Part shown: positions 1-64,000 of the stretch, piece after piece
Numbering within the stretch: position 1 is the first letter of the stretch
Layout of the letters: the number at the start of each line of letters is the position of its first letter
NCBI GenBank assembly: GCA_964566135.1
Contig: CAZMHM010000001.1
Location: 5,829 to 69,828 of the forward strand
Origin: an uncultured Candidatus Saccharibacteria bacterium
GTDB lineage: Bacteria; Patescibacteriota; Saccharimonadia; Saccharimonadales; CAIOMD01
Direction of reading: 5' to 3'
DNA: 64,000 nt
Notes under the pieces: generated by a model
Seen by the model: the letters and a program-made list of their open reading frames with translations, nothing else
The model's database searches: none
What the model was told of the DNA's origin: nothing
Translations under genes and position numbers: made by a program

Positions 1-180
1 AGCCACTCTGTCATGGACGGTAGTCGGTGAATCAAGCTCTATCGCTGTAGCGGCCGTAAGTCCTACCGCGTACGCAGGCATTGCAGCGCTTGCAATGGTA
101 ATATCGAGGCTTCGCTTTGTTTTGGAATACAGGTATGGGTTGGAGGTGTGTACCATCAGGTAAGAGGATAATACAGCCAT
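1..180 (-). CDS. Partial CDS (N-terminus only, runs off the window): bacterial sugar-transferase-like protein
   Basis: Minus-strand ATG at 180-178. Translation MAVLSSYLMVHTSNPYLYSKTKRSLDITIASAAMPAYAVGL... shows the KRxxDI motif plus a hydrophobic helix typical of polyprenyl-phosphate glycosyl-1-P transferase N-termini. Too short to appear in the ORF track. Confidence 0.35.
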   Translation of the reverse strand, partial: MAVLSSYLMVHTSNPYLYSKTKRSLDITIASAAMPAYAVGLTAATAIELDSPTTVHDRVA

Positions 181-252
181 TGTTTTAGCGTTGCAATATA
201 CTTTTGTAATTAGGTAATAGCGACTACACAAAATCGGCGTATACTATATGCA

Positions 253-1407
253 ATGTCGGAGCAAAACAAACAAAGTTACGCTTTTGATTTTCCACCTATG
301 CCTGCGCTATCGGCTACTGAGAGTGCCGAAGTAAAAAAAGAGCGCAAATGGCCACGCCGGCTTGCGAAATCTATCTGTGCAGTTGCAATCGGGCTTGCAG
401 TCATAGCCCCACAAGTGCACAAAGTCGACACAATTGTTTCAGCGGAGCGGTACCAGCAAGACGAAGTTGAAATATTACTTGCTGCCGGAGCCGAAACGCT
501 TCCAAAGGGTGGCACAGAGTGGCTGGTGTTTGGAGGTTACGGCCAAAAGTACAGCACAAACGCCGCCCAAGAACTTTTTAATGCCTTAGGTAGCAAAGAA
601 GTAGTAGCCTCTGTTAAATACCCGAACCAAGGGTTTACGATCGACGAGCTAGCAACCTATGTACATGCATACATGAAACAGAGGGGTATGAGTAAGCTTA
701 ATGTTGCTGGGGTAAGTTTGGGTACGCCGACAGCGCTGATGACGCTTGGATATATCCAGGAGCATGCCAATAATCCATTAGCTCAGTATCAAGACATTGC
801 GTTTAGTCCACGTGGCCTTGCGCTCCGTAAACTACCAGAAATCGGCTATTTTATAGCGTATTCATCACCGGCAGATGTACAAGACGCATCACAAGGATAT
901 ATCGCCCAAACAATCGTCTCCAGAATCAAAGGCACAGGTTATGCGCCTGGTATGATTGATAAGTTAATTGTCTCTGGCTTTGATGGTGAGGGGGATGGTT
1001 TGAAATCGATAAATATACTAAACCCCGCCGAATGGCTGAAGCAACAACACAATAATTTAGAAGAAACGTTTAATGACACGCCAACGTTAATGGTTTTGTC
1101 ACAAATGGAAATTGCTGCCGAATTTAATGTGGATGAGCAATGGGAAAAATGGCGGTTAGTGCTTTCGCCTGATTCTTACTTTGGCTATTTTTATCCGTCA
1201 AAGGCCGACCCAACGGTTAATGATGCCGGTGCATACCGTAAATACGAAGTAGCACTCAAGCATTTAGATGTGCCAACAGCCTATGTGCCAACAGGCGAAC
1301 CGGGCCATGCCAATACTGTCGCAACCGCATCGGCGGCTAGTAAGTGGATTGCAATCGATACGGCAGCACTGCCAAGCATTGTGCTCAAACCACATGTCTC
1401 GAATTAA
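253..1407 (+). CDS. Hypothetical membrane-anchored protein, possible alpha/beta-hydrolase fold
   Basis: 384-aa ORF with an N-terminal TM helix (ICAVAIGLAVIAP) and a GVSLG nucleophile-elbow-like motif. No clearer family signature seen. Confidence 0.4.
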   Translation: MSEQNKQSYAFDFPPMPALSATESAEVKKERKWPRRLAKSICAVAIGLAVIAPQVHKVDTIVSAERYQQDEVEILLAAGAETLPKGGTEWLVFGGYGQKYSTNAAQELFNALGSKEVVASVKYPNQGFTIDELATYVHAYMKQRGMSKLNVAGVSLGTPTALMTLGYIQEHANNPLAQYQDIAFSPRGLALRKLPEIGYFIAYSSPADVQDASQGYIAQTIVSRIKGTGYAPGMIDKLIVSGFDGEGDGLKSINILNPAEWLKQQHNNLEETFNDTPTLMVLSQMEIAAEFNVDEQWEKWRLVLSPDSYFGYFYPSKADPTVNDAGAYRKYEVALKHLDVPTAYVPTGEPGHANTVATASAASKWIAIDTAALPSIVLKPHVSN

Positions 1408-1448
1408 AGCGCTATAATGTAAGTAACAAGGTGGTTAAGGAGGGTACT

Positions 1449-2363
1449 ATGGGGCGAAATATCATATTCGGGTATGGTAACGTAGGTCGGCTAATTGCAT
1501 CCGAGTTAGAAGCACGAGGCGAGGAAGTCGTACTAGCCCACCATAAGCAAATCCAAGTGCTGGGCACTGCTGTGGTGGTGGTTGACAGCCTAGACGCCGA
1601 ACAGGTGCGCCAGGCTGCGGTTGGGGCTGATAGACTTTTTATGACGATTGGCCTTGCATATAAGCTCAGTGTCTGGAAGCGAGATTGGCCAATTATCATC
1701 GATAACCTTATTGCTGCGGCGAAAGATAGTGGCGCTAAGATTGTATTCTTTGACAATATTTATTTGTATGGCCCATCGCCATTACAAAATCCTATTACCG
1801 AGCAACACCCTCGACAGACACCTTCCCAGAAAGGCGCCGTTCGCTTAGCACTCATACAAAAACTCGAAGCTGCTATGCAAGCGGGAGTGCAGGTACTAAT
1901 TGTGCGGGCGGCTGATTTTTACGGTCCAAATGTTAGTACGAGCGCCGTGACGATGGCAATTGCTGATATGGCGAATGGTAAAAAAGCCTATTATCTCGGC
2001 GATCCAACAAAGTTGCATAGTTTTACGTATGTTCCAGACGCGGCAAAGGGCGTTGTTGAACTAGCGCTTGCCGATGACACGTATGGCCAAAGTTGGCACC
2101 TACCAACTGTTTCGCCTATGACGGGCCAGGAATTCCTGCAACTCATTACCACAAAGCTCGGCAAAGGGAAGTGGACGGCGCTCAGTAAGGGTGGCGTTAA
2201 ATTTATGGGACTATTTGTGCCGATTTTGCGTGAACTACACGAAATGATGTATCAGTTTGAAAATGATTATGTCTTAGATGATTCGAAGTTTATGAACCGG
2301 TTTCCACATTTCGTTCGTACGGGCTACGAGCAAGGTATAGACGAAACAATTACGTCGCTTTAA
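1449..2363 (+). CDS. NAD(P)-dependent epimerase/dehydratase-family (extended SDR) protein
   Basis: ATG at 1449 is preceded by AAGGAGG. The N-terminus has a Rossmann glycine motif (IIFGYGNVGRLIA). The ORF-track start at 1344 would overlap the previous gene. Confidence 0.65.
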   Translation: MGRNIIFGYGNVGRLIASELEARGEEVVLAHHKQIQVLGTAVVVVDSLDAEQVRQAAVGADRLFMTIGLAYKLSVWKRDWPIIIDNLIAAAKDSGAKIVFFDNIYLYGPSPLQNPITEQHPRQTPSQKGAVRLALIQKLEAAMQAGVQVLIVRAADFYGPNVSTSAVTMAIADMANGKKAYYLGDPTKLHSFTYVPDAAKGVVELALADDTYGQSWHLPTVSPMTGQEFLQLITTKLGKGKWTALSKGGVKFMGLFVPILRELHEMMYQFENDYVLDDSKFMNRFPHFVRTGYEQGIDETITSL

Positions 2364-3046
2364 TTACTCTTTTTGTAGTGACGGTTGCCATATAAGTAGT
2401 ACTGCAAGCCTTGTTGAGTATTGGGCACGTTGTTGGTATCCGAAGTATCGGGCTCAGTAGTGCTTGTTGAAGAAGGCGCTTCGGTAGAGTTTACGGCGTT
2501 TGAAGGAGTATTAGGATCCGAATCGGCTGCCTGGTTACCCATTGATGGCGAGGTTTCAGTACTTGTTGCTGGGGCGGTTGATGTCTCAGAAGGTATTGCT
2601 TGCTTTTCTGCCATAAGTGCATCGGCTTTTGCCTGAATCGATTTATATGCAGAGGGGCCGAAGGTAACAACAAAAATTGCCAGGGGCACTGCCAGGATAT
2701 ACCAAAGTAAAAAGCTCCAACTCGCTTCTTCGGGCACAGGTTTTGCTTTTGGCGTGTGGGTTGTTTTGGGCCACGGCGAAGTCGCGTGTGTTTGGTACGT
2801 ATGAGCAGTTCGTATTGGCGCAGTTTTTGGCTGTGGGGGTGCCGGCGGAGTGTAGTCCATTCGCTTTAATGGATCCGAAAGAACAGTGTAGGCTTCGTTA
2901 ATTAATGCCATGCGCGTGCCATCGCCACCGTTTGCATCGGGGTGATGAACTTTACTCAGGGCTCGATAGTGCTGCTTAATTTCGCTAGAAGTAGCTCCTG
3001 GCGTAACCCCAAGTACCTTGTAGTAGTTAACCTCTGATTTTCGCAT
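2360..3046 (-). CDS. J-domain (DnaJ-like) membrane protein with a Ser/Thr/Pro-rich tail
   Basis: The N-terminus YYKVLGVTPGATSSEIKQHYRALSKVHHPD...INEAYTVLSDPLKR is a canonical J domain with HPD. It is followed by one TM helix and a low-complexity tail. Confidence 0.75.
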   Translation of the reverse strand: MRKSEVNYYKVLGVTPGATSSEIKQHYRALSKVHHPDANGGDGTRMALINEAYTVLSDPLKRMDYTPPAPPQPKTAPIRTAHTYQTHATSPWPKTTHTPKAKPVPEEASWSFLLWYILAVPLAIFVVTFGPSAYKSIQAKADALMAEKQAIPSETSTAPATSTETSPSMGNQAADSDPNTPSNAVNSTEAPSSTSTTEPDTSDTNNVPNTQQGLQYYLYGNRHYKKSN

Positions 3047-3185
3047 CAGCTTATAGTATACCGCGAAAATATGAGTAAGCTGTGAGCGACAGGGGTGACA
3101 ATCTGCTTGACAAGTGGGTAGCTGGTAACTGTTTAAGGGCGCAGTAGCGCCAAATAATATGTACCGGCTTTTCCGATGTCAAAAA

Positions 3186-3917
3186 TTATATGCCGCTTAC
3201 GTTGAATAATTGGCCAATACCGTATGTTACTGCCATTGCAATCGCACCACCCAAAACAACTCTGATTGTTGCTTTTTTGGCTGACGAACCGCCCACTTTA
3301 GCGCTAACCATGCCTGTAAGGGCAAGCGCGAGTAGTACAGAAACAAACGTAACTGGTACTCGTAGATTTTCGGGAGGTAGCAAGATTGCCGCCATAGGGA
3401 TAATTGCACCAGCAGTAAATGCTGCCGCTGACGCAAACGCGGCATGCCATGGGTTTGTGAGGTCGTCTGGATCGATACCAAGTTCTGCATCGACATGCGC
3501 TGCAAACGCGTCATGCGCCGTTAGTTCTTTTGCAACTTGCTCTGCCGTAGCGCGTTTGAGCCCTTTGCCCTGATAAATTGCAGTTAGCTCAGCCAACTCT
3601 TCTTTGGGCATGTTTTCTAGCTCCCATTTTTCTTTTGCGAGTAGTGCCTTTTCAGTATCGCGCTGGGTACTAACAGATACATACTCACCGGCAGCCATAG
3701 AAAGCGCGCCAGCCAACACGCCTGCCAAGCCCGCCACTAAAATTGCGTTTTTTGATGTCGTTGCACCGGCCACGCCAACTACCAAACCAGAAATTGAGAC
3801 GATGCCGTCGTTGGCGCCTAAAACCGATGCGCGTAGCCAGTTAAGTTTTGAACCCGAAGCGCTATCGTGCGGTTCGCCACCGCTGTGATGTGCTGTACTG
3901 TGTGAAACTCGTGCCAT
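3186..3917 (-). CDS. VIT1/CCC1-family iron/manganese transporter
   Basis: Motifs GANDGIVS and AGEYVSVSTQRD, plus a C-terminal block of TM helices, are typical of the VIT family. Confidence 0.8.
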   Translation of the reverse strand: MARVSHSTAHHSGGEPHDSASGSKLNWLRASVLGANDGIVSISGLVVGVAGATTSKNAILVAGLAGVLAGALSMAAGEYVSVSTQRDTEKALLAKEKWELENMPKEELAELTAIYQGKGLKRATAEQVAKELTAHDAFAAHVDAELGIDPDDLTNPWHAAFASAAAFTAGAIIPMAAILLPPENLRVPVTFVSVLLALALTGMVSAKVGGSSAKKATIRVVLGGAIAMAVTYGIGQLFNVSGI

Positions 3918-3973
3918 ATTTACTCCTCAATATAATTGTACGCTTATAGCGCAAACCTATATATAATGCAGTC

Positions 3974-4366
3974 ATGGATTATCAAACATGGTATCGGATG
4001 TTAGCGAAACCAGTCTGGGCACCCGCCGAATGGGTCTTTGGCGCAGTATGGTCGGTGCTATATCCGCTTATCATTGGCATTAATATCTACATCATTGTTT
4101 TGCTTGTAAAAGGCAAGATAGGTTGGCTCATTGCATTACCGTTTTGGCTCAATTTAGTATTTAATGCTATCTTTACGCCGATTCAATTTGGGCTACGCAA
4201 TAACGCTTTGGCATTGGTAGACATTGTTCTAGTTTTAGCAACAATCATTTGGGCGATGATTGCGATTTGGCCATATGCTCGCATCGCATTCTATGCTTTT
4301 ATCCCCTATGCAATTTGGGTCAGCATCGCTACGGCGCTACAAATCTATATAACTACTCATAACTAA
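3974..4366 (+). CDS. TspO/MBR-family (tryptophan-rich sensory protein-like) membrane protein
   Basis: 130-aa Trp-rich multi-TM protein. The N-terminus WYRMLAKPVWAPAEWVFGAVWSVLYP resembles the TspO signature. Confidence 0.6.
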   Translation: MDYQTWYRMLAKPVWAPAEWVFGAVWSVLYPLIIGINIYIIVLLVKGKIGWLIALPFWLNLVFNAIFTPIQFGLRNNALALVDIVLVLATIIWAMIAIWPYARIAFYAFIPYAIWVSIATALQIYITTHN

Positions 4367-4372
4367 ACCTAG

Positions 4373-5020
4373 TTATGGCCCGGTAGTAGTACAACGGTCA
4401 AGCGAAGAGTTATTACGCAATCCTGCGTGCATAACCACGACATAGATATTCGTTTGGTCTAATAACTTTTTTGCTTTTGCGACACTAATACCAATATCAC
4501 AATATTTGGCGTTTAGGATAACGGCTTTATGCTCGGGGCTATTCATCCATGCTTCGACAACATCATGCTCGTTATTGTAGTTGCCTCTTGCGAGGTTCTC
4601 GCCGGCAGTTTGGTAGTTGTAGTGTGCGCTTGTAATAAAATTCCAAGGCGTCAGTCCGCTCGGGGAGTTGTGTGCAAAATAATCAACAGTAATCATATCG
4701 TTAAGCTTTGCTTGCGAGCTTTCAGTTAGTTCGGTGCTGTGCCGCAGTTGGCTTAAACCTAATTTTGCGCGCTCATCATTCACGTATTGCTCAATAAAGT
4801 AGGGGTTAAGTTTTTCGTTTGGCAAAACACGTTCTTGAATTTCTTCTTGTAACTGTTTGACCATATCAATCGGGGTTGCCTCGAACCCAGTCGCGGTTTT
4901 AGGGTTCAAATTAAAAAGCTCATATTTAAAACGTGCAAGATACATTGCCATAAATGAGAGTGCTAAGATTACGATTACTGCAAGTGCCATCTGCAGTATT
5001 TTTACGTATGATTTACGCAT
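4373..5020 (-). CDS. CAP/SCP (PR-1-like) domain protein, membrane-anchored
   Basis: HNSPSG...GENLARG...AWMNSPEHKAVILNAKYCDIGISV matches the CAP-domain core. An N-terminal TM helix is present. Confidence 0.7.
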   Translation of the reverse strand: MRKSYVKILQMALAVIVILALSFMAMYLARFKYELFNLNPKTATGFEATPIDMVKQLQEEIQERVLPNEKLNPYFIEQYVNDERAKLGLSQLRHSTELTESSQAKLNDMITVDYFAHNSPSGLTPWNFITSAHYNYQTAGENLARGNYNNEHDVVEAWMNSPEHKAVILNAKYCDIGISVAKAKKLLDQTNIYVVVMHAGLRNNSSLDRCTTTGP

Positions 5021-5065
5021 AAAACTGACTCAAATATAGCACGGAATAAGGATAAGCTACATGTA

Positions 5066-5094
5066 TTGACAACTAATTTTGGCAAGCATATAGT
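5066..5094 (+). promoter_or_regulatory. Sigma70-like promoter, TTGACA-17 nt-TATAGT
   Basis: TTGACA at 5066-5071 and TATAGT at 5089-5094 with a 17-nt spacer, read directly from the sequence. Confidence 0.45.
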
Positions 5095-5099
5095 AAATA

Positions 5100-5190
5100 G
5101 TAGCCACTGTGAGGTGGCTCGTAACCAAACCCTGAGCAATCAGAAGAGGTTACCCCAAAAAGAGAGCCGATTGCCGGCTCTCTTTTTATT
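5100..5190 (+). ncRNA. Short promoter-to-terminator transcript, or terminator-type 5' leader of the 5231 CDS
   Basis: Three hairpins: GCCAC/GTGGC (~5103-5119), GTAACC/GGTTAC (~5121-5153) and an intrinsic terminator AGAGAGCCG-attgc-CGGCTCTCT (5161-5183) followed by a T-run. No ORF. Confidence 0.4.
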
Positions 5191-5230
5191 TTAGTGATAC
5201 CATGACTGTATAAGGAAAGAGGAGAACTAT

Positions 5231-5845
5231 ATGAGCCAAGAAGTAATTAATATGAAACCAAACTCAAAAAAATCCCATACCTTGTTATTTGTTTCAGTAT
5301 TGCTTGTCGTGATTGCTACTGCGCTAGGTGCGTATATGTGGCGAACCAACCAGGCAAATAAGCAACGCGAGCAAGATCAGAAGACAATCAGTCAGTTGCA
5401 GACGCAGCTCGACGCCATCAAGCAACAATCTAATACCCAAGCGGCAACTACTACCACTACTGCAAAAGCTTCATCTGTGCAGCCATCACTAGCGGTGCTT
5501 GATAACATCAAAGCTGCGTTGAGCTCTAAGAATACTGCTGCGCTAGAGGGGTATATGGCGCCGAAAGTAATGGTTGTATATGCAGCATCTGAGGCAGCGG
5601 GTGAAAAATCGCCAGCCGAGGCTGTCACCGCCCTTAATTATGTGAATTCGGGTGCTGTTGGCCCGTGGGACTTCAATCTTAGCAGTACTGTTATAGGTAA
5701 ATATAGTTCAGGTGATTATAAAACCTACTTTTCGCCAACAACGTTAGTAGGTCGAGCCAGCAATGGCTTTGTAGTGGCCGTTAACTTTAACGGTGACGGC
5801 AAGATTAACGGCATCTTTGTGTCTGCAAGCGATACGCTTTTATAG
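5231..5845 (+). CDS. Hypothetical membrane-anchored or secreted protein
   Basis: 204-aa ORF with a GAGGAG ribosome-binding site, an N-terminal TM helix and a Gln-rich coiled segment. No recognisable family. Confidence 0.5.
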   Translation: MSQEVINMKPNSKKSHTLLFVSVLLVVIATALGAYMWRTNQANKQREQDQKTISQLQTQLDAIKQQSNTQAATTTTTAKASSVQPSLAVLDNIKAALSSKNTAALEGYMAPKVMVVYAASEAAGEKSPAEAVTALNYVNSGAVGPWDFNLSSTVIGKYSSGDYKTYFSPTTLVGRASNGFVVAVNFNGDGKINGIFVSASDTLL

Positions 5846-7288
5846 CTACCAACTAGCGGGCACTGGTAGGCCTTCGCTATAACCAGAAGCTGTCTGTATG
5901 CCTACTACGGCTTTATCTTGGAACTCGGCTATCGTACGTGCGCCAGAATAGGTCATACTGCTACGCAAGCCTGCCACGATATGGTCAATGATATCCTCCA
6001 CACCCGGCATCTGAGGGTTAAGGTAAAGGCGTGATGCGCTAATACCTTCCTCGAATAATTCTTTCTTTGCTCTTTCATACGCGGTACCCTGTTCGTTCCG
6101 GCCACGCACCGCACGTCGGCTTGCCATGCCGTAGTTTTCTTTATATAACCGCCCATCAGCATCTTGCAAGATGTCAGCAGCGCTTTCGTATGTGCCTGCA
6201 AACCAGCTACCAAACATAACATTGCTTGCGCCGGCAGCGAGTGCTAACGCAACATCACGGGGGTGTCTGATACCGCCATCTGCCCATACTTGGGCGCCGA
6301 ATTTTTTGGCTTCGGCGGCGCACTCAAGCACAGCACTAAATTGTGGTCTGCCAACACCTGTCATCATACGTGTGGTGCACATGGCACCAGGGCCAATGCC
6401 TACCTTAACAATATTTGCACCCGCTGCAATTAAATCCTTAGTAGCGCTTGCGGTTGCAACGTTACCTGCAACAATAATTACTTCCTTACCAACTGCAGTT
6501 CGAACTTTTTTAATAGCATCTATCATTTTTTGCTGGTGACCATGGGCAGTGTCTATAACTAAGATATCTGCACCTATTTCGAGCAGCGTTTTTGCGCGTT
6601 CTGCCGGGTCACCGTTTATACCAATTGCAGCGGCTACTAATAGCCTGCCTTGCGAATCAGTTGCGGGCTTATACAGGTCACTTCTGAGTGTGCCTTTTTG
6701 AGTTAGTACGCCAACCAGAGCTCCGTTTTTATCAACAACTGGTGCCATAAATAAACGTGCTTCCTCAAGCTTTGCAAATGCCTCGGCAGTGCTAATAGAG
6801 GCTGGCAGGGTGTATACGTTTTGAGACATTACTTTATTGAGCCGCGTAAACCTATCAAGTCCGTCTGCGTCTTTCTCTGTAAAGATTCCAATTGGTTTGT
6901 TGGCTTCGTCAGTAATAATAACCGCCTTATGCGAGCGCTTATGAATTAAATCAATTGCTTTAGCGATGTTGTCATCTGGCGAAAGTGTCACCGGTGTTTC
7001 ATAAACAGTGTGAGCAGATTTAATATATTCGATATTCTTGATAACTTCGTCGGTTGGGTCATCTTGCGGTAGCACGACAATGCCGCCTCGACGCGCCACT
7101 GTTTCTGACATTCGCCTGCCAGCGACAGCGTTCATATTCGCTACCACAATAGGAATATGTGTACCAATAGAGTCTGGCGTCGTTAAATCAACGTCAAATC
7201 GCGAAGTAATGTCACTAAATTGGGGCACCATAAAAACGTCGTTATACGTTAAGTTGTATCCAGGTACCACGTGTTCTAAGAATTTCAT
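5846..7288 (-). CDS. guaB1: GuaB1-family IMP dehydrogenase-related protein (probable GMP reductase type)
   Basis: The N-terminus MKFLEHVVPGYNLTYNDVFMVPQFSDITSRFDVDLTT...VVANMNAVAGRRMSETVARRGGIVVLPQD closely parallels mycobacterial GuaB1. CBS region and catalytic GIGPGAMCTTR loop are present. Start moved to the ATG at 7288. Confidence 0.75.
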   Translation of the reverse strand: MKFLEHVVPGYNLTYNDVFMVPQFSDITSRFDVDLTTPDSIGTHIPIVVANMNAVAGRRMSETVARRGGIVVLPQDDPTDEVIKNIEYIKSAHTVYETPVTLSPDDNIAKAIDLIHKRSHKAVIITDEANKPIGIFTEKDADGLDRFTRLNKVMSQNVYTLPASISTAEAFAKLEEARLFMAPVVDKNGALVGVLTQKGTLRSDLYKPATDSQGRLLVAAAIGINGDPAERAKTLLEIGADILVIDTAHGHQQKMIDAIKKVRTAVGKEVIIVAGNVATASATKDLIAAGANIVKVGIGPGAMCTTRMMTGVGRPQFSAVLECAAEAKKFGAQVWADGGIRHPRDVALALAAGASNVMFGSWFAGTYESAADILQDADGRLYKENYGMASRRAVRGRNEQGTAYERAKKELFEEGISASRLYLNPQMPGVEDIIDHIVAGLRSSMTYSGARTIAEFQDKAVVGIQTASGYSEGLPVPASW

Positions 7289-7323
7289 ACGCTGTAAAGT
7301 ATACGCCATAAATAATTGTACGC

Positions 7324-7470
7324 AATAAAATAGAGCCGAGAGGGCTCCCGGCTCTATACGCAATCTCAGCATGATGGTTTACGGCTTGTAGGTTTCGGTG
7401 CACCTGTTGGTGTACACCGCATGTAGTTTCATTTACACCCCCTTTGCGCTTAGCCACATGTGCGGTCTGT
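7324..7470 (-). promoter_or_regulatory. Structured leader with an intrinsic terminator upstream of guaB1 (candidate riboswitch/attenuator or small RNA)
   Basis: On the minus strand there are hairpins including CGGTG(TA)CACC-aaca-GGTGCACCG (plus coordinates 7397-7420). The terminator TAGAGCCG...CGGCTCTA (7331-7356) is followed by TTTTATT, and the element ends about 35 nt before the guaB1 ATG. Confidence 0.4.
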
Positions 7471-7543
7471 GGTTACTATTTGAAACGAGTCTACTAACCA
7501 AACGTTACAAACTTCGCGTACAATAGATGTATAGGAGATTTTT

Positions 7544-7774
7544 ATGGAAGATGAACAAGCAGTTAACTTTACTGTTGATCCAAACAAGACACCGGTATAT
7601 TCGGTAGATACATATTTAATTGGTTCAAACGAGCACACCGTTACCTTTAATTTTGCGCAAACGATTGTAGGTAGCGGTCAGCAAAACATTGTGGCGCGAG
7701 TCTCACTTACCAATAAGCAGGCCAAAGACTTTTTAAAGAATTTGAACGATCATATCGAAAAATTCGAAGTCTAA
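7544..7774 (+). CDS. DUF3467-like small protein
   Basis: VYSVDTYLIGSNEHTVTFNFAQ...ARVSLTNKQAKDFLKNLNDHIEKFE fits the DUF3467 pattern. A GGAG ribosome-binding site lies upstream. Confidence 0.5.
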   Translation: MEDEQAVNFTVDPNKTPVYSVDTYLIGSNEHTVTFNFAQTIVGSGQQNIVARVSLTNKQAKDFLKNLNDHIEKFEV

Positions 7775-7815
7775 CACTTTTTGCGTGTACAATTATTGAT
7801 AGTAAATAAGGAGAA

Positions 7816-8232
7816 GTGATGAGAGGACCAATCGATTATATTATTGTAGGCTCTGATGGCCTTAAATTTGATGGCAGCATTTTACGCGCCCTAGAAGCGC
7901 CAATTAATAGTGGGGTAATTGCACTTGTCGCGTTATCTGCAATTAACAAAGATGCCGACGGTAATGTTACGACGCTTGATATTGCAGGCTCCGGCGACGA
8001 ATATCTAATTGAATTTACACAGAAATACGTGCTCGATTCTGATGCAGTTACGCAAGAAGATATTGACGAAGTTTCGGAATTGCTAGAACCAAATACAGCA
8101 GCAGGATTCTTAGTAATCGAGCAGCTGTGGGCAAAGCCACTTAAGAAAGCATTACTTGATGTTAACGCATTTATTATTGCCGAGGGTCGTATCCACCCAG
8201 ACGCAGTAGCAGAACTTAGCGAGGAGGTCTAA
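7816..8232 (+). CDS. DUF1269/DUF6325-like protein
   Basis: GPIDYIIVGSDGLKFDGSILRALEAPINSGVIALVALSAINKDADGNV resembles the family that is usually paired with a SHOCT protein. Confidence 0.45.
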   Translation: MMRGPIDYIIVGSDGLKFDGSILRALEAPINSGVIALVALSAINKDADGNVTTLDIAGSGDEYLIEFTQKYVLDSDAVTQEDIDEVSELLEPNTAAGFLVIEQLWAKPLKKALLDVNAFIIAEGRIHPDAVAELSEEV

Positions 8233-8233
8233 C

Positions 8234-8497
8234 ATGCCAGGATTATTACGCGGAATGGCACGCACAGCAGTTATAGCTGGTACCGCGACTGCAGTATCAA
8301 ACAATGTCAGTCGTCGACAGGCGCAACGCTGGAATGCGCAGGCAGAAGAGCAAGCACCTGTACAACAAGCTGCACCTGTTGCAGATGACACGAATACGCA
8401 AATTGCTGAACTACAGCAACTTGCGCAACTAAAAGATCAGGGCATTCTTACACAAGAAGAGTTCGATGCCAAAAAGAAGCAAATCCTAGGGCTATAG
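8234..8497 (+). CDS. SHOCT-domain protein
   Basis: The C-terminus LQQLAQLKDQGILTQEEFDAKKKQILG is a SHOCT motif. The start lies 2 nt after the preceding stop. Confidence 0.7.
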   Translation: MPGLLRGMARTAVIAGTATAVSNNVSRRQAQRWNAQAEEQAPVQQAAPVADDTNTQIAELQQLAQLKDQGILTQEEFDAKKKQILGL

Positions 8498-10237
8498 TTA
8501 CGCTTTTTTTGCACCTTTGAGTGCTGGGTCCACGACCGTGGACTCGGCACTCTTTTTTTCTGCTTCAAAAGCATCAAGGGCATCGCCGAGAGAGGGGTAG
8601 TGTGGCGACTGCTGAAGCGCACGATTAAGCCTATGGGTATGGTGAACGACACTACGGATAGGACCTTTAAGCCGGGCGACAGCAAAGGTAATATTGCGAC
8701 GCTTGAGTTCTTTGATGAGTCCAAGCAGCATCAAGCCAGCGGTCGAATCAATTGTCGTGATAGTTTCTGCATCCCATAAGAACCAAGTGACAGGTGTCGG
8801 AGATTCGTCGATTAAGCGCAAAACTCTCTCCTTAAAATAATTCGCGTTGGCAAAATATAGTGGTGCATCAAAACGGTAGATGAGTATGCCGGGGATGGGA
8901 TGTGTTTTAGGTGGCCTGCCGCTATCACGTAGCGAGCCATCTTGCGCTTTACCAAGAACAGCGTCATTAGGGAATGCGCTTTTGCGAATAAGGTTTGCCA
9001 TTGCGAGCATGACGGCAAGCAATAAGCCCTGAAGCACGCCAAGTAGTGTTACGCCGATGACGGTTACAATCGCCAAGATAGCTTCGCTACGCCATGCGTG
9101 CCAGATAGACTTAAGTTCTTTAAAGTCAAACAGCTTAGAAACAGCGATGATGATAATGACAGCCAATGCGCATTGTGGTAGGTAGCGCAGTAAGGGTGCT
9201 AAAAATATCAGCACGAGGCCAATAATAAGGCCACCAAATAACTGTGAAACTTGAGTTTTTGCGTGGTTTTCGTAGTTAACGGCCGTACGCGAACCGCTAC
9301 CGCCTACCGGTATGCCACCAAAAATACCCGAAGCAATATTAGAGACACCTAAGCCAAAAAATTCCTGAGATGTGTCAATTGTTTCATTCTGTTTAGCTGC
9401 AAAAGAGCGTGCCGTTGCAATCGTGTTTGCGTAGCTAACCAGCATGATTGCCAGTGCCGGTACAATTAAGTTCTGAATTTCACCTAAATTAACTGCGGGG
9501 ATATCAGGGAGCGGTAGACCGGTTGGAATGCTACCAATGGTGGCAATGCCGTAGCTTTCAAGATTAAAGACAGCAGAAACAAGAATTGAACCGACTAAAA
9601 TGACGAGGCTCGCGGGGATACGCTTTACGGTCATTTGCAAAATAAGGCTTAGCGATAGCAGTACAACGCTAAAGGTAATCGTTAGCATGTTTGCATAGAC
9701 GAGATTGTGAAATACGTATAATATCGTTCCAAAGAAATTGACATGCACGGTAGGCAGTGGCAAGCCAAAAATTTTTGGCAGTTGCGAGGCAATCACTGCA
9801 AGTGCCAAGCCTGCCATGTACCCGAGCAGTATTGGCCGCGATAAGAACTCTGCAACAAAACCAATCCGTAAAAATACCCCAAGTAAGCAGGCAATACCGA
9901 TAAGCACGGCTAATATTGCAATTAAACCGGTCGCTACCTCCATATTACCTGCAGATAAAGGAATAACAATTGCGCCCACAAGTGCTGCCATGGTGGCATC
10001 TGGCCCGACATTAACAAGTCGCGATGTACTAAATAATGCAAATACCAACATTGCTACGAGTGCGGCGTACAGGCCAGCAATAAGAGGTGCACCCGCAAGC
10101 TGGGCATAGGCCATTGCCTGTGGGATTGCCACGGCAGCAACGGTAATACCAGCAATAATATCTCGGCGGAGCCAAGTTTTTTGGTAGCCTTTTATTGTTT
10201 TTGCTATCGGTAGGGTTATTTTTATTGGCCCAAACAT
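8498..10237 (-). CDS. SulP-family anion transporter with a C-terminal STAS domain
   Basis: Multi-TM core (RRDIIAGITVAAVAIPQAMAYAQLAG) and a STAS-like C-terminus (ILIYRFDAPLYFANANYF...). The start is uncertain, with ATG candidates at 10237, 10261 and 10303. Confidence 0.8.
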   Translation of the reverse strand: MFGPIKITLPIAKTIKGYQKTWLRRDIIAGITVAAVAIPQAMAYAQLAGAPLIAGLYAALVAMLVFALFSTSRLVNVGPDATMAALVGAIVIPLSAGNMEVATGLIAILAVLIGIACLLGVFLRIGFVAEFLSRPILLGYMAGLALAVIASQLPKIFGLPLPTVHVNFFGTILYVFHNLVYANMLTITFSVVLLSLSLILQMTVKRIPASLVILVGSILVSAVFNLESYGIATIGSIPTGLPLPDIPAVNLGEIQNLIVPALAIMLVSYANTIATARSFAAKQNETIDTSQEFFGLGVSNIASGIFGGIPVGGSGSRTAVNYENHAKTQVSQLFGGLIIGLVLIFLAPLLRYLPQCALAVIIIIAVSKLFDFKELKSIWHAWRSEAILAIVTVIGVTLLGVLQGLLLAVMLAMANLIRKSAFPNDAVLGKAQDGSLRDSGRPPKTHPIPGILIYRFDAPLYFANANYFKERVLRLIDESPTPVTWFLWDAETITTIDSTAGLMLLGLIKELKRRNITFAVARLKGPIRSVVHHTHRLNRALQQSPHYPSLGDALDAFEAEKKSAESTVVDPALKGAKKA

Positions 10238-10314
10238 TAGTTCTATTGTAGCGCAAACCATATGCGTTTTGACAACGAGAGTATAATTATATGTAGGTAA
10301 CAAAAATAAAAACT

Positions 10315-10521
10315 ATGGAAACAAGACCACTTTTAGATATTAGCGATGAGAACCAACGCCGAGTTGCAGCTAAAATAGCGCGATTAGATTTAATTCGGCC
10401 GTTAACACTCGAAGACCACAACGAGTATGTACGGCTCGATTTTATTGCAACGAGCATTGAATCGGTACGTAAAGGTCTCGATCATGATTACTCGCATAGT
10501 TCTCGCCGTAAAGTTGCATAG
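10315..10521 (+). CDS. Hypothetical small protein
   Basis: 68-aa ORF in an otherwise empty gap. No family recognised. Confidence 0.3.
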   Translation: METRPLLDISDENQRRVAAKIARLDLIRPLTLEDHNEYVRLDFIATSIESVRKGLDHDYSHSSRRKVA

Positions 10522-10570
10522 CTAGCATCGGTAACTAAGCGTACAATAGAAACAGATAACGGAGGTTTCT

Positions 10571-11704
10571 ATGAACGTCATGCGTATACCGCTCGCAATA
10601 GTGCTCGTACTGTTTGCGAGTGTTTTTTTATTTGTCGGCTTTGCTCGTGCACAAGAAGTTAGATCGTCAACAGCGGTGACAGTGCCCAAGGATACGATAT
10701 TAGATAAAACTGCCCTATTCGCAGGCCAAGATATAGTGGTCGATGGTACGATAAATGGCGATTTGTTCTGTGCAGGCCAAAATGTAACGGTAAATGGCAC
10801 AATTAACGGAGACGTTTTCTGTGCAGGCCAAAATTTTACACTTAATGGCCTCGTCAACGGCAGTGCCCGCCTTGCAGGCCAAAATCTTACTATAAACGGT
10901 AAGGTTACTGGCAATATATCTATGGCCGGGTCAACACTAAGTATTAGTGAAAAGGGTGTAGCCGGCCAAGACGTACAAGCTACAGGTGCATCCTTAATAG
11001 TCAGGGGTGTTATCACTCGTGATTTGGCAACCTCTTCTCAGGATGTAGTAATTTCTGGAGTTGTTGGGCGAGATGCGCGTATTAAAGATGAATCTATAGA
11101 AATTACTGACACGGCAAAAATTGGCGGGAATTTATACTACCAATCAACTGCCCAGGCTCAGATTGCGCCAGGTGTTGTAGCAGGTACGACCACACAAACG
11201 CAACCTCCTGCCCAAAAGCCAGTTAATACTGCTAAGGCGTTCGTCTTAGGGTATGGGTATTGGTTTGCGGCTATGCTACTTATCGCCTTTGTTGTGCTAC
11301 TACTATTCCCAAGAGTGCTTGATAATAGTGTAAAAGAGGCAAACGCTCGCCCAGGTCGCACGATATTCAATGGTTTCTTTGCGGTGTTTTTGCCTCCGGT
11401 CCTTATCGTCATGCTTTGCCTTACATTAATTGGAATCCCGCTAGCGGTGCTCTTGTCGCTTATTTATATGATTGCGTTATTCATGTGCGGGCCGTTTTTT
11501 GCATTTTTTGTCGGTTCAAAAATACTTCCCGAGCAGCGTGCTTGGGTGCGTATGTTACTTGGCAGCTCGATTATTTTAATTGCCTATGCATTGCCGCTTG
11601 TCGGCTTTCTTGTTGGTTTTGCTGCGGTCGTATTTGGCATCGGTATGTTTACGGAAATTGTCATGCAACGCTTGCCTAAAGAGCTAAAAACAACCAAAAG
11701 CTAG
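10571..11704 (+). CDS. Bactofilin-like (polymer-forming cytoskeletal) beta-helix repeat protein fused to a multi-TM C-terminal domain
   Basis: Signal/TM N-terminus, then reiterated units INGDLFCAGQNVTVNGTINGDVFCAGQNFTLNGLVNGSARLAGQNLTINGKVTGN, followed by about 4 TM helices. Confidence 0.6.
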   Translation: MNVMRIPLAIVLVLFASVFLFVGFARAQEVRSSTAVTVPKDTILDKTALFAGQDIVVDGTINGDLFCAGQNVTVNGTINGDVFCAGQNFTLNGLVNGSARLAGQNLTINGKVTGNISMAGSTLSISEKGVAGQDVQATGASLIVRGVITRDLATSSQDVVISGVVGRDARIKDESIEITDTAKIGGNLYYQSTAQAQIAPGVVAGTTTQTQPPAQKPVNTAKAFVLGYGYWFAAMLLIAFVVLLLFPRVLDNSVKEANARPGRTIFNGFFAVFLPPVLIVMLCLTLIGIPLAVLLSLIYMIALFMCGPFFAFFVGSKILPEQRAWVRMLLGSSIILIAYALPLVGFLVGFAAVVFGIGMFTEIVMQRLPKELKTTKS

Positions 11705-11739
11705 ACGACGCATTAAATTCCGTGTAGCATAAGCGGTAT

Positions 11740-12024
11740 ATGGCAACAAAATCTAAAAAAGCTGTTAAACGCGCAGCAAAAGAAGCGCCCGAAAAAGACA
11801 GCGTTTATTTCTTAAAATTAGTAGTGTTCTTTATCCTTGGCTGTCTTTGGATACGCTTGGGTAGCGGCGAAGGCGTACCTATTCCTGTTGGTCTTATCTT
11901 TGGTGTCTTATTGGCTAGTCACGAGCATTTTCAGGTTGACCGAAAAATCGAATACCTGGTGCTTTTAGTGGCGACTATTCTGAGCTTTATCGCCCCAATT
12001 GGCTTCGTACTTAGCATCGGCTAA
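11740..12024 (+). CDS. Small membrane protein, hypothetical
   Basis: 94 aa with a basic N-terminus and 3 hydrophobic helices. Confidence 0.4.
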   Translation: MATKSKKAVKRAAKEAPEKDSVYFLKLVVFFILGCLWIRLGSGEGVPIPVGLIFGVLLASHEHFQVDRKIEYLVLLVATILSFIAPIGFVLSIG

Positions 12025-12122
12025 AAAATACTTGCAATCCAAAAAAATACCCTCATACTAAAAGAAAACACGCTCAAATATTTGAGTGTTCAAAAATAGA
12101 GAGTTTAACAGAGGGAAAAGCA

Positions 12123-13709
12123 ATGGCAACAAAGTACATATTTGTTACTGGTGGGGTATTAAGTGGAGTTGGTAAGGGTATTACGGCGGCTAGCATTGGT
12201 GCACTTTTAAAAGCACGCGGGTACACTGTCAATATCCAAAAGTGCGATCCGTATTTTAACGTTGATGCGGGCACGCTAAATCCGGCCGAACATGGCGAAG
12301 TATTTGTCACGAAAGATGGTGCTGAAACCGACCTAGATTTAGGCCATTACGAGAGATACCTAGATATCGAACTTACCCAAGCAAGCTCGACCATGAGTGG
12401 TCGCATTTTCCGGCAAGTTATAGAAGATGAACGCGAAGGTAAATACCTCGGCAAAACCGTTCAAATTATTCCGCACGTCACCAACGCTATGCAGGCCGCA
12501 ATATTAGCTGCCGCCGAAGGTTTTGATGTCCATATCGTAGAGGTGGGTGGTACGGTTGGAGATTACGAAAGTACCGCGTTTGTAGAGGCAATTAGGCAAC
12601 TGAAACATAAGGTAGGCGCAGACAATACACTATTTGTGCATGTAGTGTATTTACCGTTCCTAGAAGCCAGCCAAGAGGTTAAATCGAAGCCTGCCCAAAA
12701 TGCTGTGCGGGATTTGCGTGAGGCGGGTATTCAACCAGATATATTAGTGGCTCGTACAGATCACAAAGTACCCGAAAATATCATTTCAAAACTGAGCTTA
12801 TTTACTGATGTCGAGCCAGAGGCAGTCGTACCAATGCCAACTGTCGAAACAGTGTACGCGGTGCCACTTATCCTCGAAAAACTAGGGATTGGCGATCTAA
12901 CGACAAAAAAGCTTGGCCTACCGAGCAAAAAGGCGAATTTAAAGGATTGGCAAAAGCTAGTTGGTTCCGTGCTAGACGATACCGCGAAGCCAGTTAAACT
13001 GGCAATTGTAGCTAAGTATCTCGACAACAAAGACACCTATGCCAGTGTTATAGAGGCACTAAAAGCCGCATGTTGGGCCGAAGGACGTACGCTTGATTTA
13101 GATTGGATAGATGCCGAAAAACTCTCTGATAATAATGCGGCAAAAATGCTCAAGCCATATGCAGGCATCGTTGTGCCGGGCGGTTTTGGTGTGCGTGGCG
13201 TAGAGGGCAAAATCGCGGCTGCTACCTATGCGCTGCAACATGATGTGCCGTATCTAGGACTATGCCTAGGGATGCAAGTAGCCTGCATAGCCGCAGTGCG
13301 CCTAGGCGGCAAAAAAGATGCCCAAAGCACCGAATTTGACCCTGATACGCCACATCCGGTTATTGACCTTATGGAATCACAAAAAGCGGTTACTAATCTT
13401 GGGGGTACGATGCGGTTGGGTGATTATGATTGTGAGCTTACCAAAGGCAGCAAGGCTGCCAAGCTGTATGGCCAAACGACAATTGTCGAGCGCCATCGTC
13501 ACCGCTTTGAATTTAATGCTGCGTACGAGGCAGATTTGCTACTGCAAGATATTGCTGTTGTAGGTAAAAACCCTCAGACAGGGCTTGCTGAAGTTGTTGA
13601 ATCTACCAAAAATAAGTACTTTGTGGCCAGTCAGTACCATCCTGAATTTACTAGTAGGCCAATGCGCCCGAACCCGCTATTTGTTGGGCTAATTAAAACG
13701 GCTAAATAA
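12123..13709 (+). CDS. pyrG: CTP synthase
   Basis: The N-terminus KYIFVTGGVLSGVGKGI, the glutamine amidotransferase motif GLCLGMQ and the C-terminal QYHPEF are all present over the full length. Confidence 0.95.
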   Translation: MATKYIFVTGGVLSGVGKGITAASIGALLKARGYTVNIQKCDPYFNVDAGTLNPAEHGEVFVTKDGAETDLDLGHYERYLDIELTQASSTMSGRIFRQVIEDEREGKYLGKTVQIIPHVTNAMQAAILAAAEGFDVHIVEVGGTVGDYESTAFVEAIRQLKHKVGADNTLFVHVVYLPFLEASQEVKSKPAQNAVRDLREAGIQPDILVARTDHKVPENIISKLSLFTDVEPEAVVPMPTVETVYAVPLILEKLGIGDLTTKKLGLPSKKANLKDWQKLVGSVLDDTAKPVKLAIVAKYLDNKDTYASVIEALKAACWAEGRTLDLDWIDAEKLSDNNAAKMLKPYAGIVVPGGFGVRGVEGKIAAATYALQHDVPYLGLCLGMQVACIAAVRLGGKKDAQSTEFDPDTPHPVIDLMESQKAVTNLGGTMRLGDYDCELTKGSKAAKLYGQTTIVERHRHRFEFNAAYEADLLLQDIAVVGKNPQTGLAEVVESTKNKYFVASQYHPEFTSRPMRPNPLFVGLIKTAK

Positions 13710-13787
13710 CGGCTATTGCGTATAGTGGTGCAGAATGGTTCAATATAACCATAAGTAGTAATATTGACAATATACTTGGGTAGGTAT

Positions 13788-16139
13788 ATGGCAAAAAGCG
13801 AAAAGGGGAGACATATTGTGGAACCACAAATTCAAGAACCGAACCAGCAAGCGGTTCCGGTTGTGCGCGAACTAGATTCTCAACAAGTGTTGCAACAGAC
13901 AGCAGTCGAGCAAAAACAGACTTTATGGGGGAAGCTTACCAATCATAGACATTTTTCATTAGTAGTATTAGCCTTTGGGTTCGCGCTCATTGGTGGCATT
14001 TTTGTATTTGGCAGCAAGGCAAGTTCGATTAATGGTCTAACTGCAACATACTTCAAAAATACTACCCTTAGCGGCACAGGTACTACACAAATCGACCCAA
14101 CAATTAATTTTAACTGGGCAGCCAAGGCGCCCCTTGCGGGCTTCCCCGTAGATGGCTTCAGCGTGCGCTGGACAGGGCAAGTTAAGACGGCAACAGCCGG
14201 CCAATATAAGTTCATGACTAGTTCTGATGACGGTATCCGCCTATGGGTTAATAATCAATTACTCGTTGACAACTGGACGCAACACGCCCCAACCACAAAT
14301 GTTGGCAGTATAGCGTTACCAGCAAATTCATATTTCGATATTAAGGTTGAGTATTTCGAAAATACGGGGGGTGCCGTTGCTAAGTTGAGCTGGACGCGCC
14401 CTGATGGTGTGACAGAAGTGATACCAGTGACGTCTTTGTACAACGCTGCTCAGCAGCCAAGTGGCCCGCAGAGTGTTACGGCAACTCCGGGCGATAAAAC
14501 TGCGACCATGAACTGGCAGCCATCCGCAAATCAGGGTAGCAGTGCAATTACAGGCTATCGCGTAACGCGCGTTACCGGTGATAGCGCTGCCCCACAGCCA
14601 TGGACAACCGTTGTGCCCGCAACGACACGTTCGCAGCAATTTACCTACCTGCAAAACGGTGTTACCTATACGTTTAGTGTTGCCGCAATTAATAGCGCGG
14701 GCGAAGGCCCTGCGACAACCGTAACGGCGACTCCGGTAGCTGGTGCGGTAGCAGCCCCAGCAACCGGCACGAGTATTGTGTCGGTTTCATCGCCATTTAC
14801 TGTCACAAACAATCCCTACAATCAGGATACTGAATACCGCGTAACATCATCACTCAGACAAGCGAATGCGGCTAATCCACTGCCGTTTGACATGCCTGCA
14901 CGTGCAACCTTGGCAGCCTCTGCTAAAAAAGCAGTAGCCCACTACTTCCCGCAGTTCCCAATAAGTGTTGATAACGCCGATCCATCAACCGATTACTATG
15001 CACGCAACTGGCTTGCCGCTGGTGGCGAGGGCGGAAAGCATGTGGCATACGGTGGTTACCTACGTGACAGGCCGTTAGGTCGCGCACCGCTTAGCGGTGA
15101 CTGGCAGTTAGCTGATGTAACAACCGAGTCTAAATGGGCACGTGATGCTGGCCTTGACGCATTCTTGGTTGATACGTTAGGCTGGAGCACCACAAGTGCT
15201 AATTATCAGCGTGGACGCAAGATATTTGATGGCGCGAAAAACCTCGGCGATAGCACATTTAAGGTTGCTTACATGGTGGATACAGACATAGTATCGGGCA
15301 CCGATTATGCAACCGCTGCCGCTCGTATCGCAGATGCCTATAACTCCGGTTCGTATATGACGGTTAACGGTAAGCTCGTCGTATCTGCTTATCGCCCAGA
15401 GGGAAATTCAGCGCCAAGCTTCTGGCAAAATATTGATACTACGCTCAAAAATACCTACAAGCTACCCGGCATGGTGTTTGTGCCTTGCTATTCAAGTAAC
15501 TGGAACGCGCATACTACCTTTGATGCGATTACCTATGCAATGGGTGTTTGGACTATCGGTAATACTCCCGGCGTTAACTCTGCAACCTGGAACAACACTG
15601 CAACATCGGCCGGAAAGTTGTTTATGCAGCCAATTGCCTTTGGTGATAGTCGGCCCCGTAGTGGTGTGTTTGACGAGCAACAGGGCTTACTAACACTTCG
15701 CGACCAGTGGCTAACTGCCATCAATAACGATGTCGATTGGGTGCAGTACCGAACCTGGAGTGACTTTAGCGAAGGTGCTCAAATGATTCCTTCTCGCAAC
15801 CACGGCTACTCGTATCTCGATGTGAGTGCGTACTACTTGGCACGCTGGAAAACTGGCACGTACCCAACCATCAAGCGCGATGCATTATATCTTAGCCATC
15901 GTATATCCAACTGGGATAATCACAACACGCAAGTTTCGCAAACCACATGGCAAAATCCTCGTAGCGCAAGCACACACCCTGGCCAAAATATTGTCGATGT
16001 TATGTCGTTCTTAACAGCCCCAGGCAAAGTAACAGTAAAGGTTGGCGTCAACACGTATACCTACGATGCTCCGCAGGGTGTATTTAACAAGCAGTTCCCG
16101 CTTGCTAACGGCCAAGTTTCAGCCAGCTTAAGTAGATAA
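13788..16139 (+). CDS. Secreted PA14 + fibronectin-III + GH71-like (endo-alpha-1,3-glucanase family) glycosyl hydrolase
   Basis: TM anchor, then a PA14-like segment (GLTATYFKNTTLSG...FSVRWTGQV...DDGIRLWVNNQLLVDNW), an FN3 segment (PQSVTATPGDKTATMNWQPS) and a C-terminal domain (VAHYFPQFPIS...DAFLVDTLGW) resembling GH71. The start is taken at the ATG at 13788. Confidence 0.55.
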   Translation: MAKSEKGRHIVEPQIQEPNQQAVPVVRELDSQQVLQQTAVEQKQTLWGKLTNHRHFSLVVLAFGFALIGGIFVFGSKASSINGLTATYFKNTTLSGTGTTQIDPTINFNWAAKAPLAGFPVDGFSVRWTGQVKTATAGQYKFMTSSDDGIRLWVNNQLLVDNWTQHAPTTNVGSIALPANSYFDIKVEYFENTGGAVAKLSWTRPDGVTEVIPVTSLYNAAQQPSGPQSVTATPGDKTATMNWQPSANQGSSAITGYRVTRVTGDSAAPQPWTTVVPATTRSQQFTYLQNGVTYTFSVAAINSAGEGPATTVTATPVAGAVAAPATGTSIVSVSSPFTVTNNPYNQDTEYRVTSSLRQANAANPLPFDMPARATLAASAKKAVAHYFPQFPISVDNADPSTDYYARNWLAAGGEGGKHVAYGGYLRDRPLGRAPLSGDWQLADVTTESKWARDAGLDAFLVDTLGWSTTSANYQRGRKIFDGAKNLGDSTFKVAYMVDTDIVSGTDYATAAARIADAYNSGSYMTVNGKLVVSAYRPEGNSAPSFWQNIDTTLKNTYKLPGMVFVPCYSSNWNAHTTFDAITYAMGVWTIGNTPGVNSATWNNTATSAGKLFMQPIAFGDSRPRSGVFDEQQGLLTLRDQWLTAINNDVDWVQYRTWSDFSEGAQMIPSRNHGYSYLDVSAYYLARWKTGTYPTIKRDALYLSHRISNWDNHNTQVSQTTWQNPRSASTHPGQNIVDVMSFLTAPGKVTVKVGVNTYTYDAPQGVFNKQFPLANGQVSASLSR

Positions 16140-16141
16140 AT

Positions 16142-16570
16142 ATGCGCCCAGAGTCTATAACAGATAAACTAGCTGTTTATGCAGCGCTTGGATTAACGCT
16201 GTTTATGATAGTGTTCCAGTTTCTATTGGCTATTGGCTTACCGCTGGGTCATGCCGCATGGGGTGGTAAATATGAAGTTTTACCGACTAATTTTAGGGTA
16301 GGTAGCGCGGTTAACGTCATTATATATTTTTGGATTGGTGCTTGTGTGCTCAGGGCTTCTGGGCTTGCGCTTAAATCTATTAACTTTAAAATTGCGCGTG
16401 TTACGTTGTATATTTTTGGTTCGTTTTTAGTGCTAGGAGTACTTATGAACTTGGCGTCGCCGAGTCACTGGGAACGCTATCTAATGGCGCCAACAGCCCT
16501 AGCGTTTTGCTTAAGCACCCTGCATATTGCGTACCATTCCGGCAAGCTTACTAAGGCCAAAAAAGCATAA
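16142..16570 (+). CDS. Hypothetical 4-TM membrane protein
   Basis: 142 aa and strongly hydrophobic. It starts 2 nt after the hydrolase stop. Confidence 0.5.
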   Translation: MRPESITDKLAVYAALGLTLFMIVFQFLLAIGLPLGHAAWGGKYEVLPTNFRVGSAVNVIIYFWIGACVLRASGLALKSINFKIARVTLYIFGSFLVLGVLMNLASPSHWERYLMAPTALAFCLSTLHIAYHSGKLTKAKKA

Positions 16571-16599
16571 CCATATCTGTTAATTCTTATTAATATTTC

Positions 16600-16628
16600 T
16601 TGCACATCATAGGCGATATAGCTATTAT
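16600..16628 (+). promoter_or_regulatory. Sigma70-like promoter, TTGCAC-17 nt-TATTAT, for the GC-rich RNA/RT unit
   Basis: TTGCAC at 16600-16605 and TATTAT at 16623-16628 with a 17-nt spacer. The predicted start near 16635 lies 3 nt before the 5' arm of the long-range helix. Confidence 0.5.
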
Positions 16629-16634
16629 TGACTC

Positions 16635-17125
16635 AGCCACGGTACACCGTGGGCCTTGGGGCTAGATTTTGTACGGCGCGGGCAACCGTGCTCGAGTTGC
16701 TAGTTACGACTAGTACTCAAAAATGTCGTCGCTATGGTGGCTCGGCTTGGTCGTTTGCACTCGCTTGCGAGGGCTACGTCCTGCCTCTGCGGGTGGTCCT
16801 GTTTTCTGGGGCGCTCGCTCTTCACCTCTCTGTGGCTCGCACCGTCATCGTCGCGCGCAAGCGCGGTGGTGGGCGAGCTCGGAGCCGTCTTGATGCGCGC
16901 GTACGTCTGAGTGACCAGGCGCACGTGTCTCGATGGCGTGTGGACGCGTTCTGTTGCGCACACACGGCGACGGCACGTCGGCACTTGCGACCGCGACTCT
17001 CATGCTGAGTCTGTGGCTCGCTCCGACGACGATGGTGGTTACCAAACGGTGTGGCAAAGTATGACCCAAGGCCCATCGGTAACCGTCGTGTTTACGAGTG
17101 GGGTAGGGCGCTTCTGCGCCCGCCC
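16635..17125 (+). ncRNA. GC-rich structured non-coding RNA upstream of the RT (candidate retron msr-msd-like RNA)
   Basis: The ends pair (16638-16660 with 17065-17090, about 20 bp) and G16661 is left unpaired. A nested helix joins 16840-16853 to 17024-17037, and several small hairpins include a GCAA tetraloop at 16852-16865. Every frame gives only junk ORFs, and the composition jump is abrupt. Confidence 0.6.
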
Positions 17126-17141
17126 TGCTCACTCAACCTGT

Positions 17142-18119
17142 ATGACTAATCCTGATAGATTTTATGACCGGTATCGGCAACGCAACGCGAGCCTATTTTT
17201 AGAAGCAGCAAGTACGCTTGGCGAGTTTGCTGATGGCGAACAACCGGTCTTTACCCCGTATATCCCCAAAAGGCAGACACCAGAAAAAACAATTTGGATG
17301 CCAAACCAAGCCATGATTGAAGTGCATGGGCGCCTTAAGAGCGCGCTCGAAATAGAGCGCCCGCTATTTTTAGGCCCATCATATGGTGGTATTACTGGTG
17401 GCTCGCCTGCTCGTAACATTGCACCTCATACGCCAAACAGATATTTTTATCAGCTTGATTTTGCCAATGCGTACAGCCAAGTAGACGCTGCAAAACTCGC
17501 GCGGCTCATTATTGACGGCCGTGGCACGTATAAAGAAATTGAGGCTGTGCAGGCGGTGCTCGAAACCTATTGTCTTACGCCAACAGGTACCGGTTTAGCA
17601 CGTGGCGGGCCATTATCACCATACTTGTTTAATTTGTACTGCGAAGAGCTCGATTGGGAGCTACAAGGCTATACCGATAGGCGCGGCATCACGTACACCC
17701 GGTATCTCGATGATTTAACGTTCTCGCGGCCAGATAATGGATTCCCCATCCGCGATACTATTACCGCCCCCGAGCGGAGTGATATTCGCGCAATTATCGA
17801 TAACAACGGGCTTACCCTAAACCCTGCAAAAACTCGGGTTAGCGATGTGCATGATGCACCAGTAATAATTACCGGTCTGCAGCTTGATAAAAACGGCCAA
17901 TGGCACATTAAAGATAAAGCCGCTCGCGAAGCCCGAGCTAAACTGCTAGCTCAGCACGGCATGTTTGCTGGCACCTTACTACAAAAACAGGTGCGCGATT
18001 TAGCAGCCGGCTATAAAGGCATGCTAGATGCTGCCGAACATGGCAAAAAGCGCTCAAAAAGTGAGCGCCAATTAGGCGAGCTTGCCGAAAGATTATTAGT
18101 AGAAATTCCAGCACTCTAA
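17142..18119 (+). CDS. Reverse transcriptase, retron-type (325 aa)
   Basis: RT motifs seen: YIPKRQTPEKTIWMP, YFYQLDFANAYSQV, GGPLSPYLFNLYCEELD, YTRYLDDLTFS, LTLNPAKTRV and VIITGLQL (a VTG-like motif). The ATG at 17142 is the first start after the structured RNA; the ORF-track start at 16911 lies inside the ncRNA. Confidence 0.85.
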   Translation: MTNPDRFYDRYRQRNASLFLEAASTLGEFADGEQPVFTPYIPKRQTPEKTIWMPNQAMIEVHGRLKSALEIERPLFLGPSYGGITGGSPARNIAPHTPNRYFYQLDFANAYSQVDAAKLARLIIDGRGTYKEIEAVQAVLETYCLTPTGTGLARGGPLSPYLFNLYCEELDWELQGYTDRRGITYTRYLDDLTFSRPDNGFPIRDTITAPERSDIRAIIDNNGLTLNPAKTRVSDVHDAPVIITGLQLDKNGQWHIKDKAAREARAKLLAQHGMFAGTLLQKQVRDLAAGYKGMLDAAEHGKKRSKSERQLGELAERLLVEIPAL

Positions 18120-18199
18120 CTGCATTGCTTTTCGCTGTTTTCAGCTCATCAGCATGAACATACATTCATGTAAGCAATTTCGGCAAGATAGCTGTGACG

Positions 18200-18227
18200 G
18201 GCGGGGGCAAGCGAACTTGCCCCCGCC
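18200..18227 (-). terminator. GC-rich hairpin without a U-tract, downstream of the 141-aa gene
   Basis: GGCGGGGGCAAG-cgaa-CTTGCCCCCGCC, a perfect 12-bp stem lying 6 nt after the minus-strand stop. No T- or A-run on either side. Confidence 0.5.
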
Positions 18228-18233
18228 GAAGCG

Positions 18234-18659
18234 TCAGATGCTGACGGTCGAGTCAGCCGAGTAGAACGGCTGAAAGTTGCCATAGCGCGTTCTCACCATG
18301 CGGTCGGTGCCAGCGAAGTGCATCCTGAGGATGAGCTCCTTCGAGTTACTGAACTTCCTCAGCCCCTTGGCGTCATAGACGGTTCCGTCGATGTAGTGCT
18401 TGCCGGGGATGGGGGTTCTGGTACCGATGACGAAATCGCGGGAGTGCGGGCCTCGCGGTTCGAGCTGGATGACTCGTTCTTCCACGGTGGCCTGCTCGAA
18501 CCCGAAGCATTCCGCGTTGTCAGGCCGAAGCCCAACCGCGAGCTGTGCATCGAGTCCGTTGACGGTGATGGGCGCTCCTGGAGTCTCACTACCAACGACC
18601 CAAAACCGCACCACGTAGCTGTACGAAGTCTGGGCGTCGATGACCTTGACGGTGTTCAT
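18234..18659 (-). CDS. Hypothetical 141-aa protein in a GC-rich island (orphan)
   Basis: ATG at 18659 with an AAAGG ribosome-binding site and a TATAAT box upstream (plus coordinates ~18720). The product MNTVKVIDAQTSYSYVVRFWVV... has protein-like composition. Four overlapping ORFs in other frames reflect the high GC content. Confidence 0.6.
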   Translation of the reverse strand: MNTVKVIDAQTSYSYVVRFWVVGSETPGAPITVNGLDAQLAVGLRPDNAECFGFEQATVEERVIQLEPRGPHSRDFVIGTRTPIPGKHYIDGTVYDAKGLRKFSNSKELILRMHFAGTDRMVRTRYGNFQPFYSADSTVSI

Positions 18660-18832
18660 GCGATCACGACCTTTGCTATCTTGTCGAAGGTACCTGGGGC
18701 TATGTAGCCTCAAGCTAAGTATATTATAGCATAAGAACAATGAAAAAGCAATATTTGGTATCTGTTACGCACTAGTTCTACGGCATAATATTGCCAAAAT
18801 AGCAATTATTCTAAAATAACACCTAAAAAGTG

Positions 18833-18861
18833 TTGACCTAACAGGGATAATTTGCTACTAT
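18833..18861 (+). promoter_or_regulatory. Sigma70-like promoter, TTGACC-17 nt-TACTAT, for the r-protein operon
   Basis: TTGACC at 18833-18838 and TACTAT at 18856-18861 with a 17-nt spacer. Confidence 0.5.
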
Positions 18862-18886
18862 CTATTGGTATATCAAGAATTTGTTC

Positions 18887-18975
18887 CTTGGTGTGTCGGG
18901 TAAGTCACTGCAATTAACAGCGTGATACTACCGATCACCAAGCATTTTTATGCTCTAGAGGCAGTCGAAGGCCTC
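18887..18975 (+). promoter_or_regulatory. Structured 5' leader of the rplC operon (possible r-protein autoregulatory element)
   Basis: Nested hairpin with outer stem CTTGGTG (18887-18893) / CACCAAG (18936-18942) and inner pairs TCGG/CCGA, GTA/TAC, CAC/GTG. A second hairpin, GAGGC...GCCTC, lies at ~18957-18975. Confidence 0.3.
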
Positions 18976-19007
18976 GGGTACGGGAACGCTAAAAAGAACG
19001 GAGTACT

Positions 19008-19619
19008 ATGAAAGCACTCATTACGAGGAAGGTTGGCATGACCAGCATCATTACTGATGACGGTTCGTTAGTGCCAGTTACCTTGCTTTCCGCTAGTCCC
19101 TGTGTGGTGACACAGGTCAAAACAGCCGAAACCGATGGTTATACGGCTGTTCAGCTTGGTTTCGAAGAAGCCAAGAAGGTCGGCAAAGCCCAAGCCGGTC
19201 ATTTTAAAAAATCGGGCATCACCCCTAAAGTCGTTCGCGAATTCCGCGTCGACGAAATCGAAGAAGGCATCGCAACTGGCGTAAAGCTAGCAGCTGATGT
19301 TTTTGAACTTGGCGATACCGTCCACGTGACTGGTACTAGCAAGGGTAAAGGTTTCGCTGGCACGATTAAGCGACACAACTTTAAGCGTGGTCGTAAGACT
19401 CACGGTGGTCAAAGTTACCGCCGCCCGGGTTCTATCGGCTCAATGTATCCACAAAAAATCTTTAAGGGAAAGCGCATGGCTGGCCAGATGGGTCACGAAC
19501 AAGTTACTGTTCAGAACCTTAAGGTCGCTCTTATCGACACCGAAAACCAAGTTATTGGTCTTATCGGCGCCGTGCCTGGCCCACGCAAAGGCATCATTGT
19601 CGTGAAAGGAGCAAAATAA
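19008..19619 (+). CDS. rplC: 50S ribosomal protein L3
   Basis: KVGMTSI...GKGFAGTIKRHNF signature, plus operon order. Confidence 0.95.
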   Translation: MKALITRKVGMTSIITDDGSLVPVTLLSASPCVVTQVKTAETDGYTAVQLGFEEAKKVGKAQAGHFKKSGITPKVVREFRVDEIEEGIATGVKLAADVFELGDTVHVTGTSKGKGFAGTIKRHNFKRGRKTHGGQSYRRPGSIGSMYPQKIFKGKRMAGQMGHEQVTVQNLKVALIDTENQVIGLIGAVPGPRKGIIVVKGAK

Positions 19620-20254
19620 TGGCTACCTCTACATTTACTGCTAGCGGCACTAAAGCCACAACTGCTGCTTCACTACCAAAGAGCGTGTTTGCAGTCGAAG
19701 TACAAAATCACGACCTATTAAAGGATGCATACCTTGCATACCTAGCTAATGGTCGCGAAAACCTTGCCAAGACGCTAAAGCGTGGCGAGATTAGCGGTGG
19801 TGGTAAAAAACCATGGGCACAAAAAGGCACTGGCCGCGCACGATTCGGTTCTTCACGTAACCCAATCTGGCGTAAAGGTGGTGTTGTATTTGGCCCAAGC
19901 GGTAACGAAAACTACAGCCGTAAACTGAACATTAAAGCAAAGCGCGTCGCATTAAAGCAGGCTTTAACACTTGCCTCTACTAATAAGAGCGTTGTTGTGA
20001 TTGAAGAGTTCAAGACAACCGGTAAAGTTAAAGATACCGTCGCATTATTAAAAAAGATTGGTGCAACCCGTAACACACTACTAGTTGTTAGCGACCTTAG
20101 CGACCAAGTTCGTCAAGCTACTAACAACATTCCAGAAGTTAAAGCAGTATTTGCCCGTAATCTTAATGTCTATGAAATCATGAACGCCGACACGATTGTT
20201 CTTACTAAGAAGTCTGTCGAAATTATTGATGCATGGCTTGGGGAGGCAAAATAA
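19619..20254 (+). CDS. rplD: 50S ribosomal protein L4
   Basis: GGGKKPWAQKGTGRARFGS signature. ATG overlaps the rplC stop. Confidence 0.95.
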   Translation: MATSTFTASGTKATTAASLPKSVFAVEVQNHDLLKDAYLAYLANGRENLAKTLKRGEISGGGKKPWAQKGTGRARFGSSRNPIWRKGGVVFGPSGNENYSRKLNIKAKRVALKQALTLASTNKSVVVIEEFKTTGKVKDTVALLKKIGATRNTLLVVSDLSDQVRQATNNIPEVKAVFARNLNVYEIMNADTIVLTKKSVEIIDAWLGEAK

Positions 20255-20568
20255 TGAGCTTTGTACTATACCCACGTGTTAGCGAAAAGGCATATGCCCA
20301 CGCAACTAACCTTAATACCTATGTATTTAATGTGCCATTATCGGCAAATAAGATTGAAGTAAAAAAGCTGGTTGAAAGCCAATACAACGTTACGGTCGAG
20401 ACCGTAAACATGGTTCGTATGGCTGGTAAAGCGGTAAACCGCGCAGTTAACAACCGTGGTACTCGTACCCGTGGCAAGCGTAATGACTTTAAAAAAGCCT
20501 ACGTTACTGTTACTCAGGGTCAAACCATTCCAGTATTTGCAGCTTCAGAAGAAGAAGGTGAAAACTAA
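20254..20568 (+). CDS. rplW: 50S ribosomal protein L23
   Basis: MSFVLYPRVSEKAY... The start is in a TAATG overlap with the rplD stop; the ORF-track start at 20233 is an upstream extension. Confidence 0.9.
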   Translation: MSFVLYPRVSEKAYAHATNLNTYVFNVPLSANKIEVKKLVESQYNVTVETVNMVRMAGKAVNRAVNNRGTRTRGKRNDFKKAYVTVTQGQTIPVFAASEEEGEN

Positions 20569-21410
20569 TGGCTATTAAGACCCTCAACCCAACCACACCT
20601 GGCCGACGTGGCATGACCACCCAGGACTTTGGAGACATCACTTCAAAGAACAAGCCCGTAAAGAGTCTTATTAAGATTAAGAAGGGTTCTGTCGGACGAA
20701 ACAACCAAGGTCGCATTACTACCCGTCATCGTGGTGGTGGTGTTCGCCGCTACTACCGCTTGGTTAACTTCAAGCTCGCAGCTGGCACGACCGCAACTAT
20801 CGAAGCAATCGAATACGATCCTAACCGTTCGGCTCGCATTGCTCGTATTAAAGACCAAGACAATCAGTACCACTACATCATTGCTGCACAAGGTATGGCT
20901 GTTGGCCAAACCATTACAAGTGGCGAAGAAGCACCTGTAGAAAACGGTAACCGTCTCCCATTAAAGAACATTCCAACTGGTAGCACGATTTATGCTATCG
21001 AACTTCAGCCAGGCCGTGGCGCCCAAATGGTTCGCAGTGCTGGTAACGGCGCGCAACTTCTTGCAAAAGAAGGCGAATACGCACAGGTTAAATTGCCTAG
21101 CGGTGAAGTTCGTTTAGTACATGTTGAATGTACTGCACAAATCGGAACTGTCGGTAACGCACAGCACCAAAACGTAAAGATTGGTAAAGCCGGACGCAAT
21201 CGCAAACTCGGTAAGCGCCCATCTGTTCGTGGTGTTGTTATGAATGCAGTTGATCACCCACACGGTGGTGGTGACGGTGGTCGTCACCGAATGGCTAAGG
21301 CCCCTCGTACGCCTTGGGGTCAGAAGACTCTTGGCTACAAGACTCGCCGCCGTAAAGTTACTAATTCGTTTATCGTTAAGAGCCGTCATCAGGCTAAGAG
21401 GAGAGGTTAA
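20568..21410 (+). CDS. rplB: 50S ribosomal protein L2
   Basis: [16 protein letters not shown] and [11 protein letters not shown] signatures. Confidence 0.97.
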
Positions 21411-21412
21411 TT

Positions 21413-21682
21413 ATGAGTCGTTCACTTAAGAAAGGCCCATTCATTGATCCTAAGCTTGCCAAGAAAGTGGCGGCTTTGGGTAATGAAGACCGTACCATCA
21501 TCAAAACATGGGCACGTGCTTCTACGATTTCACCAGATTTTGTCGGTAAGACAATCGCTGTACACAACGGTCGAGTACACGTTCCGGTGTTCGTAACAGA
21601 AAACATGGTTGGACATAAACTCGGTGAGTTTAGCCCAACTCGTAAGTTCCGCACACATGGCGGAAAATTGGCTAAGAAATAG
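21413..21682 (+). CDS. rpsS: 30S ribosomal protein S19
   Basis: [11 protein letters not shown]...[23 protein letters not shown]. Confidence 0.97.
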
Positions 21683-21693
21683 GAGCGAATGAT

Positions 21694-22107
21694 ATGCCTG
21701 TACAAGCTATAGCAAAAGGTGTTCGCATGAGTCCACGTAAAGTGGGCGTCGTTGCCGCTCTTGTTCGTGGTCGCACCGTAGCAGATGCTCTAGTAATCCT
21801 AGAACACACGCCACGCCGTAGCGCCGAGCCAGTTGCTAAGGTTATTGCAAGTGCACGTGCTAACGCCGAGCACAACCATGGCCTTAAGCCAGACACCCTA
21901 AAGATTGTTGAAATAAGTGTTTCACCTGGCCAACGCCTAAAGCGTTATCGCCCAGCGGCACGTGGTCGCGCTAATCCGTTCCAACGACGTACTAGCCACA
22001 TCCGTGTTGTAGTAGATGGTGAAGCTCGCGTTGCTAAAAAAGTTGCCGAAAAGAAAGCCGACGCTAAGTCAGCTGACAAGCCAGCAGCTAAGAAGGAGGC
22101 CAAGTAA
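21694..22107 (+). CDS. rplV: 50S ribosomal protein L22 with a Lys/Ala-rich C-terminal tail
   Basis: RMSPRKVGVVAALVRG core, followed by the tail AKKVAEKKADAKSADKPAAKKEAK. Confidence 0.95.
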   Translation: MPVQAIAKGVRMSPRKVGVVAALVRGRTVADALVILEHTPRRSAEPVAKVIASARANAEHNHGLKPDTLKIVEISVSPGQRLKRYRPAARGRANPFQRRTSHIRVVVDGEARVAKKVAEKKADAKSADKPAAKKEAK

Positions 22108-22736
22108 TGGGTCAAAAAGTAAATCCTATTAGCATGCGCCTCCAAGTCAATAAGGATTGGCGCAGCAAATGGTTTGCACCTAAAAAGGATTATGCAAACT
22201 ATCTTACTCAAGATTTGTCGGTTCGCCGCATGATTGATAAGAAAATCGGTTCACGTGGTGCTATCAACAAAGTTGATATCGAACGTTCACCAAACATGGT
22301 TACCGTAACTATTCACACCGCTAAGGCTGGTGTTGTAATCGGTCGCGGTGGCTCTGGCGCACAAGAACTTAAAGCTGCAATCGAAAAGATCTACGGCACA
22401 CAAGTTCGCGTCAACATCGAAGAAGTTAAAAAGCCAGAACTCCAAGCGAAATTGGTTGCCGAAAACATCGCTAACCAACTAGAGCGCCGTATTGCGTTCC
22501 GCCGAGCTATCAAAAGCTCAGCTGGTGCAACAATGCGTGCCGGAGCTAAGGGTATTCGTATCGAAGTAGCTGGTCGTTTAAACGGTGCTGAAATGTCACG
22601 CCGCGAAAAGACTATCGAAGGCTCAGTGCCTTTGCACACACTTCGTGCAGATATTGATTACGGATATGTCCGTGCCAAGACTATTACCGGTATTATCGGC
22701 GTTAAGGTATGGATATACAAAGGGGAGGTAGCGTAA
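22107..22736 (+). CDS. rpsC: 30S ribosomal protein S3
   Basis: [12 protein letters not shown]... with a KH domain (GVVIGRGG). Confidence 0.97.
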
Positions 22737-22737
22737 G

Positions 22738-23154
22738 ATGTTGCTCCCTAACAAAATGAAGCACCGAAAGGTGTTCAAGGGCAAAGTTCGTGGTGTTGCA
22801 ACCCGTGGCGATTACATCGCTCACGGTACATTCGCTTTACAATCACTCGGTAACGAGCGCATTACAAGCCGCCAAATCGAATCTGCTCGTCAGGCGATGA
22901 CCCGCTATATCAAGCGTGGTGGTCAAATTTGGATTCGCGTATTTCCACACACCCCAGTTACCCGCAAGCCACAAGATGTGAAAATGGGTAGCGGTAAGGG
23001 TAGCCCAGAGTTTTTTGTAGCCAAGGTTAAGGCCGGCACTATCTTGTTTGAGATGGCTGACGTAACCGAAGAGCAAGCTCGCGAAGCTATGCGTCTTGCG
23101 GCTCACAAATTACCAGTACGTACTAAGTTTATTACTCGTGAGGAGACAAACTAA
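22738..23154 (+). CDS. rplP: 50S ribosomal protein L16
   Basis: [15 protein letters not shown]...RMGSGKG-like signature. Confidence 0.97.
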
Positions 23155-23393
23155 TGGCAACTGCAAAGAAACCCGCTAGCAAAGCTCCTGCGAAAGCTGT
23201 TGATATCAAGACGTTAACCAGTGCCGAGCTTGCTGCTAAAGCAACCGAAATCCGCCTAGAGGCAGTCGCCTTAAAGCGTGGCACGCGTGAAGGCAATGTA
23301 CAAAACGTACGTGCGTACAGCGCAAAGCGTCGTGAATTAGCACGTGTGTTAACAGCCCAGAATGCTCAAAAAGCAGAAGGGAAGGAGAAGTAA
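23154..23393 (+). CDS. rpmC: 50S ribosomal protein L29 with a Lys/Ala-rich N-terminal extension
   Basis: LTSAELAAKATEIRLEAVALK...NVRAYSAKRRELARV. Operon position supports the call. Confidence 0.85.
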   Translation: MATAKKPASKAPAKAVDIKTLTSAELAAKATEIRLEAVALKRGTREGNVQNVRAYSAKRRELARVLTAQNAQKAEGKEK

Positions 23394-23394
23394 G

Positions 23395-23670
23395 ATGGCT
23401 CGTACACTTACCGGAGAGGTGTCTAGCGACAAGGGCGATAAGACTATTGTTGTTAAAATCCAGACTCGCAAGACCCATCCTATATATAAGAAGCAGTATT
23501 CTGTAACTAAGAAGTTCATGGCGCATGACGAAAAGAACGAAGCTCACGTAGGTGACAAAGTTCAGATTTCTGAAAGCCGCCCATTAAGCGCTCGCAAGCG
23601 ATGGACTCTTGTTTCAGTACTAGAAACTGCCCACGTTAAGCATGTCGAAGCAGAAGGAGAGGAAGCGTAA
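23395..23670 (+). CDS. rpsQ: 30S ribosomal protein S17
   Basis: [33 protein letters not shown]. The ATG at 23395 follows GGAGAAG; the ORF-track start at 23362 overlaps rpmC. Confidence 0.93.
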
Positions 23671-24038
23671 TGATTCAGCAAGAATCACGCCTCGGTGTCT
23701 GTGACAACAGCGGTGCAAAAGAAATTTTGTGTATCCGCGTGCTCGGTGGCACCCGCCGCCGTTATGCACACGTTGGTGACGTGATCGTGGCTACAGTTAA
23801 GCAGGCTAATCCTGCTGGTACCGTTAAAAAGAAGCAAGTTGTGAAAGCTGTCGTTGTACGCACCACCAATACGATTCGTCGTAAAGATGGTTCTACAATC
23901 AAGTTTGACGATAATGCGGCAGTAATTATCGGTGACGATAAATTACCTAAGGCTACCCGTATCTTCGGGCCAGTTCCTCGCGAACTGCGTGAACTTGGCT
24001 ACGCCAAAATTATTAGCCTTGCACCGGAGGTCCTATAA
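23670..24038 (+). CDS. rplN: 50S ribosomal protein L14
   Basis: [18 protein letters not shown]... Confidence 0.97.
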
Positions 24039-24373
24039 TGAGCGAAACTAAAATCTTTAAGATTCGCCTTAAAAAGGGTGACACTGTCGTGGTTCGCTCG
24101 GGCAAGTACAAGGGTAAGACTGGTGTTATCACCGCTGTCCACCCACAAGAAAACAAGGTTACCGTAGAAGGTATCAATGTTGTTAAGAAGCACCAAAAAC
24201 CAACCCAAACGCACCCACAGGGCGGTATTGTAGAAATTACCAAGCCAATCTGGGTTGCTAAGGTAGGTATTGTTGACCCAGCTACTAAAAAAGCTGCTCG
24301 TGTTGCATACAGCACCGACAAAGATGGTAAGAAAATACGCGTTATCGCTAAGACTAAGAAGGAGATTAAGTAA
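24038..24373 (+). CDS. rplX: 50S ribosomal protein L24
   Basis: KKGDTVVVRSGKYKGKTG, a KOW motif. Confidence 0.95.
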   Translation: MSETKIFKIRLKKGDTVVVRSGKYKGKTGVITAVHPQENKVTVEGINVVKKHQKPTQTHPQGGIVEITKPIWVAKVGIVDPATKKAARVAYSTDKDGKKIRVIAKTKKEIK

Positions 24374-24960
24374 TGGCTACCGCAAAAACCACTGCTACTG
24401 CTAGCACTACTCGCTTCAAAGACGCGTATAACAGCACGTATAAGCAAGAATTGCTAAAAGAGCTAAACCTCACCAACCCACATCAAGTTCCAAAACTTGA
24501 AAAGATTGTTATCAACGTTGGTCTTGGTAAAGCTAAAGACGATAAGAAAATGATGGAAGTTGCAACCAATACTCTTCGTAAGATTACTGGCCAACAACCT
24601 GTACAGACTACTGCACGCCTCAGCATCGCTGCATTTAAGCTTCGCGAAGGCAACAAGATTGGCCTTAAGGTCACCTTGCGCGGCAATAACATGTACGAAT
24701 TTGCCGATCGTCTTATTACTATCGTATTACCACGTCTTCGTGACTTCCATGGTGTACCAAAAGGTGCATTTGATAAGCAAGGCAACTATAGCCTTGGCAT
24801 CAAAGATCAGTCTGTTTTCCCAGAGCTTAGCTTCGAGGAAACAACTACCCTCCATGGTATGCAAGTTAATTTCGTAATAAGTAACGCCAAGGATGCCGAC
24901 CAAGCTCGAGCTTTGCTCACTAAGTTTGGCATGCCATTCGAGAAAGAAAGGAAGGCCTAA
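24373..24960 (+). CDS. rplE: 50S ribosomal protein L5
   Basis: [14 protein letters not shown]...RDFHG signatures. Confidence 0.96.
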
Positions 24961-24965
24961 GACTT

Positions 24966-25235
24966 ATGGCAAAGAAATCAAGTATTGTCCGTGACGAAAA
25001 GCGCCGACGTATGCACGCCCAGTACGCTGCAAAGCGTGCAGAGCTTAAGGCTCTTGGCGATGCAGAAGGACTAGCTAAGTTACCACGTAACTCTAGCCCA
25101 ACCCGTCTAAAGAACCGCTGTAGCGAGACCGGTCGTCCTCGCGCTTTCATGCGAACATTCGGCCTTAGCCGTCTAAGTTTCCGTGAACATGCAAGCAAGG
25201 GAGAAATCCCTGGTGTAACGAAGTCGAGCTGGTAA
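24966..25235 (+). CDS. rpsN: 30S ribosomal protein S14 (long form, only one Cys)
   Basis: [40 protein letters not shown]-terminus. Confidence 0.93.
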
Positions 25236-25245
25236 AGGAGCATAT

Positions 25246-25647
25246 ATGTCATTAGTATCTACAGACCCAATCGCAGATATGCTTACCCGAATCCGCAACG
25301 CCGTTGCCGTTCGTAAGAACGAAGTAAGCATGCCACATAGCAAAATCAAGCAAACTGTTGCAGAAGTTTTGGCTAAGAACAAGTTCGTACAAAAGGTAGA
25401 AGTTACCGGTGAAGGCGGTTTTAAGACACTTAAAATCGTTATCAACGAGGCCGACACCAATGCGCGAATCACCGAAATCAACCGTCTTAGCAAGCCTGGA
25501 CGCCGCTGGTACGTAAGTGCAAGCGAAATCCCAGCTGTTAAGCATGGTCGCGGTATCGTCGTTATCAGCACTAGCAAAGGTATCATGACTGGTGCCGAAG
25601 CTAAGCAAGCTGGTCTTGGCGGTGAATTAATTTGTAAAGTTTATTAA
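25246..25647 (+). CDS. rpsH: 30S ribosomal protein S8
   Basis: DPIADMLTRIRNA signature. Confidence 0.97.
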   Translation: MSLVSTDPIADMLTRIRNAVAVRKNEVSMPHSKIKQTVAEVLAKNKFVQKVEVTGEGGFKTLKIVINEADTNARITEINRLSKPGRRWYVSASEIPAVKHGRGIVVISTSKGIMTGAEAKQAGLGGELICKVY

Positions 25648-25664
25648 AGCAAGAGGATAACTAA

Positions 25665-26204
25665 ATGAGTCGAGTAGGAAAACTACCAATCGCAGTACCG
25701 AGCGGTGTGACAATCACTGTCGACGATGATTTTGTGACTGTAACAGGTCCCAAAGGCACGTTGAAGCAGTTCACAGTCCCTGGTATTAGCTACAAGCTAG
25801 AAGACGGCGAATTTGTACTTACGCGTGAAAGCGATGTGCAATTACACCGTGCAAACCACGGCCTTATGCGTGCACTAGTCAACAACATGGTTGTTGGAGT
25901 CACCACAGGGTTTACTAAGAAGCTAGAAATCAACGGTGTTGGTTATCGTGCAGCCATGGAAGGTAACAAAGTTAAATTCCAACTTGGCTATAGCCATGAT
26001 ATTTTGTTCCCAATTCCCGAAGGTATCAAGATTGAAATCGAACAGAACGTCGTTAACGTTTCTGGTATTTCAAAGCAACAAGTTGGCCAAGTAGCTGCCG
26101 AAATTCGTGCACTACGCAAGCCAGAACCTTACAAGGGTAAAGGTATTAAGTATTCAGATGAACGCATCATTCGTAAGAGTGGTAAATCAGGAAAGGACAA
26201 GTAG
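25665..26204 (+). CDS. rplF: 50S ribosomal protein L6
   Basis: SRVGKLPIAVPSGV...YKGKGIKY signatures. Confidence 0.97.
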   Translation: MSRVGKLPIAVPSGVTITVDDDFVTVTGPKGTLKQFTVPGISYKLEDGEFVLTRESDVQLHRANHGLMRALVNNMVVGVTTGFTKKLEINGVGYRAAMEGNKVKFQLGYSHDILFPIPEGIKIEIEQNVVNVSGISKQQVGQVAAEIRALRKPEPYKGKGIKYSDERIIRKSGKSGKDK

Positions 26205-26213
26205 GAGTAAGGT

Positions 26214-26567
26214 ATGAACCGAAATCTTAAGAAAGTACAGAACCTGAAGCTCCGAAAGAATCGCGTACGTAGCACCGTTAGTGGTACTGCCGAGCGTCCT
26301 CGCTTGAGCGTCAGCGTAAGCAACCTGCACGTTAGTGCACAAATTATTGACGATGAAAAAGGTGTAACACTAGCTTCTGCCACAACTGTTGGCCAAAAGC
26401 TTACTGGTACCCTCACCGATAAAGCTACTATTATCGGTACCGAAATCGCTAAGAATGCTAAAAAGGCTAAGGTAAGCAAGGTCGTTTTTGATCGCAATGG
26501 TCGTTTGTACCATGGTCGTGTTAAAGCACTTGCCGATGCTGCCCGTGCCGAAGGTCTGGAGTTTTAA
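26214..26567 (+). CDS. rplR: 50S ribosomal protein L18
   Basis: [20 protein letters not shown]...[20 protein letters not shown]. Confidence 0.95.
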
Positions 26568-26569
26568 TT

Positions 26570-27211
26570 ATGCAGCCACGTAAAGACAATCGCCGCGATA
26601 ATCGCCGTGACAAACCAGAAGAAGAAAAGCAATTTGACGAGCGAGTAATCAACGTCGACCGCGTTGCCCGTGTGGTAAAAGGTGGCCGTCGCTTCCGTTT
26701 CCGCGCTCTCGTTGTTGTTGGTGACCGTAAAGGTCGTTTAGGTATCGGTATTGCAAAGGGTGCAGACGTTACAACCGCAGTTAGCAAGGCTGTTGATGTT
26801 GCTAAAAAGCACATGTTCGAAATTGTTAACTACAAGGGATCTATCCCTCACGAAGTACAAGCCAAGGTTGGTGGAAGTAACATTCTTATCAAGCCTGCTA
26901 GCGCTGGTACTGGTCTTATCGCCGGTGGTGTTGTACGCACTATCCTCGAAGTAGGTGGTATCAGCAACGCACTTAGCAAGTCACTTGGTTCAACTAACAA
27001 GGTTAATACTGCCTATGCAACACTAGAGGCTCTACAGCAACTAGTTCCTGCAAAGGATTGGGTTGTTAAGCCTGCTAAATCAGCTAAGCCAGCAACAAAG
27101 ACTGTTTCAGAAGCTAAGCTCGAAAAAGCAGCTCCAGCTGCTAAGCCTGCAGCAAAAGCAGCGCCTAAGGCAAAACCTGCTGCTAAAAAGGCAGTAAAGG
27201 CGGAGAAGTAA
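26570..27211 (+). CDS. rpsE: 30S ribosomal protein S5 with a Lys/Ala/Pro-rich C-terminal tail
   Basis: VDRVARVVKGGRRFRFRALVVVGD core, followed by the tail KPAKSAKPATK...AAKPAAKAAPKAKPAAKKAVKAEK. Confidence 0.95.
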   Translation: MQPRKDNRRDNRRDKPEEEKQFDERVINVDRVARVVKGGRRFRFRALVVVGDRKGRLGIGIAKGADVTTAVSKAVDVAKKHMFEIVNYKGSIPHEVQAKVGGSNILIKPASAGTGLIAGGVVRTILEVGGISNALSKSLGSTNKVNTAYATLEALQQLVPAKDWVVKPAKSAKPATKTVSEAKLEKAAPAAKPAAKAAPKAKPAAKKAVKAEK

Positions 27212-27213
27212 TC

Positions 27214-27696
27214 ATGAAATATCACGAACTCGACGTAACTAAGCAAAAGCTACCAAAGCGAGTTGGTCGTGGTATCGCAGCCGGTCAGGGTAAAACCGCT
27301 GGTCGTGGTACTAAGGGTCAAAACTCACGTACTGGTCACAGTCACCGTGCAGGTTTCGAAGGTGGTCAGACGCCAATTATGCAGCGCATGCCAAAGCTTC
27401 GCGGCTTTCGTAGCATTCACGCTAAGGCAGAAAACGTATACACTGGCCAACTTAACGATTTTGCCGGTAAAACTGCCGACAACTTCACACTTTTCGAAGC
27501 TGGTTTAATTAGTAGCCCATACACCATCACTAAGATTGTTGTTAAGGGTGAACTAACCGCTAAGGTAAGTGTAGCCGTACAGGGCGCAAGCGAAGGTGCA
27601 AAAGCAGCTATTCAAAAAGCTGGTGGCACATTTACGCAAACACCCCAGGTTGCACGTGAAGCAAAAGAAGTCAAAGAACCTAAAGCAACTAAATAA
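27214..27696 (+). CDS. rplO: 50S ribosomal protein L15
   Basis: VGRGIAAGQGKTAGRGTKGQ signature. It starts 2 nt after rpsE, which leaves no room for an L30 gene. Confidence 0.95.
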   Translation: MKYHELDVTKQKLPKRVGRGIAAGQGKTAGRGTKGQNSRTGHSHRAGFEGGQTPIMQRMPKLRGFRSIHAKAENVYTGQLNDFAGKTADNFTLFEAGLISSPYTITKIVVKGELTAKVSVAVQGASEGAKAAIQKAGGTFTQTPQVAREAKEVKEPKATK

Positions 27697-27713
27697 TTTA
27701 TAGCTTTAGTCGT

Positions 27714-27743
27714 AAAAAGAGGTCACGCAAGTGGCCTCTTTTT
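27714..27743 (+). terminator. Intrinsic terminator after rplO
   Basis: AGAGGTCAC-gcaa-GTGGCCTCT stem (27718-27739) flanked by an A-run and a T-run. Confidence 0.7.
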
Positions 27744-27757
27744 GGTATGATACCACT

Positions 27758-28354
27758 ATGCAAACAGAGATTGAGGCGAAGTTTATCAATGTTGACGTGG
27801 ACGCTATCCGTCAAAAACTAAAAGATGCTGGTGCAAAACTTATAGAACCCGAGCGTTTAATGAAACGCCATGTGTTTGATTTCCCAGATCACCGGCTCGA
27901 GGCCATAGGTGGCTGGGTACGTGTTCGCGACGAAGGTAACAAAATTACCATGAGCTACAAGCAGCTTAATGATCGCACCTTACATGGCACCAAAGAGGTT
28001 ACGCTAAAAATTGACGATTACGAGCAAGCAAAACTATTTTTAGATTCGTTGGGTCTGGTTATTGATTCGTATCAAGAAACCAAACGCGAAAGCTGGAAAT
28101 TAGGTGATGTTGATGTCGAAATCGACACGTGGCCGTGGATTCCGAGCTTCGTTGAGCTAGAAGCACCAGACGAGGCGACTATCAAAGCTGCAGCCGAAAC
28201 GCTTGGTTTTGATTGGAACAATGCTATGCACGGTAGCGTCGAAACAGCCTACCAAGATGTCTACGATGTAACCGAAGAAGAAATAGATAATTGGGAACTC
28301 ATTACCTTTACACCTGTTCCAGACTGGTTAGAACCAAAGCGCAAAACCAAGTAA
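27758..28354 (+). CDS. CYTH-domain protein (CyaB/ThTPase-like triphosphate tunnel metalloenzyme)
   Basis: MQTEIEAKF N-terminal ExExK signature, plus VRVRDEG and later acidic motifs. The ORF-track start at 27731 lies inside the terminator hairpin, so the ATG at 27758 is preferred. Confidence 0.7.
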   Translation: MQTEIEAKFINVDVDAIRQKLKDAGAKLIEPERLMKRHVFDFPDHRLEAIGGWVRVRDEGNKITMSYKQLNDRTLHGTKEVTLKIDDYEQAKLFLDSLGLVIDSYQETKRESWKLGDVDVEIDTWPWIPSFVELEAPDEATIKAAAETLGFDWNNAMHGSVETAYQDVYDVTEEEIDNWELITFTPVPDWLEPKRKTK

Positions 28355-28448
28355 TATTTACCATGATTTGACACGTTTTCAAGGGTCATTATGGTACAAT
28401 ATCCGTAAGTTTACATTTCAGAAAGACTAAGAGGGGTTATAAAAATTC

Positions 28449-29930
28449 ATGAACTGGCGGATTATCCTACGCTCACTAAAAAGTGCTGATATGCGTAAGC
28501 GCATTTTTGCGGTTATTGGCATGCTTATCGTATTTCGATTCTTGGCACATATTCCTATTCCATTAGCAGAACCAAGCACGTTGCGACAGGTGTTAGACAA
28601 CATCTTTAACCAAGCTGGTTCATCACAACTTCTGGGCTTTCTAAACGTCCTTAGCGGTGGTGCATTAGCTAACTTCAGTATCATGTTGGTTGGTCTTGGG
28701 CCATACATTAACGCCAGCATCATCATGCAACTTCTTACCAAAGCTATTCCTAAGTTAGAAGCGTTAAACAAAGAGGGCGAATACGGCCGCAAAAAGATTC
28801 AACAGTGGACACGTATGATTACGTTCCCGCTGGCAATCGTACAGTCTATCGGTACTATCTTCTTGGTACGCCAATCAGCCGCTAGCTTTGGTGGTTTGGG
28901 TGACCTTGTTACAAATGCAAACCTCAGCCAGTGGACGCTCATGGTTGCCGCCCTAACTGGTGGTGCAATGCTCCTTATGTGGCTTGGTGAGCTTATTACC
29001 GAACAAGGTATTGGTAACGGTATCTCGTTAGTTATTACTGTTGGTATCGTGGCTTCACTACCTAGCATTATTGGTAACCTTATTTCATCTGTTATTGCAA
29101 AGGGTTCATCATTTAAGATTTTTGGTCATTTTGATTTCCCAATCAACTCGCAGGCACTTTGGCTCACTCTGGGAATATTAGCGGCAACATTAACAGTTAC
29201 CGTGTTCGTGGTGTACCTCAACGAGGCCCAGAGACGCATTACCATTAGCTACGCCAAGCGTTTGCAGGGTAATCGTGTCTATGGCGGTGTAACCACAACA
29301 TTGCCCGTACGGCTCATTACAGCAGGTGTAGTGCCTATTATCTTTGCATTGGCGTTCTTGTCGCTGCCAGCCTTTATTGGTCAGCTATTAAGCCAAAGCG
29401 CGTCAGGTAGCTGGCAGACGTTCGGGCAGAACTTAGTAACTTGGTTCCAAAACCCAACTCCTCAAACCTTAGCAGCAGGTGGATGGCAAGCTTGGTTGTA
29501 TCCGACACTCTACTTCTTGCTCGTGTTTATGTTTACGTTCTTCTATACCAGCGTGGTATTTAACTCTAAAGAAATCGCCGAAAACTTGCAAAAGCAAGGT
29601 GGATTCATTGACGGTGTGCGCCCAGGTTTGCAAACCGAAAAGTACTTAACGAAGGTTGTTAACCGCCTTACGCTATTTGGTGCTTTAGCACTTGGTTTAC
29701 TTGCCGTTCTGCCTATCATTGCCCAGGCCTTACTAAAGACTAACCAAATTGCTATTGGTGGTACCAGCGTGCTTATCTTGGTATCTGTTGCGCTAGAGAC
29801 ATTGCGCCAGCTAGAATCACGCGCACTAATGATTACCTACGACGATTACACTATCAATATCGATAGCGACAAAAAGAAGAAAACCAAGCGCCGCTTTAGC
29901 TTGCGCAAGCCTAAATCTGCGACCGCTTAA
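28449..29930 (+). CDS. secY: Preprotein translocase subunit SecY
   Basis: 10-TM protein with GALANFSIMLVGLGPYINASIIMQLL and GGFIDGVRPG signatures. Confidence 0.96.
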   Translation: MNWRIILRSLKSADMRKRIFAVIGMLIVFRFLAHIPIPLAEPSTLRQVLDNIFNQAGSSQLLGFLNVLSGGALANFSIMLVGLGPYINASIIMQLLTKAIPKLEALNKEGEYGRKKIQQWTRMITFPLAIVQSIGTIFLVRQSAASFGGLGDLVTNANLSQWTLMVAALTGGAMLLMWLGELITEQGIGNGISLVITVGIVASLPSIIGNLISSVIAKGSSFKIFGHFDFPINSQALWLTLGILAATLTVTVFVVYLNEAQRRITISYAKRLQGNRVYGGVTTTLPVRLITAGVVPIIFALAFLSLPAFIGQLLSQSASGSWQTFGQNLVTWFQNPTPQTLAAGGWQAWLYPTLYFLLVFMFTFFYTSVVFNSKEIAENLQKQGGFIDGVRPGLQTEKYLTKVVNRLTLFGALALGLLAVLPIIAQALLKTNQIAIGGTSVLILVSVALETLRQLESRALMITYDDYTINIDSDKKKKTKRRFSLRKPKSATA

Positions 29931-30007
29931 GTTGAATATAATAAACAGAGATAAAATACTTTACAAACACCGGTAGAGTGTAGTATTATAGACTACTGTT
30001 GTAACTT

Positions 30008-30229
30008 ATGGCTAAAAACAAGGAAGTAATCGAGCTTAACGGCACAATTCTGGAAACCCTCCCGGGTACGCAGTTTGTAGTTGAACTCGAAAATGGCCAC
30101 AAGATTATAGCTCATGTTGCCGGCAAAATGCGCAAGCACTATATACGCATAGTCCCCGGTGATAGCGTGACGGTTGAATTGACACCTTACGATCTTACGA
30201 AGGGTCGCATAACCTACCGCAAAAGCTAG
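30008..30229 (+). CDS. infA: Translation initiation factor IF-1
   Basis: [46 protein letters not shown]. Confidence 0.96.
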
Positions 30230-30343
30230 TTTTCTAGCAAAAGGGTACAAGTTCTTTTGTATAAGAGAGCCGCTACCTATTTATTAGGGAACGAATATTA
30301 ATTAAGCAGTGTGTCACCACAGCATTAAGGAGTGATGATCCGC

Positions 30344-30460
30344 ATGAAAGTGCGTGCTAGCGTTAAAAAAATCAGTCCTGATGACATCTTGGTTCGCCGT
30401 AAGGGCCGCCTGTATGTCATCAACAAGCTCAAGCCAAAGCACAAGCAGAGGCAGGGTTAA
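30344..30460 (+). CDS. rpmJ: 50S ribosomal protein L36 (Cys-free form)
   Basis: 38 aa, [38 protein letters not shown], with a TAAGGAG ribosome-binding site upstream. It falls below the ORF-track length cutoff. Confidence 0.9.
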
Positions 30461-30463
30461 GTT

Positions 30464-30850
30464 ATGGCACGAATCAGTGGTGTAACCATCCCAAGTGAGA
30501 AACAAGTCTGGATAGCCCTGACTTATGTTCACGGTATCGGCGTAAAATCTGCGTACGATATTTTGGCTGTTGCCAAAGTCGAACCAACGACCCGTGTAAA
30601 GAATCTTACCGACGCTGAAGTTGGTCGTATCCAAGATACAATCAACGCCAGCTACGAGGTCGAAGGTGAGCTTCAGCGAAAAGTAGTCGCTAATATTAAG
30701 CGTCTTAAAGAGATTAAGGCCTATCGCGGTATCCGCCACAGCCAAAATCTTCCAAGTCGTGGCCAACGTACTAAAACCAATGCTCGAACCCGTCGTGGTA
30801 AGAAGACAACGGTTGGCGGTACAGCCAAAAAAGTAGCGGCAAAGACGTAA
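30464..30850 (+). CDS. rpsM: 30S ribosomal protein S13
   Basis: MARISGVTIP...YRGIRHSQNLPSRGQRTKTNART. Confidence 0.97.
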   Translation: MARISGVTIPSEKQVWIALTYVHGIGVKSAYDILAVAKVEPTTRVKNLTDAEVGRIQDTINASYEVEGELQRKVVANIKRLKEIKAYRGIRHSQNLPSRGQRTKTNARTRRGKKTTVGGTAKKVAAKT

Positions 30851-30866
30851 GGTTTAAGGATTATAT

Positions 30867-31262
30867 ATGGCTGAATCAACTACTGCTGTCAAGAAAAAGA
30901 AGAGTAAGCGAAATGTACCCGTTGGTCAGGTGCACATCTTGGCAACATTTAACAACACCATCATTTCGGTGACTGACCAACAAGGCGGACTTTTGACTGC
31001 TGCAAGTGCAGGCGGTTGTGGTTTTCGTGGTAGCAAAAAGGGTACTGCATACGCAGCCCAAATCGCTGCCGAAAAAGCTATTAACGCTGCTAAGCAACTA
31101 CATGGTATCGCTAAAGCTGACGTTTACGTTAAAGGTATCGGCCTTGGCCGTGAAGCTGCGGTTCGCGCCGTATCTGCCGCTGACGTAGCTGTCGAATCTA
31201 TCAAAGACGTGACGGGTGTGCCACATGGTGGCTGCCGTCCTAAGAAAGCACGACGGGTATAA
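30867..31262 (+). CDS. rpsK: 30S ribosomal protein S11
   Basis: GQVHILATFNNTIISVTD...GCRPKKARR. Confidence 0.97.
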   Translation: MAESTTAVKKKKSKRNVPVGQVHILATFNNTIISVTDQQGGLLTAASAGGCGFRGSKKGTAYAAQIAAEKAINAAKQLHGIAKADVYVKGIGLGREAAVRAVSAADVAVESIKDVTGVPHGGCRPKKARRV

Positions 31263-31264
31263 TC

Positions 31265-31885
31265 ATGGCACGTGATACACAATCAATCACCAAGATGAGT
31301 CGTCGTGAAGGCTATGCACTTCACCCTAAAGCAGCTAAATACATGGTTAAGCGTGGCGCAACGCTCCCCGGCCAACAAGGTCGCCCAGGGCGCCGTGGCA
31401 CAACCAGCCAGTATTCATTGCAACTTCGCGAGAAGCAAAAGGTAAAGCGCTTGTACGGCCTACTAGAGCGACAATTCTCTAACCTCATGACCGAGGCAAA
31501 CCGTAAGCAAGGTCAATCGGGAGCTGTATTACTACAACTTCTCGAAAAGCGAGCTGATAACGTAGTATACCGCGCTGGTTTTGCAACGAGCCGCCGTGCT
31601 GCACGTCAGTTAGTCACACATGGTCACTTTTTACTAAATGGCCGCCGTGTCGACATTCCTTCTATCCGTCTAAGTGCTGGTGACGTACTAACCGTACGCC
31701 CACGCTCTACAGAAACTGAATATTTCAAGAAACTTGATGATATTACCGGTAACATCGACGTAACGGTTAGCTGGCTCAAGGCAAACCGGAAGAAGTTTGA
31801 GATTACCGTAACTGGCGAACCTTCACGTGATGAAGCAGAACCAGAAATTAATGAGCAACTAATCGTTGAGTATTACTCACGCTAA
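31265..31885 (+). CDS. rpsD: 30S ribosomal protein S4
   Basis: YSLQLREKQKVKRLYG...RADNVVYRAGFATSRRAARQLVTHGHF. Confidence 0.96.
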   Translation: MARDTQSITKMSRREGYALHPKAAKYMVKRGATLPGQQGRPGRRGTTSQYSLQLREKQKVKRLYGLLERQFSNLMTEANRKQGQSGAVLLQLLEKRADNVVYRAGFATSRRAARQLVTHGHFLLNGRRVDIPSIRLSAGDVLTVRPRSTETEYFKKLDDITGNIDVTVSWLKANRKKFEITVTGEPSRDEAEPEINEQLIVEYYSR

Positions 31886-31903
31886 GAGGAGAAGGCACAA
31901 GAT

Positions 31904-32845
31904 ATGTCAAAAGTAATTCACACCCCATCACTAGCAAATATTGATGAGCACCACGATACAAGTGCAACCTTTGTTATCGAACCTCTCCACACTGGCTATG
32001 GTATGACTCTAGGCAACAGCCTACGCCGCGTATTGCTATCAAGCATCGCCGGTGCAGCTATTACCGCTTTCAAGATTGAAGGTGTTAGCCACGAGTTCAC
32101 TACCGTACCTGGCGTGAAAGAAGATGTCGTTGATATCATGCTCAACCTAAAGCGTCTCCGTTTCCGCGTATTCAGCGACGAGCCACAAAACATTCGCCTC
32201 GAATTCAAGGGCAAGGGTATTGTGACCGGCAAAGATATCAAGGTTAACGCAGATGTAGAAGTTGTAAATGGTGACCAAGTTATCGCAACTGTAGACGATG
32301 CAAAAGCAAGCCTCATTATCGACCTTATCGTCGAAACTGGCCGTGGCTACCGCACTGTCGAAGAAGGCGCAGCTAAAAAACCAAGTGACATGATTGCATT
32401 AGATGCAATCTTCAGCCCAGTACTTCGTGTACGTTACAAGGTTGAAAACACTCGTGTTGGTCAAATCACTGATTTAGACAAGCTCAACATCACCATTGAT
32501 ACCGATGGTACTATCACACCTAAAGAAGCGTTCGAAGAAGCAGCTGCTATCTTGGTTAACCAATACACAGCTCTTGCTGGCGCTACTCGTGTAGAAGCAG
32601 CACCTGCAAGCAAAACCGTTGCTCCTAGCTTTTCTAGCGACGACAACGAAGATCCTGCAGAACTACTAGTATCTATCGAAGATTTGAACCTAAGTGCTCG
32701 TACTACCAACGCGCTTATCAACAATGACATTCATACGTTGAAAGATTTGTTTAGCCTAAGCGACGCTGAACTTCGTGATCTTAAAGGTTTCGGCCAAAAA
32801 GCTCTCGACGAAGTAAAAGACAAGCTCGCGGAGTTGGAGTTATAA
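31904..32845 (+). CDS. rpoA: DNA-directed RNA polymerase alpha subunit
   Basis: FVIEPLHTGYGMTLGNSLRRVLLSS N-terminal domain, and a C-terminal domain with LNLSARTTNALINNDIHTLKDL. Confidence 0.96.
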   Translation: MSKVIHTPSLANIDEHHDTSATFVIEPLHTGYGMTLGNSLRRVLLSSIAGAAITAFKIEGVSHEFTTVPGVKEDVVDIMLNLKRLRFRVFSDEPQNIRLEFKGKGIVTGKDIKVNADVEVVNGDQVIATVDDAKASLIIDLIVETGRGYRTVEEGAAKKPSDMIALDAIFSPVLRVRYKVENTRVGQITDLDKLNITIDTDGTITPKEAFEEAAAILVNQYTALAGATRVEAAPASKTVAPSFSSDDNEDPAELLVSIEDLNLSARTTNALINNDIHTLKDLFSLSDAELRDLKGFGQKALDEVKDKLAELEL

Positions 32846-32846
32846 G

Positions 32847-33344
32847 ATGCACCGTCACGGATATAAAGGACGTAAGTTTAGTCGTGAGCGCGACCAACGT
32901 CGAGCCCTTATAAAGGGTTTGGCAAGCAACTTGGCTGTGTACGAGTCTATCGAGACAACCGTACCAAAGGCTAAGGAGCTCGTTCCTTACTTTGAAAAGC
33001 TCATCACCAAGGCAAAGAAGGGTGATTTGCACAATCGCCGCCAAGTTATCTCTAAGATGGCTAACGTCGAAAGTGCACACAAATTAGTAGATGAAATCGC
33101 ACCACAATTAACTGGTCGTGATAGTGGCCACTTGCGCATCGAGCGAACCAAAACTCGCCGCGGTGACAACGTGCAACTAGCTCGTGTTAGTTTTGTGGAC
33201 GATCTCAAAGCAGCTCCAGCTGTTAAGCCGGTTGTAAAAGCCGCAGAAGCTAAGCCAGTAAAAGCAGTAGCACCTAAAAAGGCAGCCGCTCCAGCTAAAA
33301 AAGCACCTGCAAAGAAGCCTGCAACCAAAAAGGAGGCTAAATAA
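32847..33344 (+). CDS. rplQ: 50S ribosomal protein L17 with a Lys/Ala/Pro-rich C-terminal tail
   Basis: HRHGYKGRKFSRERDQRRAL core, followed by the tail KAAPAVKPVVKAAEAKPVKAVAPKKAAAPAKKAPAKKPATKKEAK. Confidence 0.95.
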   Translation: MHRHGYKGRKFSRERDQRRALIKGLASNLAVYESIETTVPKAKELVPYFEKLITKAKKGDLHNRRQVISKMANVESAHKLVDEIAPQLTGRDSGHLRIERTKTRRGDNVQLARVSFVDDLKAAPAVKPVVKAAEAKPVKAVAPKKAAAPAKKAPAKKPATKKEAK

Positions 33345-33775
33345 TGAAAACCTATAGCGCAAAGCCATCAGAAGTGACTCGTGCTTGGTACGTTATTGAC
33401 GCCGCTGAAGCACCACTAGGGCGTGTTAGCACCAAAATTGCTACACTTCTAACCGGTAAGGGCAAGCCTATGTTTACCCAACACATCGATTGTGGTGACT
33501 TTGTAGTCGTAATCAACTCAGATAGCCTTGTAGCTACTGGTAACAAGCTAAACGATAAAATGTATTATCGCCACAGCCAATACCCTGGTAGCCTTAAAGA
33601 AACTAACTTGGGTGATATGATTGCAAAAGATTCAACCGAAGTTATCCGCCTAGCTGTTAAGGGTATGTTACCTAAAAACAAGCTTATGGACGAACGCCTA
33701 AAGCGATTGAAGATTTACAAGGGTACCGAGCACAAGAATGAAGCTCAGAAACCTCAGAAAGTGAGTGTTAAGTAA
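33344..33775 (+). CDS. rplM: 50S ribosomal protein L13
   Basis: WYVIDAAEAPLGRVSTKIATLLTGKGKPMFT. Confidence 0.96.
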   Translation: MKTYSAKPSEVTRAWYVIDAAEAPLGRVSTKIATLLTGKGKPMFTQHIDCGDFVVVINSDSLVATGNKLNDKMYYRHSQYPGSLKETNLGDMIAKDSTEVIRLAVKGMLPKNKLMDERLKRLKIYKGTEHKNEAQKPQKVSVK

Positions 33776-34176
33776 TGGCAACCAAGACTGAATACACCTA
33801 CGCACTAGGTCGCCGTAAAAGCGCAACTGCTCGTGTACGTTTGTACAAGGGCAAGGGCAACATTACCGTAAATGGTAAGACCGCTAGCGAATATTTTGAC
33901 GGCAGTCCACAGTTGCTTCGTGAAATCAACAAGCCATTTGTTTTGCTCGAAAAAGAAGGTCAGTACGACATCACTGTTGTTGTCGAAGGCGGCGGCACAC
34001 GCGGCCAAGCTGATGCTATCCGTTTGGGTATCTCAAAGACCTTAGTTGTATTAAACGAAGATTACAAGTCTACACTTAAGCGTGCAGACCTCTTAAGCCG
34101 CGATCCACGCGAACGCGAGCGCAAGAAGTTTGGTCTTAAGGGTGCTCGTAAGCAACGCCAGTTTACCAAGCGTTAG
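33775..34176 (+). CDS. rpsI: 30S ribosomal protein S9
   Basis: GRRKSATARVRL...GGGTRGQADAIRLGISK...C-terminal KQRQFTKR. Confidence 0.96.
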   Translation: MATKTEYTYALGRRKSATARVRLYKGKGNITVNGKTASEYFDGSPQLLREINKPFVLLEKEGQYDITVVVEGGGTRGQADAIRLGISKTLVVLNEDYKSTLKRADLLSRDPRERERKKFGLKGARKQRQFTKR

Positions 34177-34194
34177 TATTTATACTACGACTTC

Positions 34195-34228
34195 AAAAAA
34201 AGTCCCGGCTTATTGCTGGGACTTTTTA
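34195..34228 (+). terminator. Intrinsic terminator after rpsI
   Basis: AGTCCCGGC-ttatt-GCTGGGACT (34201-34223) with an A-run before it and a T-run after. Confidence 0.75.
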
Positions 34229-34309
34229 TAATTTATTTTTACAAAGAAATAAACCAAGTAGCCATGATATTTAACATTGAATTGAGCTTTTCCATATATA
34301 ATTAACTAA

Positions 34310-35686
34310 ATGCTAAAGAAGATGACAATTCAGCAATTCAGGGGTTTTTACTCAAAGCAAACATTTAATTTTGCAATTCCTGATGGCAATAAAGGCAGTG
34401 GCTTGACAGTAGTTGTTGGGCCAAATAATTCAGGAAAAACGACTTTTATTGAAGCGCTGACTTTCCACCATAATAGCGGAAACTCAAAACGCTTTAATGA
34501 CTCAGAGCGCCATGGGAAACGGGATCCAATAATAACATACACAACTGACAGTGGTACTGAAAGGATAACGAATGTTAACAAAGGCTCTCAAATAACTGAC
34601 AATGGTTTTCGGTTAAATGAGTTAAAAATTGAAATTGCTCCGTCAAGAAGATGGTGGCAGGCGCAATACAGCGGAACAATGGATGACGTAACATACGCAA
34701 ATCAATCAGCAATATCAAGTATTCGGAACTCTGGCGACCTAGGTACGGCAAAAAAAATCGCTAACATGTATGTTGATCAGTTACATAGAGACAAGCTTTC
34801 TGCATTTATTAAAAGTTTGGTTCAACATTTTTATTTTTGGACCGTCGGAACAAGAGAGCCCGCTGGTGACTATCTGAAATATGTCACTGGAAACAATGTT
34901 GAGCACGCTGTCGATATGCTTGGGGACGGAATCATTTCTTTATTTCGAATCGCAGCCCAGCTAACAAGCAAATCCACCCAAGATTATATTCTCGTTATTG
35001 ATGAGCCTGAACTTTCCTTACACCCCACAGCTCAAAAAGCGCTTTATGATGTTCTCGCTGACGAAGCCCGCCAAAAGCAAATAGTAATTGTGACTCATTC
35101 TCCATATTTCATTAGCTGGGAGAGTATATCTAACGGAGCAAAAATAATTCGGTTAAATAAACATGACGATAAACAATGTGTTGTAAGCGAAATAAAACCT
35201 GGTGTTAATTACAGTAGTTTATTGGATGGGATAATCAAAGATTGGCAACGCCCGGAGTTTCTCGATACAGTCTCTAAAGAAATCATGTTTGCGAATAATA
35301 TTTTGTTCGTCGAAGGTAAAGAAGATGTAGGTCTTATAAGGAAGTGGCTCAAAGATAACGAAATTAACACAAAATATGAAATATTTGGCTATGGTATTGG
35401 CGGCGAAACAAATATGCCATTCTTTCTCAATTTTGCAAAAGATTTGGGCATCAGAAAAGTCGCTTCTCTTTTCGACAAGAATGCGACTAAATATCAGCAA
35501 TGCCTTAAAGACTACCCACAATATTTAGTTACGCAATTGCCCACTGACGATATACGAGATAAATATAAATCTGACGGTACAATAAAGCATATTGGAGTAT
35601 TCGATAGTTCGGGCGAGCTAAAAGACGAATACAGCGATACTTTCACGGAAATAATGGATAATATCGGTAAATACTTCGAAATCTAA
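34310..35686 (+). CDS. OLD-family-like ATPase with a C-terminal TOPRIM-like domain (single-gene, class-1-like architecture)
   Basis: Walker A GPNNSGKTT, Walker B ILVIDEPELSLHP and VTHSPYFIS. The C-terminus has ILFVEGKEDVGLI, GYGIGG and LPTDDIRD (Glu plus DxD as in TOPRIM). The gene is AT-rich (34321-34380: 20 G+C of 60 by hand count). Confidence 0.6.
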   Translation: MLKKMTIQQFRGFYSKQTFNFAIPDGNKGSGLTVVVGPNNSGKTTFIEALTFHHNSGNSKRFNDSERHGKRDPIITYTTDSGTERITNVNKGSQITDNGFRLNELKIEIAPSRRWWQAQYSGTMDDVTYANQSAISSIRNSGDLGTAKKIANMYVDQLHRDKLSAFIKSLVQHFYFWTVGTREPAGDYLKYVTGNNVEHAVDMLGDGIISLFRIAAQLTSKSTQDYILVIDEPELSLHPTAQKALYDVLADEARQKQIVIVTHSPYFISWESISNGAKIIRLNKHDDKQCVVSEIKPGVNYSSLLDGIIKDWQRPEFLDTVSKEIMFANNILFVEGKEDVGLIRKWLKDNEINTKYEIFGYGIGGETNMPFFLNFAKDLGIRKVASLFDKNATKYQQCLKDYPQYLVTQLPTDDIRDKYKSDGTIKHIGVFDSSGELKDEYSDTFTEIMDNIGKYFEI

Positions 35687-35697
35687 ATAATCCGGGT

Positions 35698-36660
35698 ATG
35701 GATACACGCTTACAACCACTATTAGAACGAACAGCTGAGGCATGGCAGGTAACTGCTGATGAAGCCTTAGGCTTGTTAAGTTTGCGGCACCCAAAAGCGG
35801 TGCGTATAAACACACTTAAGGCGAAAAAAACCACGCTAAAAGATATTAAAGCGCTGGGCGTAGAGCTTTCGCCTATTAGTTGGTGCAAAGATGCCTATAT
35901 CGTTACCAAAGGGTATTCAGAGCTCAGCAAAAGCAATTTATTTACCAGTGGCGCATTTATACTGCAAGATCCCGCCAGTTTTGTGCCAGTACTAGCATTA
36001 GACCCAAAAAGTGGCGAATACGTACTAGATATTTGTGCTGCGCCGGGCGGCAAAACTACCCATATTGCAGCACTTAGCAAAAACAAAGCACATATTGTGG
36101 CTAACGATACATCGCGCATCCGCTTTTTTAAGATGCGCAATATATTTGAAACCTATGGTGTGCAAGCCGATACAACCCTGTACGACGGGCGCTTTTTGCG
36201 CAAACACCTGAGGACACAGCAATACGATAAAATCCTGCTAGACGCGCCCTGTAGCGGCGAGACGGCCATAAACCCAGCCAATCCCAAGAGCTACGAGCAG
36301 TGGAGCCCGGCTAAAATCAAGCGCCTTAGCCGCCTGCAAGAACAACTTATTATGATTGCCTACGATTTACTTAAGCCTGGCGGCACATTGGTGTATAGCA
36401 CCTGTACCATCGCGCCCGAGGAAAACGAGCTGGTAATTGATTACCTACTAAAGCGCCGCAGTGCCCAAGTGCAACAAATAGACATCCCCGTAGAGGGCGC
36501 AAAACCTGGCTTAACCAGCTGGCACGGCAAAGTCCTAAACCCCCAAATTGCAAAAACCTACCGAATTTTGCCAACAGATACGCACGAGGCGTTTTTTACC
36601 GCTAAAATCACCAAACCCCTTACCGAGGTCGCCAACGACGAAGACGTCTATTACGCCTAG
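35698..36660 (+). CDS. RsmB/RsmF-family (NOL1/NOP2/Sun) rRNA cytosine-C5 methyltransferase
   Basis: DICAAPGGKT, ILLDAPCSGE and VYSTCTIAPEENE motifs. Confidence 0.8.
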   Translation: MDTRLQPLLERTAEAWQVTADEALGLLSLRHPKAVRINTLKAKKTTLKDIKALGVELSPISWCKDAYIVTKGYSELSKSNLFTSGAFILQDPASFVPVLALDPKSGEYVLDICAAPGGKTTHIAALSKNKAHIVANDTSRIRFFKMRNIFETYGVQADTTLYDGRFLRKHLRTQQYDKILLDAPCSGETAINPANPKSYEQWSPAKIKRLSRLQEQLIMIAYDLLKPGGTLVYSTCTIAPEENELVIDYLLKRRSAQVQQIDIPVEGAKPGLTSWHGKVLNPQIAKTYRILPTDTHEAFFTAKITKPLTEVANDEDVYYA

Positions 36661-36683
36661 TATTATTTATATTCCGCACATGC

Positions 36684-36711
36684 TTGCATTATTTCTTGTA
36701 CAAGATAGAAT
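36684..36711 (+). promoter_or_regulatory. Sigma70-like promoter, TTGCAT-16 nt-TAGAAT
   Basis: TTGCAT at 36684-36689 and TAGAAT at 36706-36711, directly upstream of the GC-rich unit. Confidence 0.4.
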
Positions 36712-36717
36712 TGACTC

Positions 36718-37214
36718 TATCTCGGGTGAACTCATCGAACGTAGATGGGCATCTAGCGAAGCTGGCATGTACTCTGGCTTAGCAGCAACCAAACAGTAGT
36801 CCGCGAGGTTGCGAGACAATGATAAATCTCTGTGTGGCATTTGCCGGAAAGTCCGATTGAACAGACCGGAACTCCGCTTATAAGCGCACAGACGGGTGCT
36901 CCCCCGGTCGGAAAGTACTATCGCTAGAGGTACCGACATAGGAGCAGCCATCGATGCAGCCGCATCGGCCTGAGGCCTCATTCCCCCGGAGGTCGTAAGG
37001 CACCAGATGGCGCACGGTGTGTTTTGCAAACTGCTGGGCATAACCCCCCACGGTCCGCCCGCAGCGAAAACACACTACCAGGCACTCGCGTGTCGTACGT
37101 CCGGCTTGGAAACAGCCCGGCGGATGTCTGTGAGAATTAGCAGACCGACCTTGTGCCAGATACGCCGGTGGGCAGACGGATTCGCTCCGTCTGCCCACCG
37201 GTAGTCCCACCTTT
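36718..37214 (+). ncRNA. Large GC-rich structured RNA candidate, family unresolved (divergent RNase P RNA is one possibility)
   Basis: No credible ORF. Dense hairpins include GCAACC/GGTTGC (36785-36812), CGATGC/GCATCG (~36952-36967), GGCC/GGCC, a long hairpin GTGTGTTTT...AAAACACAC (37016-37075) and a 13-bp stem at 37165-37200 followed by CCCACC and a T-run. GGAAAGTCCG (36845-36854) followed 5 nt later by ACAGA matches the RNase P CR-I string, and CGGCTT at 37102-37107 could form a P4-like helix. Other conserved RNase P blocks were not recognised. Confidence 0.5.
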
Positions 37215-37264
37215 TTGACACTTATGCTTGCAAAATCACCCTGTTATTTGGTAGGGTAATACCC

Positions 37265-38092
37265 ATGCACAAAAGGGAACTATCGCCCCAAGACAAGGGC
37301 GAATTTGTTTTTTTAGATGCCAATTTTGGCACCGAACTCAAAAAAGCAGAAACAGGCGAATTTCGTAAAAACGATCTAGAGTTTATTTGTGATGGCTTAA
37401 ATATCACGCACGAGCTTGCAGTAGCAAACCGTGTATTAATGTTTGCCGCCGGTATTTGCTATACCAAACACCCTAACGGCGAAGTATCAGAAGAACCAGA
37501 CGAAGCAATAGGCGAATTTAGGGGCTTCGAAACTATCCAAATAGATAACGAAACCTACCTAACTGCACTTATTGGCGACGATTTAGTAACCGACGAACCC
37601 CTAAAGCGCTTTATAATTTCCGAACGTGAACGTTACGAATGGATGCTACTACCTGATTATCCACATTACTTTAACCCCGAATTTACCGACCAATGGACAC
37701 GTGTTGCCCAACAGAGCTTTGATTTGCAAGATTTATTGGCCGAGGCAGCATCACGCCTAACATACCAGCCATTTGGCCCAACGCTAGACGACCAATTAAA
37801 CGCGTTAGAGCTTGTTGCAGCGCGCGAATACCAGCTATACCCAGGCGACAAGCTGTATTTAGCTGGTAGCCAAGCGCTACTTGCCGAACCCAGCGCTGCT
37901 ATACCGATTACCCGGCAGCTACCGCTAAACGAATCATCGTTTACCGGGACGTTCGAGGGTTTAACGGTAGAAGAACGCGTAGTAAAGGGCACTAAGGTGT
38001 CACGCCTTTGTCTTGCTGTTACGCTCGATGATGGTTCGTTTGTACTCCAGCCCTGCATTAGCACACACACTGCTGAAATTGTTGCAGCGTAG
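37265..38092 (+). CDS. Hypothetical protein (275 aa, acidic)
   Basis: Long ORF with normal composition. No family recognised. Confidence 0.5.
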   Translation: MHKRELSPQDKGEFVFLDANFGTELKKAETGEFRKNDLEFICDGLNITHELAVANRVLMFAAGICYTKHPNGEVSEEPDEAIGEFRGFETIQIDNETYLTALIGDDLVTDEPLKRFIISERERYEWMLLPDYPHYFNPEFTDQWTRVAQQSFDLQDLLAEAASRLTYQPFGPTLDDQLNALELVAAREYQLYPGDKLYLAGSQALLAEPSAAIPITRQLPLNESSFTGTFEGLTVEERVVKGTKVSRLCLAVTLDDGSFVLQPCISTHTAEIVAA

Positions 38093-38107
38093 GCGTATGC
38101 TTAAAGT

Positions 38108-38704
38108 ATGAGCAATTCAACTTCTCTTAAGGGTGTAAAAAATATCAAAGGATTATGGTGGACAGTCGTTGCAAGCGGCATACTTGGCATGCTGGCGTCG
38201 TTTATTCAGACCATAGAACGTATAGACTACGCAAAAAACCCGACATTGCCGTTAACGTGCGATGTTAATTCGGTGTTTAGTTGCAGCAGCGTGTTCGACG
38301 CCTGGCAATCATCGGTATTTGGGTTTTCTAACTCGTTAATGTGCATTGTGTTCTTTGTATTGCTGATTGGTATTGGCTTAGCAGGCGCTACAGGTAGCGT
38401 AATACATAAAAATGTACGCCTATTTGTACACTTTTTGACGGTCTTCTTTTTGGGCTTTGGTGCTTGGTATTTGTACGAAAGCGCCTGGGTTATTGGCTCG
38501 TTGTGTATCTTTTGTATCTTTTGCTACAGCGCCGTTATTGCTGCCAACTGGGCATGGCTACGTATTAACATTGCCGACTTACCGCTAGCAAGTAGCCACA
38601 AAGCTGGTGTTAACAGGGTGATTAGCAGTGGCGCAGACACATTTGTATGGCTTTTGTGGGCAATACTAATTGCGGGTATGTTGGCGCTCGGAATTCAGCA
38701 CTAA
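38108..38704 (+). CDS. Vitamin K epoxide reductase (VKOR)-family membrane protein
   Basis: TM protein with the loop cysteine pair CDVNSVFSC and an in-membrane CIFC (CxxC) motif. Confidence 0.75.
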   Translation: MSNSTSLKGVKNIKGLWWTVVASGILGMLASFIQTIERIDYAKNPTLPLTCDVNSVFSCSSVFDAWQSSVFGFSNSLMCIVFFVLLIGIGLAGATGSVIHKNVRLFVHFLTVFFLGFGAWYLYESAWVIGSLCIFCIFCYSAVIAANWAWLRINIADLPLASSHKAGVNRVISSGADTFVWLLWAILIAGMLALGIQH

Positions 38705-38737
38705 AACAGATACAGCGCATGCTATACTAGCTACAAG

Positions 38738-39769
38738 ATGAGTAAAGAAGTAATTTTAACTGGTATCCGCAGCAATGACGAGCCGCATATCGGTAATTAT
38801 TTAGGTGCGATATTGCCGATGGTGCAATTGCAGGAAAAAGCTGGTGAGTATCAACTTAATATGTTCGTACCAGATTTGCACAGTTTTACTACTCCAATTG
38901 ATCACACAACGCTATATACAAATACATTTAGGAATTTAAAGTATTTTGTAGCTGCCGGGTTAGATTTAAGCAATGCAGATACGTATATTTACCGCCAAAG
39001 CTATATACCCGCACACAGCGAACTAGCCTGGATACTAGACTGTTTTACTGGTTTTGGTGAAGCGAGCAGAATGGTTGAATTCAAAGATAAAGCAGAACGG
39101 CTCGGTAAGGATCAAGTTACCGTTGGTCTGTTTAATTACCCGGTTTTGCAAGCAGCAGATATTTTATTGTACAGCGCAAAGTGGGTACCAGTAGGCGAAG
39201 ACCAACGCCAACATATTGAACTTGCGCGTACGCTTGCCCAACGGCTTAATAATAGGTTTGATTCGGATTTGTTTATTGTGCCAGAAGATACCGCCAAGCA
39301 AGCAGCTTTTGCGGGTAATTCTAATTCTTTGCGAATACGTTCATTTAGAAACCCAGATAAAAAAATGAGCAAAAGCGTTAATGACCCTGCTGGCACTATA
39401 CTTTTGAGTGATAATCCGGCCGATGCTGCCAAAAAAGTTATGAGCGCCACCACTGATAGTTATGGCGAAATCCAGTTTGATTTTAAAGAACGCCCCGGTA
39501 TCAGCAATCTACTGCAAATACTTGCGCTACTAACCGATACGCCTCAGGCAGATGTTATTGCCCAGTGGCAAGGCAAAACCAGCTATGGTGACCTTAAAAA
39601 GGCTGTAGCAGATGCTGTACAACAGTTCTTAACTGATTTTCAGGCTGCATTTAACAATGTTGACGACGCTGGTATTCAGCACAAGCTAGAGCAAAGCGAA
39701 CAAGCAATGCGCCAGGTGGCTGACGCACGATTATTTACTGTTCAACAAGCAGTAGGCTTACGGCCATAG
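38738..39769 (+). CDS. trpS: Tryptophan--tRNA ligase
   Basis: HIGNYLGA (HIGH-type) and KMSKS motifs; size fits class Ic. Confidence 0.93.
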   Translation: MSKEVILTGIRSNDEPHIGNYLGAILPMVQLQEKAGEYQLNMFVPDLHSFTTPIDHTTLYTNTFRNLKYFVAAGLDLSNADTYIYRQSYIPAHSELAWILDCFTGFGEASRMVEFKDKAERLGKDQVTVGLFNYPVLQAADILLYSAKWVPVGEDQRQHIELARTLAQRLNNRFDSDLFIVPEDTAKQAAFAGNSNSLRIRSFRNPDKKMSKSVNDPAGTILLSDNPADAAKKVMSATTDSYGEIQFDFKERPGISNLLQILALLTDTPQADVIAQWQGKTSYGDLKKAVADAVQQFLTDFQAAFNNVDDAGIQHKLEQSEQAMRQVADARLFTVQQAVGLRP

Positions 39770-39771
39770 CA

Positions 39772-40119
39772 ATGCAAAAAAATACTGTCACAAATGATTC
39801 GCTAAATTTGGGGTCTTTTGGTATTGCTGGCGAGCCAGAGGCAGTAGCCATTAAGCACGAGCACACATCTTATGATGGCGAAGAAGTGTATTTTACAATT
39901 GGTGCCGACTGTTACGTTGCATTTTGCGATGACTACCTTGGTTTATCAGATATCACTAGCGCCATTACCTCCATGAAGGATAATGATAAGAACATTACCG
40001 AAGTTATCTTGCTAAAACCCAAAGAGCAAAATGTGACCACACCTGATGATAATCATAAATCGCATACCAAAGACGGCAGTATGCTTTATGTAGCAAGGAT
40101 AGTATATGCAAATAACTAA
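39772..40119 (+). CDS. Hypothetical protein (115 aa)
   Basis: ORF in operon-like spacing after trpS. No family recognised. Confidence 0.4.
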   Translation: MQKNTVTNDSLNLGSFGIAGEPEAVAIKHEHTSYDGEEVYFTIGADCYVAFCDDYLGLSDITSAITSMKDNDKNITEVILLKPKEQNVTTPDDNHKSHTKDGSMLYVARIVYANN

Positions 40120-40957
40120 CGATTCCGAAGTTGCAATGCGTGCAGACGTACTGCTTGCTAATACGTTCCCGCAATATTCACGTGCGGCGCTTGCCAAGTT
40201 GTTCGAGCGTGGTGCAATTACGCAAGACGGCAAAGCTTTAAAGCCAGGCGAAAAGCTACAGCCAGGCGAAGTGTTTGAGGCCGTAATTGAAACCCTAGAA
40301 CAAGTAGCCGAAAGTATCGATTTGCCGGTAATTTACGAAGACGATAATGTAATTGTTATAGATAAGCCGATTGGTGTTATTAGCCATGCTCGTGGCCGCT
40401 ATTGGGACGAAGCATCGGTTGCTAGTTTTGTACGCGATAAAGTATCGGGTATGGATGGTGAACGTGCAGGTATTGTGCACCGATTAGACCGCGCTACCAG
40501 CGGTGTTATGATTTGCGCCAAGAACTCCGAAACACTCAGCATGCTACAAAAGCAATTTAGCCTCCGTAAGACTAAAAAGACCTATTACGCAGTAGTGCAG
40601 GGTACGCCAAGCCCGGCCGAGGCAATTATTGATGTGCCACTTGGCCGTAACCCTAATAAGCCGCAAACATTCAGGCCAGACCCACAAGGTAAGCCGTCGT
40701 CTAGCGAATATAAAGTTGTAGATAGCAATGACGAACATGCATTACTACTGTTAAGCCCTAAGACAGGCCGCACACATCAACTGCGTGTCCATTTGCAGTA
40801 TATTAAGCACCCAATTGTTGGTGACGAGCTGTACGGTGATAAAAAAGCCGACCGCTTATACCTGCACGCCTATAGCCTAGAAATCACCGTGCCAGGCGGC
40901 GAACGCAAAACCTTTATAAGCGAAGTACCAAAAGAATTTAAGGCGTTGGTGGCATGA
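40106..40957 (+). CDS. RluA-family pseudouridine synthase (RluD-like, with an S4-like N-terminus)
   Basis: HRLDRATSGVM catalytic motif and GRTHQLRVH motif. Confidence 0.85.
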   Translation: MQITNDSEVAMRADVLLANTFPQYSRAALAKLFERGAITQDGKALKPGEKLQPGEVFEAVIETLEQVAESIDLPVIYEDDNVIVIDKPIGVISHARGRYWDEASVASFVRDKVSGMDGERAGIVHRLDRATSGVMICAKNSETLSMLQKQFSLRKTKKTYYAVVQGTPSPAEAIIDVPLGRNPNKPQTFRPDPQGKPSSSEYKVVDSNDEHALLLLSPKTGRTHQLRVHLQYIKHPIVGDELYGDKKADRLYLHAYSLEITVPGGERKTFISEVPKEFKALVA

Positions 40958-40958
40958 T

Positions 40959-41795
40959 ATGGAACTGCTACTGCACCCACAAACCAAGCAGCGTTACGCG
41001 CTAATTGTCAGTGATCCACCCCAGAGCATTTTAGTGGTGGCGCCTCAGGGCAGTGGCAAAGAAACCATATTACGAGCCTTAGCTGCCGAAATTCTTGGCG
41101 AGCACCCGGCCGGCAGGCTATTTGAGATTACTCCGCCCGAGGATAAAAACAGCATAGGTATAGAGGCAATCCGCGAACTTAAAACCAGCCTACGTTTAAA
41201 ATCAGATAAGCATCGTGTTGTTATAATTCCGCATGCCGAACTATTAACGCCCGAGGCTCAAAATAGTTTTTTAAAGATTTTAGAAGAACCACCAAAAAAC
41301 GTACACTTTTTTATGGCCGTTACCAAGCTGGGTGACATGTTAGATACTATTCAGTCACGCACCGTTGTATGGCGTTTAAACCTACCTACCAAAGAACAAC
41401 TAAATACATACTTTGCAGATAAACCAGATGCGCACCGCGCCAAAGCAATCGCTATTGGCGAATCACGCATTGGGCTGATAACGGCATTACTTGATGACGA
41501 TGAAAATCACGAGCTTTTGCATGCTATAGATACCGCCAAAGAAATACTGGGCGAAAACCATTTTGAGCGCATGATTCGGGTAGATGCTTTATCTAAGGAT
41601 GCAACGCAAACCGCGTTAGTGCTCGAGGCGCTAGAACTAGTGTGCAAAGCCGCGCTAGAAAACGCAGCCAGTAAGAACAACCACACAGTTAAACAATGGC
41701 ACAAACGCTTAGGCTATGTAACACAAGCCGAAGATTGGCTGCAAACAAAAGTGCAGGCTAAATTGGTGCTGAGCCACCTCTTTATGCGTATCTAG
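40959..41795 (+). CDS. holB: DNA polymerase III delta-prime-like clamp-loader subunit
   Basis: APQGSGKET (P-loop-like) and AQNSFLKILEEPP motifs. Confidence 0.65.
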   Translation: MELLLHPQTKQRYALIVSDPPQSILVVAPQGSGKETILRALAAEILGEHPAGRLFEITPPEDKNSIGIEAIRELKTSLRLKSDKHRVVIIPHAELLTPEAQNSFLKILEEPPKNVHFFMAVTKLGDMLDTIQSRTVVWRLNLPTKEQLNTYFADKPDAHRAKAIAIGESRIGLITALLDDDENHELLHAIDTAKEILGENHFERMIRVDALSKDATQTALVLEALELVCKAALENAASKNNHTVKQWHKRLGYVTQAEDWLQTKVQAKLVLSHLFMRI

Positions 41796-41823
41796 TGCAA
41801 AATGATATAATAGAACGAACGCA

Positions 41824-42489
41824 ATGTTAGAATTAGTTGTTTTACTTATTTTCGCTTTTTTCGCTTTTCGAGCTACTTATAAAGTAGACGAAGGTATTAA
41901 TGAAATCCCCGACAAAGTTGGGCTTCGCTTGGGTCGTTTATGGGATATCGCGCATCAGGGTATGCGTGAAAACAAGCTGTTACGCGCCGAAAAGGCACTG
42001 TTAACGATTCTTAAGATTGACGAAAAGAACGCCGCCGCCTATAACCGTTTAGGCATTTTGTATGCTAAGCAAAAAGAGTTTAAAGACGCGATAGATTGTT
42101 TTGAAATCGCATCGAGTATAGAAAAAAGTGCATCGAGCCTACATAACCTTGGCCTAATTTATTACGAAACAGGCGATTACGGCCGTGCTTCGGTAGCATT
42201 TGAAGAAGCCCTACAGTTAGACGAAGGCATGGCAGCACGCCATATTGCCTACGCAAAGGTAGAAGAAAAGCTTGGTAATGATAAAAAGATGATTAGCGAG
42301 CTAGAGCGTGCAGCCGAACTAGAGCCAAACAAAGAAACTTACACCCTGTTACACCGTGCATACGAGATTAAAGGCATGGAAGAAGAAGCAAAACAGCTCC
42401 AAAAGAAGTTAAATCGTATTAGCGGTGGCACTGCCGCTGCGAGCAGCAAGCCAAAGCGCATCCAACGCCCACCGCGCGTCGTCGTTTAA
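41824..42489 (+). CDS. TPR-repeat protein with an N-terminal TM helix
   Basis: Repeated A..YN.LG..Y....F..A...FE.A units. Confidence 0.7.
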   Translation: MLELVVLLIFAFFAFRATYKVDEGINEIPDKVGLRLGRLWDIAHQGMRENKLLRAEKALLTILKIDEKNAAAYNRLGILYAKQKEFKDAIDCFEIASSIEKSASSLHNLGLIYYETGDYGRASVAFEEALQLDEGMAARHIAYAKVEEKLGNDKKMISELERAAELEPNKETYTLLHRAYEIKGMEEEAKQLQKKLNRISGGTAAASSKPKRIQRPPRVVV

Positions 42490-42557
42490 ATTTACTCTTA
42501 TATTTGCATTGCCAAGCTTAAAATCTGCTGTATAGTTGCTGTATATAAGGAGCAACC

Positions 42558-43100
42558 GTGGAAGAAAATACAAAACCTCAGGAATCAGCTGAACTAAATC
42601 TGTTCGTAATGTCAAAAACTAAGCTAGCAATCATGTGTGTTGCAACTTTTGGCATATATGACATTTATTGGTTTTACAAAAACTGGAAGGCCGTTCAGGC
42701 TATTGATCCTAAGGTAAAGCATCCATTTTGGCGTGCATTTTTTGCAATATTTTATTGCTACTCGTTCTTTAAGCTAGTGCAAAACAGGGCTGCCGATGCA
42801 AAGTACCCTAAAAATGTATATGCAGATTTACTTGCACCAATCTATATTGTGTTACTACTTGTTGGCAATTTTTGGGGAAGGGCAACCATAACAAATCAGT
42901 GGCTAGATTTATCCTTGTTTGTAATCACAACGCTAGGTTTTGTACCGCTGCTATTTGTCCAAGACGCCATTAACTTTTTAGATACAAAAGATGCGACAGC
43001 AAAGGTTAAAACAACTTTTTCTACGTTTGCACTGATTGTAGCCATACTAGGTTCGCTAACTATGTTGCTTGCATTTGTGGGTACGTTATTCCCCGAATGA
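42558..43100 (+). CDS. DUF4234-like membrane protein
   Basis: TFGIYDIYWFYKNWKAV motif and 4 TM helices. Confidence 0.5.
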   Translation: MEENTKPQESAELNLFVMSKTKLAIMCVATFGIYDIYWFYKNWKAVQAIDPKVKHPFWRAFFAIFYCYSFFKLVQNRAADAKYPKNVYADLLAPIYIVLLLVGNFWGRATITNQWLDLSLFVITTLGFVPLLFVQDAINFLDTKDATAKVKTTFSTFALIVAILGSLTMLLAFVGTLFPE

Positions 43101-43211
43101 GCCCTATACGGTAAGCTTAAGCACAGTTTACCCACAGGGTAGGTTGAAACAATCTGATATCTTTGGTAGTATAGCGGTTGGCTCTTAAACGAGTAGTACC
43201 TTCCAAATTTT

Positions 43212-43288
43212 GCCGACATAGCTCAGTTGGCCAGAGCGGCTGTTTTGTAAACAGCGGGTCGTGGGTTCGAATCCCTCTGTCGGCTCCA
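43212..43288 (+). tRNA. tRNA-Thr (anticodon UGU), CCA encoded
   Basis: Hand-folded cloverleaf: acceptor GCCGACA/TGTCGGC, D-arm GCTC/GAGC, anticodon stem GCTGT/ACAGC with loop TTTGTAA, T-loop TTCGAAT. One T-T mismatch in the T-stem. Confidence 0.85.
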
Positions 43289-43431
43289 AAATGCTATCAA
43301 CCAATAATGGTTGCGCTAGTTTTAGATACCATGCGAGAGTATCTAAATCCCAGAACCTTACGTGAGGTGAGGTTCGGGGGAGGTGTTACAACCAGGGTAG
43401 GCGTCTGCGTAGACTCAGACGTCTACATTTT

Positions 43432-43517
43432 GCAGGGTTAGTGAAGCGGTCAAACACAACAGACTGTAAATCTGTCCTCTTTCGAGTTCGGAGGTTCGAA
43501 TCCTCCACCCTGCACCA
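43432..43517 (+). tRNA. tRNA-Tyr (anticodon GUA) with a long variable arm, CCA encoded
   Basis: Acceptor GCAGGGT/ACCCTGC, anticodon stem ACAGA/TCTGT with loop CTGTAAA, T-arm GGAGG-TTCGAAT-CCTCC. Confidence 0.9.
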
Positions 43518-43525
43518 AACTAATA

Positions 43526-43555
43526 GGACCTACCCTGAATGGGTGGGTCTTTTTA
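43526..43555 (+). terminator. Intrinsic terminator after tRNA-Tyr
   Basis: GGACCTACCC-tgaat-GGGTGGGTCT followed by a T-run. Confidence 0.65.
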
Positions 43556-43561
43556 GTTTTA

Positions 43562-43686
43562 TGGAGGCGATGATGGATTCGAACGACAAAGCTCAGTGAG
43601 CTTTGGCCGCCTGAAACCCGTAGGGTTGCATTGGCAAATGTAATGTTCATTTGCCTGCAAGGTCGAATCCTCCACCCTGCACCAAA
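43562..43686 (+). repeat. Repeat unit 1: three-hairpin element ending in a 24-nt exact copy of the tRNA-Tyr 3' end
   Basis: 43663-43686 is identical to 43496-43519 (TCGAATCCTCCACCCTGCACCAAA). The 5' box ATTCGAACGACAA is at 43577-43589. Hairpins lie at 43588-43604, 43615-43627 and 43633-43655, and the unit has its own terminator at 43695-43718. Confidence 0.7.
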
Positions 43687-43724
43687 TAAAAGTGCCCCGG
43701 CTTGTCTGGGGTATTTTTATTTGG

Positions 43725-43842
43725 TTAAGTAGTCGGGCATTCGAACGACAACTGCTTGTAGCAGTTGACCGCCGTTTAGCCACGTAAGTGGTTTGTCAGG
43801 CAAAAGTAAGTTTCTTTTGCGACAAAGGTCGAATCCTCCACC
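43725..43842 (+). repeat. Repeat unit 2: same architecture as unit 1, more diverged
   Basis: ATTCGAACGACAA recurs at 43739-43751. Hairpins at 43750-43766, 43780-43791 and 43800-43820 occupy matching positions with different stem sequences. The unit ends AAGGTCGAATCCTCCACC (43825-43842), as does unit 1 at 43659-43676. Confidence 0.65.
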
Positions 43843-43895
43843 AATCCCTATTGACTAAACCGCAAATCAGAGGTAAAGTTTCTGAGGTTTGATTT

Positions 43896-44093
43896 ATGAG
43901 TGTTGATATCCAAAATTCGATTGTTCCAGAGCAAAGAGATGCCGAGATTCCAAGCATGACTCGGCCTAATCGGCGTAATGTTGACGATTTTGCTAAAACG
44001 TATCGCCAGCTAGCTGCTGTAGCAATTGATCCTGATACTCGGCAAGAATACTTAATGATGGCCGAAATGTTCGACCAAAAACCACGTACTTAG
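43896..44093 (+). CDS. Hypothetical small protein (65 aa)
   Basis: ORF between the repeat units and tRNA-Thr. No family recognised. Confidence 0.3.
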   Translation: MSVDIQNSIVPEQRDAEIPSMTRPNRRNVDDFAKTYRQLAAVAIDPDTRQEYLMMAEMFDQKPRT

Positions 44094-44137
44094 TGTTGCT
44101 GTAACACCTGTAAATTTGGTAAAATAAGTCACGTTGT

Positions 44138-44212
<75 letters not shown>

Positions 44213-44409
44213 AGAAGATAATTACAATTATAATAAAGTTATTACGACTTGTCATGGCTCCTGAATTAGAAGAAGCGTACAAGAAATATCATAATTAACT
44301 AAAACGCACAACATACAATGTGCGACATAGCCGACAGTGAAAAATCTGTCGGTTTTTTGATTGCGCACTATGTCTTTCGCTGGTAAACTTTAGTAAATAA
44401 AGGGTGGCG

Positions 44410-44922
44410 ATGAAAGGGATTTTTATGGCTACCGATAATAAAAACATTGCAATCATCAAACAATCTATAAAAGAACAGAAGCTTATGTTTGAGTATACTA
44501 ATAATATTTACGACCAGCTTCGTATCAAGGCTCTTGCACTAATCGCGGGAGAGGTAGCGATACTAACCTTCTTGTTTAATACTTGGAATTTCAGACTTAT
44601 TTTAAAAGATAGTGATAGGATTTTCTTCTTCTTTACTGGTGTCGTGTTCATGGGTCTCGCGTTTGCTTTTCTTTTATGGATTATATCGACTGTACCTTGG
44701 AAGTTTCCTCACGATTTGCAGAGCGCAGACGCGCACCTGAATAATAAGAATTACGATAGTGAAGAGAGTTTTCTGAAAATTTTACATGATGACTACATCG
44801 TAGTGAATAAGCACAACTCGGAAATTGTCACTAACAAGTATAAAAAGTTTAATTGGACTATATTTCTACTTGCGGCAGGTGTTATAATAGTAATGGTTAT
44901 TAAATTCGGAGGGCCACAATGA
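44410..44922 (+). CDS. Hypothetical 3-TM membrane protein
   Basis: ATG at 44410 is preceded by AAGGGTGG. The gene is AT-rich and is flanked by two near-identical terminator hairpins (44330-44357 and 44973-44999). Confidence 0.5.
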   Translation: MKGIFMATDNKNIAIIKQSIKEQKLMFEYTNNIYDQLRIKALALIAGEVAILTFLFNTWNFRLILKDSDRIFFFFTGVVFMGLAFAFLLWIISTVPWKFPHDLQSADAHLNNKNYDSEESFLKILHDDYIVVNKHNSEIVTNKYKKFNWTIFLLAAGVIIVMVIKFGGPQ

Positions 44923-45133
44923 CAAGTAACGAAGTAACAATAATCCAATAAGAGTTTGAACGAGTGGAATAGCCGACAGAAAAATCTGTCGGTTTTTTTA
45001 TTCGGGGCTTTATTCTGCACACAGTTAGCACACCACTAACAGGGGCGGGTGTTAAAAATACTATTGCCAAAACTTTATATAATTGCTAATATTAATTCGT
45101 GGCGTCGACCCGAGGGGTCCATGGCCACACCAA

Positions 45134-45832
45134 TTAAGTCTTAAAAACCCAAACATCAAGATTTGAAGTTTTGACATCACTAGCGAGAGATTTAACTCTC
45201 GCTTTTTTGATTACATTGCTCAAAACGGATTTTTTTGCATCACCTGGTCCGGGTATCAACCCAGCGTTTAATTTGAATTCGTAAGCCACAGCTCCCAGTA
45301 ATAGGTCGGCAAGCTGAATCATTTCAACACCTTTTGAATATGCACGAATGACACCAAGGGCAGGATTGTGTTCAAATTTTTGATTTCGATTGATTTTACG
45401 CTTTACTAATGCTTCAAACTGAGTACCTTTTGGGACACTCAAGTCATCCATGATGAGCATTGCTGATTCTTTGCGGCCTAAATTCGCGCAAACTTGCATA
45501 GCGGCAAAGGAAGTATAGGCTGAGTACAAGTTTCCATTGAAATGCTCTTTCAGGTCAAGGTCTGATTTCTTAAAAATATAACAGCTGAACTTTGCTTTAT
45601 CGTAGGTAAAGAATAAGTCAACAAATTTATTAATTACGGGTGCATTTTTATTGTAAATTTTACTCCACTTTATCTCATCATAGAAGGAAAGTTCGTCGCG
45701 TAGTTGTTTAATGGCCTCAAATAACTCCTCGGGCTTTTGTACTTTTATCATGGCTACACCAAAAAACTTATCTCTGGGAGAATTTAGTAGACCAGTTTCA
45801 TCAAAAAAACAGAACTGAACATTTTTATCCAT
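45134..45832 (-). CDS. DUF3800-family protein
   Basis: The N-terminus FCFFDETGLLNSPRDKFFGVAMI and the YDEIKWSKI motif fit the DUF3800 pattern. Confidence 0.6.
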   Translation of the reverse strand: MDKNVQFCFFDETGLLNSPRDKFFGVAMIKVQKPEELFEAIKQLRDELSFYDEIKWSKIYNKNAPVINKFVDLFFTYDKAKFSCYIFKKSDLDLKEHFNGNLYSAYTSFAAMQVCANLGRKESAMLIMDDLSVPKGTQFEALVKRKINRNQKFEHNPALGVIRAYSKGVEMIQLADLLLGAVAYEFKLNAGLIPGPGDAKKSVLSNVIKKARVKSLASDVKTSNLDVWVFKT

Positions 45833-46101
45833 TAAGCTGATTATATACTCGTTAAGCCTCCTCTACCAGGAATCAAACAATATAACTTGAATTTAACTTT
45901 TAATAAGTTCATATTATTAATAGATTCGTACCTTTGTGCGCTGGCGGATGAGAATCCTCTCGAAAAAACGTCGAGTTAGTGCGTCCCTACATCCTTAGCT
46001 GTCCTCCTCAAAATCTATCTTTTAGGTTTTGAGGTGGGGACATAGCTTAAGGATGTGCGGGTTACGCCCCTAATACAAACGCACGATGAGGAGATGTTGA
46101 T

Positions 46102-46272
46102 ATGGTCCATTTTAAGGTCTATCAAGATACTTTAGGCGGATGGCGATGGCGTTTAATAGCAGCCAACAACTATATTGTTGCTGTTAGTAGCGAATCATAT
46201 GATTCAAAGCAAGGCGCAGTTGATTCCGCTGACTGGGTAAGGAGAAACGGGCCTACAGCTCCAATCTTCTAG
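46102..46272 (+). CDS. DUF1508 (YegP-like) small protein, 56 aa
   Basis: MVHFKVYQDTLGGWRWRLIAANNYIVAVSSESYDSKQGAVDSADWV fits the YegP repeat consensus. A GAGGAG ribosome-binding site lies upstream. Below the ORF-track cutoff. Confidence 0.6.
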   Translation: MVHFKVYQDTLGGWRWRLIAANNYIVAVSSESYDSKQGAVDSADWVRRNGPTAPIF

Positions 46273-46416
46273 TCCAGCTTCCGCCAGCGCATTGAGATAC
46301 GAATTAAAAGTACTCCATTGACAAACATAAGCGTCAGTGATATTATGCAACTGTACTTTTACAAGTAACATAGTCACTGTCGCTAGATTGTTTAATGTTA
46401 CTTATCTTTGTAAGAA

Positions 46417-46475
46417 GCCGTAGCACTTCCATGGTAAGGAAGGGGTCCCGAGTTCAAATCTCGGTGACGGCTCCA
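46417..46475 (+). pseudogene. Truncated tRNA-Thr(GGU) copy lacking the D-arm (attR-like repeat)
   Basis: GCCGT is joined directly to AGCACTTCC...GGCTCCA. Relative to 44138-44212, the segment CATAGCTCAGTGGTAG is missing. Confidence 0.7.
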
Positions 46476-46477
46476 AA

Positions 46478-46515
46478 CGCCCATAATGTACATAAAAATA
46501 CATTGTGGGCGTTTT
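46478..46515 (+). terminator. Intrinsic terminator after the tRNA-Thr remnant
   Basis: 13-bp stem CGCCCATAATGTA...TACATTGTGGGCG followed by TTTT. Confidence 0.65.
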
Positions 46516-46583
46516 GACCCTTGTACAACAGCTAATTTTCTGCTAATATATACTTTGAATTTCAACTAGAGGCATTAATTTTT

Positions 46584-46787
46584 ATGGCAAAGAAAACCCT
46601 AAAACGTAAGACTATCGGACTGGTATGTGAAAACTGTGGCCAGCGCCATCACTATACTGTTAAAAATACCCAAAATACACCAGACAAGATTAGCTTGCGC
46701 AAATATTGCCCAACTACTCGTAGCTACACAACGCACACAGAGACGACCAAGAACCTTGGACGTAACGTCGTAAAAGCTAAAAAGTAG
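46584..46787 (+). CDS. rpmG: 50S ribosomal protein L33 with a C-terminal extension
   Basis: CENCGQRHHYTVKNTQNTPDKISLRKYCPTTRSYTTHTE parallels the L33 core (xTxKNxxxxPxKLxLxKYxPxxRxxTxHxE). Confidence 0.8.
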   Translation: MAKKTLKRKTIGLVCENCGQRHHYTVKNTQNTPDKISLRKYCPTTRSYTTHTETTKNLGRNVVKAKK

Positions 46788-46805
46788 TATTTATTTAGAC
46801 TTACT

Positions 46806-46834
46806 AAAAAGACCGGCATACTCCGGTCTTTTTT
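46806..46834. terminator. Bidirectional intrinsic terminator between rpmG and the GH15 gene
   Basis: An A-run, GACCGG-catact-CCGGTC, then a T-run. Confidence 0.7.
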
Positions 46835-46851
46835 AATGTCAAAAGTATAGT

Positions 46852-48789
46852 CTAGCTTTCGCCGGCAATATCTAAGACGGTATTAATAAATTCGGCATGG
46901 CTCCATACTAATGGCGCTACACCAACAGGGCCACCATACGTTGGGTCAATCTGCTCGCTTAAGGTACCACTTGGCATAGCATTGTTCTTTGTCCAGTCTA
47001 CTAACGCACGAGCTTTATCTACTTGCTTTGTTTGCACGTAATATTGGGCGAGCCACAGCGTACATACATACCAAGGGTTTGGTGACCTATCTTCGCCGCG
47101 GCGCATATACCAGTCGTTTTCGTACCTAAATATGCCACCTGCGTTTTCTGGGTTGGTTAAGAACTGCTCTACGGCGGCTGCAGTCTGGGCTAGGCTTGCG
47201 TTATCGGCCTTGGTGCCACCAAACATCAAGAACCCATACAGGCTCGAAATATCTATAGTGTTATCAAACTTAAGCGAACCGTCTGGCTGCATATAATAGC
47301 CTTTACGGAATGCTTGGCGGTCTGGATCAAACAGTAGCTTAGAAGCATCGTGGATTTGCGCAGCGGCTTTTTGCCAATTAACGGCATCGTCTGGGTACTC
47401 AAACATATCCGCAAACTCAGCGGCACGGGTAAGGGCATGTTCTACAACTACACACGTATAGCTGTTGGTCAAGAACTTTTCTTCCCATAGGTCGTAACTT
47501 GCGTGCGGTAGGCCGGTGGCTTCATCTATAAAGCTCGCCATAAAGTTAGCAGCTGGCTGAATAAGCGTTGAATATAACGAACGCACAAACTCTTTATCTT
47601 TAGAATAATCATATAGTTCGCCAAGCATCACAATTACAATAGCGGTTTCGTCTTCTTGGATGGCGAGTTCTTTGCGATTTTCGTGCACGAGAGGGTGCCA
47701 GGTGCTACCAATGGCGCGATCTGGCTGGTATTTGTGCATCAGGTAGCCACCGCGGTCTAGCGTGTCGCGACAGAATTCAAAGAATCGTTTTGGTTCTTCG
47801 GTATAGCCAAGACGGATAAGCGGCCACATAGCGTATGCGCCATCACGAGGCCAGCAGTAACAGTAATAGTCGCGGCCATAGTTAAAGATGCTACTATCGC
47901 CACTTGCAAGCACACCACCGCGCTTGTCACTGTGAGCTTTAATAATCATCAATGATTTTTTAGCTAGTTCTAGGTATGGTTTATCGATGCTATGCAGGGC
48001 ATTTGCGCCAGTGCTAAGCCATTCATGCCAATAGGCTCGCTGCGCGTACTCACGCTTTTCCATGCCTTGCTTGATAAACTCAACGTTAATAGCTTCGCAT
48101 TCGTACTGAGATGCCGCAGCAATAATCCAGTAATCTAATTTACGTGTTTCATGTGGTTCTAAAGGTAATCGAAAGCGTACTACCGAATCAACACCGCCGT
48201 GCTCAACGGCATTACCCGAGAGCTCGCCATCCTCGGCATCTCTAAATGTGCCTTCTTTGCCTTCGATACCGTAGTTGCCAACCGAATATTGATCAAACGG
48301 TTGGCTATTATCTGTTAAGCCGTTAATAAGTAAGGCGCAGCGTCCTTTGTAATCCAAAATGTAGTTTTCGTCTGGAACAAATAAGGCAGTATCTGCACGG
48401 CCAGAACGAGAGATTTGAAACACCTGATGCATAAAAACCCGCACATCGCGGGCTCTATCAGATGTATTACAGACATTTATACGCCGCACGAACGCATTGT
48501 GTGCTTGGTCGACAAAGTCGTTAATATCTAAACGAACCTCTAATTTAGGGTTATCCATGCTGATGATGCTCATAAGCGCATCGCTATCGATATTGATAGA
48601 AATGTTCCAATCGCCACCATCAACCCACGAAAACACACCATCAACCCAAATACCGATTTTATGATGCACACTCCGTGCATTGGTAAGGTTTTCTAAGCCA
48701 ACATACGGGTAGTAAAAGTCATGCACAAGGCCATGTTCGTTGAGACCAACCATCATCTGCCCATTACTTAACATAACTGGTCGGGCCAT
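46852..48789 (-). CDS. Glycoside hydrolase family 15 protein (glucoamylase/glucodextranase-like)
   Basis: 645 aa with an N-terminal beta-sandwich and an (alpha/alpha)6 C-terminal region. Motifs YCYCWPRDGAYA and WEE...SYT are typical of bacterial GH15. Confidence 0.75.
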   Translation of the reverse strand: MARPVMLSNGQMMVGLNEHGLVHDFYYPYVGLENLTNARSVHHKIGIWVDGVFSWVDGGDWNISINIDSDALMSIISMDNPKLEVRLDINDFVDQAHNAFVRRINVCNTSDRARDVRVFMHQVFQISRSGRADTALFVPDENYILDYKGRCALLINGLTDNSQPFDQYSVGNYGIEGKEGTFRDAEDGELSGNAVEHGGVDSVVRFRLPLEPHETRKLDYWIIAAASQYECEAINVEFIKQGMEKREYAQRAYWHEWLSTGANALHSIDKPYLELAKKSLMIIKAHSDKRGGVLASGDSSIFNYGRDYYCYCWPRDGAYAMWPLIRLGYTEEPKRFFEFCRDTLDRGGYLMHKYQPDRAIGSTWHPLVHENRKELAIQEDETAIVIVMLGELYDYSKDKEFVRSLYSTLIQPAANFMASFIDEATGLPHASYDLWEEKFLTNSYTCVVVEHALTRAAEFADMFEYPDDAVNWQKAAAQIHDASKLLFDPDRQAFRKGYYMQPDGSLKFDNTIDISSLYGFLMFGGTKADNASLAQTAAAVEQFLTNPENAGGIFRYENDWYMRRGEDRSPNPWYVCTLWLAQYYVQTKQVDKARALVDWTKNNAMPSGTLSEQIDPTYGGPVGVAPLVWSHAEFINTVLDIAGES

Positions 48790-48792
48790 AGT

Positions 48793-50010
48793 TTAAACCG
48801 TAAAACCTTTCTCGGTCAGTCTAAACTTTACGTCGTGCCAGGCATTCATAAAGTTCGTAAACGCCTCGTACGGGGTCTTATACGGACTAAAGTATGCATG
48901 CACGTCTCCATCGTTGAACCATTTGGTACACATGTAATAAAAATGGTCACTGGTCTGCAAGCGGCGCCAATCTTCGATTAATTGCCAATCGCCACTTTGC
49001 ATGACAACATCTTGCAGGCTATACAGCGAGGTAATTGCCTCGTGCTGCATGCTATTGCCGAGCCAAGCTGTTAGGTCACGCTCGTTATCTGCCCAGGTGA
49101 TTGTATTTGGCACATCTACGGTATCGACTGCATCAAAGTAATCAATAGCTTCTGAGATTGTCATAAATGTGCGGTCTTCGCGGCTATTCTTCCAGAACTC
49201 AGGGAAACTACGCAAGAAATCGAAGATACCAGTCTCTGCCCATTGGTGCTCGCCAAAGGTCTCGTAGTCCATAAACAAGTTAAATACCTGTGCATTGTCG
49301 CCAGCCGCACCAAGCCAGTGTGCGTATTTATCGGCAGTAAGCGGCCATTCGCTCCAGTTTTTATCACCAAACCTAAAGGCAATATCATCGCTTAAGTGAT
49401 AATTCTTCATCATTAGGCGAATATTATTTGTATACGTAGGTCGATATACAAAGTTAGGGCTACGCCAACCCAAGATTGGATCCCAACCCTCGGTAATAAT
49501 ACCTTTGTATCCTGCTTTATCGGCCCAGTATGCTAAATCATTGTTGTAGCTTAGCTCGGTATTACGGAACACGGTTGGTGTTACGCCAAAGAGCTTTTGT
49601 ACTTTTTCGCGGTGCATAGCAACTTGTGCTTCGAACTCTGCCTTTGAATAGAAGAACGCAAGGCTGTGGTGATAGGTCTCGGCAACAATCTCGACACGTC
49701 CGGTTGCTACTAGCTCTTGAAAACTTGCTAGCACTTGTGGGGCATATTGTTCGAACTGATCTAGAATTGTGCCCGTGATAGACATACTTACCTTAAAATC
49801 TGGGTAGGTATCTAACAGTTCTTTTAATACTTTATTGGTTGGCAGGTACGATTTTTCGGCAACTTTATCGATGATAAAGTGATTATTTGTATCTACGTAT
49901 GGGGTTTCGTCGTTAAAGTAATTATGATCCGCGCCGGCGTCAAAAATAGTGTAGTGCTTTATACGGTAGGGTTGGTGTACGTGCAAATACAGGCAGATAG
50001 CTTGTTTCAT
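48793..50010 (-). CDS. Glycoside hydrolase family 57 protein
   Basis: The N-terminus ICLYLHVHQPYR and later DYETFGEH motifs are typical of GH57. The ATG at 50010 forms an ATGA overlap with the upstream gene's stop. Confidence 0.75.
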   Translation of the reverse strand: MKQAICLYLHVHQPYRIKHYTIFDAGADHNYFNDETPYVDTNNHFIIDKVAEKSYLPTNKVLKELLDTYPDFKVSMSITGTILDQFEQYAPQVLASFQELVATGRVEIVAETYHHSLAFFYSKAEFEAQVAMHREKVQKLFGVTPTVFRNTELSYNNDLAYWADKAGYKGIITEGWDPILGWRSPNFVYRPTYTNNIRLMMKNYHLSDDIAFRFGDKNWSEWPLTADKYAHWLGAAGDNAQVFNLFMDYETFGEHQWAETGIFDFLRSFPEFWKNSREDRTFMTISEAIDYFDAVDTVDVPNTITWADNERDLTAWLGNSMQHEAITSLYSLQDVVMQSGDWQLIEDWRRLQTSDHFYYMCTKWFNDGDVHAYFSPYKTPYEAFTNFMNAWHDVKFRLTEKGFTV

Positions 50011-51221
50011 GTTCGGCTCCCAACTAGTTGTGCGTGGTGCTCGTATGCGCCAACCATCTTTGATGCTGCTGCATCCCAAGACATCTTCATGAACTCAGCA
50101 TAACTTTGGATATGCAATTCATCACGCAAGCCATCGTGTTGCACAACAGATGTAATCATGTTGGCCATTTCGTTAACATCCCAAAAATCTACCTTTAAGC
50201 AGTTTGTTAAGACTTCTGAAACACCAGATTGTTTGCTAACGAGTACAGGTGTACCGTAAATGATTGCCTCGAGCGGTGTTAAGCCAAATGGTTCTGACGC
50301 ACTAGGCATGACAAACAAATCGGCAATAGCAAAGGCGTCTCTCAAGCGTTTACCGCGCTGAAAATCAGTAAAGATAACATTTTTTCCTATGCCCAAATCG
50401 GCTGATAACTGCAGTAGTTCTTGGTATTGCTCGCCACTACCAACAATCAAAAAGATTGTTTTTGGCGCACGTGCAACAACTTCTTTGGCGGCAAGTAGCA
50501 AATTATACAGACCTTTCTGTACTGTTAATCGTCCGATATTTGAAACGACGCGGTAGCCATTTTGTTTCATTTTTTCTAGGTAATGATAGGCGTTATTGGG
50601 GTCGAGGCTTTCATATGCATCAATATCAATACTGTTATGTACAACTTCAATCTTATCTGCAGGAATGTCGTATTCTTGCACGATTATATCTTTTGTTAGC
50701 TGGCTTACTGCCATCACGCGGTCGGCGATTAGCAGACCCATATACTCGATTTCGTGCACCATTGGGTTGCCACTTTTACCGCCAGCACGATCAAATTCGG
50801 TTGCGTGCACATGGGCAATCAGCGGTTTGCCACTGATTTCTTTAGCACGTAGCGCAGCCCTAAAAGTGAGCCAATCGTGAGCGTGGATAATATCGAATTC
50901 TCCAAGCTCAGCTATTTGCTCAACTGCGGCAGTGTAATTATCGGTATGGGTAAACAAATCGACATATTTTTGGGAGCCGTCACTGTAGGTATATTTAAAA
51001 CTATCGTATGCAATACCGCTTTTTTGGATATCTGTTGCACTATGAGGTGTCGCGGCCGTAACTTTCATAAAATCAATTTCGTCATGCGATGCGGTGTAGG
51101 GGACAATAAACTCAATATCGACGCCTTGCTTTGCAAGCGCCTTACACATTTGGTAGCATGCTACGCCAAGTCCACCACTGTTATGTGGGGGTAGTTCCCA
51201 CCCAAGCATTAGTACCCTCAT
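50007..51221 (-). CDS. Glycosyltransferase, glycogen/starch-synthase-like (GT4/GT5 fold)
   Basis: MRVLMLGWELPPHNSGGLGVACYQMCKAL N-terminus and EPFGLTPLEA C-terminal motif. Confidence 0.65.
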   Translation of the reverse strand: MRVLMLGWELPPHNSGGLGVACYQMCKALAKQGVDIEFIVPYTASHDEIDFMKVTAATPHSATDIQKSGIAYDSFKYTYSDGSQKYVDLFTHTDNYTAAVEQIAELGEFDIIHAHDWLTFRAALRAKEISGKPLIAHVHATEFDRAGGKSGNPMVHEIEYMGLLIADRVMAVSQLTKDIIVQEYDIPADKIEVVHNSIDIDAYESLDPNNAYHYLEKMKQNGYRVVSNIGRLTVQKGLYNLLLAAKEVVARAPKTIFLIVGSGEQYQELLQLSADLGIGKNVIFTDFQRGKRLRDAFAIADLFVMPSASEPFGLTPLEAIIYGTPVLVSKQSGVSEVLTNCLKVDFWDVNEMANMITSVVQHDGLRDELHIQSYAEFMKMSWDAAASKMVGAYEHHAQLVGSRT

Positions 51222-51371
51222 AGTATTTGTTCCGTTTTAATTTGCTTTTGATTAAAGTATAGATGACAACACCTTAAAGCACAACCAGTATTACGGATGA
51301 AAATAATCTGTTTTTATGCTAAAATAACTTGAAGAGGTTAACTAACCCGTAGATTGAGGCGGGAATTTTTT

Positions 51372-53195
51372 ATGTCTGACACAAATCACATCCGAAACAT
51401 TGCAATTATTGCGCACGTCGACCATGGTAAAACGACCATTGTCGACGCTATGCTAAAACAATCAAACACATTCCGCGACAACCAAGCGGAGATGCAAGCC
51501 CACCTAATTATGGACAGTGGCGATCAAGAGCGCGAACGAGGCATTACTATTAGTGCTAAGCAAACCGCAATTAACTACCTAGAGTACCGTATTAATATTA
51601 TTGATACGCCAGGACACGCCGATTTTAGTGGAGAGGTAGAACGCACTATGAACATGGCCGACGGTTGTCTGCTTATTGTTGATGCACAAGAAGGCCCAAT
51701 GCCGCAGACGAAGTTCGTACTTAAAAAAGCGCTAGAGGCAGGCTTAAAGCCAATTGTCGTTATTAACAAAATAGACAAGCGCGATTCACGTATCTTTGAA
51801 GTAGAAGATGAGATTGCAGACCTCTTTTTAGAGCTTGCTGTTGATGAAAGCCAGTTACATTACCCTACCTTTTACGCGATTGGTCGCGAAGGCAAGGCAT
51901 GGGACAGTCGCCCAGACGATATTAACGAAGATGCAGATTTGCGCGTTTTGTTAGACGCAATCTTAACCGAAATTCCAGCACCGCAAGGTGATGCAGATGC
52001 GCCGTTCCAAATGCTTATTACGGCATTATCGTGGGACAACTTTTTAGGAAAGTACGCAATTGGTCGTATTGCTCGTGGCAACGTTAGCGCTGGCCAGCAA
52101 ATTGCACTCATTAAAAAAGACGGTTCAAAAGTTACTGTTAAAGCAGATAAGCTATTTGTTAGCCAAGGTCTTGCACGTTTAGAACTCCAAACTGCAAGTA
52201 CTGGCGATATCGTATCTATTACTGGTGTTGGCAGTGCACAAATTGGCGAAACGCTTGCCGATTATAATCACCCAGAAGCATTACCAGTGCTTAAGGTTGA
52301 GGAACCAACGCTTAAGATTTCGATTAATCCTAATAGCTCACCATTTAAGGGCCAAGAGGGAGAATTTACAACATCACGTCAAATTGGCGATAGGTTACAA
52401 AAAGAACTCGAAACCAACATTGGGTTACGTGTCGAAGAAGAAGGCATTGGCTTTTTGGTTGCTGGCCGTGGCGAACTGCACCTTTCGGTACTTATCGAAA
52501 CGATGCGTCGCGAAGGGTTTGAGCTTGAAGTAGGCCGCCCACAAGTGGTTACGAAAGAAATCGATGGCGTCACTAACGAACCGGTAGAAGAATTGACCGT
52601 AGAAGTACCAGACGAACACGTTGGCCCCGTACAGCAAGAACTCGGTGCTCGCCGGGCAGAGCTTATCAAACAAGATTTAACAGGCCGTGGTGTAACACGC
52701 TTAATATACAAGCTTCCAACCCGAGCATTGCTTGGTTTGCGTAATATATTGCTAACTAATACGCGCGGTACCGTTGTAATGCATAGCCTTACGCTTGGCT
52801 ACGAGCCATTAGGCGCGCCACTGCAGCGATTGCGTAACGGAGTGCTCATTGCGTTTGAAACTGGTACTACAACGCCATATTCACTGCAAAATGCCGAGCA
52901 ACGTGGTACGTGTTTTGTTGGCCCTGGCACAAAAGTTTTTGCTGGCCAGGTAATTGGGCTTAACTCTCGTTCTGAAGATATGGAAATCAATGTTGTTAAA
53001 GAAAAGCAACTTACTAACATGCGAAGCAAGAGTAGCGATGGTACCGTACAGCTTACGCCACCAGTGATTATGAGCCTCGAGGAGTGCTTAGACTTTATCG
53101 AAAATGATGAATTGCTAGAAGTAACACCAAAATCACTCCGTTTGCGTAAGAAATTACTCGACCCAACACAGCGCAAACGAGCCACAAAACTGTAA
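51372..53195 (+). CDS. typA: Translational GTPase TypA/BipA
   Basis: [24 protein letters not shown] and NKID motifs, with the TypA-type C-terminus. The ATG at 51372 is preferred over the TTG at 51354. Confidence 0.92.
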
Positions 53196-53219
53196 GTTTC
53201 GTATATACTTATTGCAAGC

Positions 53220-53951
53220 ATGGATCAATCAAAACAAGTAGGCGATGTGCGTGCTCAGCGTCAGGCGACAAATTACTTCGCTAATCGCTCTGAAGCAGGC
53301 AAAATTCTCGCTCAAAAGCTACAAAAGTACCGCTACGAAGACACAATTGTACTCGCGTTAAGCGAAGGTGCAGTACTTGTTGGTGCCGAAATTGCTCGCG
53401 AGCTGCATTCGCTGATTACTATGCTGCTTACGAAAGACGTGTATCTACCAGACGGCAGGACGCTTGTTGGCGTTATTGATGAGGTTGGTGGTTTTGTATA
53501 TAACAATGCATTTTCAACCGGTGAGATAGAAGAGCTCGAAAGCGAATATCGCAGTAATATAGAATTTGCCAAGATGCAGGCGATGCATGAGTTGCACGTA
53601 GCACTTGGGCAAGGTGGTCTCATTTCTACCGATTATTTTAGGAACAGGGTAGTAATTGTTGTTGCTGATGGGACGTTAAATGGTATGGCATTCGAAATGG
53701 CATACGATTACCTCAAGGGAATCCATACCGGTAAAATCATTATGGCAACACCAATTGCCGGTGTGCCAGCTGTTGATAGAATGCACATCTTGGCTGATGA
53801 ACTTATATGCTTAACTGCAACAGATAGTGTTTTTGATGTTGATCATTACTACGATGATAATAAAAAGCTAAGTCATCAGGACACTGTTAAAATTCTTAAT
53901 AACGTAATTTTGGATTGGCAAAAAACAGCCACTCCGAGCACTAACGCGTAA
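53220..53951 (+). CDS. Phosphoribosyltransferase-family protein
   Basis: RSEAGKILAQKL...VLALSEGAVLVGAEIA and VVIVVADGTLNG (PRPP-loop-like). Confidence 0.55.
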   Translation: MDQSKQVGDVRAQRQATNYFANRSEAGKILAQKLQKYRYEDTIVLALSEGAVLVGAEIARELHSLITMLLTKDVYLPDGRTLVGVIDEVGGFVYNNAFSTGEIEELESEYRSNIEFAKMQAMHELHVALGQGGLISTDYFRNRVVIVVADGTLNGMAFEMAYDYLKGIHTGKIIMATPIAGVPAVDRMHILADELICLTATDSVFDVDHYYDDNKKLSHQDTVKILNNVILDWQKTATPSTNA

Positions 53952-53954
53952 ACA

Positions 53955-54695
53955 ATGCACAAAGCTAAACTATTAGTTTTGGTTGCTTTAACCGTTGTAC
54001 TTGGTCTGATTATCGCTGGTTACCTTCGTATGGATGCAAAACAAAACAAAGTAAGCTCTGTACCAGCTGTAAGTAAACAAACCGAACAAGATAATACACA
54101 GGTACCACAAAACCCGAACTCTAAATTCATTAGTCTTTCAGAGGCCGCAAGCGAAACCGTAGTGGTCAATAAAAAACATCCGCTCCCCCCCGCGTATACC
54201 CCTGCCTCCCTAACTAATTTTGGCAGCGGGCAACTTCGTGCGCATGCAGCGACGGCTTTATCGCGCTTATTTATCGATGCCAACAATAATGGCATGAGCT
54301 TAAAATTGATTAATGGCTATCGATCATATGAAACTTGGCAAGTATTGTTTGATAGTTATGTAAATCGATTTGGTAAAGCTAGTGCAAGCCAGATGTTCCC
54401 ACGCCCTGGGTTTAGTGAACATCAAACCGGGCTCGCCGCTGATGTAGGCCTTGCAAGTGGAATATGTGATTTAGAACTTTGTTTTGCAGACACTACAACG
54501 TATGAATGGCTTGTAGAAAACGCACAAAATTACGGGTTCATTATTCGCTACCCTAAAGATATGACAGATGTAACGGGGTATCAGTTCGAACCATGGCACT
54601 TACGCTATGTTGGCGTAGATACAGCAAAGGCAATTAAAGCGTCAGGCAAAACGCTCGACGAGTATTTTAATATTCCAGCAGGTGACTATGAATAA
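53955..54695 (+). CDS. M15-family D-alanyl-D-alanine carboxypeptidase (VanY-like), membrane-anchored
   Basis: SEHQTGLAADV and EPWHLRYVG zinc-peptidase motifs. Confidence 0.8.
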   Translation: MHKAKLLVLVALTVVLGLIIAGYLRMDAKQNKVSSVPAVSKQTEQDNTQVPQNPNSKFISLSEAASETVVVNKKHPLPPAYTPASLTNFGSGQLRAHAATALSRLFIDANNNGMSLKLINGYRSYETWQVLFDSYVNRFGKASASQMFPRPGFSEHQTGLAADVGLASGICDLELCFADTTTYEWLVENAQNYGFIIRYPKDMTDVTGYQFEPWHLRYVGVDTAKAIKASGKTLDEYFNIPAGDYE

Positions 54696-55464
54696 AAAGT
54701 GGCTAGTAATTAGTATTTGTCTTGTCGTGGTATTAGGGCTGGGTGTATTTGGTGTTACGCGCTACAACTCGAGCCACACCAACAAGACCGCTAATGTCGT
54801 GTCAACAGCAAAGGTTCCAGAAGAAAAGCAGGGGGCTGTTGCTACTCCCGTTACGTCACCTAAGACCGCCCCTGAACCGCAGTATTCAACGACCGACCCA
54901 ACAAGCATTTGGATTATTGCGAATAAAAAGCACCCGCTGCCTACTGGATATTTGCCAACAGACTTATCGCGCCCTGATGTAGCGGTAAATGCGCAAAAGA
55001 GCGACGAAGAAAACACTATCAGGCAAATAATACAACCAAGCCTTAAGGCTATGTTTGCTGCCGCAAAAGCCGATGGCTTAAATCTATTTATGGCTAGTGG
55101 CTATCGTTCACCCTCATTGCAGGCTACATACTACAACAGCTATGTTGCACGTGATGGCGTAGAGGCTGCTAATCGGTATTCGGCAAAGCCTGGTACGAGC
55201 GAACATCAAACGGGGCTGGCACTTGATGTAGCAGCGGCTAGCCGTAACTGCTACTTAGATCAATGCTTTGCAACTACACCCGAAGGCAAATGGCTAGCAG
55301 CGAATGCGTATAAGTATGGATTTGTTTTGCGCTACCCTGACGGTAAAGAGTCAGAAACTGGCTATACGTTTGAGCCTTGGCATTTTAGGTATGTAGGCAA
55401 TGAGCTAGCAAAGACGGTAACCGAAAAACAACAAACACTCGAATCGTACTTTGGCTTACTTTAG
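54682..55464 (+). CDS. M15-family D-alanyl-D-alanine carboxypeptidase (VanY-like), tandem paralog
   Basis: SEHQTGLALDV and EPWHFRYVG motifs. Overlaps the upstream paralog by 14 nt. Confidence 0.8.
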   Translation: MTMNKKWLVISICLVVVLGLGVFGVTRYNSSHTNKTANVVSTAKVPEEKQGAVATPVTSPKTAPEPQYSTTDPTSIWIIANKKHPLPTGYLPTDLSRPDVAVNAQKSDEENTIRQIIQPSLKAMFAAAKADGLNLFMASGYRSPSLQATYYNSYVARDGVEAANRYSAKPGTSEHQTGLALDVAAASRNCYLDQCFATTPEGKWLAANAYKYGFVLRYPDGKESETGYTFEPWHFRYVGNELAKTVTEKQQTLESYFGLL

Positions 55465-56699
55465 TAAGTTTTAGACGTATACATTGTTATGGGTATGTAA
55501 GTATTGAGCAGCTTTGCAACTCTGTCTTGCTGAGCTTGAACGCTTGTATTATTTTGCGAACGCGACATTGGTTCTGCGGCAACATCGAGTGGATATATTT
55601 TTAAGTTCTTGCGGGTCAGTAAATCTTGCGCAGCCTTTTGCGCTGGTGTCCATTCGTAGTGCATATAGGTGGGCATAAAGCCAACCTTTGTAAGTGTTGC
55701 TTTACCATTATCAACTGTAAAGTCCATAACAGCTATGCCACCGATGAGACTTTCAATATCAAGCTGTGTATTTAAAAAGTTACCAAGGCTATACCATACT
55801 AATGTTTCGCCACCACCAGCTTTGGCAAGCTTAGTAACAGGTTGTAAAACGTGGGGGCCTGTACCAATAACAACATCAGCGCCATTGTCGGCTAATAGTT
55901 TGGCCGCATTTTTTTGCATGCTATTTTCACTTGGGCTGTATTCGGTACCCCAGTGCATACTAACAAGTACAACATCGGCATTTTTACGAGCTTCGGCAAC
56001 TTGTGCAGCAGCAAATGACGGTGAATAGATATTTACAGCGTAGCTTGAGTTTGTTCTGATGTTTGAATATTCTGCATAGGCTAAAAATGCAAATTTAACA
56101 CCGTTGACGGTAAAGTAATGAATGGTGTCTTGCTCTGCTTGATTGCGGTTTGAACCAGCGATTGCTTTTTTGTTGAGTTTATCCCAGACGTCGAGTGTGG
56201 CGTTTATGCCTGCCTGGCCTTTATCGAATGCGTGATTGTTGGCGCGATTGATTACATCGCAACCCAACGTATTAATGTCTTTAGCAAATTGTGTGGGGGC
56301 GTTAAAAACAGGGTAGCCTGATATCCCAAACGATTCCCCGGCACTTGTTACTTCTTGATTGCAGAAGTGAATATTGGCAGAGTCAAAGTATTTTTTAACT
56401 TCGCTAAAGAAAGGCATGTAGTCGTAGCTTCCGTCTGCTTTTTTGGCTTGCTGATTAACGCTATCGTGGGGTAATTGATCACCAACAGCAATTAACCGTA
56501 TTGTCGTTGGCGCGGGTTTAGCTTGGGTAGTTTGTGATTTTGTATCTGCGCTAGTGCTTGGTGCCGCTTTTTGTGTAGTTGTAATACTTGCTCCTTGGTT
56601 ATTCTTTGCTGGCTTACGCTGCAACAACATGAATCCACCGACTGCAACTATAGCCACAACTACTGCAATTACTATGATGTGTGTTTTTCTGAGTCTCAT
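55461..56699 (-). CDS. CapA-family (metallophosphatase-fold) protein, membrane-anchored
   Basis: GDQLPHD...NNHAFD...SMHWGTEY motifs. Confidence 0.75.
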   Translation of the reverse strand: MRLRKTHIIVIAVVVAIVAVGGFMLLQRKPAKNNQGASITTTQKAAPSTSADTKSQTTQAKPAPTTIRLIAVGDQLPHDSVNQQAKKADGSYDYMPFFSEVKKYFDSANIHFCNQEVTSAGESFGISGYPVFNAPTQFAKDINTLGCDVINRANNHAFDKGQAGINATLDVWDKLNKKAIAGSNRNQAEQDTIHYFTVNGVKFAFLAYAEYSNIRTNSSYAVNIYSPSFAAAQVAEARKNADVVLVSMHWGTEYSPSENSMQKNAAKLLADNGADVVIGTGPHVLQPVTKLAKAGGGETLVWYSLGNFLNTQLDIESLIGGIAVMDFTVDNGKATLTKVGFMPTYMHYEWTPAQKAAQDLLTRKNLKIYPLDVAAEPMSRSQNNTSVQAQQDRVAKLLNTYIPITMYTSKTY

Positions 56700-56775
56700 A
56701 CTGTTCCTTAGTAATTAGCATAGCACTTTTAGTTTTTGGTTATGCTACATACCTCCGTACTTGTACAATAGATTC

Positions 56776-58308
56776 ATGACACAACAAGAGGCAATGGCCA
56801 TATTAAATGATGGTCAGTCAGTTTTGTTGACTGGGGCAGCGGGTACGGGTAAAACGTATGTGCTAAATCAGTTTGTTCGGCATGCTCGCGCTAATGGCAT
56901 GACTGTCGCAATGACAGCAACAACTGGGTTAGCAGCAACACACCTAAACGGCACGACAATTCATGCTTGGTCTGGGATTGGCGTACATGATGAGCTCCCA
57001 CGTGATCATGTTCTTAAAATGGGCAAACAACGCAAAGATATTATTATTAAAACCGACATTTTAGTTATTGATGAAATCAGCATGTTGCATGATTTTAGAT
57101 TAGATTTGGTTGATGAAATTTGCCGTGCCGTCCGCGAAACAGACAAGCCATTTGGTGGCATACAAGTTATTTTAAGTGGTGATTTCTTTCAGTTACCACC
57201 TGTTAACCGGCAAGATAGTAAACAGGGCAGTTTTGTGACTTCATCGCAGGCCTGGCTCGAGGGTGACTTTACCGTTTGCTATTTGACAGAGCAACATCGA
57301 CAAAAGTCAGACCAGGCCTACACTGACATATTAAACGGTATTAGGGCCGGCGTATTAACACGCCGCCAACTAGCGACCCTACAAGCACGTAGCGGTGCCG
57401 TAACCGATCCATGGGCGGCAGTAACACGTCTACTGACGACAAACATTGATGTAGACACGATTAATATGGGTCACTTAGCTGAGTTAGAGGGCGATAGTTT
57501 TACGTATGATGTCGCAACGAGCGGTAGTAAAAAATATGTCGAACAATTACAGCGTTCATGCTTAGCACCAGAAGTACTTGAGCTCAAAAAAGGTGCGCAT
57601 GTTATGTGTATCAAAAACAGCCTAGAAAAAAAATATGTCAATGGAAGCCTTGGTATTGTAGAGGGTTTCGAAAAACACACTAATTTTCCGATTGTGCGCC
57701 TGACTAATGAAAAACTCATTACAATTAAACCCGACACATGGGAGCTTATTGATGGCGATAAACGGCGGGCCAGTATCTCGCAATTACCACTTCGCTTGGC
57801 GTGGGCTATTACCGTACACAAAAGCCAAGGAATGACACTCGATGCTGCCAGAATCGATTTAAGCAGAGCATTTGTAGAAGGTATGGGATATGTTGCCTTG
57901 TCGCGAGTGCGAAGCCTAGAGCATCTAGCGCTTGATGGTCTTAACGGTATGGCATTACGAGTAAGCCCTCTTGCAAAGCAAATAGATGCCGAGCTTCGTG
58001 AGCGCAGCGATAAAGCGGTTGTGACGTTTGCAAAACAAATAACAGATTGGGCAAATGCAAAAGCACGCGGCGAGCACGAGCTAAAGCCCGAAAAAAAAGC
58101 AGGCAAAGGTTGGGCCGATAAACTAGCAGCTATGCGGCATGACTATCCTAATGCCTACAAGCCTTGGTCGGATGAAGATGATAAGAAGCTTGTTAAAGCG
58201 TTTAGTGATGGAAAAACTATCTCTGAACTAAGTGAGCTACTTGGCAGACATAAAGGTAGTATTAAATTACGGCTCGAAAAGCACCTTGGCGAAGATATAT
58301 TTGCATAA
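56776..58308 (+). CDS. PIF1/RecD-family SF1B DNA helicase with a C-terminal helix-turn-helix-like tail
   Basis: LTGAAGTGKTY (Walker A), VIDEISM, ITVHKSQGMT and YVALSRV. The tail carries WSDEDDKKLVKAFSDGKTISELSELLGRHKGSI. Confidence 0.75.
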   Translation: MTQQEAMAILNDGQSVLLTGAAGTGKTYVLNQFVRHARANGMTVAMTATTGLAATHLNGTTIHAWSGIGVHDELPRDHVLKMGKQRKDIIIKTDILVIDEISMLHDFRLDLVDEICRAVRETDKPFGGIQVILSGDFFQLPPVNRQDSKQGSFVTSSQAWLEGDFTVCYLTEQHRQKSDQAYTDILNGIRAGVLTRRQLATLQARSGAVTDPWAAVTRLLTTNIDVDTINMGHLAELEGDSFTYDVATSGSKKYVEQLQRSCLAPEVLELKKGAHVMCIKNSLEKKYVNGSLGIVEGFEKHTNFPIVRLTNEKLITIKPDTWELIDGDKRRASISQLPLRLAWAITVHKSQGMTLDAARIDLSRAFVEGMGYVALSRVRSLEHLALDGLNGMALRVSPLAKQIDAELRERSDKAVVTFAKQITDWANAKARGEHELKPEKKAGKGWADKLAAMRHDYPNAYKPWSDEDDKKLVKAFSDGKTISELSELLGRHKGSIKLRLEKHLGEDIFA

Positions 58309-58358
58309 TAATTTGTACTAGCATTGAGTGAATCACAAGAAGATAATCATCAGAGAAA

Positions 58359-59087
58359 CTAACCGAGTTTGCGGCGCTGTACAGCAGATAGCTGGGATAC
58401 GGCAAACTCCCAATCATCTCGTGCGAGCAGTGTAACTATTGGGTTGATGACCGAACGATATCGGTCGCCTTCAAAACATTCTTGGTCTACGTAATCTTCA
58501 AGCACCGTGCGATGGAACAAAAACGAAGCAGGTAGGTATAACGGCTCACGGCTGTGATAGCCTCGTTTCGTTGAAAGCTTTCCAGATGGTAACGTGTATG
58601 TGTTCACATAGTCTGCCGCTTTACTTCCGGGTTGTTGTGCGGCCACCCATTTATATAAAAAGTCTGATACTAGCGCACCATTGCTTGTTGATAGTTCTAG
58701 TGACTGCGCACATTCAGCAAAATCTTCTGTAGTATAAAATTCGCCGGTTTCCCTAAAGGCTGCACGTAGTTCCCTGTGATAGGAGCTAAACACTCCCTCT
58801 GCTTGTTTAACGAGAAATACGTGATGCCGAAGCGGCCTTTCAAGCCATTTAAGTGGCTCGGATTCGGTGTCTATGATTCCATCCTCGACGAAAAATTGCG
58901 CATACGTAAGTATTGCTAGCTGATCTACCTCATCTAATTGTCGTGTAGCCTCAGCTGTTTTGTTGATTCTACTTGCACCGTTAACTTGTATCTCTTTAAC
59001 AACACGTAGTAGTGCGTGCGCAGCGGCTAACCCTGATTCATCAAGATTGCTAAGTAGCTCATGTGCTTCGGTTAACGCATTACTCAT
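58359..59087 (-). CDS. Hypothetical protein (242 aa)
   Basis: Long ORF with no recognisable family. Confidence 0.45.
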   Translation of the reverse strand: MSNALTEAHELLSNLDESGLAAAHALLRVVKEIQVNGASRINKTAEATRQLDEVDQLAILTYAQFFVEDGIIDTESEPLKWLERPLRHHVFLVKQAEGVFSSYHRELRAAFRETGEFYTTEDFAECAQSLELSTSNGALVSDFLYKWVAAQQPGSKAADYVNTYTLPSGKLSTKRGYHSREPLYLPASFLFHRTVLEDYVDQECFEGDRYRSVINPIVTLLARDDWEFAVSQLSAVQRRKLG

Positions 59088-59130
59088 TGCAGCCTAGTTT
59101 CTCATGTATACAAGCGTTAAGCACAAACAA

Positions 59131-59454
59131 TTATTGCTCGGATTTTTGCATGTATACCATGCGTCCGCGAGGGTGGTAGTGTGTTGTTCCGTCTTCGTAT
59201 GCAAGTGCGTATGGGCCAACTACGTGTGGTTCGTCACGATGTTTTGCTAGTTCGGTATCAACAAAGTTAGCGCTTTGGCCTGCTACAAATGTATCAGTAG
59301 CACTAAAAGCAGGTGTCGCACCTGCGACTGCTTTATACCCTTCGCTTTCGAGGGCCTCAAGAATAACTGCTAGTTGCGACTCAGAAAGTGTAACTGCACG
59401 TCTCGTATCAGCGTATTGGTCAAGTAGTTCTGGGAGAGTATTCATAATCATCAA
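59131..59454 (-). CDS. Hypothetical protein (107 aa)
   Basis: ORF co-directional with its neighbours. No family recognised. Confidence 0.4.
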   Translation of the reverse strand: MMIMNTLPELLDQYADTRRAVTLSESQLAVILEALESEGYKAVAGATPAFSATDTFVAGQSANFVDTELAKHRDEPHVVGPYALAYEDGTTHYHPRGRMVYMQKSEQ

Positions 59455-59520
59455 TTATCCTCTCGCAGGCGCAAACTGCAAGCATAAGCGTTCATGTAAT
59501 ATGCCTTGATGTGTTTTGAC

Positions 59521-60660
59521 TTAGTCTTTTACAAGGATTTGTTCCCAAAGCGCTGGAGGGGCGAGTGGCGTCGTTGCGGGTGGCCCTTGTATGTGAGATG
59601 CACCAACAACAGGCCAAGCTACTGGGTTAACACTCGCTTGTCTAACAACAATAGATTCAGGAGTAATATTAAATGATGTTAGGTCTTGGGCGATAGTTAC
59701 GGGGCCGTCATATTGCTCACGCATTTCTGCAAAAGCGGGGCCAATTGTGTCGTGGTCTACAGCAAAGTGCCACATTACTGACATCCGGGCTCCAGCACGC
59801 TCAAAAATTTTGCCTGCCATAGTTGGGCTTGTGTGCACGCCATTCACAATCTGTTCGGCAAAGGCAAGCGGCACGCTGGCCTTTTGTGCGTATGTACTCA
59901 CAGATGGGAACACCTCATGGATGAGTAAATCGGCACCAGTAGCAGCATCGATTACTGTTGTGCAGGGCCTTGTATCGCCCGAAAAAACTACGCTTTGGCC
60001 TGCATACTCTAGTTTGTAGCCAACCGCCCCAAAGTGGAGGTGAATAACAGGGAACGAAGTAATTTTTACTCCGTTTCTTTCATAAATAACTTTCGTTTCG
60101 TCATATGGTACTTCAGTGGTAACCATATGCGCACCGGTCTGCCCCGGATGCCCGCACATAGATTCAGTGTCCCATGCGAAAGACTGCTCAAGGTGCTTTG
60201 TAAAATGGGCTGTGCCGTACTGCTCGTCATTGCTAGCTGGCCCCCAAACTTCAACTGGGTCACGGCGGCCACTTTTTGCGGTGCTCCAAATTAGTGTGGG
60301 CATATCACCGACGTGATCTGCATGTAAATGTGTAATAAATACCTTTGTAGTCGAAGTTACCGGCAATTGCAGGCTATTAAAGTTCGCAATCGATCCCGAG
60401 CCAACATCAAAAAAGAACATATCCTTTTCATCATTGCCAACTTCAATAAGTATCGATGCAGAGGCCTGCCCAATTTTCACAAACGGGTCACCGCTACCTA
60501 ACACTGTTACCCGTATTTCGTCTGTGGCAAGCACTTCAGAATTATGATTAAGCGTTTCTGGGTATTCTTTCTTTGGTTCGCCAACCATCGTAGCAGAGGT
60601 AAGCGGCTGTAAACTCCCTTCGATGGCAAGCTTCGTCGTCTCGTTAATCGCTGTACTCAT
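59521..60660 (-). CDS. MBL-fold metallo-hydrolase (RNase Z/arylsulfatase-like branch)
   Basis: THLHADHVGD motif. The ATG at 60660 has a GGAGG ribosome-binding site 5 nt upstream. Confidence 0.7.
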   Translation of the reverse strand: MSTAINETTKLAIEGSLQPLTSATMVGEPKKEYPETLNHNSEVLATDEIRVTVLGSGDPFVKIGQASASILIEVGNDEKDMFFFDVGSGSIANFNSLQLPVTSTTKVFITHLHADHVGDMPTLIWSTAKSGRRDPVEVWGPASNDEQYGTAHFTKHLEQSFAWDTESMCGHPGQTGAHMVTTEVPYDETKVIYERNGVKITSFPVIHLHFGAVGYKLEYAGQSVVFSGDTRPCTTVIDAATGADLLIHEVFPSVSTYAQKASVPLAFAEQIVNGVHTSPTMAGKIFERAGARMSVMWHFAVDHDTIGPAFAEMREQYDGPVTIAQDLTSFNITPESIVVRQASVNPVAWPVVGASHIQGPPATTPLAPPALWEQILVKD

Positions 60661-60739
60661 ATAGACCTCCATTACTTATCTTCTTCATATTTAATTATAT
60701 TCCTCGATGTCAAAGTAATTGAGATATATCTATGATTTA

Positions 60740-61762
60740 TCAGCTGTCAGCGAGTTTGTCTTTACTTCTTATACTGAACTTAGCCAAGACATTTTTTCGT
60801 AGGCTCCAGAAGTAGTAGTATCCAGGTAAAATTGGCAGCCAATAACTAATTAACCTGTATAGCAAAGTTATGCTAATTGCGCTGGTATTTTCTACGCCAA
60901 CTATCGTTAGGCCTGCGTATATTCCTGCTTCTGCTGCCCCAAGACCTCCCGGCGTAGGTACCAAACCAGCCGCTATATTTCCGAGAGTATAGGCGATGAG
61001 TGCTTCTGGCATGGTTAAATCTACTCCAAGCGCGTGCGCACTCGCATATAACGCAAACAAACTTGTTGCAGAACCGATGCCGTTTAATAGTATGCCCATG
61101 ATTATCGCACGCGGGTTATGCCGGTAGGCGGTTAAATTATTTTTAATTTCACTAAAAGACTTTTTAATCTTCTGGTTAAATTTAGGCATTTTAAAAATGA
61201 TATACCCAGCAACAGTGAATCCAATGAGTATTAATAGCAGCAAGCCTATTGGCAAAGTGGTGCTTTTTAGGTCAATAGAACCAAAGCTAAAATTACCCGC
61301 TATTAGAGCAAAAATAAATAAAAATACATATGCAATGCCACTTGTCAGAGCGTTCATTGCCATAACTGTAGAGCCTTGTATAACGGTATGTTTTTGCTGT
61401 ACTAAGTAATATAAATTTAAGCTAAACGTGCCTAGACTGCTAGGCAGTAACTTGCTGACAAATAGCCCAGCCATTTCTACCCTAAATGTTAGCCAAAACC
61501 GTAACGGTTTTAGAGCAATTTCTAGGTATTGCCACGCTAAAATCGGTAGTCCTGAAAAGAATACTACTACACCGGCAATTACCCATACTGGGTCAGCACC
61601 CTGCAGTGATTTTATGCTTTCTTTTAAATTGTCAATTTGCGGAATAAATACCTTTAAAGCAAGTACAACAATTATTATTAAAACAATAATAGACTTTTGT
61701 TCTTTTATAAATTTCCAGATATTTTGCAGCAAGCCTGCCTTGTTTTCTGTATCAAGTTTCAT
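60740..61762 (-). CDS. Flippase-like (UPF0104 / LPG-synthase TM-domain family) membrane protein
   Basis: About 8 TM helices. The C-terminal motif PTPGGLGAAEAG is typical of the family. Confidence 0.55.
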   Translation of the reverse strand: MKLDTENKAGLLQNIWKFIKEQKSIIVLIIIVVLALKVFIPQIDNLKESIKSLQGADPVWVIAGVVVFFSGLPILAWQYLEIALKPLRFWLTFRVEMAGLFVSKLLPSSLGTFSLNLYYLVQQKHTVIQGSTVMAMNALTSGIAYVFLFIFALIAGNFSFGSIDLKSTTLPIGLLLLILIGFTVAGYIIFKMPKFNQKIKKSFSEIKNNLTAYRHNPRAIIMGILLNGIGSATSLFALYASAHALGVDLTMPEALIAYTLGNIAAGLVPTPGGLGAAEAGIYAGLTIVGVENTSAISITLLYRLISYWLPILPGYYYFWSLRKNVLAKFSIRSKDKLADS

Positions 61763-61766
61763 TGCT

Positions 61767-62831
61767 TTATTCGCTAACGGGTTTTGGTATTAGCTTATTG
61801 TGACGGCTCCATGTGTAGTATGCGATACCACCAACAGGCAGTGGTAATAGCCAGGTGTATATTCTGTAAACAAATAGCGCACTTGCAAAAGCCGCTTGTA
61901 CTTCTGGGCTTGGAAACGGTATAAAGGTCAACAAAATAGTTTCCGTAACACCAATACCGCCAGGCGTAATCGGAAAAGCATTAAGAAACAACATGCAGCC
62001 AGTAATAAACAGAATATACGCATTACTCATAGCACTAGAATCTATGCCACAAAATCTTGAGGCTAAAAGTAAGACCAAGTAGCTAGCTAAACCCCAGGCA
62101 ACATTCGATACAGCAATTGATTTAAAATGATCAACCGCAACAGTTCTAGTTTTTGCCCCAAAATCTACAATTTTTGCCTCGATACTATTATTTGGAGATT
62201 TTCGGATTATTTTTAAAAATGCATTAGAAATTTTCTGGATGATTAATCCAACTTTTTTGGCAGTTTTTGTACTTTCTAATATGAGCTTCATAACCCAAAC
62301 GGCAATCACAAATACAAGCATTCCAACTATAAACCAAGCCACGTACGTAGTTGTACCTTGGCCGCTAATAATCAGTGCCGCCAGGCCCATTATTGGTATT
62401 GCAACCACTGTAAAATATCTAGAAATACCGGCAACGCCAACAGCTACCGTAGACTTATCTACAGAAAACCCGTAACTTTTGTACATACTAAATCGAATGA
62501 TTAAATCAGCCGGTACGGGTAGCACTACAGAAGTTAGTTGGCCCGATGCAGCTGATTGGATTCCTTTTGGCAAGGACAATCCGGGTAGTACTGTTGCTGA
62601 TGTCCAACCATAAACTGCGATTACAAGTAAACCACACAATAGTAATAGTATATTTTGGGCAAGCGAGAGTGCAGATATGGTTGCCCAAATATCCGCATAG
62701 CTAACCTGCGAAGGAATGAATACCGCAAATATCCAATACATAAGTAGAATTGGAATCAAAAAGAATACAATTTTAAGTACTCTGTGTTTCAGTGTTGTTT
62801 TAGGCTTGAGCCGCTTTGATTTATTTACCAT
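61767..62831 (-). CDS. Flippase-like (UPF0104 family) membrane protein, tandem paralog
   Basis: About 8 TM helices with the ITPGGIGVTE motif. Lies 4 nt from the downstream paralog. Confidence 0.55.
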   Translation of the reverse strand: MVNKSKRLKPKTTLKHRVLKIVFFLIPILLMYWIFAVFIPSQVSYADIWATISALSLAQNILLLLCGLLVIAVYGWTSATVLPGLSLPKGIQSAASGQLTSVVLPVPADLIIRFSMYKSYGFSVDKSTVAVGVAGISRYFTVVAIPIMGLAALIISGQGTTTYVAWFIVGMLVFVIAVWVMKLILESTKTAKKVGLIIQKISNAFLKIIRKSPNNSIEAKIVDFGAKTRTVAVDHFKSIAVSNVAWGLASYLVLLLASRFCGIDSSAMSNAYILFITGCMLFLNAFPITPGGIGVTETILLTFIPFPSPEVQAAFASALFVYRIYTWLLPLPVGGIAYYTWSRHNKLIPKPVSE

Positions 62832-62887
62832 AAACTACTCACTCGTATATCTTTATATCGTAGCATTAAAACCTGGAATAATTTTTA

Positions 62888-62915
62888 AAAAGACTCAGGC
62901 ATGCTGAGTCGTTTT
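62888..62915 (-). terminator. Hairpin terminator downstream of tRNA-Trp
   Basis: GACTCAG-gcatg-CTGAGTC (62891-62909) with A/T runs on both sides. Confidence 0.55.
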
Positions 62916-62919
62916 AAAT

Positions 62920-62995
62920 TGGCAGGGGAGACAGGACTTGAACCTGCGACACCTGGTTTTGGAGACCAGTGCTCTACCAACTGAGCTACTCCCCT
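62920..62995 (-). tRNA. tRNA-Trp (anticodon CCA), CCA end encoded
   Basis: Reverse complement folds with acceptor AGGGGAG/CTCCCCT, anticodon stem CTGGT/ACCAG with loop CTCCAAA, T-arm GCAGG-TTCAAGT-CCTGT. Confidence 0.9.
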
Positions 62996-63047
62996 ATATG
63001 TAGCCAGCCTTTATCTTACGAAAAACTCGCTTAAATTACCATATCTG

Positions 63048-63899
63048 CTAGCCGAATAGTCGCAGTGTAACAATAACCACCATTACCAGCGGTACGAGCA
63101 GTATATACGCAAAAAATATCTTGCGGAGTACTTTTGGCCGTGTATCAAACAGCGCGTACATCGCGCCAGCTATACATACAGCTATATAGGCAAGCACGAC
63201 CGACTTTTGTATAGAGACTGTTTTACCGCCCCACAGTAGGAGCGCACTGACAGTAAACCCAATAATAGAGAATACCGTGGTTGCAATAGTGCCAAATTTT
63301 ACTGCGATTGTGCCATCTCCGGCTTGTTTATCAGCATCGAAATCTTGCAGAGCACCAAAGGCGTGTACGGCAGCCGAAAATAAAAAGATTGCGGCGAGTA
63401 TTGCTGTGTTAGGTATTACCAGTGATGCCGAACTCGCCCAATAGCCTGCTAAAAATATACTCACTACGCCGAGCCCATTAACAACTGAATCCGCAATTGG
63501 CACAACTTTAAGCCGAAATGGCGGCGCAGAATACATGTACCCTAGTGCAAACAGTAAGGCAGTCATTGCGAGCACGCCAACTGTGCACCAAATAAGCACC
63601 ACCAATAAGCTTATTGCCGTGATTATGACCATAGCAGTGACAAGTGGCCTTACTTCTTTTTTTGTTACTACAGCGCCATCAACAGAGCCCTTGCGTGCAT
63701 TTTTAGCATCCGATTCCATATCGGCAATGTCATTTATGCCAAATATAACCAGGCATATCGGGAATGTCATTATGAGCGCACTTATAGCCACCGGTACATT
63801 GAACGAATTACCGGCATATACAAATCCACCGACAAACACCGTTAGCGAAGGTAAATAGAATATCGGCCTACTGATTGTCAGAAGTCTTTTTATTGTCAT
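63048..63899 (-). CDS. UbiA-family prenyltransferase
   Basis: Multi-TM protein with NDIADMESD (NDxxDxxxD) and a second Asp-rich motif, DFDADKQAGD. The ATG at 63899 is preferred over 63938. Confidence 0.75.
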   Translation of the reverse strand: MTIKRLLTISRPIFYLPSLTVFVGGFVYAGNSFNVPVAISALIMTFPICLVIFGINDIADMESDAKNARKGSVDGAVVTKKEVRPLVTAMVIITAISLLVVLIWCTVGVLAMTALLFALGYMYSAPPFRLKVVPIADSVVNGLGVVSIFLAGYWASSASLVIPNTAILAAIFLFSAAVHAFGALQDFDADKQAGDGTIAVKFGTIATTVFSIIGFTVSALLLWGGKTVSIQKSVVLAYIAVCIAGAMYALFDTRPKVLRKIFFAYILLVPLVMVVIVTLRLFG

Positions 63900-64000
63900 T
63901 ACTGCATGTAAATATACGCTACATTTTGCGAGTGCCACAATATCATCATGCTCATGCTTGCATTATTTGTAACTTCAGTACAAAATTTGCAAAGAGAATT

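Follow-up and report, generated by a model that had tools for sequence, protein, structure and literature searches.

The 64-kb stretch of DNA analysed here (the window) belongs to an uncultured member of the Saccharibacteria (CPR/Patescibacteria), in line with the CPR host proposed in the initial annotation. On its forward strand it carries a promoter-like site, a structured RNA region and a gene for a reverse transcriptase (RT), which is followed by a perfect hairpin and a convergent orphan gene; the features are listed in the table. In a consensus scan the promoter-like site was scored as TGCACA-16-TATTAT with 9/12 matches, and transcription is predicted to start near 16635. Conservation with a 59%-identical homologous locus (L023) starts at 16633–16634, and L023 has TATCAT at the position of the −10 element. 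G+C was 16/60 at 16561–16620 and 42/60 at 16861–16920; in a 200-nt profile it reached 62–66% at 16700–17000, compared with a window mean of 45%. The promoter and the jump in G+C had been described in the initial annotation, and on recounting the same figures were obtained; all its other coordinates and counts were likewise found in the sequence, one nested helix as complementarity only.

Table. Positions of the RNA elements, genes and flanking signals in the window
Feature	Position	Strand	Remarks
Promoter-like site	16600–16628 (−35 16600–16605; −10 16623–16628)	+	TTGCAC, 17-nt spacer, TATTAT; consensus match only
5′ hairpin at RNA start	16637–16652	+	CCACGG-UACA-CCGUGG; overlaps first 4 nt of 5′ arm; −8.8 kcal/mol alone
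5′ arm (a1-like)	16649–16660	+	GUGGGCCUUGGG; purine-rich like most family members; pairs with 17065–17076
Conserved 5′ (msr-like) domain	16661–16735	+	internal-loop GCUAG including G16661; two stem-loops; CUCAAAAAUGUCGUC
Stem-loop, GCAA loop	16675–16692	+	within 5′ domain
Stem-loop, UACG loop	16694–16718 (hairpin 16699–16714)	+	within 5′ domain
Variable centre	16736–17031	+	GC-rich (62–66%), A-poor, multi-hairpin; msd-like candidate template; not alignable to L023
X, clamp 5′ strand	17032–17043	+	core GGUUACC 17037–43; pairs with 17078–17089
L2, 21-nt linker between X and 3′ arm	17044–17064	+	would be first template stretch in a retron model
3′ arm (a2-like)	17065–17076	+	CCCAAGGCCCAU; partner of 16649–16660
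X′, clamp 3′ strand	17078–17089	+	core GGUAACC 17078–84; 1 nt past 3′ arm; outer 3′ arm in the initial annotation
GC-rich hairpin between RNA core and RT start	17096–17130	+	in MFE fold; no U tail here
Retron-type RT, 325 aa	17142–18119	+	RT domain only; NIAPH (region X), YLDD, ITG (region Y); Pfam, PADLOC, NCBIfam, profile
12-bp GC hairpin between convergent RT and 142-aa genes	18200–18227	.	GGCGGGGGCAAG-CGAA-CUUGCCCCCGCC; perfect; read from sequence
GC-rich orphan gene, 142 aa	18234–18662	−	convergent with RT; membership of element uncertain

Reverse transcriptase

The ATG of the RT gene lies 51 nt after 17090, and all motifs that had been quoted for the enzyme were present in the translation. 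RVT_1 (Pfam, 6.6e-14) was its sole domain. Among the PADLOC models the best match was RT_II-A (1.7e-28, 97.7 bits), with further retron RT models behind, type XI RT models being second and third best (about 88–89 bits). The best NCBIfam match was retron_St85_RT with 88.7 bits, which is below the subfamily cut-off of 235 bits, and for every named retron subfamily the RT stayed far under the cut-off. When the family profile was compared with PDB, the best 15 matches were all retron RTs (64–140 bits), and the RT of Ec86 was matched at 1e-39 and 140 bits over positions 17–289 of 302; the non-retron enzymes scored 57 bits (group II), 52 bits (Drt2), 40 bits (AbiK) and 37 bits (Drt3a). N92, H96, Y188, D190, D191 and G245 were invariant in 33 family sequences. 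In the same 33 sequences the A position of region X (NIAPH in the window) was variable; in region Y, I243 of the ITG motif, which aligns with VTG of Ec86, was conserved in at least 90%. The YLDD box had been noted as unusual; it is indeed a variant of the usual YADD, and with L at the x position of YxDD in over 90% of members it is the family norm. Since retron proteins came first in the PADLOC, NCBIfam and PDB profile comparisons, and NxxxH and xTG were invariant, the original call of a retron-type RT stands: by profile scores and motifs the enzyme is assigned to the retron clade.

DGRs make up some 80% of CPR RTs according to reviews (PMC8632793). A DGR was rejected here, as 16600–17141 was not repeated, even in part, elsewhere in the 64-kb window and the RT was closest to retron models. 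A group II intron was rejected as well (group_II_RT_mat 41.8 bits against a cut-off of 300; no Rfam intron RNA).

End helix, clamp and variable centre of the upstream RNA

The 507-nt RNA was folded with −258 kcal/mol, compared with −215 ± 6 kcal/mol for dinucleotide shuffles (z = −7.1, 0/100 as good), and the interiors of homologous RNAs were more stable than shuffles in 17/19 cases (mean z −3.8). The a1/a2 helix alone contributed −23.9 kcal/mol at an ensemble probability of about 1. Perfect helices of 12 bp or more, the 3′ arm being located 20–130 nt before the RT, were found in 24/49 loci, compared with 3/147 dinucleotide shuffles and 1/39 natural controls; the arm sequences varied between homologous loci, and the position of the helix was kept. 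Inverted repeats that close an RT-adjacent ncRNA, as in retrons, are thus present in the window, and the long-range pairing recognized in the initial annotation recurs upstream of homologous RTs with different sequences. The RNA length of about 450 nt, which had been called unusual, is typical of the clade (end-helix spans of 158 to 513 nt) but not unique to it.

The arms had been drawn with about 20 bp, CACGGTACACCGTGGGCCTTGGG (16638–16660) being paired with CCCAAGGCCCATCGGTAACCGTCGTG (17065–17090). Both are paired in the MFE fold, the core with an ensemble probability of about 1, and this core is retained here. The extended arm is unlikely to be the pairing that forms biologically, because its outer parts coincide with two local elements conserved in the family, the 5′ hairpin, which competes with it, and the clamp's 3′ strand. 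A hairpin score of at least 5 within 32 nt before the 5′ arm was obtained for 70% of 27 family loci and for 37% of shuffles. For the clamp, the strands were AGUUACCAAC/GUUGGUAACU in L023, ACCGGA/UCCGGU in L030, ACGUGG/CCACGU in L026 and CUCAGCG/CGCUGA in many others, and this covariation gave z = 10 in a cross-locus permutation (0/20000). Covariation was judged by position-anchored permutation and shuffle tests rather than by R-scape or a CM, as helix and linker lengths were too variable for reliable automatic alignment. The linker at the L2 position was mostly 13–29 nt long (27 curated loci). L2 and the segment just past the 5′ arm show partial complementarity (z = 6.0); in the window, 16666–16672 can pair with 17054–17060 and so lengthen the end stem. 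When fully formed, this extension and the clamp (17037–43/17078–84) are mutually exclusive, and therefore the RNA would probably adopt two states, for instance one before the RT engages and one thereafter.

A second long-range helix (16840–16853/17024–17037) had been proposed to nest within the first; it was absent from the MFE fold, with an ensemble probability of about 0. What remains is a complementarity of 13 bp, including 2 G-U pairs (16841–53/17027–39), of which the 3′ strand shares positions with X of the conserved clamp, and the surrounding stretch 17010–17034 is rewritten in a 95% relative (L021). The nested helix was rejected.

In the comparison with L023 the ends of the RNA were conserved and the centre was not: 16634–16730 was 76% identical, and both stem-loops of the 5′ domain were kept, with few compensatory changes. 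The parts shared between relatives are the 5′ hairpin, a1 and the two stem-loops at one end and the clamp, a2 and the trailing hairpin at the other. Alignment of this domain and alifold (window, L021, L023 and L030, the last misaligned) lent weak support to the two stem-loops. The small hairpins described previously do exist; besides those in the table they comprise a CUUG hairpin at 16760–16771 and a hairpin at 16852–16863. Beyond the two short 5′ hairpins the RNA was predicted to be multi-branched, with 4–10 hairpins in all members folded. The centre differed from that of L021 by 19 substitutions or indels, several of which break MFE pairs. A polypyrimidine tract (at least 15/16 Y) was present in 10/27 RNAs and weak in the window, and was rejected as a universal feature.

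An unpaired G after the 5′ arm had been put forward as the branching residue, and its loss in homologues together with that of the end pairing had been named as evidence against a retron. The pairing is conserved (24/49 loci) and the G is not. G16661 is present in the window, and a G directly after a1 was also found in L023, L034, L004 and L011; it was absent in most loci, and no fixed branching-G position was seen on inspection of 27 loci. A nearby G is always at hand, since the a1 arm terminates in G runs.

Downstream of the RNA core, a GC-rich hairpin within 130 nt after a2 was found at 22/27 loci, and in 8 of them it bears a T-rich tail as intrinsic terminators do. Such a hairpin, often terminator-like and right before the RT start, would suit a regulatory leader or an independent small RNA (attenuator, stability element) that is never reverse transcribed, the RT using other templates, and so would the inverted repeat that lies over the RT start region in L026 and L027. 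We consider this improbable, as 160–510 nt of sequence that is variable, nevertheless always highly structured, and closed by an end helix of 12–14 bp is more than a leader needs. Moreover, the RNA ends co-vary with the RT lineage (CUCGAGU in the window, L023 and L030; GAUUCCGG in L054, L055 and L060), which fits specific recognition.

Rfam searches of the whole window at the gathering threshold returned only 4 tRNAs, and at E ≤ 10 on 16550–17200 only noise of 11–14 bits and no intron RNA. In six-frame stop counts and tblastx of 17 homologous RNA regions no shared peptide or conserved frame was detected. Stops were present in all six frames of L023 and L034 and at least once in each frame of the window; in L028, L030, L018, L010 and L014 one frame was stop-free over the whole inter-arm region. 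The region 16635–17130 is thus regarded as non-coding, in agreement with the initial annotation, which had seen only junk ORFs in 16635–17125 and had named a decayed protein-coding gene among the findings that would overturn its reading. A gene of this kind, or a chance GC-rich spacer, could be read from a 126-codon ORF (16628–17008) and from the ORFs that gene callers placed at the same position in L029 and L030. It is nonetheless highly improbable: the scarcity of stops is explained by the A-poor composition, the homologous regions share neither peptide similarity nor frame, and the fold (z = −7.1) is accompanied by a structure conserved across the family. A decayed gene was rejected on these grounds, as was a DRT2-like endless ORF, for which no conserved frame or peptide was present in the 17 regions.

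Family, hosts and neighbouring genes

RTs of the family are about 300 aa long and lack a fused domain. At least 150 clusters at 50% identity (the best 150 in the representative library) all scored above 250 bits. The genome loci came from MAGs of Patescibacteria, CPR or unclassified bacteria in 19/20 cases and from one MAG labelled Gammaproteobacteria. The literature searched contained no description of a retron from Patescibacteria, Saccharibacteria or CPR, and RT and RNA together appear to constitute a CPR-wide retron-like family that has not been described previously.

Housekeeping neighbours were seen in L004, L005, L009, L015, L028, L033 and L034, the genes including xth-like, miaA, uvrB, grx/trxB, spoU, ftsA/ftsZ and rpiB/rpe; the unit lies between ftsA and ftsZ in L033, between rpiB and rpe in L034 and before miaA in L009. 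Pfam searches of ten neighbours located downstream and of nine small ORFs yielded housekeeping genes or no match, and the neighbours in the window were without PADLOC match. The previous observation that no co-oriented effector follows the RT holds, and no effector is conserved in the neighbourhoods of the family. With neither a linked effector gene nor a fused effector domain, the locus departs from the tripartite retron scheme.

Positions 13698–18829 of the window are missing from a relative with a 95% identical L3, and the element lies in a variable island. This location and its patchy distribution speak for an accessory function, in defence or as a selfish element, rather than for a housekeeping one. 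A minimal mobile retroelement that inserts between housekeeping genes, its RNA being the transposition intermediate or template, would agree with the same two observations, the distribution being patchy across CPR lineages, and with a self-contained unit of about 1.3–1.6 kb that is tightly placed between, and co-oriented with, conserved genes. Its probability is low in our assessment. The 64-kb window holds the element only once, neither target-site duplications nor repeats at the ends of the unit as a whole were seen, and the RT lacks an endonuclease or integrase domain. The RT coding region is located outside the end-paired RNA, so that the gene could not travel with this RNA by itself, and retrons are not known to be autonomously mobile.

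The hairpin at 18200–18227 is probably a bidirectional terminator, and L035 and L036 have kept the spacer that contains it. Only 4 homologues of the convergent 142-aa orphan were found (65–97% identity); that of L035 likewise faces a family RT in convergent orientation, and this RT is 41% identical to the RT of the window. The orphan had no Pfam, PADLOC or NCBIfam match, and its AlphaFold model was unusable (pLDDT 39.5). Upstream of the element a membrane protein of likewise 142 aa is encoded, with a homologue only in L007. The convergent orphan, shared with L035, and the upstream membrane protein are weak effector candidates.

Comparison with known systems and proposed mechanism

Retrons are currently seen as tripartite, toxin-antitoxin-like phage defences, mostly of Proteobacteria. 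Retron-Eco1 (Ec86, type II-A, E. coli; locus L086) resembles the window in an RT that is alike over its full length, including region X (N..H), YxDD and xTG, and in an ncRNA directly upstream of the RT that is closed by 12-bp inverted repeats. It differs in the RNA span (169 nt; 428 nt in the window), in the YADD box in place of YLDD, in the branching G, which directly follows a1 in Ec86 and is not conserved in the CPR family, and in its host, a gammaproteobacterium or prophage as opposed to Saccharibacteria. In Ec86 the effector gene lies immediately upstream and overlaps the start of the ncRNA; in the window none is linked. In Ec86, the one canonical retron checked, the clamp around a2 is missing (best score 4, equal to the null), and by eye, unscored, there is no obvious 5′ hairpin before a1.

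TXI_C2like as well as TXI_noncan_h, protease-less type XI-like lineages from metagenomes, are divergent retron RTs with NAxxH and VTG, a predicted upstream msr/msd-like RNA and no fused effector; they occur in Bacteroidota and Bacillota, with WYL and DnaB_C as recurrent accessory genes (bioRxiv 10.64898/2026.05.14.725207). The CPR family has housekeeping neighbours instead and is absent from that survey (bioRxiv 10.64898/2026.05.14.725207).

Taken together, we regard it as fairly probable that the locus is a two-component retron-like retroelement made up of a structured ncRNA of about 450–500 nt (16635 to about 17130), driven by the promoter-like site, and, after it, its cognate retron-clade RT. 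Several observations speak against a retron. The RNA interior is multi-branched and does not consist of one or two msr hairpins and one long msd hairpin; RNA and RT may be separate transcripts in the many members with a terminator-like hairpin between them; a G adjoining the 5′ arm is no constant feature of the family, the clamp has no counterpart in Ec86, the RT scores stay far under the subfamily cut-offs (88.7 against 235 bits), and the effector required by the tripartite definition is absent.

RT and RNA might instead cooperate by a non-retron mechanism, in which the RNA serves as scaffold and template for another kind of synthesis, as in the effector-less DRT2 or DRT9, and the paired ends juxtapose the ends of the template rather than exposing a branching G. 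DRT2 produces a rolling-circle cDNA that creates a gene, and DRT9 a protein-primed homopolymer. DRT2 (UG2) is likewise a two-component system of an RT and an upstream structured ncRNA without an effector gene, and a conserved helix that brings the RNA ends together, the missing conservation of the G after the arm, the unusual conserved clamp with its pseudoknot-like topology around the 3′ arm and the stop-free inter-arm frames of five loci would all be compatible with such a mechanism. We nevertheless hold it to be rather unlikely, as the RT resembles retron RTs far more than Drt2, Drt3a or AbiK, no frame or strand of the RNA is consistently open, with stops in every frame of L023, L034 and the window, and the RNA regions lack peptide similarity. 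DRT2/UG2 itself was rejected: its RT is of a different clade (Drt2 model 28 bits against a cut-off of 390; 52 bits in PDB), and the template region of the window contains no conserved endless ORF and no consistently open frame.

For a retron-like element, the RT would bind the conserved end platform, and DNA synthesis would be primed by the 2′-OH of a G that forms or adjoins the inner end of the 5′ arm; in the window the candidate is G16661. The strand 5′ of the 3′ arm would then be copied from 17064 downward into the variable centre, and clamp and end-stem extension could represent the RNA before and after RT engagement. As no effector is linked, the output would be the complex of RT-DNA, RNA and RT itself, or would act via unlinked host factors. 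We tentatively suggest, as a possible but doubtful extension, that the elements form an ancient lineage of their own, effector-less retrons of the CPR, the RT of which would recognize the 5′ hairpin, the purine-rich a1 paired with a2 and the switchable clamp and would copy a long template that is free to vary. The resulting RT-DNA, several hundred nucleotides in length, would act without a toxin, for instance as a decoy or sensor, or as the intermediate of a minimal mobile retroelement.

A broad and sizeable CPR family without a linked effector raises the question of what a retron RT and its RNA do alone. In hosts with tiny genomes that depend on other bacteria, the keeping of such an element would be informative on its cost and benefit. 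The alternative between clamp and extension around the 3′ arm offers a concrete structural feature by which the family differs from Ec86. If the long variable centre is copied, the RT-DNA would be several times longer than characterized msDNAs, and RTs of this kind would lend themselves naturally to retron genome editing with long donors. The myxobacterial retrons Mx162 and Sa163 are chromosomal and partly vertically inherited and have a comparatively long msd, with msDNAs of about 160 nt; in the window, the host of which is unrelated to theirs, the candidate template is about 300–400 nt long and multi-branched.

Retron affinity of the reverse transcriptase

The 325-aa RT ORF contained a single Pfam domain (RVT_1), and comparison with HMM models, proposed in the initial annotation, gave retron RTs as best matches in defence-system models, NCBIfam and solved structures alike. 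RT_II-A ranked first among the defence-system models (1.7e-28), followed by type XI, III-A and VI models. The NCBIfam order was retron_St85_RT (88.7 bits), Ec67, TIR retron, group II (41.8), Drt3a (37.5) and Drt2 (28.1), all scores lying below the curated subfamily cut-offs. A profile of 33 family members matched the Ec86 (Retron-Eco1) RT at 1e-39 over nearly its whole length (positions 17–289 of 302); its best 15 solved-structure matches were all retron RTs, with group II, Drt2, AbiK and Drt3a following at ≤57 bits. Of the retron hallmarks, N92...H96 was invariant in these 33 members, as was G245 within ITG, and the YLDD box that had been singled out as unusual is real and general, RYLDDLTFS being essentially invariant across the family. 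On these profile comparisons the window RT is a retron-clade enzyme. No DRT model was among the top 25 defence-system matches of the window RT. Non-retron synthesis of the DRT2/DRT9 kind is considered unlikely.

Only 48 relatives were retrieved by word-indexed search, and 2139 representatives at E≤1e-30 by exhaustive profile search, a number that probably takes in other retron RTs too; the best 150 family representatives all scored >250 bits and nearly all had the length of an RT only (255–430 aa). Most homologs came from short metagenomic contigs. Among species-representative genomes 20 loci were found, 19 of them in MAGs labelled Saccharibacteria, Parcubacteria, Campbell-, Zambryski-, Andersen-, Kerfeld- or Harrisonbacteria, Patescibacteria group or "bacterium", and one in a MAG labelled Gammaproteobacteria. 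The suspected CPR host of the window was confirmed by its ribosomal protein L3, which shares 85% identity with proteins that carry the name Candidatus Saccharibacteria. In the literature searched no retron family was found described from Patescibacteria, Saccharibacteria or CPR. DGRs account for ~80% of CPR RTs in a 2021 review (PMC8632793). These phyla go unmentioned in a survey of retron diversity in metagenomes from 2026, where the type XI-like lineages with effector variants belong to Bacteroidota and Bacillota and have WYL or DnaB_C partners (bioRxiv 10.64898/2026.05.14.725207).

The structured RNA upstream of the RT

All evidence on RNA structure was computational. Strings, coordinates and hand counts of the initial annotation were correct throughout on re-reading the window sequence, including both arms, the small hairpins, G16661, the RT start at ATG 17142, the RT motifs and the G+C counts of 16/60 and 42/60; a consensus scan returned the same promoter-like hexamers (9/12 matches, as a consensus match). 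In a 200-nt profile, G+C reached 62–66% at 16700–17000 (45% window-wide), and a GC-rich block preceded the RT in every close homolog. Folding of 16635–17141 gave −258 kcal/mol versus −215 ± 6 in dinucleotide-preserving shuffles (z = −7.1).

Features of the window
Feature	Coordinates	Strand	Remarks
Variable segment	13698–18829		5.1 kb, between pyrG and rplC
142-aa membrane protein	16142–16570	+	3–4 hydrophobic segments
Promoter-like hexamers	16600–16605, 16623–16628
Non-coding RNA	16635–~17130		predicted ends
5' hairpin	16637–16652		CCACGG-UACA-CCGUGG, −8.8 kcal/mol
Outer arm parts	16638–16648 / 17077–17090		−10.3 kcal/mol
5' arm (a1) / 3' arm (a2)	16649–16660 / 17065–17076		span 428 nt
Candidate priming G	16661
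End-stem extension	16666–16672 / 17054–17060		7 extra bp
Polypyrimidine tract	16815–16830		weak
Nested helix of the initial annotation	16841–16853 / 17027–17039
Clamp helix (X / X')	17037–17043 / 17078–17084		GGUUACC / GGUAACC, extendable to 12 bp
RT	17142–18119	+	325 aa
142-aa orphan	18234–18662		convergent with RT, GC-rich
Second GC-rich stretch	36670–37215		~540 nt, 59–62% G+C
GGAAAGTCCG	36846–36855
Hairpin + T run	37168–37215		end of second GC-rich stretch

The pairing of the ends was present in the MFE structure, and a long-range helix was found in every close homolog with sequences differing between loci: GUGGGCCUUGGG / CCCAAGGCCCAU in the window and, in the homologous RT loci L026, L028, L033 and L034, GGAGGUCUCGGGG / CCCCGAGACCUCU, GGGGCGAGGGGAAA / UUUCCCCUCGCCCC, GGGCGAAGGAGUGG / CCACUUCUUCGCCC and GGGUCGGGGGAGA / UCUCCCCCGACCC. 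When the top-scoring perfect helix of at least 12 bp was required, with its 3' arm 20–130 nt before the RT start, 24 of the 49 loci with enough upstream sequence had one, versus 3/147 dinucleotide shuffles and 1/39 natural control regions; about half of the family loci lacked a perfect 12-bp helix, possibly due to bulges, and were set aside from further analysis. Spans ranged from 158 to 513 nt, that of the window being typical for its clade (L023 400, L030 425, L026 460) and similar to some outside it (L054 426, L060 447, L055 513). With the arms removed, interiors were still more stable than shuffles in 17/19 homologs (mean z −3.8).

Stops are few in the window RNA region because it is poor in A (14% A). 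When 17 upstream regions of homologous loci were compared by tblastx, they shared no peptide outside the ends conserved at nucleotide level; none of the frames was consistently open on either strand, and two regions (L023, L034) had stops in all six. That the window region is a decayed gene or a chance structure is barely credible. Rfam gave no match to it even at E≤10. Between the window and L023, a homolog with 59% identity, conservation covered ~100 nt at the start (16634–16730, 76% identity) and ~95 nt at the end, and the centre was unalignable, as one would expect if a protein recognised a scaffold surrounding a template that is free to vary. In comparisons across loci, a retron-clade RT adjoins a conserved non-coding RNA predicted to be end-paired and highly structured, and the RNA ends vary in step with the lineage of the RT.

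Some structural claims of the initial annotation needed correction. Of the 20-bp arms the core pairing held, and the outer parts probably give way to the 5' hairpin and to X' of the clamp, with which they coincide, these two being family-conserved and together worth ~−22 versus −10.3 kcal/mol. An unpaired G follows the 5' arm in the window and is not conserved among family loci. The nested helix exists as complementarity on paper only: it was absent from the MFE structure, had an ensemble probability of ~0 and competes with clamp strand X; in a 95% relative (L021) the stretch with its 3' strand is rewritten, ~10/13 pairs surviving beside a 2-nt insertion (hand count, alignment).

Recurrent elements around the arms

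The family 5' arm is, in most loci, rich in purines with G runs, and a hairpin scoring at least 5 lay just 5' of it, as in the window, in 70% of loci versus 37% of shuffles. The strands of the clamp flank the 3' arm, X mostly 13–29 nt 5' and X' 0–4 nt 3' of it, and covary freely (AGUUACCAAC/GUUGGUAACU, ACCGGA/UCCGGU, ACGUGG/CCACGU, UUGGGAG/CUCCCAA, GGGGUA/UACCCC, AAAGACCC/GGGUCUUU, GGAAGGCC/GGCCUUCC, and CUCAGCG/CGCUGA in many loci). In 27 loci selected for a clear a1/a2 helix, clamp complementarity exceeded all 20000 cross-locus permutations (z = 10), and in loci so selected the segment right after the 5' arm was complementary to the linker right before the 3' arm (z = 6.0), giving an interrupted end stem of 25–30 bp in some (12 extra bp in L045 and L047, 14 in L051). 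Since the order is a1 < X < a2 < X', clamp and end stem cross; judging by helix geometry, the clamp and the a1/a2 core could form together only with a single-stranded linker spanning that helix, and the clamp would be incompatible with the fully extended stem. The region of the 3' arm thus probably alternates between two conserved structures. A GC-rich hairpin lay between X' and the RT in 22/27 loci, eight of these 22 having a T-rich tail resembling an intrinsic terminator. A purely regulatory leader would accord with such tails, less with RNA ends that follow the RT lineage, and is judged improbable.

Some loci showed further peculiarities. A polypyrimidine tract (at least 15/16 C/U) lay mid-RNA in 10/27 ncRNAs (e.g. 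L051, L005, L046, L026, L010). The first 55 nt of L022, one of two 95%-identical contigs, were AT-rich and unrelated to window 16640–16694 (5' hairpin, 5' arm, first stem-loop), the contig end being chimeric or a natural variant without the RNA 5' end. In two 43%-identical homologs (L026 1455–1540, L027 315–397) an AT-rich spacer of ~100 nt separated RNA and RT; its inverted repeat ACCGTTAGAACT / AGTTCTAACGG, the 3' arm of which abuts the RT start codon, may control translation.

Genomic context and proposed mechanism

As the initial annotation had remarked for the window, no co-oriented effector follows the RT, and none was conserved among family neighbours, which are housekeeping-type genes (immediately Exo_endo_phos nuclease, MiaA, UvrB, glutaredoxin with thioredoxin reductase, SpoU methylase). 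The RT-plus-RNA unit also lay between FtsA and FtsZ and between RpiB and Rpe; as a rule it shares the orientation of the adjoining genes and leaves little space to either side. The variable segment of the window holds a PA14/fn3 surface protein, the membrane protein, RNA, RT and the orphan; a relative with 95% identical L3 has a single Band_7 gene in its place, so the site is conserved and the island that occupies it varies. From the patchy distribution and island location we argue for an accessory role. A minimal mobile retroelement would suit these varied locations, sits less easily with genes encoding an RT only, and is given little weight.

Two weak partner candidates were noted, neither with a Pfam, NCBIfam or PADLOC match. 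The convergent orphan has four homologs (65–97% identity), one again convergent with a family RT, itself only 41% identical; at that locus (L035) a 1.06-kb two-gene insertion with a 52-nt flanking direct repeat separates orphan and RT. The co-oriented membrane protein stops 30 nt short of the RNA promoter; of all loci retrieved, L007 alone had a homolog of it, ~1.4 kb upstream of the L007 RT (37% over 100 aa). In the L035 subclade the RT is followed by a variable, cassette-like set of small, convergently oriented GC-rich ORFs (L035 1349–2525; 3' of the RT in L031/L032); those of the L035 insertion encode 116 and 91 aa, the latter recurring in L031 and L032 at 79% identity, and none matched Pfam or PADLOC.

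The real Ec86 locus shows a1/a2 and the G after a1 as in textbooks; it lacks the clamp (score 4, equal to the null mean) that the CPR family has, and its effector occupies the position of the window membrane protein, just upstream of the RNA. The window RT behaves as a retron RT in the RT-level tests and the RNA has the a1/a2 pairing, whereas the linked effector of the tripartite retron definition is missing. For the msr/msd shape the predictions were mixed, with two short hairpins in the conserved 5' domain and a multi-branched fold beyond it. The CPR retron-like family was therefore rated a variant of retrons, neither a mere new member nor a categorically new system. A retron-like mechanism appears to be the best explanation and a reasonably probable one. 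The RT would bind the RNA end platform, prime on a 2'-OH of a G where the 5' arm ends inwards (G16661 in the window) and, starting 5' of 17065, copy the strand as far as the variable centre, with the alternative between clamp and extended stem gating or following the copying step; as there is no linked effector, function would be carried by the product itself or by unlinked host factors.

Elsewhere in the window, a second GC-rich stretch without credible ORF lies between two + strand genes. It had no Rfam match even at E≤1 and was no tmRNA; GGAAAGTCCG within it is similar to CR-I, a conserved motif of RNase P RNA, and the stretch is probably a divergent rnpB.

Follow-up and report, generated by a model that had tools for sequence, protein, structure and literature searches.

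An exchangeable small-gene cassette with a hammerhead ribozyme and a proposed panhandle mRNA 3′ end in a Saccharibacteria bacterium

Prokaryotic hammerhead ribozymes flank small, non-conserved ORFs and have been proposed to act in 3′UTR or mRNA processing, as set out in two reviews of the surveys by Perreault, Jimenez and De la Pena (PMC6155905, PMC6765202). Eukaryotic hammerheads serve retroelements (PMC6765202). In retrozymes and Penelope-like elements, type III hammerheads are physically associated with reverse transcription functions, with two ribozymes per unit, a circular non-coding RNA and high copy number. Phage 'morons' are single small genes with their own promoter and 3′-end signal and a composition unlike that of their neighbours, inserted between conserved genes and varying in presence and allele among close relatives. 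Retrons combine a reverse transcriptase (RT) with an msr/msd ncRNA and an effector. In hok/sok-type type I toxin mRNAs, pairing between the 5′ and 3′ ends brings about fold-back inhibition, which 3′ processing relieves to activate the mRNA.

Here, we analysed a 64-kb stretch of DNA (hereafter, the window) from an uncultured Candidatus Saccharibacteria bacterium, in which a minus-strand gene, ORF141, is followed by a hammerhead ribozyme. Like the prokaryotic and phage units, this ribozyme is a canonical type III motif next to a small orphan ORF, and related units form arrays of at least two (L003, L009, L018, L038). It differs from them in belonging to a subfamily specific to the candidate phyla radiation (CPR) with stem III AAAUYGCUU/AAGCRAUU, in a covarying long-range helix from the 5′UTR to the nucleotides abutting stem III, in a family-specific hairpin between ORF and ribozyme, and in repeatedly lying tail-to-tail with a retron-type RT. 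We found no description of these four features in the searchable literature, and nothing relevant on hammerheads in connection with retrons, Saccharibacteria or CPR.

Moron-like traits of the cassette are its conserved extended −10 (a putative promoter), its 3′-end signal, a GC3 of 0.78 versus 0.42 and the replacement of alleles; unlike a moron, it sits on a bacterial chromosome beside the S10 ribosomal operon, with no recognisable prophage, and its 3′ end is predicted to come from ribozyme cleavage, not from a terminator. As in retrons, the neighbouring RT has its best PADLOC matches among retron RT models and is preceded by an RNA with inverted repeats, and the pairing of the cassette ends resembles a1/a2; the cassette, however, is a protein gene on the other strand with a promoter of its own, and it also occurs without an RT. 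Predicted long-range 5′-3′ end pairing and predicted defined 3′ processing recall hok/sok mRNAs, but ORF141 specifies a soluble-looking protein of 141 aa instead of a small hydrophobic peptide, its Shine-Dalgarno sequence is left unpaired in the predicted fold, and no antisense RNA gene was identified. In contrast to retrozymes, the cassette codes for a protein, has a promoter and a single ribozyme, and is present in one to three copies per genome. A retrozyme-like circular-RNA element was rejected, there being no flanking hammerhead pair and just one hammerhead in the window.

Coding status, composition and 5′ region of ORF141

In minus-strand order, the cassette comprises an extended −10, a GACAA box, a Shine-Dalgarno sequence, a GC3-rich ORF, a GC hairpin, a UUGUC box and the hammerhead (Table 1). 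The preliminary description of this locus spanned 18195-18760, ending short of the closing-helix 3′ box and the hammerhead at 18123-18192.

Table 1 Features of the ORF141 cassette and the adjacent RT locus in the window.
Feature	Position	Strand	Basis or remark
Extended −10 promoter element TGCTATAAT (putative)	18723-18731	−	Read from sequence
Closing helix, 5′UTR strand UUCGACAAGAUAGC, 'GACAA box'	18675-18688	−	Inverted repeat I13 with 18179-18192
Shine-Dalgarno AAAGG	18670-18674	−	10 nt before ATG
Protein-coding gene ORF141, 141 aa	18234-18659	−	Translation MNTVKVIDAQTSYSYVVRFWVV...
Family-specific GC hairpin	18200-18227	−	Perfect inverted repeat I19
Closing helix, 3′ strand GCUAUCUUGCCGAA, 'UUGUC box'	18179-18192	−	Pairs with 18675-18688
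Type III hammerhead ribozyme	18123-18180	−	Rfam RF00008 and subfamily covariance model
Hammerhead stem I	18165-18170/18153-18158	−	
Hammerhead stem II	18142-18145/18134-18137	−	
Hammerhead stem III	18172-18178/18124-18130	−	
Predicted hammerhead cut	between A18171 and C18170	−	
Convergent retron-type RT gene	17142-18119	+	Pfam RVT_1 8e-14; PADLOC RT_II-A 3.2e-28
GC-rich (62%) RNA-like segment upstream of RT	16639-17086	+	About 400-450 nt; 22-nt closing inverted repeat

The preliminary description had singled out a GC-rich gene of foreign composition, overlapped by four ORFs in other frames, and on both counts the present analysis agrees. ORF141, with 59.4% GC (G+C is 37/60 at 18421-18480), is richer in GC than the adjoining intergenic DNA (40%) or the RT gene (49%), and its GC3 of 0.78 lies more than 5 sd above that of the window's genes (mean 0.418, sd 0.065, 50 ORFs). 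Comparison with homologs shows ORF141 to be a genuine protein gene under purifying selection: dN/dS in the sense frame is 0.08-0.29, 98 of the 181 variable alignment columns are third codon positions, and, apart from the sense frame and the antisense frame matched to it at wobble positions, no frame has a pN/pS well below 1. An antisense ORF of 129 aa was dropped as a second gene, its pN/pS being ~1 in its own frame. Selection on RNA structure was likewise dropped as the cause of GC richness, as the fold z-scores of cassette coding sequences (mean about −1.9) equal those of control genes in the window (about −1.8).

That the protein matches no recognised family, as had been stated earlier, was borne out by profile and structure searches of the kind proposed at the time. 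Relatives of ORF141, constant in length (140-141 aa) down to 42% identity, make up five clusters only among 5.8 billion proteins; a HMMER scan of 1.84 billion representatives added solely P0005 and two spurious repeat proteins, and a profile search retrieved no further relatives. ORF141 had no match in Pfam, PADLOC, PHROGs or PDB sequences. A phage or plasmid origin was dropped: IMG/VR, INPHARED and PLSDB contained no ORF141 relative, and the ribozyme pattern did not match anything in IMG/VR. AF2 gave a weak model (pLDDT 60; <40 in the C-terminal third), and Foldseek comparison of this weak model with the PDB gave nothing at E <0.1; the N-terminal part is predicted to be beta-rich. By eye, neither a signal peptide nor a membrane segment was seen. 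Our best guess is that ORF141 is an accessory conflict gene, in defence or counter-defence, because its alleles turn over rapidly, it lies in an island beside a retron-type RT, and a sibling cassette encodes an ORF resembling Tad4, a Thoeris inhibitor.

Upstream of ORF141, a perfect TATAAT at 18723-18728(−), directly preceded by TGC, forms the extended −10, with a weak −35-like TTGCTT 17 nt further upstream (18746-18751(−)). A consensus promoter scan omits this −10 because of the poor −35. The sequence TGCTATAATATAC is kept in L001-L003, with the counterparts TGTTATTAT in L004 and TGGTATTAT in L009. Both the TATAAT box and the AAAGG ribosome-binding site, which the GACAA box immediately precedes, had been recognised in the preliminary description.

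Hairpin, closing helix and hammerhead ribozyme

Six nucleotides after the ORF141 stop codon, two perfectly complementary 12-bp arms (18200-18211/18216-18227) enclose a TTCG loop (UUCG in RNA). Neither strand has a T-run after the hairpin, and scanning for terminator-like sites gave nothing at this place; an intrinsic (Rho-independent) terminator was rejected since the U-tract is absent. The earlier account of a perfect, U-less hairpin is hence accurate, but its interpretation as an actinobacterial-style terminator gives way to the hammerhead that follows 55 nt on, a likelier maker of the 3′ end. In all loci of the ORF141 family, the ~40 nt that run from the stop codon to the end of the hairpin are identical bar one substitution in L002, while adjacent synonymous sites are saturated; other cassette families carry different hairpins in the same position. 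This near-complete sequence invariance suggests that the hairpin may have a sequence-specific partner.

The hammerhead has an intact core, with CUGAUGA at 18146-18152(−), GAAA, and UUA ahead of the predicted cut, and contains the positions required by RF00008 (C3 U4 G5 A6 N7 G8 A9...G12 A13 A14, the A15.1-U16.1 pair and the NUH triplet). Across 21 distinct relatives this core is invariant except for N7 (U/C) and a single C11.1-to-U change (L032). Three covariation-supported helices surround it, stems I and II being capped and stem III open. At 35.6 bits (E 2.3e-5), the match to RF00008 falls short of the family's gathering score (48.5), and a gathering-threshold Rfam scan does not list it; a subfamily covariance model from which the window sequence was left out scores it at 78.2 bits (E 1.6e-20), as the single match in 64 kb. 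Among 14 distinct ribozymes, 95% of cells are paired and 9 of 17 pairs show double changes, giving a covariation score of 0.538 versus 0.204 for shuffles (0/500) and at most 0.123 for slid controls. The alignments thus show a covarying hammerhead, whose self-cleavage is predicted. Between 16500 and 19000, no other Rfam ribozyme was found at E up to 10, and a 5′ ribozyme permitting circularisation was dropped on this ground.

Directly abutting stem III is the UUGUC box, 13-14 nt long, whose predicted pairing with the GACAA box would close the transcript. In all cassettes this 3′ strand stops 0-2 nt before stem III. The closing helix forms in both the MFE and the centroid fold of the cleaved transcript (fold z = −4.9) and leaves the Shine-Dalgarno sequence free. 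Among 11 cassettes of eight ORF families, 84% of cells pair and 10/16 pairs are doubly changed; the score of 0.492 versus 0.151 (0/500) is somewhat circular, as the segments were partly found via their complementarity. When helices were searched for locus by locus with a permissive shuffle null, no locus was individually significant. We nonetheless take the helix as shown by its fixed position and covarying pairs.

Cassette exchange and the neighbouring reverse transcriptase

The same module order is found on unrelated ORFs in MAGs of Saccharibacteria, Paceibacterota and Minisyncoccales, and the whole comparison set (~20 ribozymes, eight unrelated ORF families) comes from CPR bacteria. The cassette is a swappable design common to unrelated small genes of Saccharibacteria-type bacteria. 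In L004 and L006, rplC differs by a dS of 0.028 and the flanks are 98-100% identical, yet the ORF alleles share just 42% identity, which falls exactly past the 5′ box and recovers at the stop codon. Such divergent alleles between near-identical flanks show that cassette alleles have been swapped. The cassette's neighbours differ among L002, L003, L004 and L009. Between the window and L001, the ORF dS is 0.167 versus 0.007 for rplC. The 19 substitutions are ordinary in spectrum (13 transitions, 15 synonymous, not A-specific), and hypermutation was dropped. A diversity-generating retroelement was also rejected: the ORF shares no TR/VR repeat with the regions close to the RT, the differences from L001 are not adenine-specific, and the RT lacks a DGR-type SQ motif by eye. 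Of the separate horizontal acquisition proposed in the preliminary description, what survives is a mobile cassette pool; an actinobacterial donor finds no support in the collections searched.

Convergent with ORF141, as described before, is an RT gene that displays YTRYLDD, IITG and N-x-x-x-H motifs by eye. On the other strand, the ribozyme model match has its 3′ end 3 nt away from the RT stop and stem III is 4 nt away, and a tail-to-tail spacing of 3-5 nt recurs in the window, L002 and L003, despite RT identity to the window as low as 41-44%. This constancy hints at a link tighter than simple insulation. An RT occurs within 1.3 kb of the cassette in three of the four resolved loci, which supports the co-occurrence asked about earlier in part; one genome keeps the cassette without RT. 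Upstream of RT homologs in L032, L030 and L049 lie segments of ~390-430 nt comparable to that at 16639-17086, with closing repeats that differ but are complementary. No msr/msd model matched the RT-upstream segment, of which 404 GC-rich nt are enclosed by the 22-nt repeat; it is likely the cognate ncRNA of the RT, judging by this recurrence, and the ORF141 cassette is distinct from it. No effector consistently accompanies this RT clade, and the link between cassette and neighbouring RT is a loose, partial one.

Proposed 3′-end formation and competing readings

We favour, at a probability of roughly 60%, a self-contained exchangeable cassette in which the hammerhead and the closing helix give the ORF141 mRNA a panhandle 3′ end. 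Most likely, this 3′ end is made by the ribozyme and not by the hairpin. RNA polymerase would pass through the U-less hairpin, the closing helix would form as the 3′ box emerges, and the hammerhead would fold next and cut after A18171. The product would be an mRNA with a 2′,3′-cyclic-phosphate end and both ends in a panhandle, the hairpin lying just inside, which would be expected to protect it from exonucleases; the downstream 5′-OH RNA, antisense to the RT gene, would be uncoupled and presumably degraded. The ribozyme would in this way replace an intrinsic terminator between two convergent genes and cut off antisense read-through into the RT gene. We infer that cleavage takes place in vivo, stabilising the mRNA and insulating the RT gene. 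Some observations sit poorly with this model: the near-invariance of the hairpin, which a stabiliser leaves unexplained; the 3-5-nt spacing kept in three loci despite RT divergence; and some CPR cassettes (L012, L022, L027, L019, L021) in which a local hairpin abuts the ribozyme and there is no long-range helix.

The preliminary description had raised the idea that ORF141 is the missing partner of the RT, a convergent effector or accessory executing a response after RT and ncRNA sense infection. RTs of the same clade do stand tail-to-tail with the cassette, at 3-5 nt in the window and L002 and at 1.2 kb in L003; convergent GC-rich cassettes, one of them with a hammerhead, also accompany a fourth RT locus, which occupies another genomic site (L031/L032); and as RT and cassette are both very rare, their co-occurrence is not chance. 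Against this, the P0005 homolog, located at the same rplC locus (L009/L006/L014), retains the promoter, the hairpin, the helix and the ribozyme, and neither an RT nor its ncRNA lies there between the cassette and the membrane-protein gene. Conversely, RT relatives (32-59% identity) lack a hammerhead cassette: the RT stands without a cassette in L028-L030, L049 and L050, and L046/L048 contain no hammerhead in the ~110-140 nt available past the RT stop. The window (ORF141) and L032 (ORF110, ORF90) have no cassette family in common, every cassette has its own promoter, the RT clade has its own conserved upstream RNA, and PADLOC has no match for ORF141. An effector role is thus unlikely. Recent import from a high-GC actinobacterial host, with the U-less hairpin as the donor's terminator style, would account for both the extreme GC3 and the missing U-tract, but no homolog lies beyond the five Saccharibacteria-type clusters in any collection searched, be it the 5.8 billion proteins, the 1.84 billion representatives or the phage, plasmid and viral sets. 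Moreover, GC3 stays high (0.63-0.78) among ORF141 alleles with dS of at least 1 and is equally so (0.63-0.78) in unrelated sibling cassettes from genomes of 34-51% GC, which points to a long-lived GC-rich cassette pool instead of a single recent import, and the promoter, 5′UTR box and ribozyme are CPR-specific. We hold such an import to be very improbable.

Nearly as improbable is a role of the cassette RNA as RT substrate, whose cDNA would capture, move or diversify cassettes in the manner of a bacterial retrozyme analogue or an RNA-based 'integron'. The resemblance of the closing helix to retron a1/a2 repeats, the exact bounding of variation by helix strand and hairpin, the excess of ORF over rplC divergence between the window and L001, the variable-content arrays adjoining the RT 3′ end and the service of eukaryotic hammerheads to retroelements (PMC6765202) would all fit. 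Cassette homology, however, takes in the promoter, which an RNA running from TSS to ribozyme would be missing; no circle can form from the single hammerhead of the window; RT-less cassettes persist; the substitution spectrum is ordinary; at one to three cassettes per genome there is no proliferation; and the RT has its own template-like upstream RNA. We would give equally long odds as for the import to the RT and cassettes being one system, turning hammerhead-trimmed panhandle mRNAs into cDNA to capture, exchange or diversify small genes beside the RT. If true, this would make the system an RNA-mediated cassette array and the counterpart of retrozymes in prokaryotes; it would account for where exactly the hypervariable segment begins and ends, with the invariant hairpin serving as a recognition site. 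That the GC-rich stretch is a structured RNA or DNA element and its ORF an artefact has a negligible probability and was already disfavoured: several long ORFs overlap in other frames and the whole transcript folds better than shuffles, but the frame-specific pN/pS (with ~1 for the 129-aa antisense ORF), the fixed length down to 42% identity and the control-like fold of the coding sequence speak for a gene.

What the many hammerheads in the DNA of bacteria and phages do has long been an open question, for which this locus offers an unusually clean, repeatable architecture with every part mutable and testable. If the ribozyme and panhandle indeed replace a terminator and stabilise the mRNA, they would represent a distinct route to mRNA 3′ ends in ultra-small CPR bacteria, and synthetic biology would gain a portable part in the pair. 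The swapping of alleles and the RT neighbourhood place the locus in the flexible, probably conflict-related portion of the Saccharibacteria genome.

The GC-rich gene ORF141

Translation of the window gene ORF141 yielded the 141-aa product of the preliminary description, whose observations were borne out in full and whose interpretation was partly supported. ORF141 has 59% GC in surroundings of 40-49%, and its GC3 of 0.78 stands against a mean of 0.418 (sd 0.065) for 50 other window ORFs. Four overlapping ORFs in other frames lie across it, a perfect TATAAT preceded by TGC would serve as promoter, an AAAGG ribosome-binding site lies 10 nt ahead of the ATG, and a perfect 12-bp hairpin with a UUCG loop and without a T-run stands 6 nt from the stop codon; the gene converges on a reverse transcriptase (RT) gene ending at 18119.

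Among 5.8 billion proteins searched, four were related (identity 97-65%, each 141 aa long); HMMER, run exhaustively over 1.84 billion representatives, contributed a fifth of 140 aa (P0005, 42%), and a profile search found none further. The family is under purifying selection (pairwise dN/dS 0.08-0.29; variable columns by codon position 48/35/98). Because pN/pS is near 1 in its frame, a 129-aa antisense ORF is a mere consequence of the high GC content. ORF141 is a genuine gene, but an orphan; the notion that it is no gene deserves almost no weight. It matched nothing in Pfam, PADLOC, PHROGs or PDB, and its weak AlphaFold model (pLDDT 60; residues 1-90 as long beta strands, the remainder not resolved) had no structural neighbour in PDB.

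A hammerhead ribozyme and a long-range closing helix

In an alignment of six loci, the flanks of ORF141, not ORF141 itself, were the best-conserved DNA. On the same strand, 3′ of the hairpin, runs ...CUAUCUUGCCGAA AUUGCUUA / CAUGAAUGUAUGUUCAUG CUGAUGAG CUGAAAACAG CGAAA AGCAAU, which, judged by its sequence, is a complete type III hammerhead overlooked in the preliminary description. Rfam Hammerhead_3 matched 18124-18178(-) with 35.6 bits (E = 2.3e-5); as its gathering score is 48.5, the default scan did not report it. Among the 14 equal-length sequences of 21 distinct relatives gathered, 95% of cells were paired and 9/17 pairs showed compensatory double changes, giving a covariation score of 0.538 (shuffles 0.204, 0/500; slid controls ≤0.123). 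A covariance model made without the window sequence found its sole match in the 64 kb at 18123-18180(-) (78.2 bits, E = 1.6e-20). Cleavage is predicted between A18171 and C18170.

The 13-14 nt directly 5′ of stem III are complementary to a 5′UTR segment immediately upstream of the Shine-Dalgarno, and the resulting closing helix is predicted for the cleaved transcript by both MFE and centroid folding (transcript z = -4.9). Cassettes with unrelated ORFs repeat this layout, a 5′UTR GACAA box being complementary to a UUGUC box that stops 0-2 nt short of stem III. Extensions of the helix vary with complementarity kept (GATAG/CTATC, GCTA/TAGC, GGCAAAC/GTTTGCT, CTCGTTC/GAACGAG, GTATGGG/CCCATAC; on the outer side, CATC/GATG). 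Across 11 cassettes from 8 ORF families, several of whose segments had been found via complementarity search, 84% of cells were paired, with double changes in 10/16 pairs and a score of 0.492 versus 0.151 (0/500; slid controls ≤0.081). The case for the helix lies in its fixed position and compensatory changes rather than in single-locus scores, none of which exceeded a permissive null. In some Paceibacterota-type cassettes, a local hairpin adjoins the ribozyme in place of the long-range helix.

Coordinates of features in the window and in comparison loci from other genomes and metagenome contigs (L numbers)
Feature	Sequence	Position	Strand	Details
ORF141	window	18234-18659	-	141 aa
Extended -10 promoter	window	18723-18731	-	TATAAT, upstream TGC
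U-less hairpin	window	18200-18227	-	12 bp
Closing helix, 5′UTR strand	window	18675-18688	-
Closing helix, 3′ strand	window	18179-18192	-
RNA-like segment upstream of RT	window	16639-17086	+	~450 nt, 62% GC, A-poor
Inverted repeat closing that segment	window	16639-16660/17065-17086	+	22 nt
Promoter-like TGCACA-N16-TATTAT	window	16601-16628	+	ahead of that segment
791-aa protein	window	13764-16139	+	PA14 and fibronectin type III domains (Pfam 2e-30, 2e-12)
Tandem cassette arrays	L003; L018; L009; L038	369-2522; 6417-7814; 417-1775; 187-884		two to four GC-rich small-ORF cassettes, own promoter each
Tad4-like cassette	L034	ORF 267-632; hammerhead 758-811	+	121 aa; Pfam Tad4 3.9e-19; phrog_9822
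Divergent allele pair	L004/L006	1344-1769/10001-10423

A family of exchangeable cassettes

Two ribozyme-pattern scans, one of species-representative genomes and one of JGI metagenomes, recovered bona fide copies in Saccharibacteria, Paceibacterota and Minisyncoccales MAGs, in a MAG titled 'uncultured bacterium' (L012) and in a few unassigned short metagenome contigs. Every ribozyme copy sits 3′ of a small ORF (57-260 aa) followed by a family-specific hairpin; these ORFs have no relationship to one another, and in the majority of cassettes the ORF exceeds its own genome in GC. One L003 cassette (ORF91) has kept hairpin and closing helix and lost the hammerhead, which its L032 homolog (ORF110, 78% identical) retains. 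The match of the L034 ORF to Tad4, a type I Thoeris inhibitor, hints that cassettes like it carry anti-defence genes; no other cassette ORF matched anything.

The preliminary description had considered an actinobacterial donor for ORF141, in keeping with its GC richness. None of the collections searched held an actinobacterial, phage or plasmid relative, and such an import is very improbable. High GC3 is maintained over alleles at dS ≥1 and in unrelated sibling cassettes, so ORF141 is not a fresh, un-ameliorated import. RNA structure was rejected as the cause of GC richness: relative to shuffles, cassette coding regions fold no better than ordinary window genes.

The data fit a long-lived GC-rich cassette pool exchanged among strains. 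Between L004 and L006, rplC dS is 0.028 and flanks are 98-100% identical, whereas the ORF alleles share 42% identity (dS 1.4). Divergence starts right after the 5′UTR box and ends exactly at the stop codon; identity is ~100% across hairpin, 3′ box and ribozyme and gone beyond the latter. The window and L001 show the same pattern in miniature (ORF dS 0.167, rplC dS 0.007), and the spectrum of substitutions is ordinary. That the RT captures or diversifies cassettes is quite improbable. The ~40 nt from stop codon through hairpin are invariant in the ORF141 family except for one L002 substitution, which suggests a putative sequence-specific partner.

Reverse transcriptase neighbourhood and proposed transcript release

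The RT is retron-like (PADLOC RT_II-A, 3e-28), and ORF141 had been considered as its possible missing partner. In both the window and L002, an ORF141-family gene and an RT of this clade stand tail-to-tail, the ribozyme ending 3-5 nt from the RT stop. At L003 the RT is 1.2 kb from the ORF141-family gene with two more cassettes between, the RT-proximal one (ORF116) likewise hammerhead-ended 3 nt off the RT stop, and a fourth RT locus, L031/L032, lies at a different genomic site and faces two convergent cassettes, of which one bears a hammerhead. Evidence against an obligate partnership comes from P0005, which occupies the same rplC locus (L006-L011; L014, same MAG) with promoter, boxes, identical hairpin and ribozyme; there a second cassette follows, then directly a homolog of the window membrane-protein gene, with neither RT nor RT-associated RNA. 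Moreover, RT relatives at 32-59% identity lack a hammerhead, the window and L032 have no cassette family in common, and the RT clade carries an upstream RNA of its own (~400 nt, GC-rich) that compensated inverted repeats close and that also occurs in cassette-free loci. We therefore read RT and RNA as a self-contained module that resides in the same variable island as the cassettes and does not need ORF141; a role of ORF141 as RT effector is unlikely.

Comparison of window 16142-18119 with L009 1706-2103 and L014 4465-4913 revealed RT plus upstream RNA (~1.5 kb) as a presence/absence polymorphism lying exactly between membrane-protein gene and hammerhead 3′ end. Next to RT homologs at 43% identity (L028 397-2980, L049 1540-3050), a convergent gene for a HAD-family hydrolase, seemingly in decay in L049, occupies the RT-to-rplC interval in place of a cassette, so this interval is a replaceable slot. 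Segments of ~390-430 nt, with closing repeats that differ in sequence yet remain complementary, also precede the RT homologs of L032, L030 and L049; the window segment resembles a cognate ncRNA, exceptionally long, belonging to a solo retron-like RT clade of candidate-phyla-radiation (CPR) bacteria. The 791-aa protein, 78% identical to one from a Saccharibacteria MAG, probably functions at the epibiont's surface or in adhesion.

Transcription from the extended -10 promoter would read past the U-less hairpin; after formation of the closing helix, the hammerhead would cut after A18171, severing the downstream RNA, which is antisense to the RT. The released mRNA should be protected, since it would carry a 2′,3′-cyclic phosphate and paired ends. 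Such a model would explain why the U-tract is missing and why ribozyme, helix and close convergent packing are present.

According to reviews, small ORFs that lack conservation are frequent neighbours of prokaryotic hammerheads, whose role is open, with 3′UTR/mRNA processing among the proposals (PMC6155905, PMC6765202). The locus belongs to the hammerhead-associated small ORFs, a kind that is known yet unexplained. Literature searches returned nothing on the closing helix, on hammerheads in CPR bacteria or on a link to retrons, and the covarying 5′-3′ helix abutting stem III and the recurrent retron-RT neighbourhood are apparently undescribed. Through the cassette architecture, bacterial hammerhead function becomes directly testable.

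Follow-up and report, generated by a model that had tools for sequence, protein, structure and literature searches.

A candidate family of large, modular structured RNAs in Candidatus Saccharibacteria

Positions 36719–37216 very likely form a separate transcription unit encoding a structured, GC-rich non-coding RNA of several domains and about 0.5 kb, which we assign on sequence comparison to a new family, new in the sense that it has no match to any known RNA family. The DNA examined (the window, to which all coordinates refer) is a 64,000-nt stretch from a Candidatus Saccharibacteria genome (GCA_964566135.1, contig CAZMHM010000001.1, positions 5,829–69,828). We give a probability of roughly 0.6 to the complete reading, in which an RNA gene of a new family is combined with action in trans through C-rich loops. 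Four different sequences define the family, and they come from three close relatives: the genomes of the window, L004 and L005. In all three the unit lies 3′ of a gene for an RsmB/F-like methyltransferase and 5′ of a gene for an uncharacterised 275-aa protein. The predicted RNA has a GC content of 57.6%, compared with 45% for the genome, and a recount confirms the 40 G+C in 60 nt (36961–37020) noted earlier. Sequence comparison reveals the generic marks of an independent structured RNA gene: a promoter and terminator, conservation above the neutral level and covarying helices. The preliminary description of this region had left open a divergent RNase P RNA or a different large RNA; our analysis favours the second, a GC-rich structured plus-strand unit of no known family. 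The predicted features are collected in Table 1.

Table 1. Predicted features of the RNA gene and its downstream border (window coordinates)
Feature	Position	Strand	Description
Promoter	36680–36711	+	Extended −35 box ATGCTTGCA 36680–36688 (TTGCAT 36684–36689); 16-nt spacer; −10 TAGAAT 36706–36711
Predicted transcript	36719–37216	+	498 nt, from AUCUC start motif to end of T-run
5′ domain (type 1), part a	36720–36816	+	Four-way junction, UCUC/GAGA closing, three hairpins; RNAalifold of window and L004-B
5′ domain (type 1), part b	36829–36892	+	Long hairpin UCUGUGUG/CGCACAGA; contains CR-I-like string GGAAAGUCCG 36846–36855
5′ domain (type 1), part c	36894–36949	+	Hairpin; internal loop exposing C-run CUCCCCCGG 36898–36907
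Core three-way junction	36947–37011	+	Common to 4/4 units; helices H1, H2, H3
Core H1	36947–36951/37007–37011	+	GCCAU/AUGGC; alignment of four units
Core H2	36952–36967	+	CGAUGC-AGCC-GCAUCG; alignment of four units
Core H3	36968–37001	+	GCCU...AGGC, C-rich loop AUUCCCCC; alignment of four units
3′ domain (alpha), long hairpin	37016–37076	+	GGUGUGU.../...ACACACU, UGC-GGGC/GCCC-GCA; displays loop AUAACCCCCCACGGUCC 37040–37056
3′ domain (alpha), multi-stem element	37081–37157	+	Closing helix GGCAC/GUGCC
Variable hairpin in alpha multi-stem	37096–37123	+	Includes CGGCUU 37102–37107; GGCU 37103–37106 with AGCC 37114–37117
Hairpin in alpha multi-stem	37127–37144	+	UCUGU/GCAGA; conserved loop UGAGnnUUAG
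Terminal hairpin, tail and T-run	37164–37216	+	37164/5–37180 with 37186–37201/2; 10-nt tail GUAGUCCCACC; T-run 37212–37216
Downstream gene's promoter (outside RNA)	37224–37264	+	ATGCTTGCA 37224–37232; TAGGGT 37252–37257; 7 nt before ATG at 37265

The TTGCAT–16 nt–TAGAAT arrangement at 36684–36711 is present as first described, and its box recurs: ATGCTTGCA occurs five times in the window with a −10-like hexamer about 17 nt downstream of every copy, and the same combination heads all four homologous units as well as the downstream gene in the relatives. This promoter is not flagged by a strict or simple sigma-70 scan of the window because TTGCAT agrees with TTGACA at only three of six positions. 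The transcript ends were placed using conserved motifs, namely (A/U)AUC(C)UC, positioned 7–9 nt past the −10 box in all units, and the T-run that closes each of them.

The terminal stem is a perfect 16-bp inverted repeat (37165–37180/37186–37201), or 17 bp counting a G-U, and not the 13-bp stem first proposed. The hairpin in L005 is identical to that of the window, one of the two L004 units (L004-A) differs by a single U-G wobble, and the other (L004-B) has two compensatory changes (CCAGUGGGCAGGCGGG/UCCGCCUGCCCACUGG). The T-run is kept in all four units, and together the hairpin and T-run are probably the terminator and 3′ end of the RNA. As reported, a T-run lies beyond the stem, but it begins only after 10 nt, a gap that is atypical for an intrinsic terminator. 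Some neighbouring motifs likewise needed small corrections: GTAGTCC is found near both edges, at 37201 as given but at 36796 rather than 36795, and GGTGGG can be seen with two copies of CCCACC, of which that at 37194 was correctly placed, while GGTGGG itself starts at 37167 and the second copy at 37206. Three relatives lacking the unit (L011, L007 and L003) have the downstream gene's promoter immediately after the methyltransferase stop codon, and in the window this promoter sets the right-hand edge of the inserted unit. A cis-regulatory leader was rejected on the grounds that the unit carries a terminator and that the gene after it has a promoter of its own and is also found where the unit is missing.

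The region had been called free of open reading frames. It does contain frames of 124 and 110 aa on the minus strand and 65 aa on the plus strand, but these carry no coding signal. GC content is flat over the three codon phases, in contrast to a control at 18.2–18.7 kb, and Pfam gave no match to the frames. The plus frame shares no words with the protein database, and a comparison of the minus frame with 1.84 billion representative proteins yielded low-complexity matches only, with no real homologue. A protein-coding gene was rejected on the flat codon-phase GC and the lack of Pfam matches and homologues, and a dual-function peptide on the non-synonymous changes and lost stop of a 31-codon plus-strand frame compared with L004-B.

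Known RNA families were sought with the Rfam search that the preliminary description had proposed, and none was found. At the gathering threshold the whole window contains four tRNAs and nothing else, and at E ≤ 10 the models of Rfam 15 (4227 families) produce only microRNA noise on the terminal hairpin within 36600–37300. The units of the relatives have no match at E ≤ 5, and the covariance models for OLE, GOLLD, ROOL, raiA and HEARO match neither the window's unit nor those of the relatives. ARAGORN also finds four tRNAs and no tmRNA in the window; a tmRNA was rejected given the lack of Rfam and ARAGORN matches and a 3′ hairpin whose 16 bp form one uninterrupted stem below a 5-nt loop, unlike an acceptor/T-arm. 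TIGR arrays, which have 36-nt units, were rejected as well. Our literature search found no described RNA of this kind from Saccharibacteria or Patescibacteria.

Homologous units are found at the same site in the closest relatives only. L005 has one unit and L004 a tandem pair (L004-A and L004-B), each member with its own promoter and terminator. The syntenic site is empty in relatives whose methyltransferase is ≤83% identical, and the unit is missing there from L003, L007, L008/9, L011 and L012. Conservation in relatives, on which the preliminary description had made function depend, is thus seen in the nearest genomes but not at this site elsewhere. Neither nhmmer nor a core covariance model (R1) detects copies beyond the four units in the window and 47 kb of related loci (111 kb). 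A metagenome scan with the terminal-hairpin motif returned no contig beyond the known one, a genome-collection scan with the neighbouring methyltransferase returned one locus, without the element, and the sole match in a search with the downstream gene is a 99%-identical strain whose contig ends at the promoter box. The unit has no blastn match in phage and plasmid collections, and motif scans of viral contigs gave zero, zero and one match; we discarded the last, a chance match to coding sequence on a phage contig of 66% GC (L013). The family is rare in public data.

The four units are mosaics: two kinds of 5′ domain, unrelated and equal in length, and two kinds of 3′ domain are combined at a conserved three-way junction. 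The neighbouring proteins of strains with differing units are 86–93% identical. The type-1 5′ domain is shared by the window and L004-B at 92–93% identity (part a included), compared with 71–75% at synonymous sites. For the alpha 3′ domain the values are 79–80% compared with 71–75%, and 68–76% compared with 61–63% in the other comparison. The unit sequence is conserved beyond the synonymous sites of the flanking genes.

Comparative alignment and covariation analysis, also suggested earlier, revealed compensatory changes in the predicted helices. The core junction contains three double changes, with one doubly compensated pair in each helix, and 98.3% of its cells are paired, compared with 28–38% when partners are slid. 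The type-2 5′ domain is paired in 100% of cells and has 13 double changes, a result matched by 0 of 500 shuffles, with 0–1 double changes when partners are slid. In the alpha domain 94.5% of cells are paired and there are eight double changes, compared with 0–2 for slid partners; in the closing helix of its multi-stem element, L005 replaces a C-G pair by U-A, a compensatory change. Overall, 94–100% of cells are paired in the modules and 28–45% with slid partners, values that are biased toward the predicted structures because the helices were predicted from the same four sequences that were scored. In part b of the type-1 domain, one-sided changes in L004-B retain pairing via G-U. The long alpha hairpin GTGTGTTTT/AAAACACAC at 37017/37067, enclosing AUAACCCCCCACGGUCC, is present as first described, and its loop motif GGGYAUMACC(n)CCCCCACGGUC is kept in the window, L004-A and L005 with a predicted P(unpaired) of 0.67–1.0.

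The plus strand is indicated by the orientation of the promoter and T-run, and each of the six one-sided changes seen in type-1 stems is compatible with a G-U pair on this strand. Independent refolding prefers it for two modules out of three; for the alpha domain the result is ambiguous, with a slightly better fold on the minus strand. The plus-strand RNA as a whole folds 4.3 sd better than dinucleotide shuffles (z = −4.3), and the minus strand 4.9 sd better than shuffles. Stability on both strands is a property that non-functional DNA might also have, for example a horizontally acquired fragment or a decayed gene that folds well through its GC-richness. The restriction of the family to three close genomes, its rarity in public data and the occurrence of other GC-rich, probably foreign islands in the genome (16.6–18.7 kb) are in line with this explanation. 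We nevertheless regard it as very improbable, given that the sequence is conserved above synonymous sites, that helices are maintained by compensatory changes, that a complete promoter and a hairpin with T-run are present in all four units, both tandem members included, and that there is no trace of a reading frame.

The preliminary description had considered that the unit might be a highly divergent RNase P RNA (rnpB), with GGAAAGUCCG as CR-I pairing with CGGCUU to form P4. Its size and GC-richness are compatible with such an RNA, and the 10-nt string matches the CR-I core exactly and is followed by ACAGA. Both GGAAAGTCCG and ACAGA are present, though each is displaced by 1 nt (to 36846–36855 and 36861), and CGGCTT is found at 37102 as stated. 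With one mismatch allowed, GGAAAGTCCG occurs four times in the window compared with 2.5 expected, an unremarkable number near chance level. The proposed P4 does not survive comparison of the units. In the comparative structure model both strands are engaged in local hairpins, UCCG (36852–36855) with CGGA (36867–36870) and CGGCUU within the variable hairpin of the alpha domain, and a long-range P4 between CR-I GGAAAGUCC and CR-V ACAGAAnnCGGCUUA was not found. Neither strand is common to the family: the CR-I string is limited to the two type-1 units (window and L004-B, where it has no partner) and is absent from L004-A and L005, and CGGCUU is limited to the window's unit and is absent from L004-A, L004-B and L005. 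The RNase P models RF00010, RF00011, RF00373 and RF00009 match neither the window's unit (E ≤ 10) nor those of the relatives (E ≤ 5). Our search agrees with the preliminary description that ACAGAA, a GGUAAGGGUGAAA-type block and P1 are not to be found. Because the unit is absent from the syntenic site of relatives (methyltransferase ≤83% identical) and in tandem in L004, it also seems ill-suited to a single-copy essential ribozyme. The RNase P reading is effectively refuted, and its probability is close to nil.

The surroundings of the unit differ markedly between strains. The downstream gene is only 48% identical between strains in which its neighbours are 92–93% identical, forming a hypervariable patch, and the position 5′ of the methyltransferase gene is occupied, depending on the strain, by an OLD/AriA/GajA-like nuclease, by MmeI or by a type I restriction system. 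Searches of Pfam, NCBIfam, PADLOC and PDB sequences with the downstream 275-aa protein were empty, and an AlphaFold model made without an alignment was unusable (pLDDT 33). The variable patch and the changing nuclease and restriction systems would suit an exchangeable RNA cassette that is mobile or linked to defence (a template or guide for a reverse transcriptase (RT) or nuclease, or a non-autonomous element), inserted at the promoter of the downstream gene beside a defence hotspot. Presence or absence in close relatives, the tandem pair and the mosaic modules fit this explanation, as do a retron-type RT in the same window and the 9-nt direct repeat ATGCTTGCA that brackets the unit. The repeat is no evidence of a target-site duplication, since this sequence serves the organism as its common −35 box and empty sites have it too. 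None of the three genomes has an RT, transposase or integrase next to the unit, and the unit does not have the retron-like terminal a1/a2 repeats seen in the real retron unit at 16.6–17.1 kb, which is bracketed by a 22-nt inverted repeat and has a retron-type RT directly 3′. The 64-kb window and the 47 kb of related loci contain no other copies, and there is no match in phage, plasmid or viral collections. A mobile or defence cassette thus seems improbable to us. Three specific forms of mobile or exchanged DNA were rejected: a retron RNA, as there is no terminal inverted repeat and the neighbours are the methyltransferase and the 275-aa protein in all three genomes; a MITE or IS-derived element, as there are no terminal inverted repeats and no dispersed copies in the window, related loci or phage, plasmid and viral collections; and an integron cassette, as attC core sites are lacking and the units have their own promoters. 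The patchy distribution suits an accessory or mobile function equally with a regulatory one.

If the unit is an RNA gene, the RNA would act in trans, as its terminator precedes the next gene, and that gene is served by a promoter of its own and is found in relatives that lack the RNA. The displayed, conserved C-rich loops (CUCCCCCGG, AUUCCCCC, AACCCCCCACGGUCC, and CCUCCU in one relative) would be its functional sites, pairing with G-rich or Shine–Dalgarno-like stretches of other RNAs or, alternatively, capturing a factor with affinity for loops of this kind. Exchange of the 5′ and 3′ domains may change specificity or stability. Two of the three C-rich motifs listed in the preliminary description are where it placed them (CCCCCGG at 36901 and 36983), but CCCCCC begins at 37044 rather than 37045. 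Over the four units C-runs number 15 and G-runs four, and most of the conserved C-runs are unpaired in the predicted structures (P(unpaired) 0.6–1.0; 0.6 for CUCCCCCGG). Sites complementary to the conserved loop number seven in the 64-kb window compared with 6.1 expected, which is chance level. The principal conserved loop, CCCCCCACGGUCC, is no clean anti-Shine–Dalgarno sequence. By analogy, specific pairing by the C-loops is a tentative proposal that we hold at well below even odds.

A ~500-nt RNA with elaborate junctions exceeds by far the structural need of a base-pairing regulator. The RNA could instead be an architectural, or 'ornate', RNA, a ~500-nt scaffold that acts by its three-dimensional fold as an RNA-only multimer or as a subunit or sponge of a protein complex. 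Large size, a GC-rich sequence, several junctions and a conserved three-way-junction core would all be expected of such an RNA and are found here, and the patchy accessory distribution and variable copy number recall ROOL and GOLLD. The type-2 5′ domain moreover keeps its structure (13 compensatory pairs) while drifting at the neutral rate (56–59% identity). Against this, no OLE, GOLLD, ROOL, raiA or HEARO model matches, the locus has no prophage or tRNA context, palindromic kissing loops and tetraloop–receptor pairs were not identified, and two unrelated 5′ domains fit poorly with one precise quaternary architecture. We judge a scaffold role somewhat less likely than the C-loop mechanism, though the most credible of the competing explanations.

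Structured bacterial RNAs longer than ~400 nt for which no function has yet been found are rare and have repeatedly opened new biology, as in the cases of RNase P, group II introns, OLE, the ROOL/GOLLD nanocages and HEARO/omega RNA. In the tiny genomes of Saccharibacteria and other CPR bacteria, 0.5–1 kb of non-coding DNA is expensive, and to our knowledge almost nothing has been established about their RNA regulators. Among the episymbiotic CPR bacteria, the units may represent a new class of large RNA built from modules, a possibility we raise with reserve, in which a fixed core and terminal hairpin are combined with interchangeable 5′ (~230 nt) and 3′ (~210–270 nt) domains that are swapped by recombination and stacked in tandem. 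If so, 'specificity' modules would be traded like cassettes, for example in host interaction, phage defence or an RNA-only machine, by a mechanism that has no described counterpart. The exchange of domains around a fixed core, varying among strains with neighbouring proteins 86–93% identical, would be a novel case of modular evolution in RNA. Relatives within the Saccharibacteria phylum can now be cultured and genetically manipulated, making the family experimentally tractable. The results also indicate that the tempting RNase P reading is wrong and that the window's other GC-rich unit is a separate thing, a retron.

The unit resembles RNase P RNA in its length class (~400–500 nt), its GC-richness relative to the genome and its 10-nt identity to the CR-I core, but it fails on P1 and P4, on the remaining conserved regions and on the covariance model, and at this site it is neither conserved nor single-copy among close relatives. 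With the retron msr-msd at 16.6–17.1 kb it shares the format of a GC-rich, structured unit of ~0.5 kb, the type of promoter box and an accessory distribution; unlike the retron, it has no RT and no bracketing repeat, and the two share no sequence similarity.

OLE, GOLLD, ROOL, raiA and HEARO are patchily distributed, multi-junction RNAs of 200–800 nt that came from GC-rich or ORF-free intergenic regions and whose function was not known when they were discovered (PMC12286853, PMC12968392), and large orphan RNAs such as ROOL, GOLLD and OLE form homo-oligomers (PMC12286853). The present RNA is similarly large, highly structured, multi-junction and patchy. It differs in having no phage or tRNA neighbourhood and no genes for IscB- or OLE-type proteins, in its far narrower distribution (three genomes only) and in the replacement of whole domains, which is undescribed for those families.

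The closest functional analogy is with C-rich-loop regulators known from Gram-positive bacteria: RNAIII, RsaE/RoxS and LhrC1–5. RNAIII of S. aureus (514 nt) contains ~14 hairpins and C-rich loops, and Listeria LhrC1–5 are tandem sibling copies with a promoter and terminator each (PMC2790875, PMC4132741). The likeness is one of proposed function only, with no sequence or Rfam relationship to RNAIII, RsaE or LhrC. The loops here are of the CCCCC(C) type, whereas theirs are UCCC, and an anti-Shine–Dalgarno-like CCUCCU loop is present in one unit only; the present RNA also encodes no peptide, has far more elaborate junctions and shows whole-domain swaps between units. Like those regulators, it is an apparently independent gene with its own promoter and terminator and has several C-rich hairpin loops with no G-rich partner in cis, and it shares the size class of RNAIII and, through its one tandem pair, the arrangement of LhrC.

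The ~498-nt unit downstream of the methyltransferase gene is, with a probability of about 0.8, a genuine structured non-coding RNA gene of an undescribed family. We compared four units: that of the window, two complete tandem units (L004-A and L004-B) at a relative's locus, and that of a further relative, L005. Each starts with a box, (A/G)TGCTTGC(A/T), followed after ~17 nt by TA(G/A)AAT and then a conserved AUC(C)UC, and each closes with a long perfect hairpin that a short tail separates from a T-run. Sequence reading and exact-string checks of the window's unit recovered the features named in the preliminary description, at coordinates differing by up to 1–2 nt: the promoter-like element, the GC-rich stretch (40 G+C of 60 at 36961-37020), the long hairpin GTGTGTTTT/AAAACACAC displaying the loop AUAACCCCCCACGGUCC, the C-runs, the GTAGTCC and CCCACC repeats, GGAAAGTCCG (36846-36855) and CGGCTT (37102). 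The terminal stem, described as 13 bp, is a perfect 16-bp inverted repeat, and the T-run begins 10 nt past it.

The unit is 58% GC, versus 45% for the window. It had been called ORF-free; minus-strand ORFs of 124 and 110 aa do exist, but without coding signal. GC is flat across the three codon phases, versus strong periodicity in the GC-rich 18.2-18.7 kb stretch. A Pfam search of the unit's ORFs gave no match, and the 110-aa frame returned low-complexity matches only from 1.84 billion representative proteins. Against shuffled sequences, predicted folding of the RNA is better by 4.3 sd, and that of the opposite strand by 4.9 sd.

The genome collection contains a single species-level relative, an uncultured Candidatus Saccharibacteria MAG; relatives' loci were retrieved as genomic contexts around methyltransferase homologues. 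The tandem units occupy a 1.09-kb gap after a 93% identical gene (L004), and one unit follows the 86% identical gene of L005/L006. Homologues of 83% (L007), 75% (L008/L009), 73% (L012), 72% (L011) and 66% (L003) identity have no unit, with 0–48 nt to the next gene. In public short-read assemblies, contigs of the window's strain and of one 94% identical break within the unit or at its edge; low coverage might be the cause, or variation of the unit among strains.

Features of the locus and of other regions of the window
Sequence	Position (strand)	Feature	Remark
Window	16599-16628 (+)	CTTGCA-N17-TATTAT	promoter box, retron region
Window	16599-17140	probable retron ncRNA	
Window	16639-16660 / 17065-17086	22-nt inverted repeat	a1/a2-like
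Window	16599-18119 (+)	probable retron region	
Window	16911-18119 (+)	ORF	RT domain begins ~117 codons in
Window	17143	ATG	probable true RT start
Window	18203-18660 (-)	coding sequence	~60% GC
Window	18203-18228	terminator hairpin	of the 18203-18660 gene
Window	34310-35686 (+)	OLD/AriA/GajA-like ATPase-TOPRIM nuclease	slot directly upstream of methyltransferase
L007	272-3013	MmeI-type restriction-modification enzyme	same slot
L011	104-4994	type I restriction system	same slot
Window	35698-36660	RsmB/F-like rRNA methyltransferase gene	flanks unit
Window	36684-36711	TTGCAT-16 nt-TAGAAT	promoter-like
Window	36719-37216 (+)	predicted RNA unit	
Window	36731; 36791; 37222	assembly breaks	L002 end; L016 start; L015 start
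Window	37265-38092 (+)	gene for 275-aa acidic protein	flanks unit
L004	2009-2848	gene for 275-aa acidic protein	
Window	38108-38704 (+)	VKOR-family gene	in flank
Window	36680, 37224, 63954 (+); 59485, 53221 (-)	extended -35 box ATGCTTGCA	each with -10-like hexamer ~17 nt later

The units are mosaics. A type-1 5′ domain is common to the window and L004-B (92–93% identity) and a type-2 domain to L004-A and L005 (56–59%); the two types are 43–47% identical, the level of shuffled sequence, yet all 5′ domains are 223–235 nt long. On the 3′ side, an alpha domain is found in the window, L004-A and L005 (68–80% identity) and a different one, beta, in L004-B; what all four have in common is the three-way junction at the centre and the terminal hairpin. 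The flanking genes are 71–75% identical at third codon positions between window and L004 and 61–63% in comparisons with L005, so the type-1 and alpha modules are conserved more strongly than neutral positions. Change in the type-2 module runs at a near-neutral rate, with its helices still kept.

RNAalifold models of three modules were tested by counting pairs. In the type-2 domain 100% of cells are paired, versus 35–45% with partners slid, and 13 pairs show double changes (reached by 0/500 shuffles; 0–1 when slid). Corresponding values are 94.5% versus 34–38% for the alpha domain, with eight double-change pairs versus 0–2, and 98.3% versus 28–38% for the core junction, where three helices have one double change each, versus 0–1. 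Between alpha and beta the terminal hairpin carries two compensatory changes, and L004-A has one U-G wobble. These statistics are supportive rather than conclusive, because they rest on 2–4 sequences from which the structures were themselves derived. As to strand, promoter and T-run orientation is kept in all units, and the six substitutions that change one side of a type-1 stem all allow G-U pairing on the plus strand; when reverse-complemented alignments are refolded independently, the plus strand does better for two modules and the minus strand slightly better for one.

A highly divergent rnpB had been proposed as one of two alternatives, with the CR-I-like string (an RNase P conserved region) pairing with CGGCUU as in helix P4. 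The comparative model has the string paired locally and places CGGCUU, found in the window's unit alone, within a local hairpin. The string is missing from two of the four units and has no partner in L004-B, and its 10-mer occurs near chance frequency with one mismatch allowed. These observations, the absence of covariance-model matches and the uneven occurrence of the unit among relatives lead us to reject rnpB identity as far as the 64-kb window allows. Rfam 15 at gathering thresholds reported four tRNAs and nothing else across the window, and at E<=10 on 36600-37300 only microRNA models on the terminal hairpin; ARAGORN found no tmRNA, and phage and plasmid records no similarity. Motif scans of viral contigs and a metagenome collection, translated proxies, nhmmer and a core covariance model yielded no member beyond the four units, so the undescribed RNA family is rare in reachable data.

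The promoter box is also found before the downstream gene where the site is empty, and it occurs five times in the window; we therefore take it for a promoter signature of the organism rather than a transposon target duplication. ATGCTTGCA is apparently a promoter signature of this Saccharibacteria lineage, missed by a standard TTGACA-based scan. A related box lies at 16599, ahead of a ~500-nt non-coding stretch (60–68% GC) bracketed by an inverted repeat and followed by a reverse transcriptase whose top PADLOC match is retron RT_II-A (3e-28). This probable retron ncRNA, likely the 'first' GC-rich unit implied by the preliminary description, shares the promoter type of the present unit without sequence relationship, and has no Rfam match. 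The nearby minus-strand gene looks non-coding on the plus strand, yet has very strong codon periodicity (one phase 0.82–0.85 GC); its product matches nothing in Pfam or PADLOC and could be a retron effector or a horizontal acquisition from a high-GC donor.

The slot upstream of the methyltransferase is a variable defence hotspot. Downstream, the 275-aa protein is hypervariable (48% identity, window versus L004) between a 93% identical methyltransferase and a 92% identical VKOR. For this protein, neither Pfam and NCBIfam nor PADLOC and PDB sequences offered a match, and its single-sequence AlphaFold model was unusable (pLDDT 33). In the window, L004 and L015 the VKOR-family gene separates the 275-aa gene from one for a class I tRNA synthetase; L003 and L008/L009 lack it at the syntenic place, a further presence/absence polymorphism of the patch.

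The predicted RNA ends ahead of the next gene, which has its own promoter and in relatives occurs with no such unit; we therefore infer a trans-acting role. That gene appears leaderless: a -10 box 7 nt before the ATG suggests a leaderless mRNA for the 275-aa protein. Among conserved single-stranded elements, C-rich loops stand out most: the four units together have 15 C-runs, mostly predicted to be unpaired, versus four G-runs, and L004-B has an anti-Shine-Dalgarno-like CCUCCU loop where the window's unit has a AUUCCCCC loop. In its C-rich loops the unit resembles regulators of Gram-positive bacteria, among them RNAIII, 514 nt long, and the LhrC RNAs, which are multicopy and in tandem (PMC2790875, PMC4132741). 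Such displayed loops might act as pairing sites in trans, the mechanism we favour, though with low confidence; a search of the 64-kb window for their targets showed none. The unit's elaborate architecture fits equally a scaffold or ornate-RNA role (PMC12286853) and the role of an accessory cassette in surroundings that are hypervariable and rich in defence functions.
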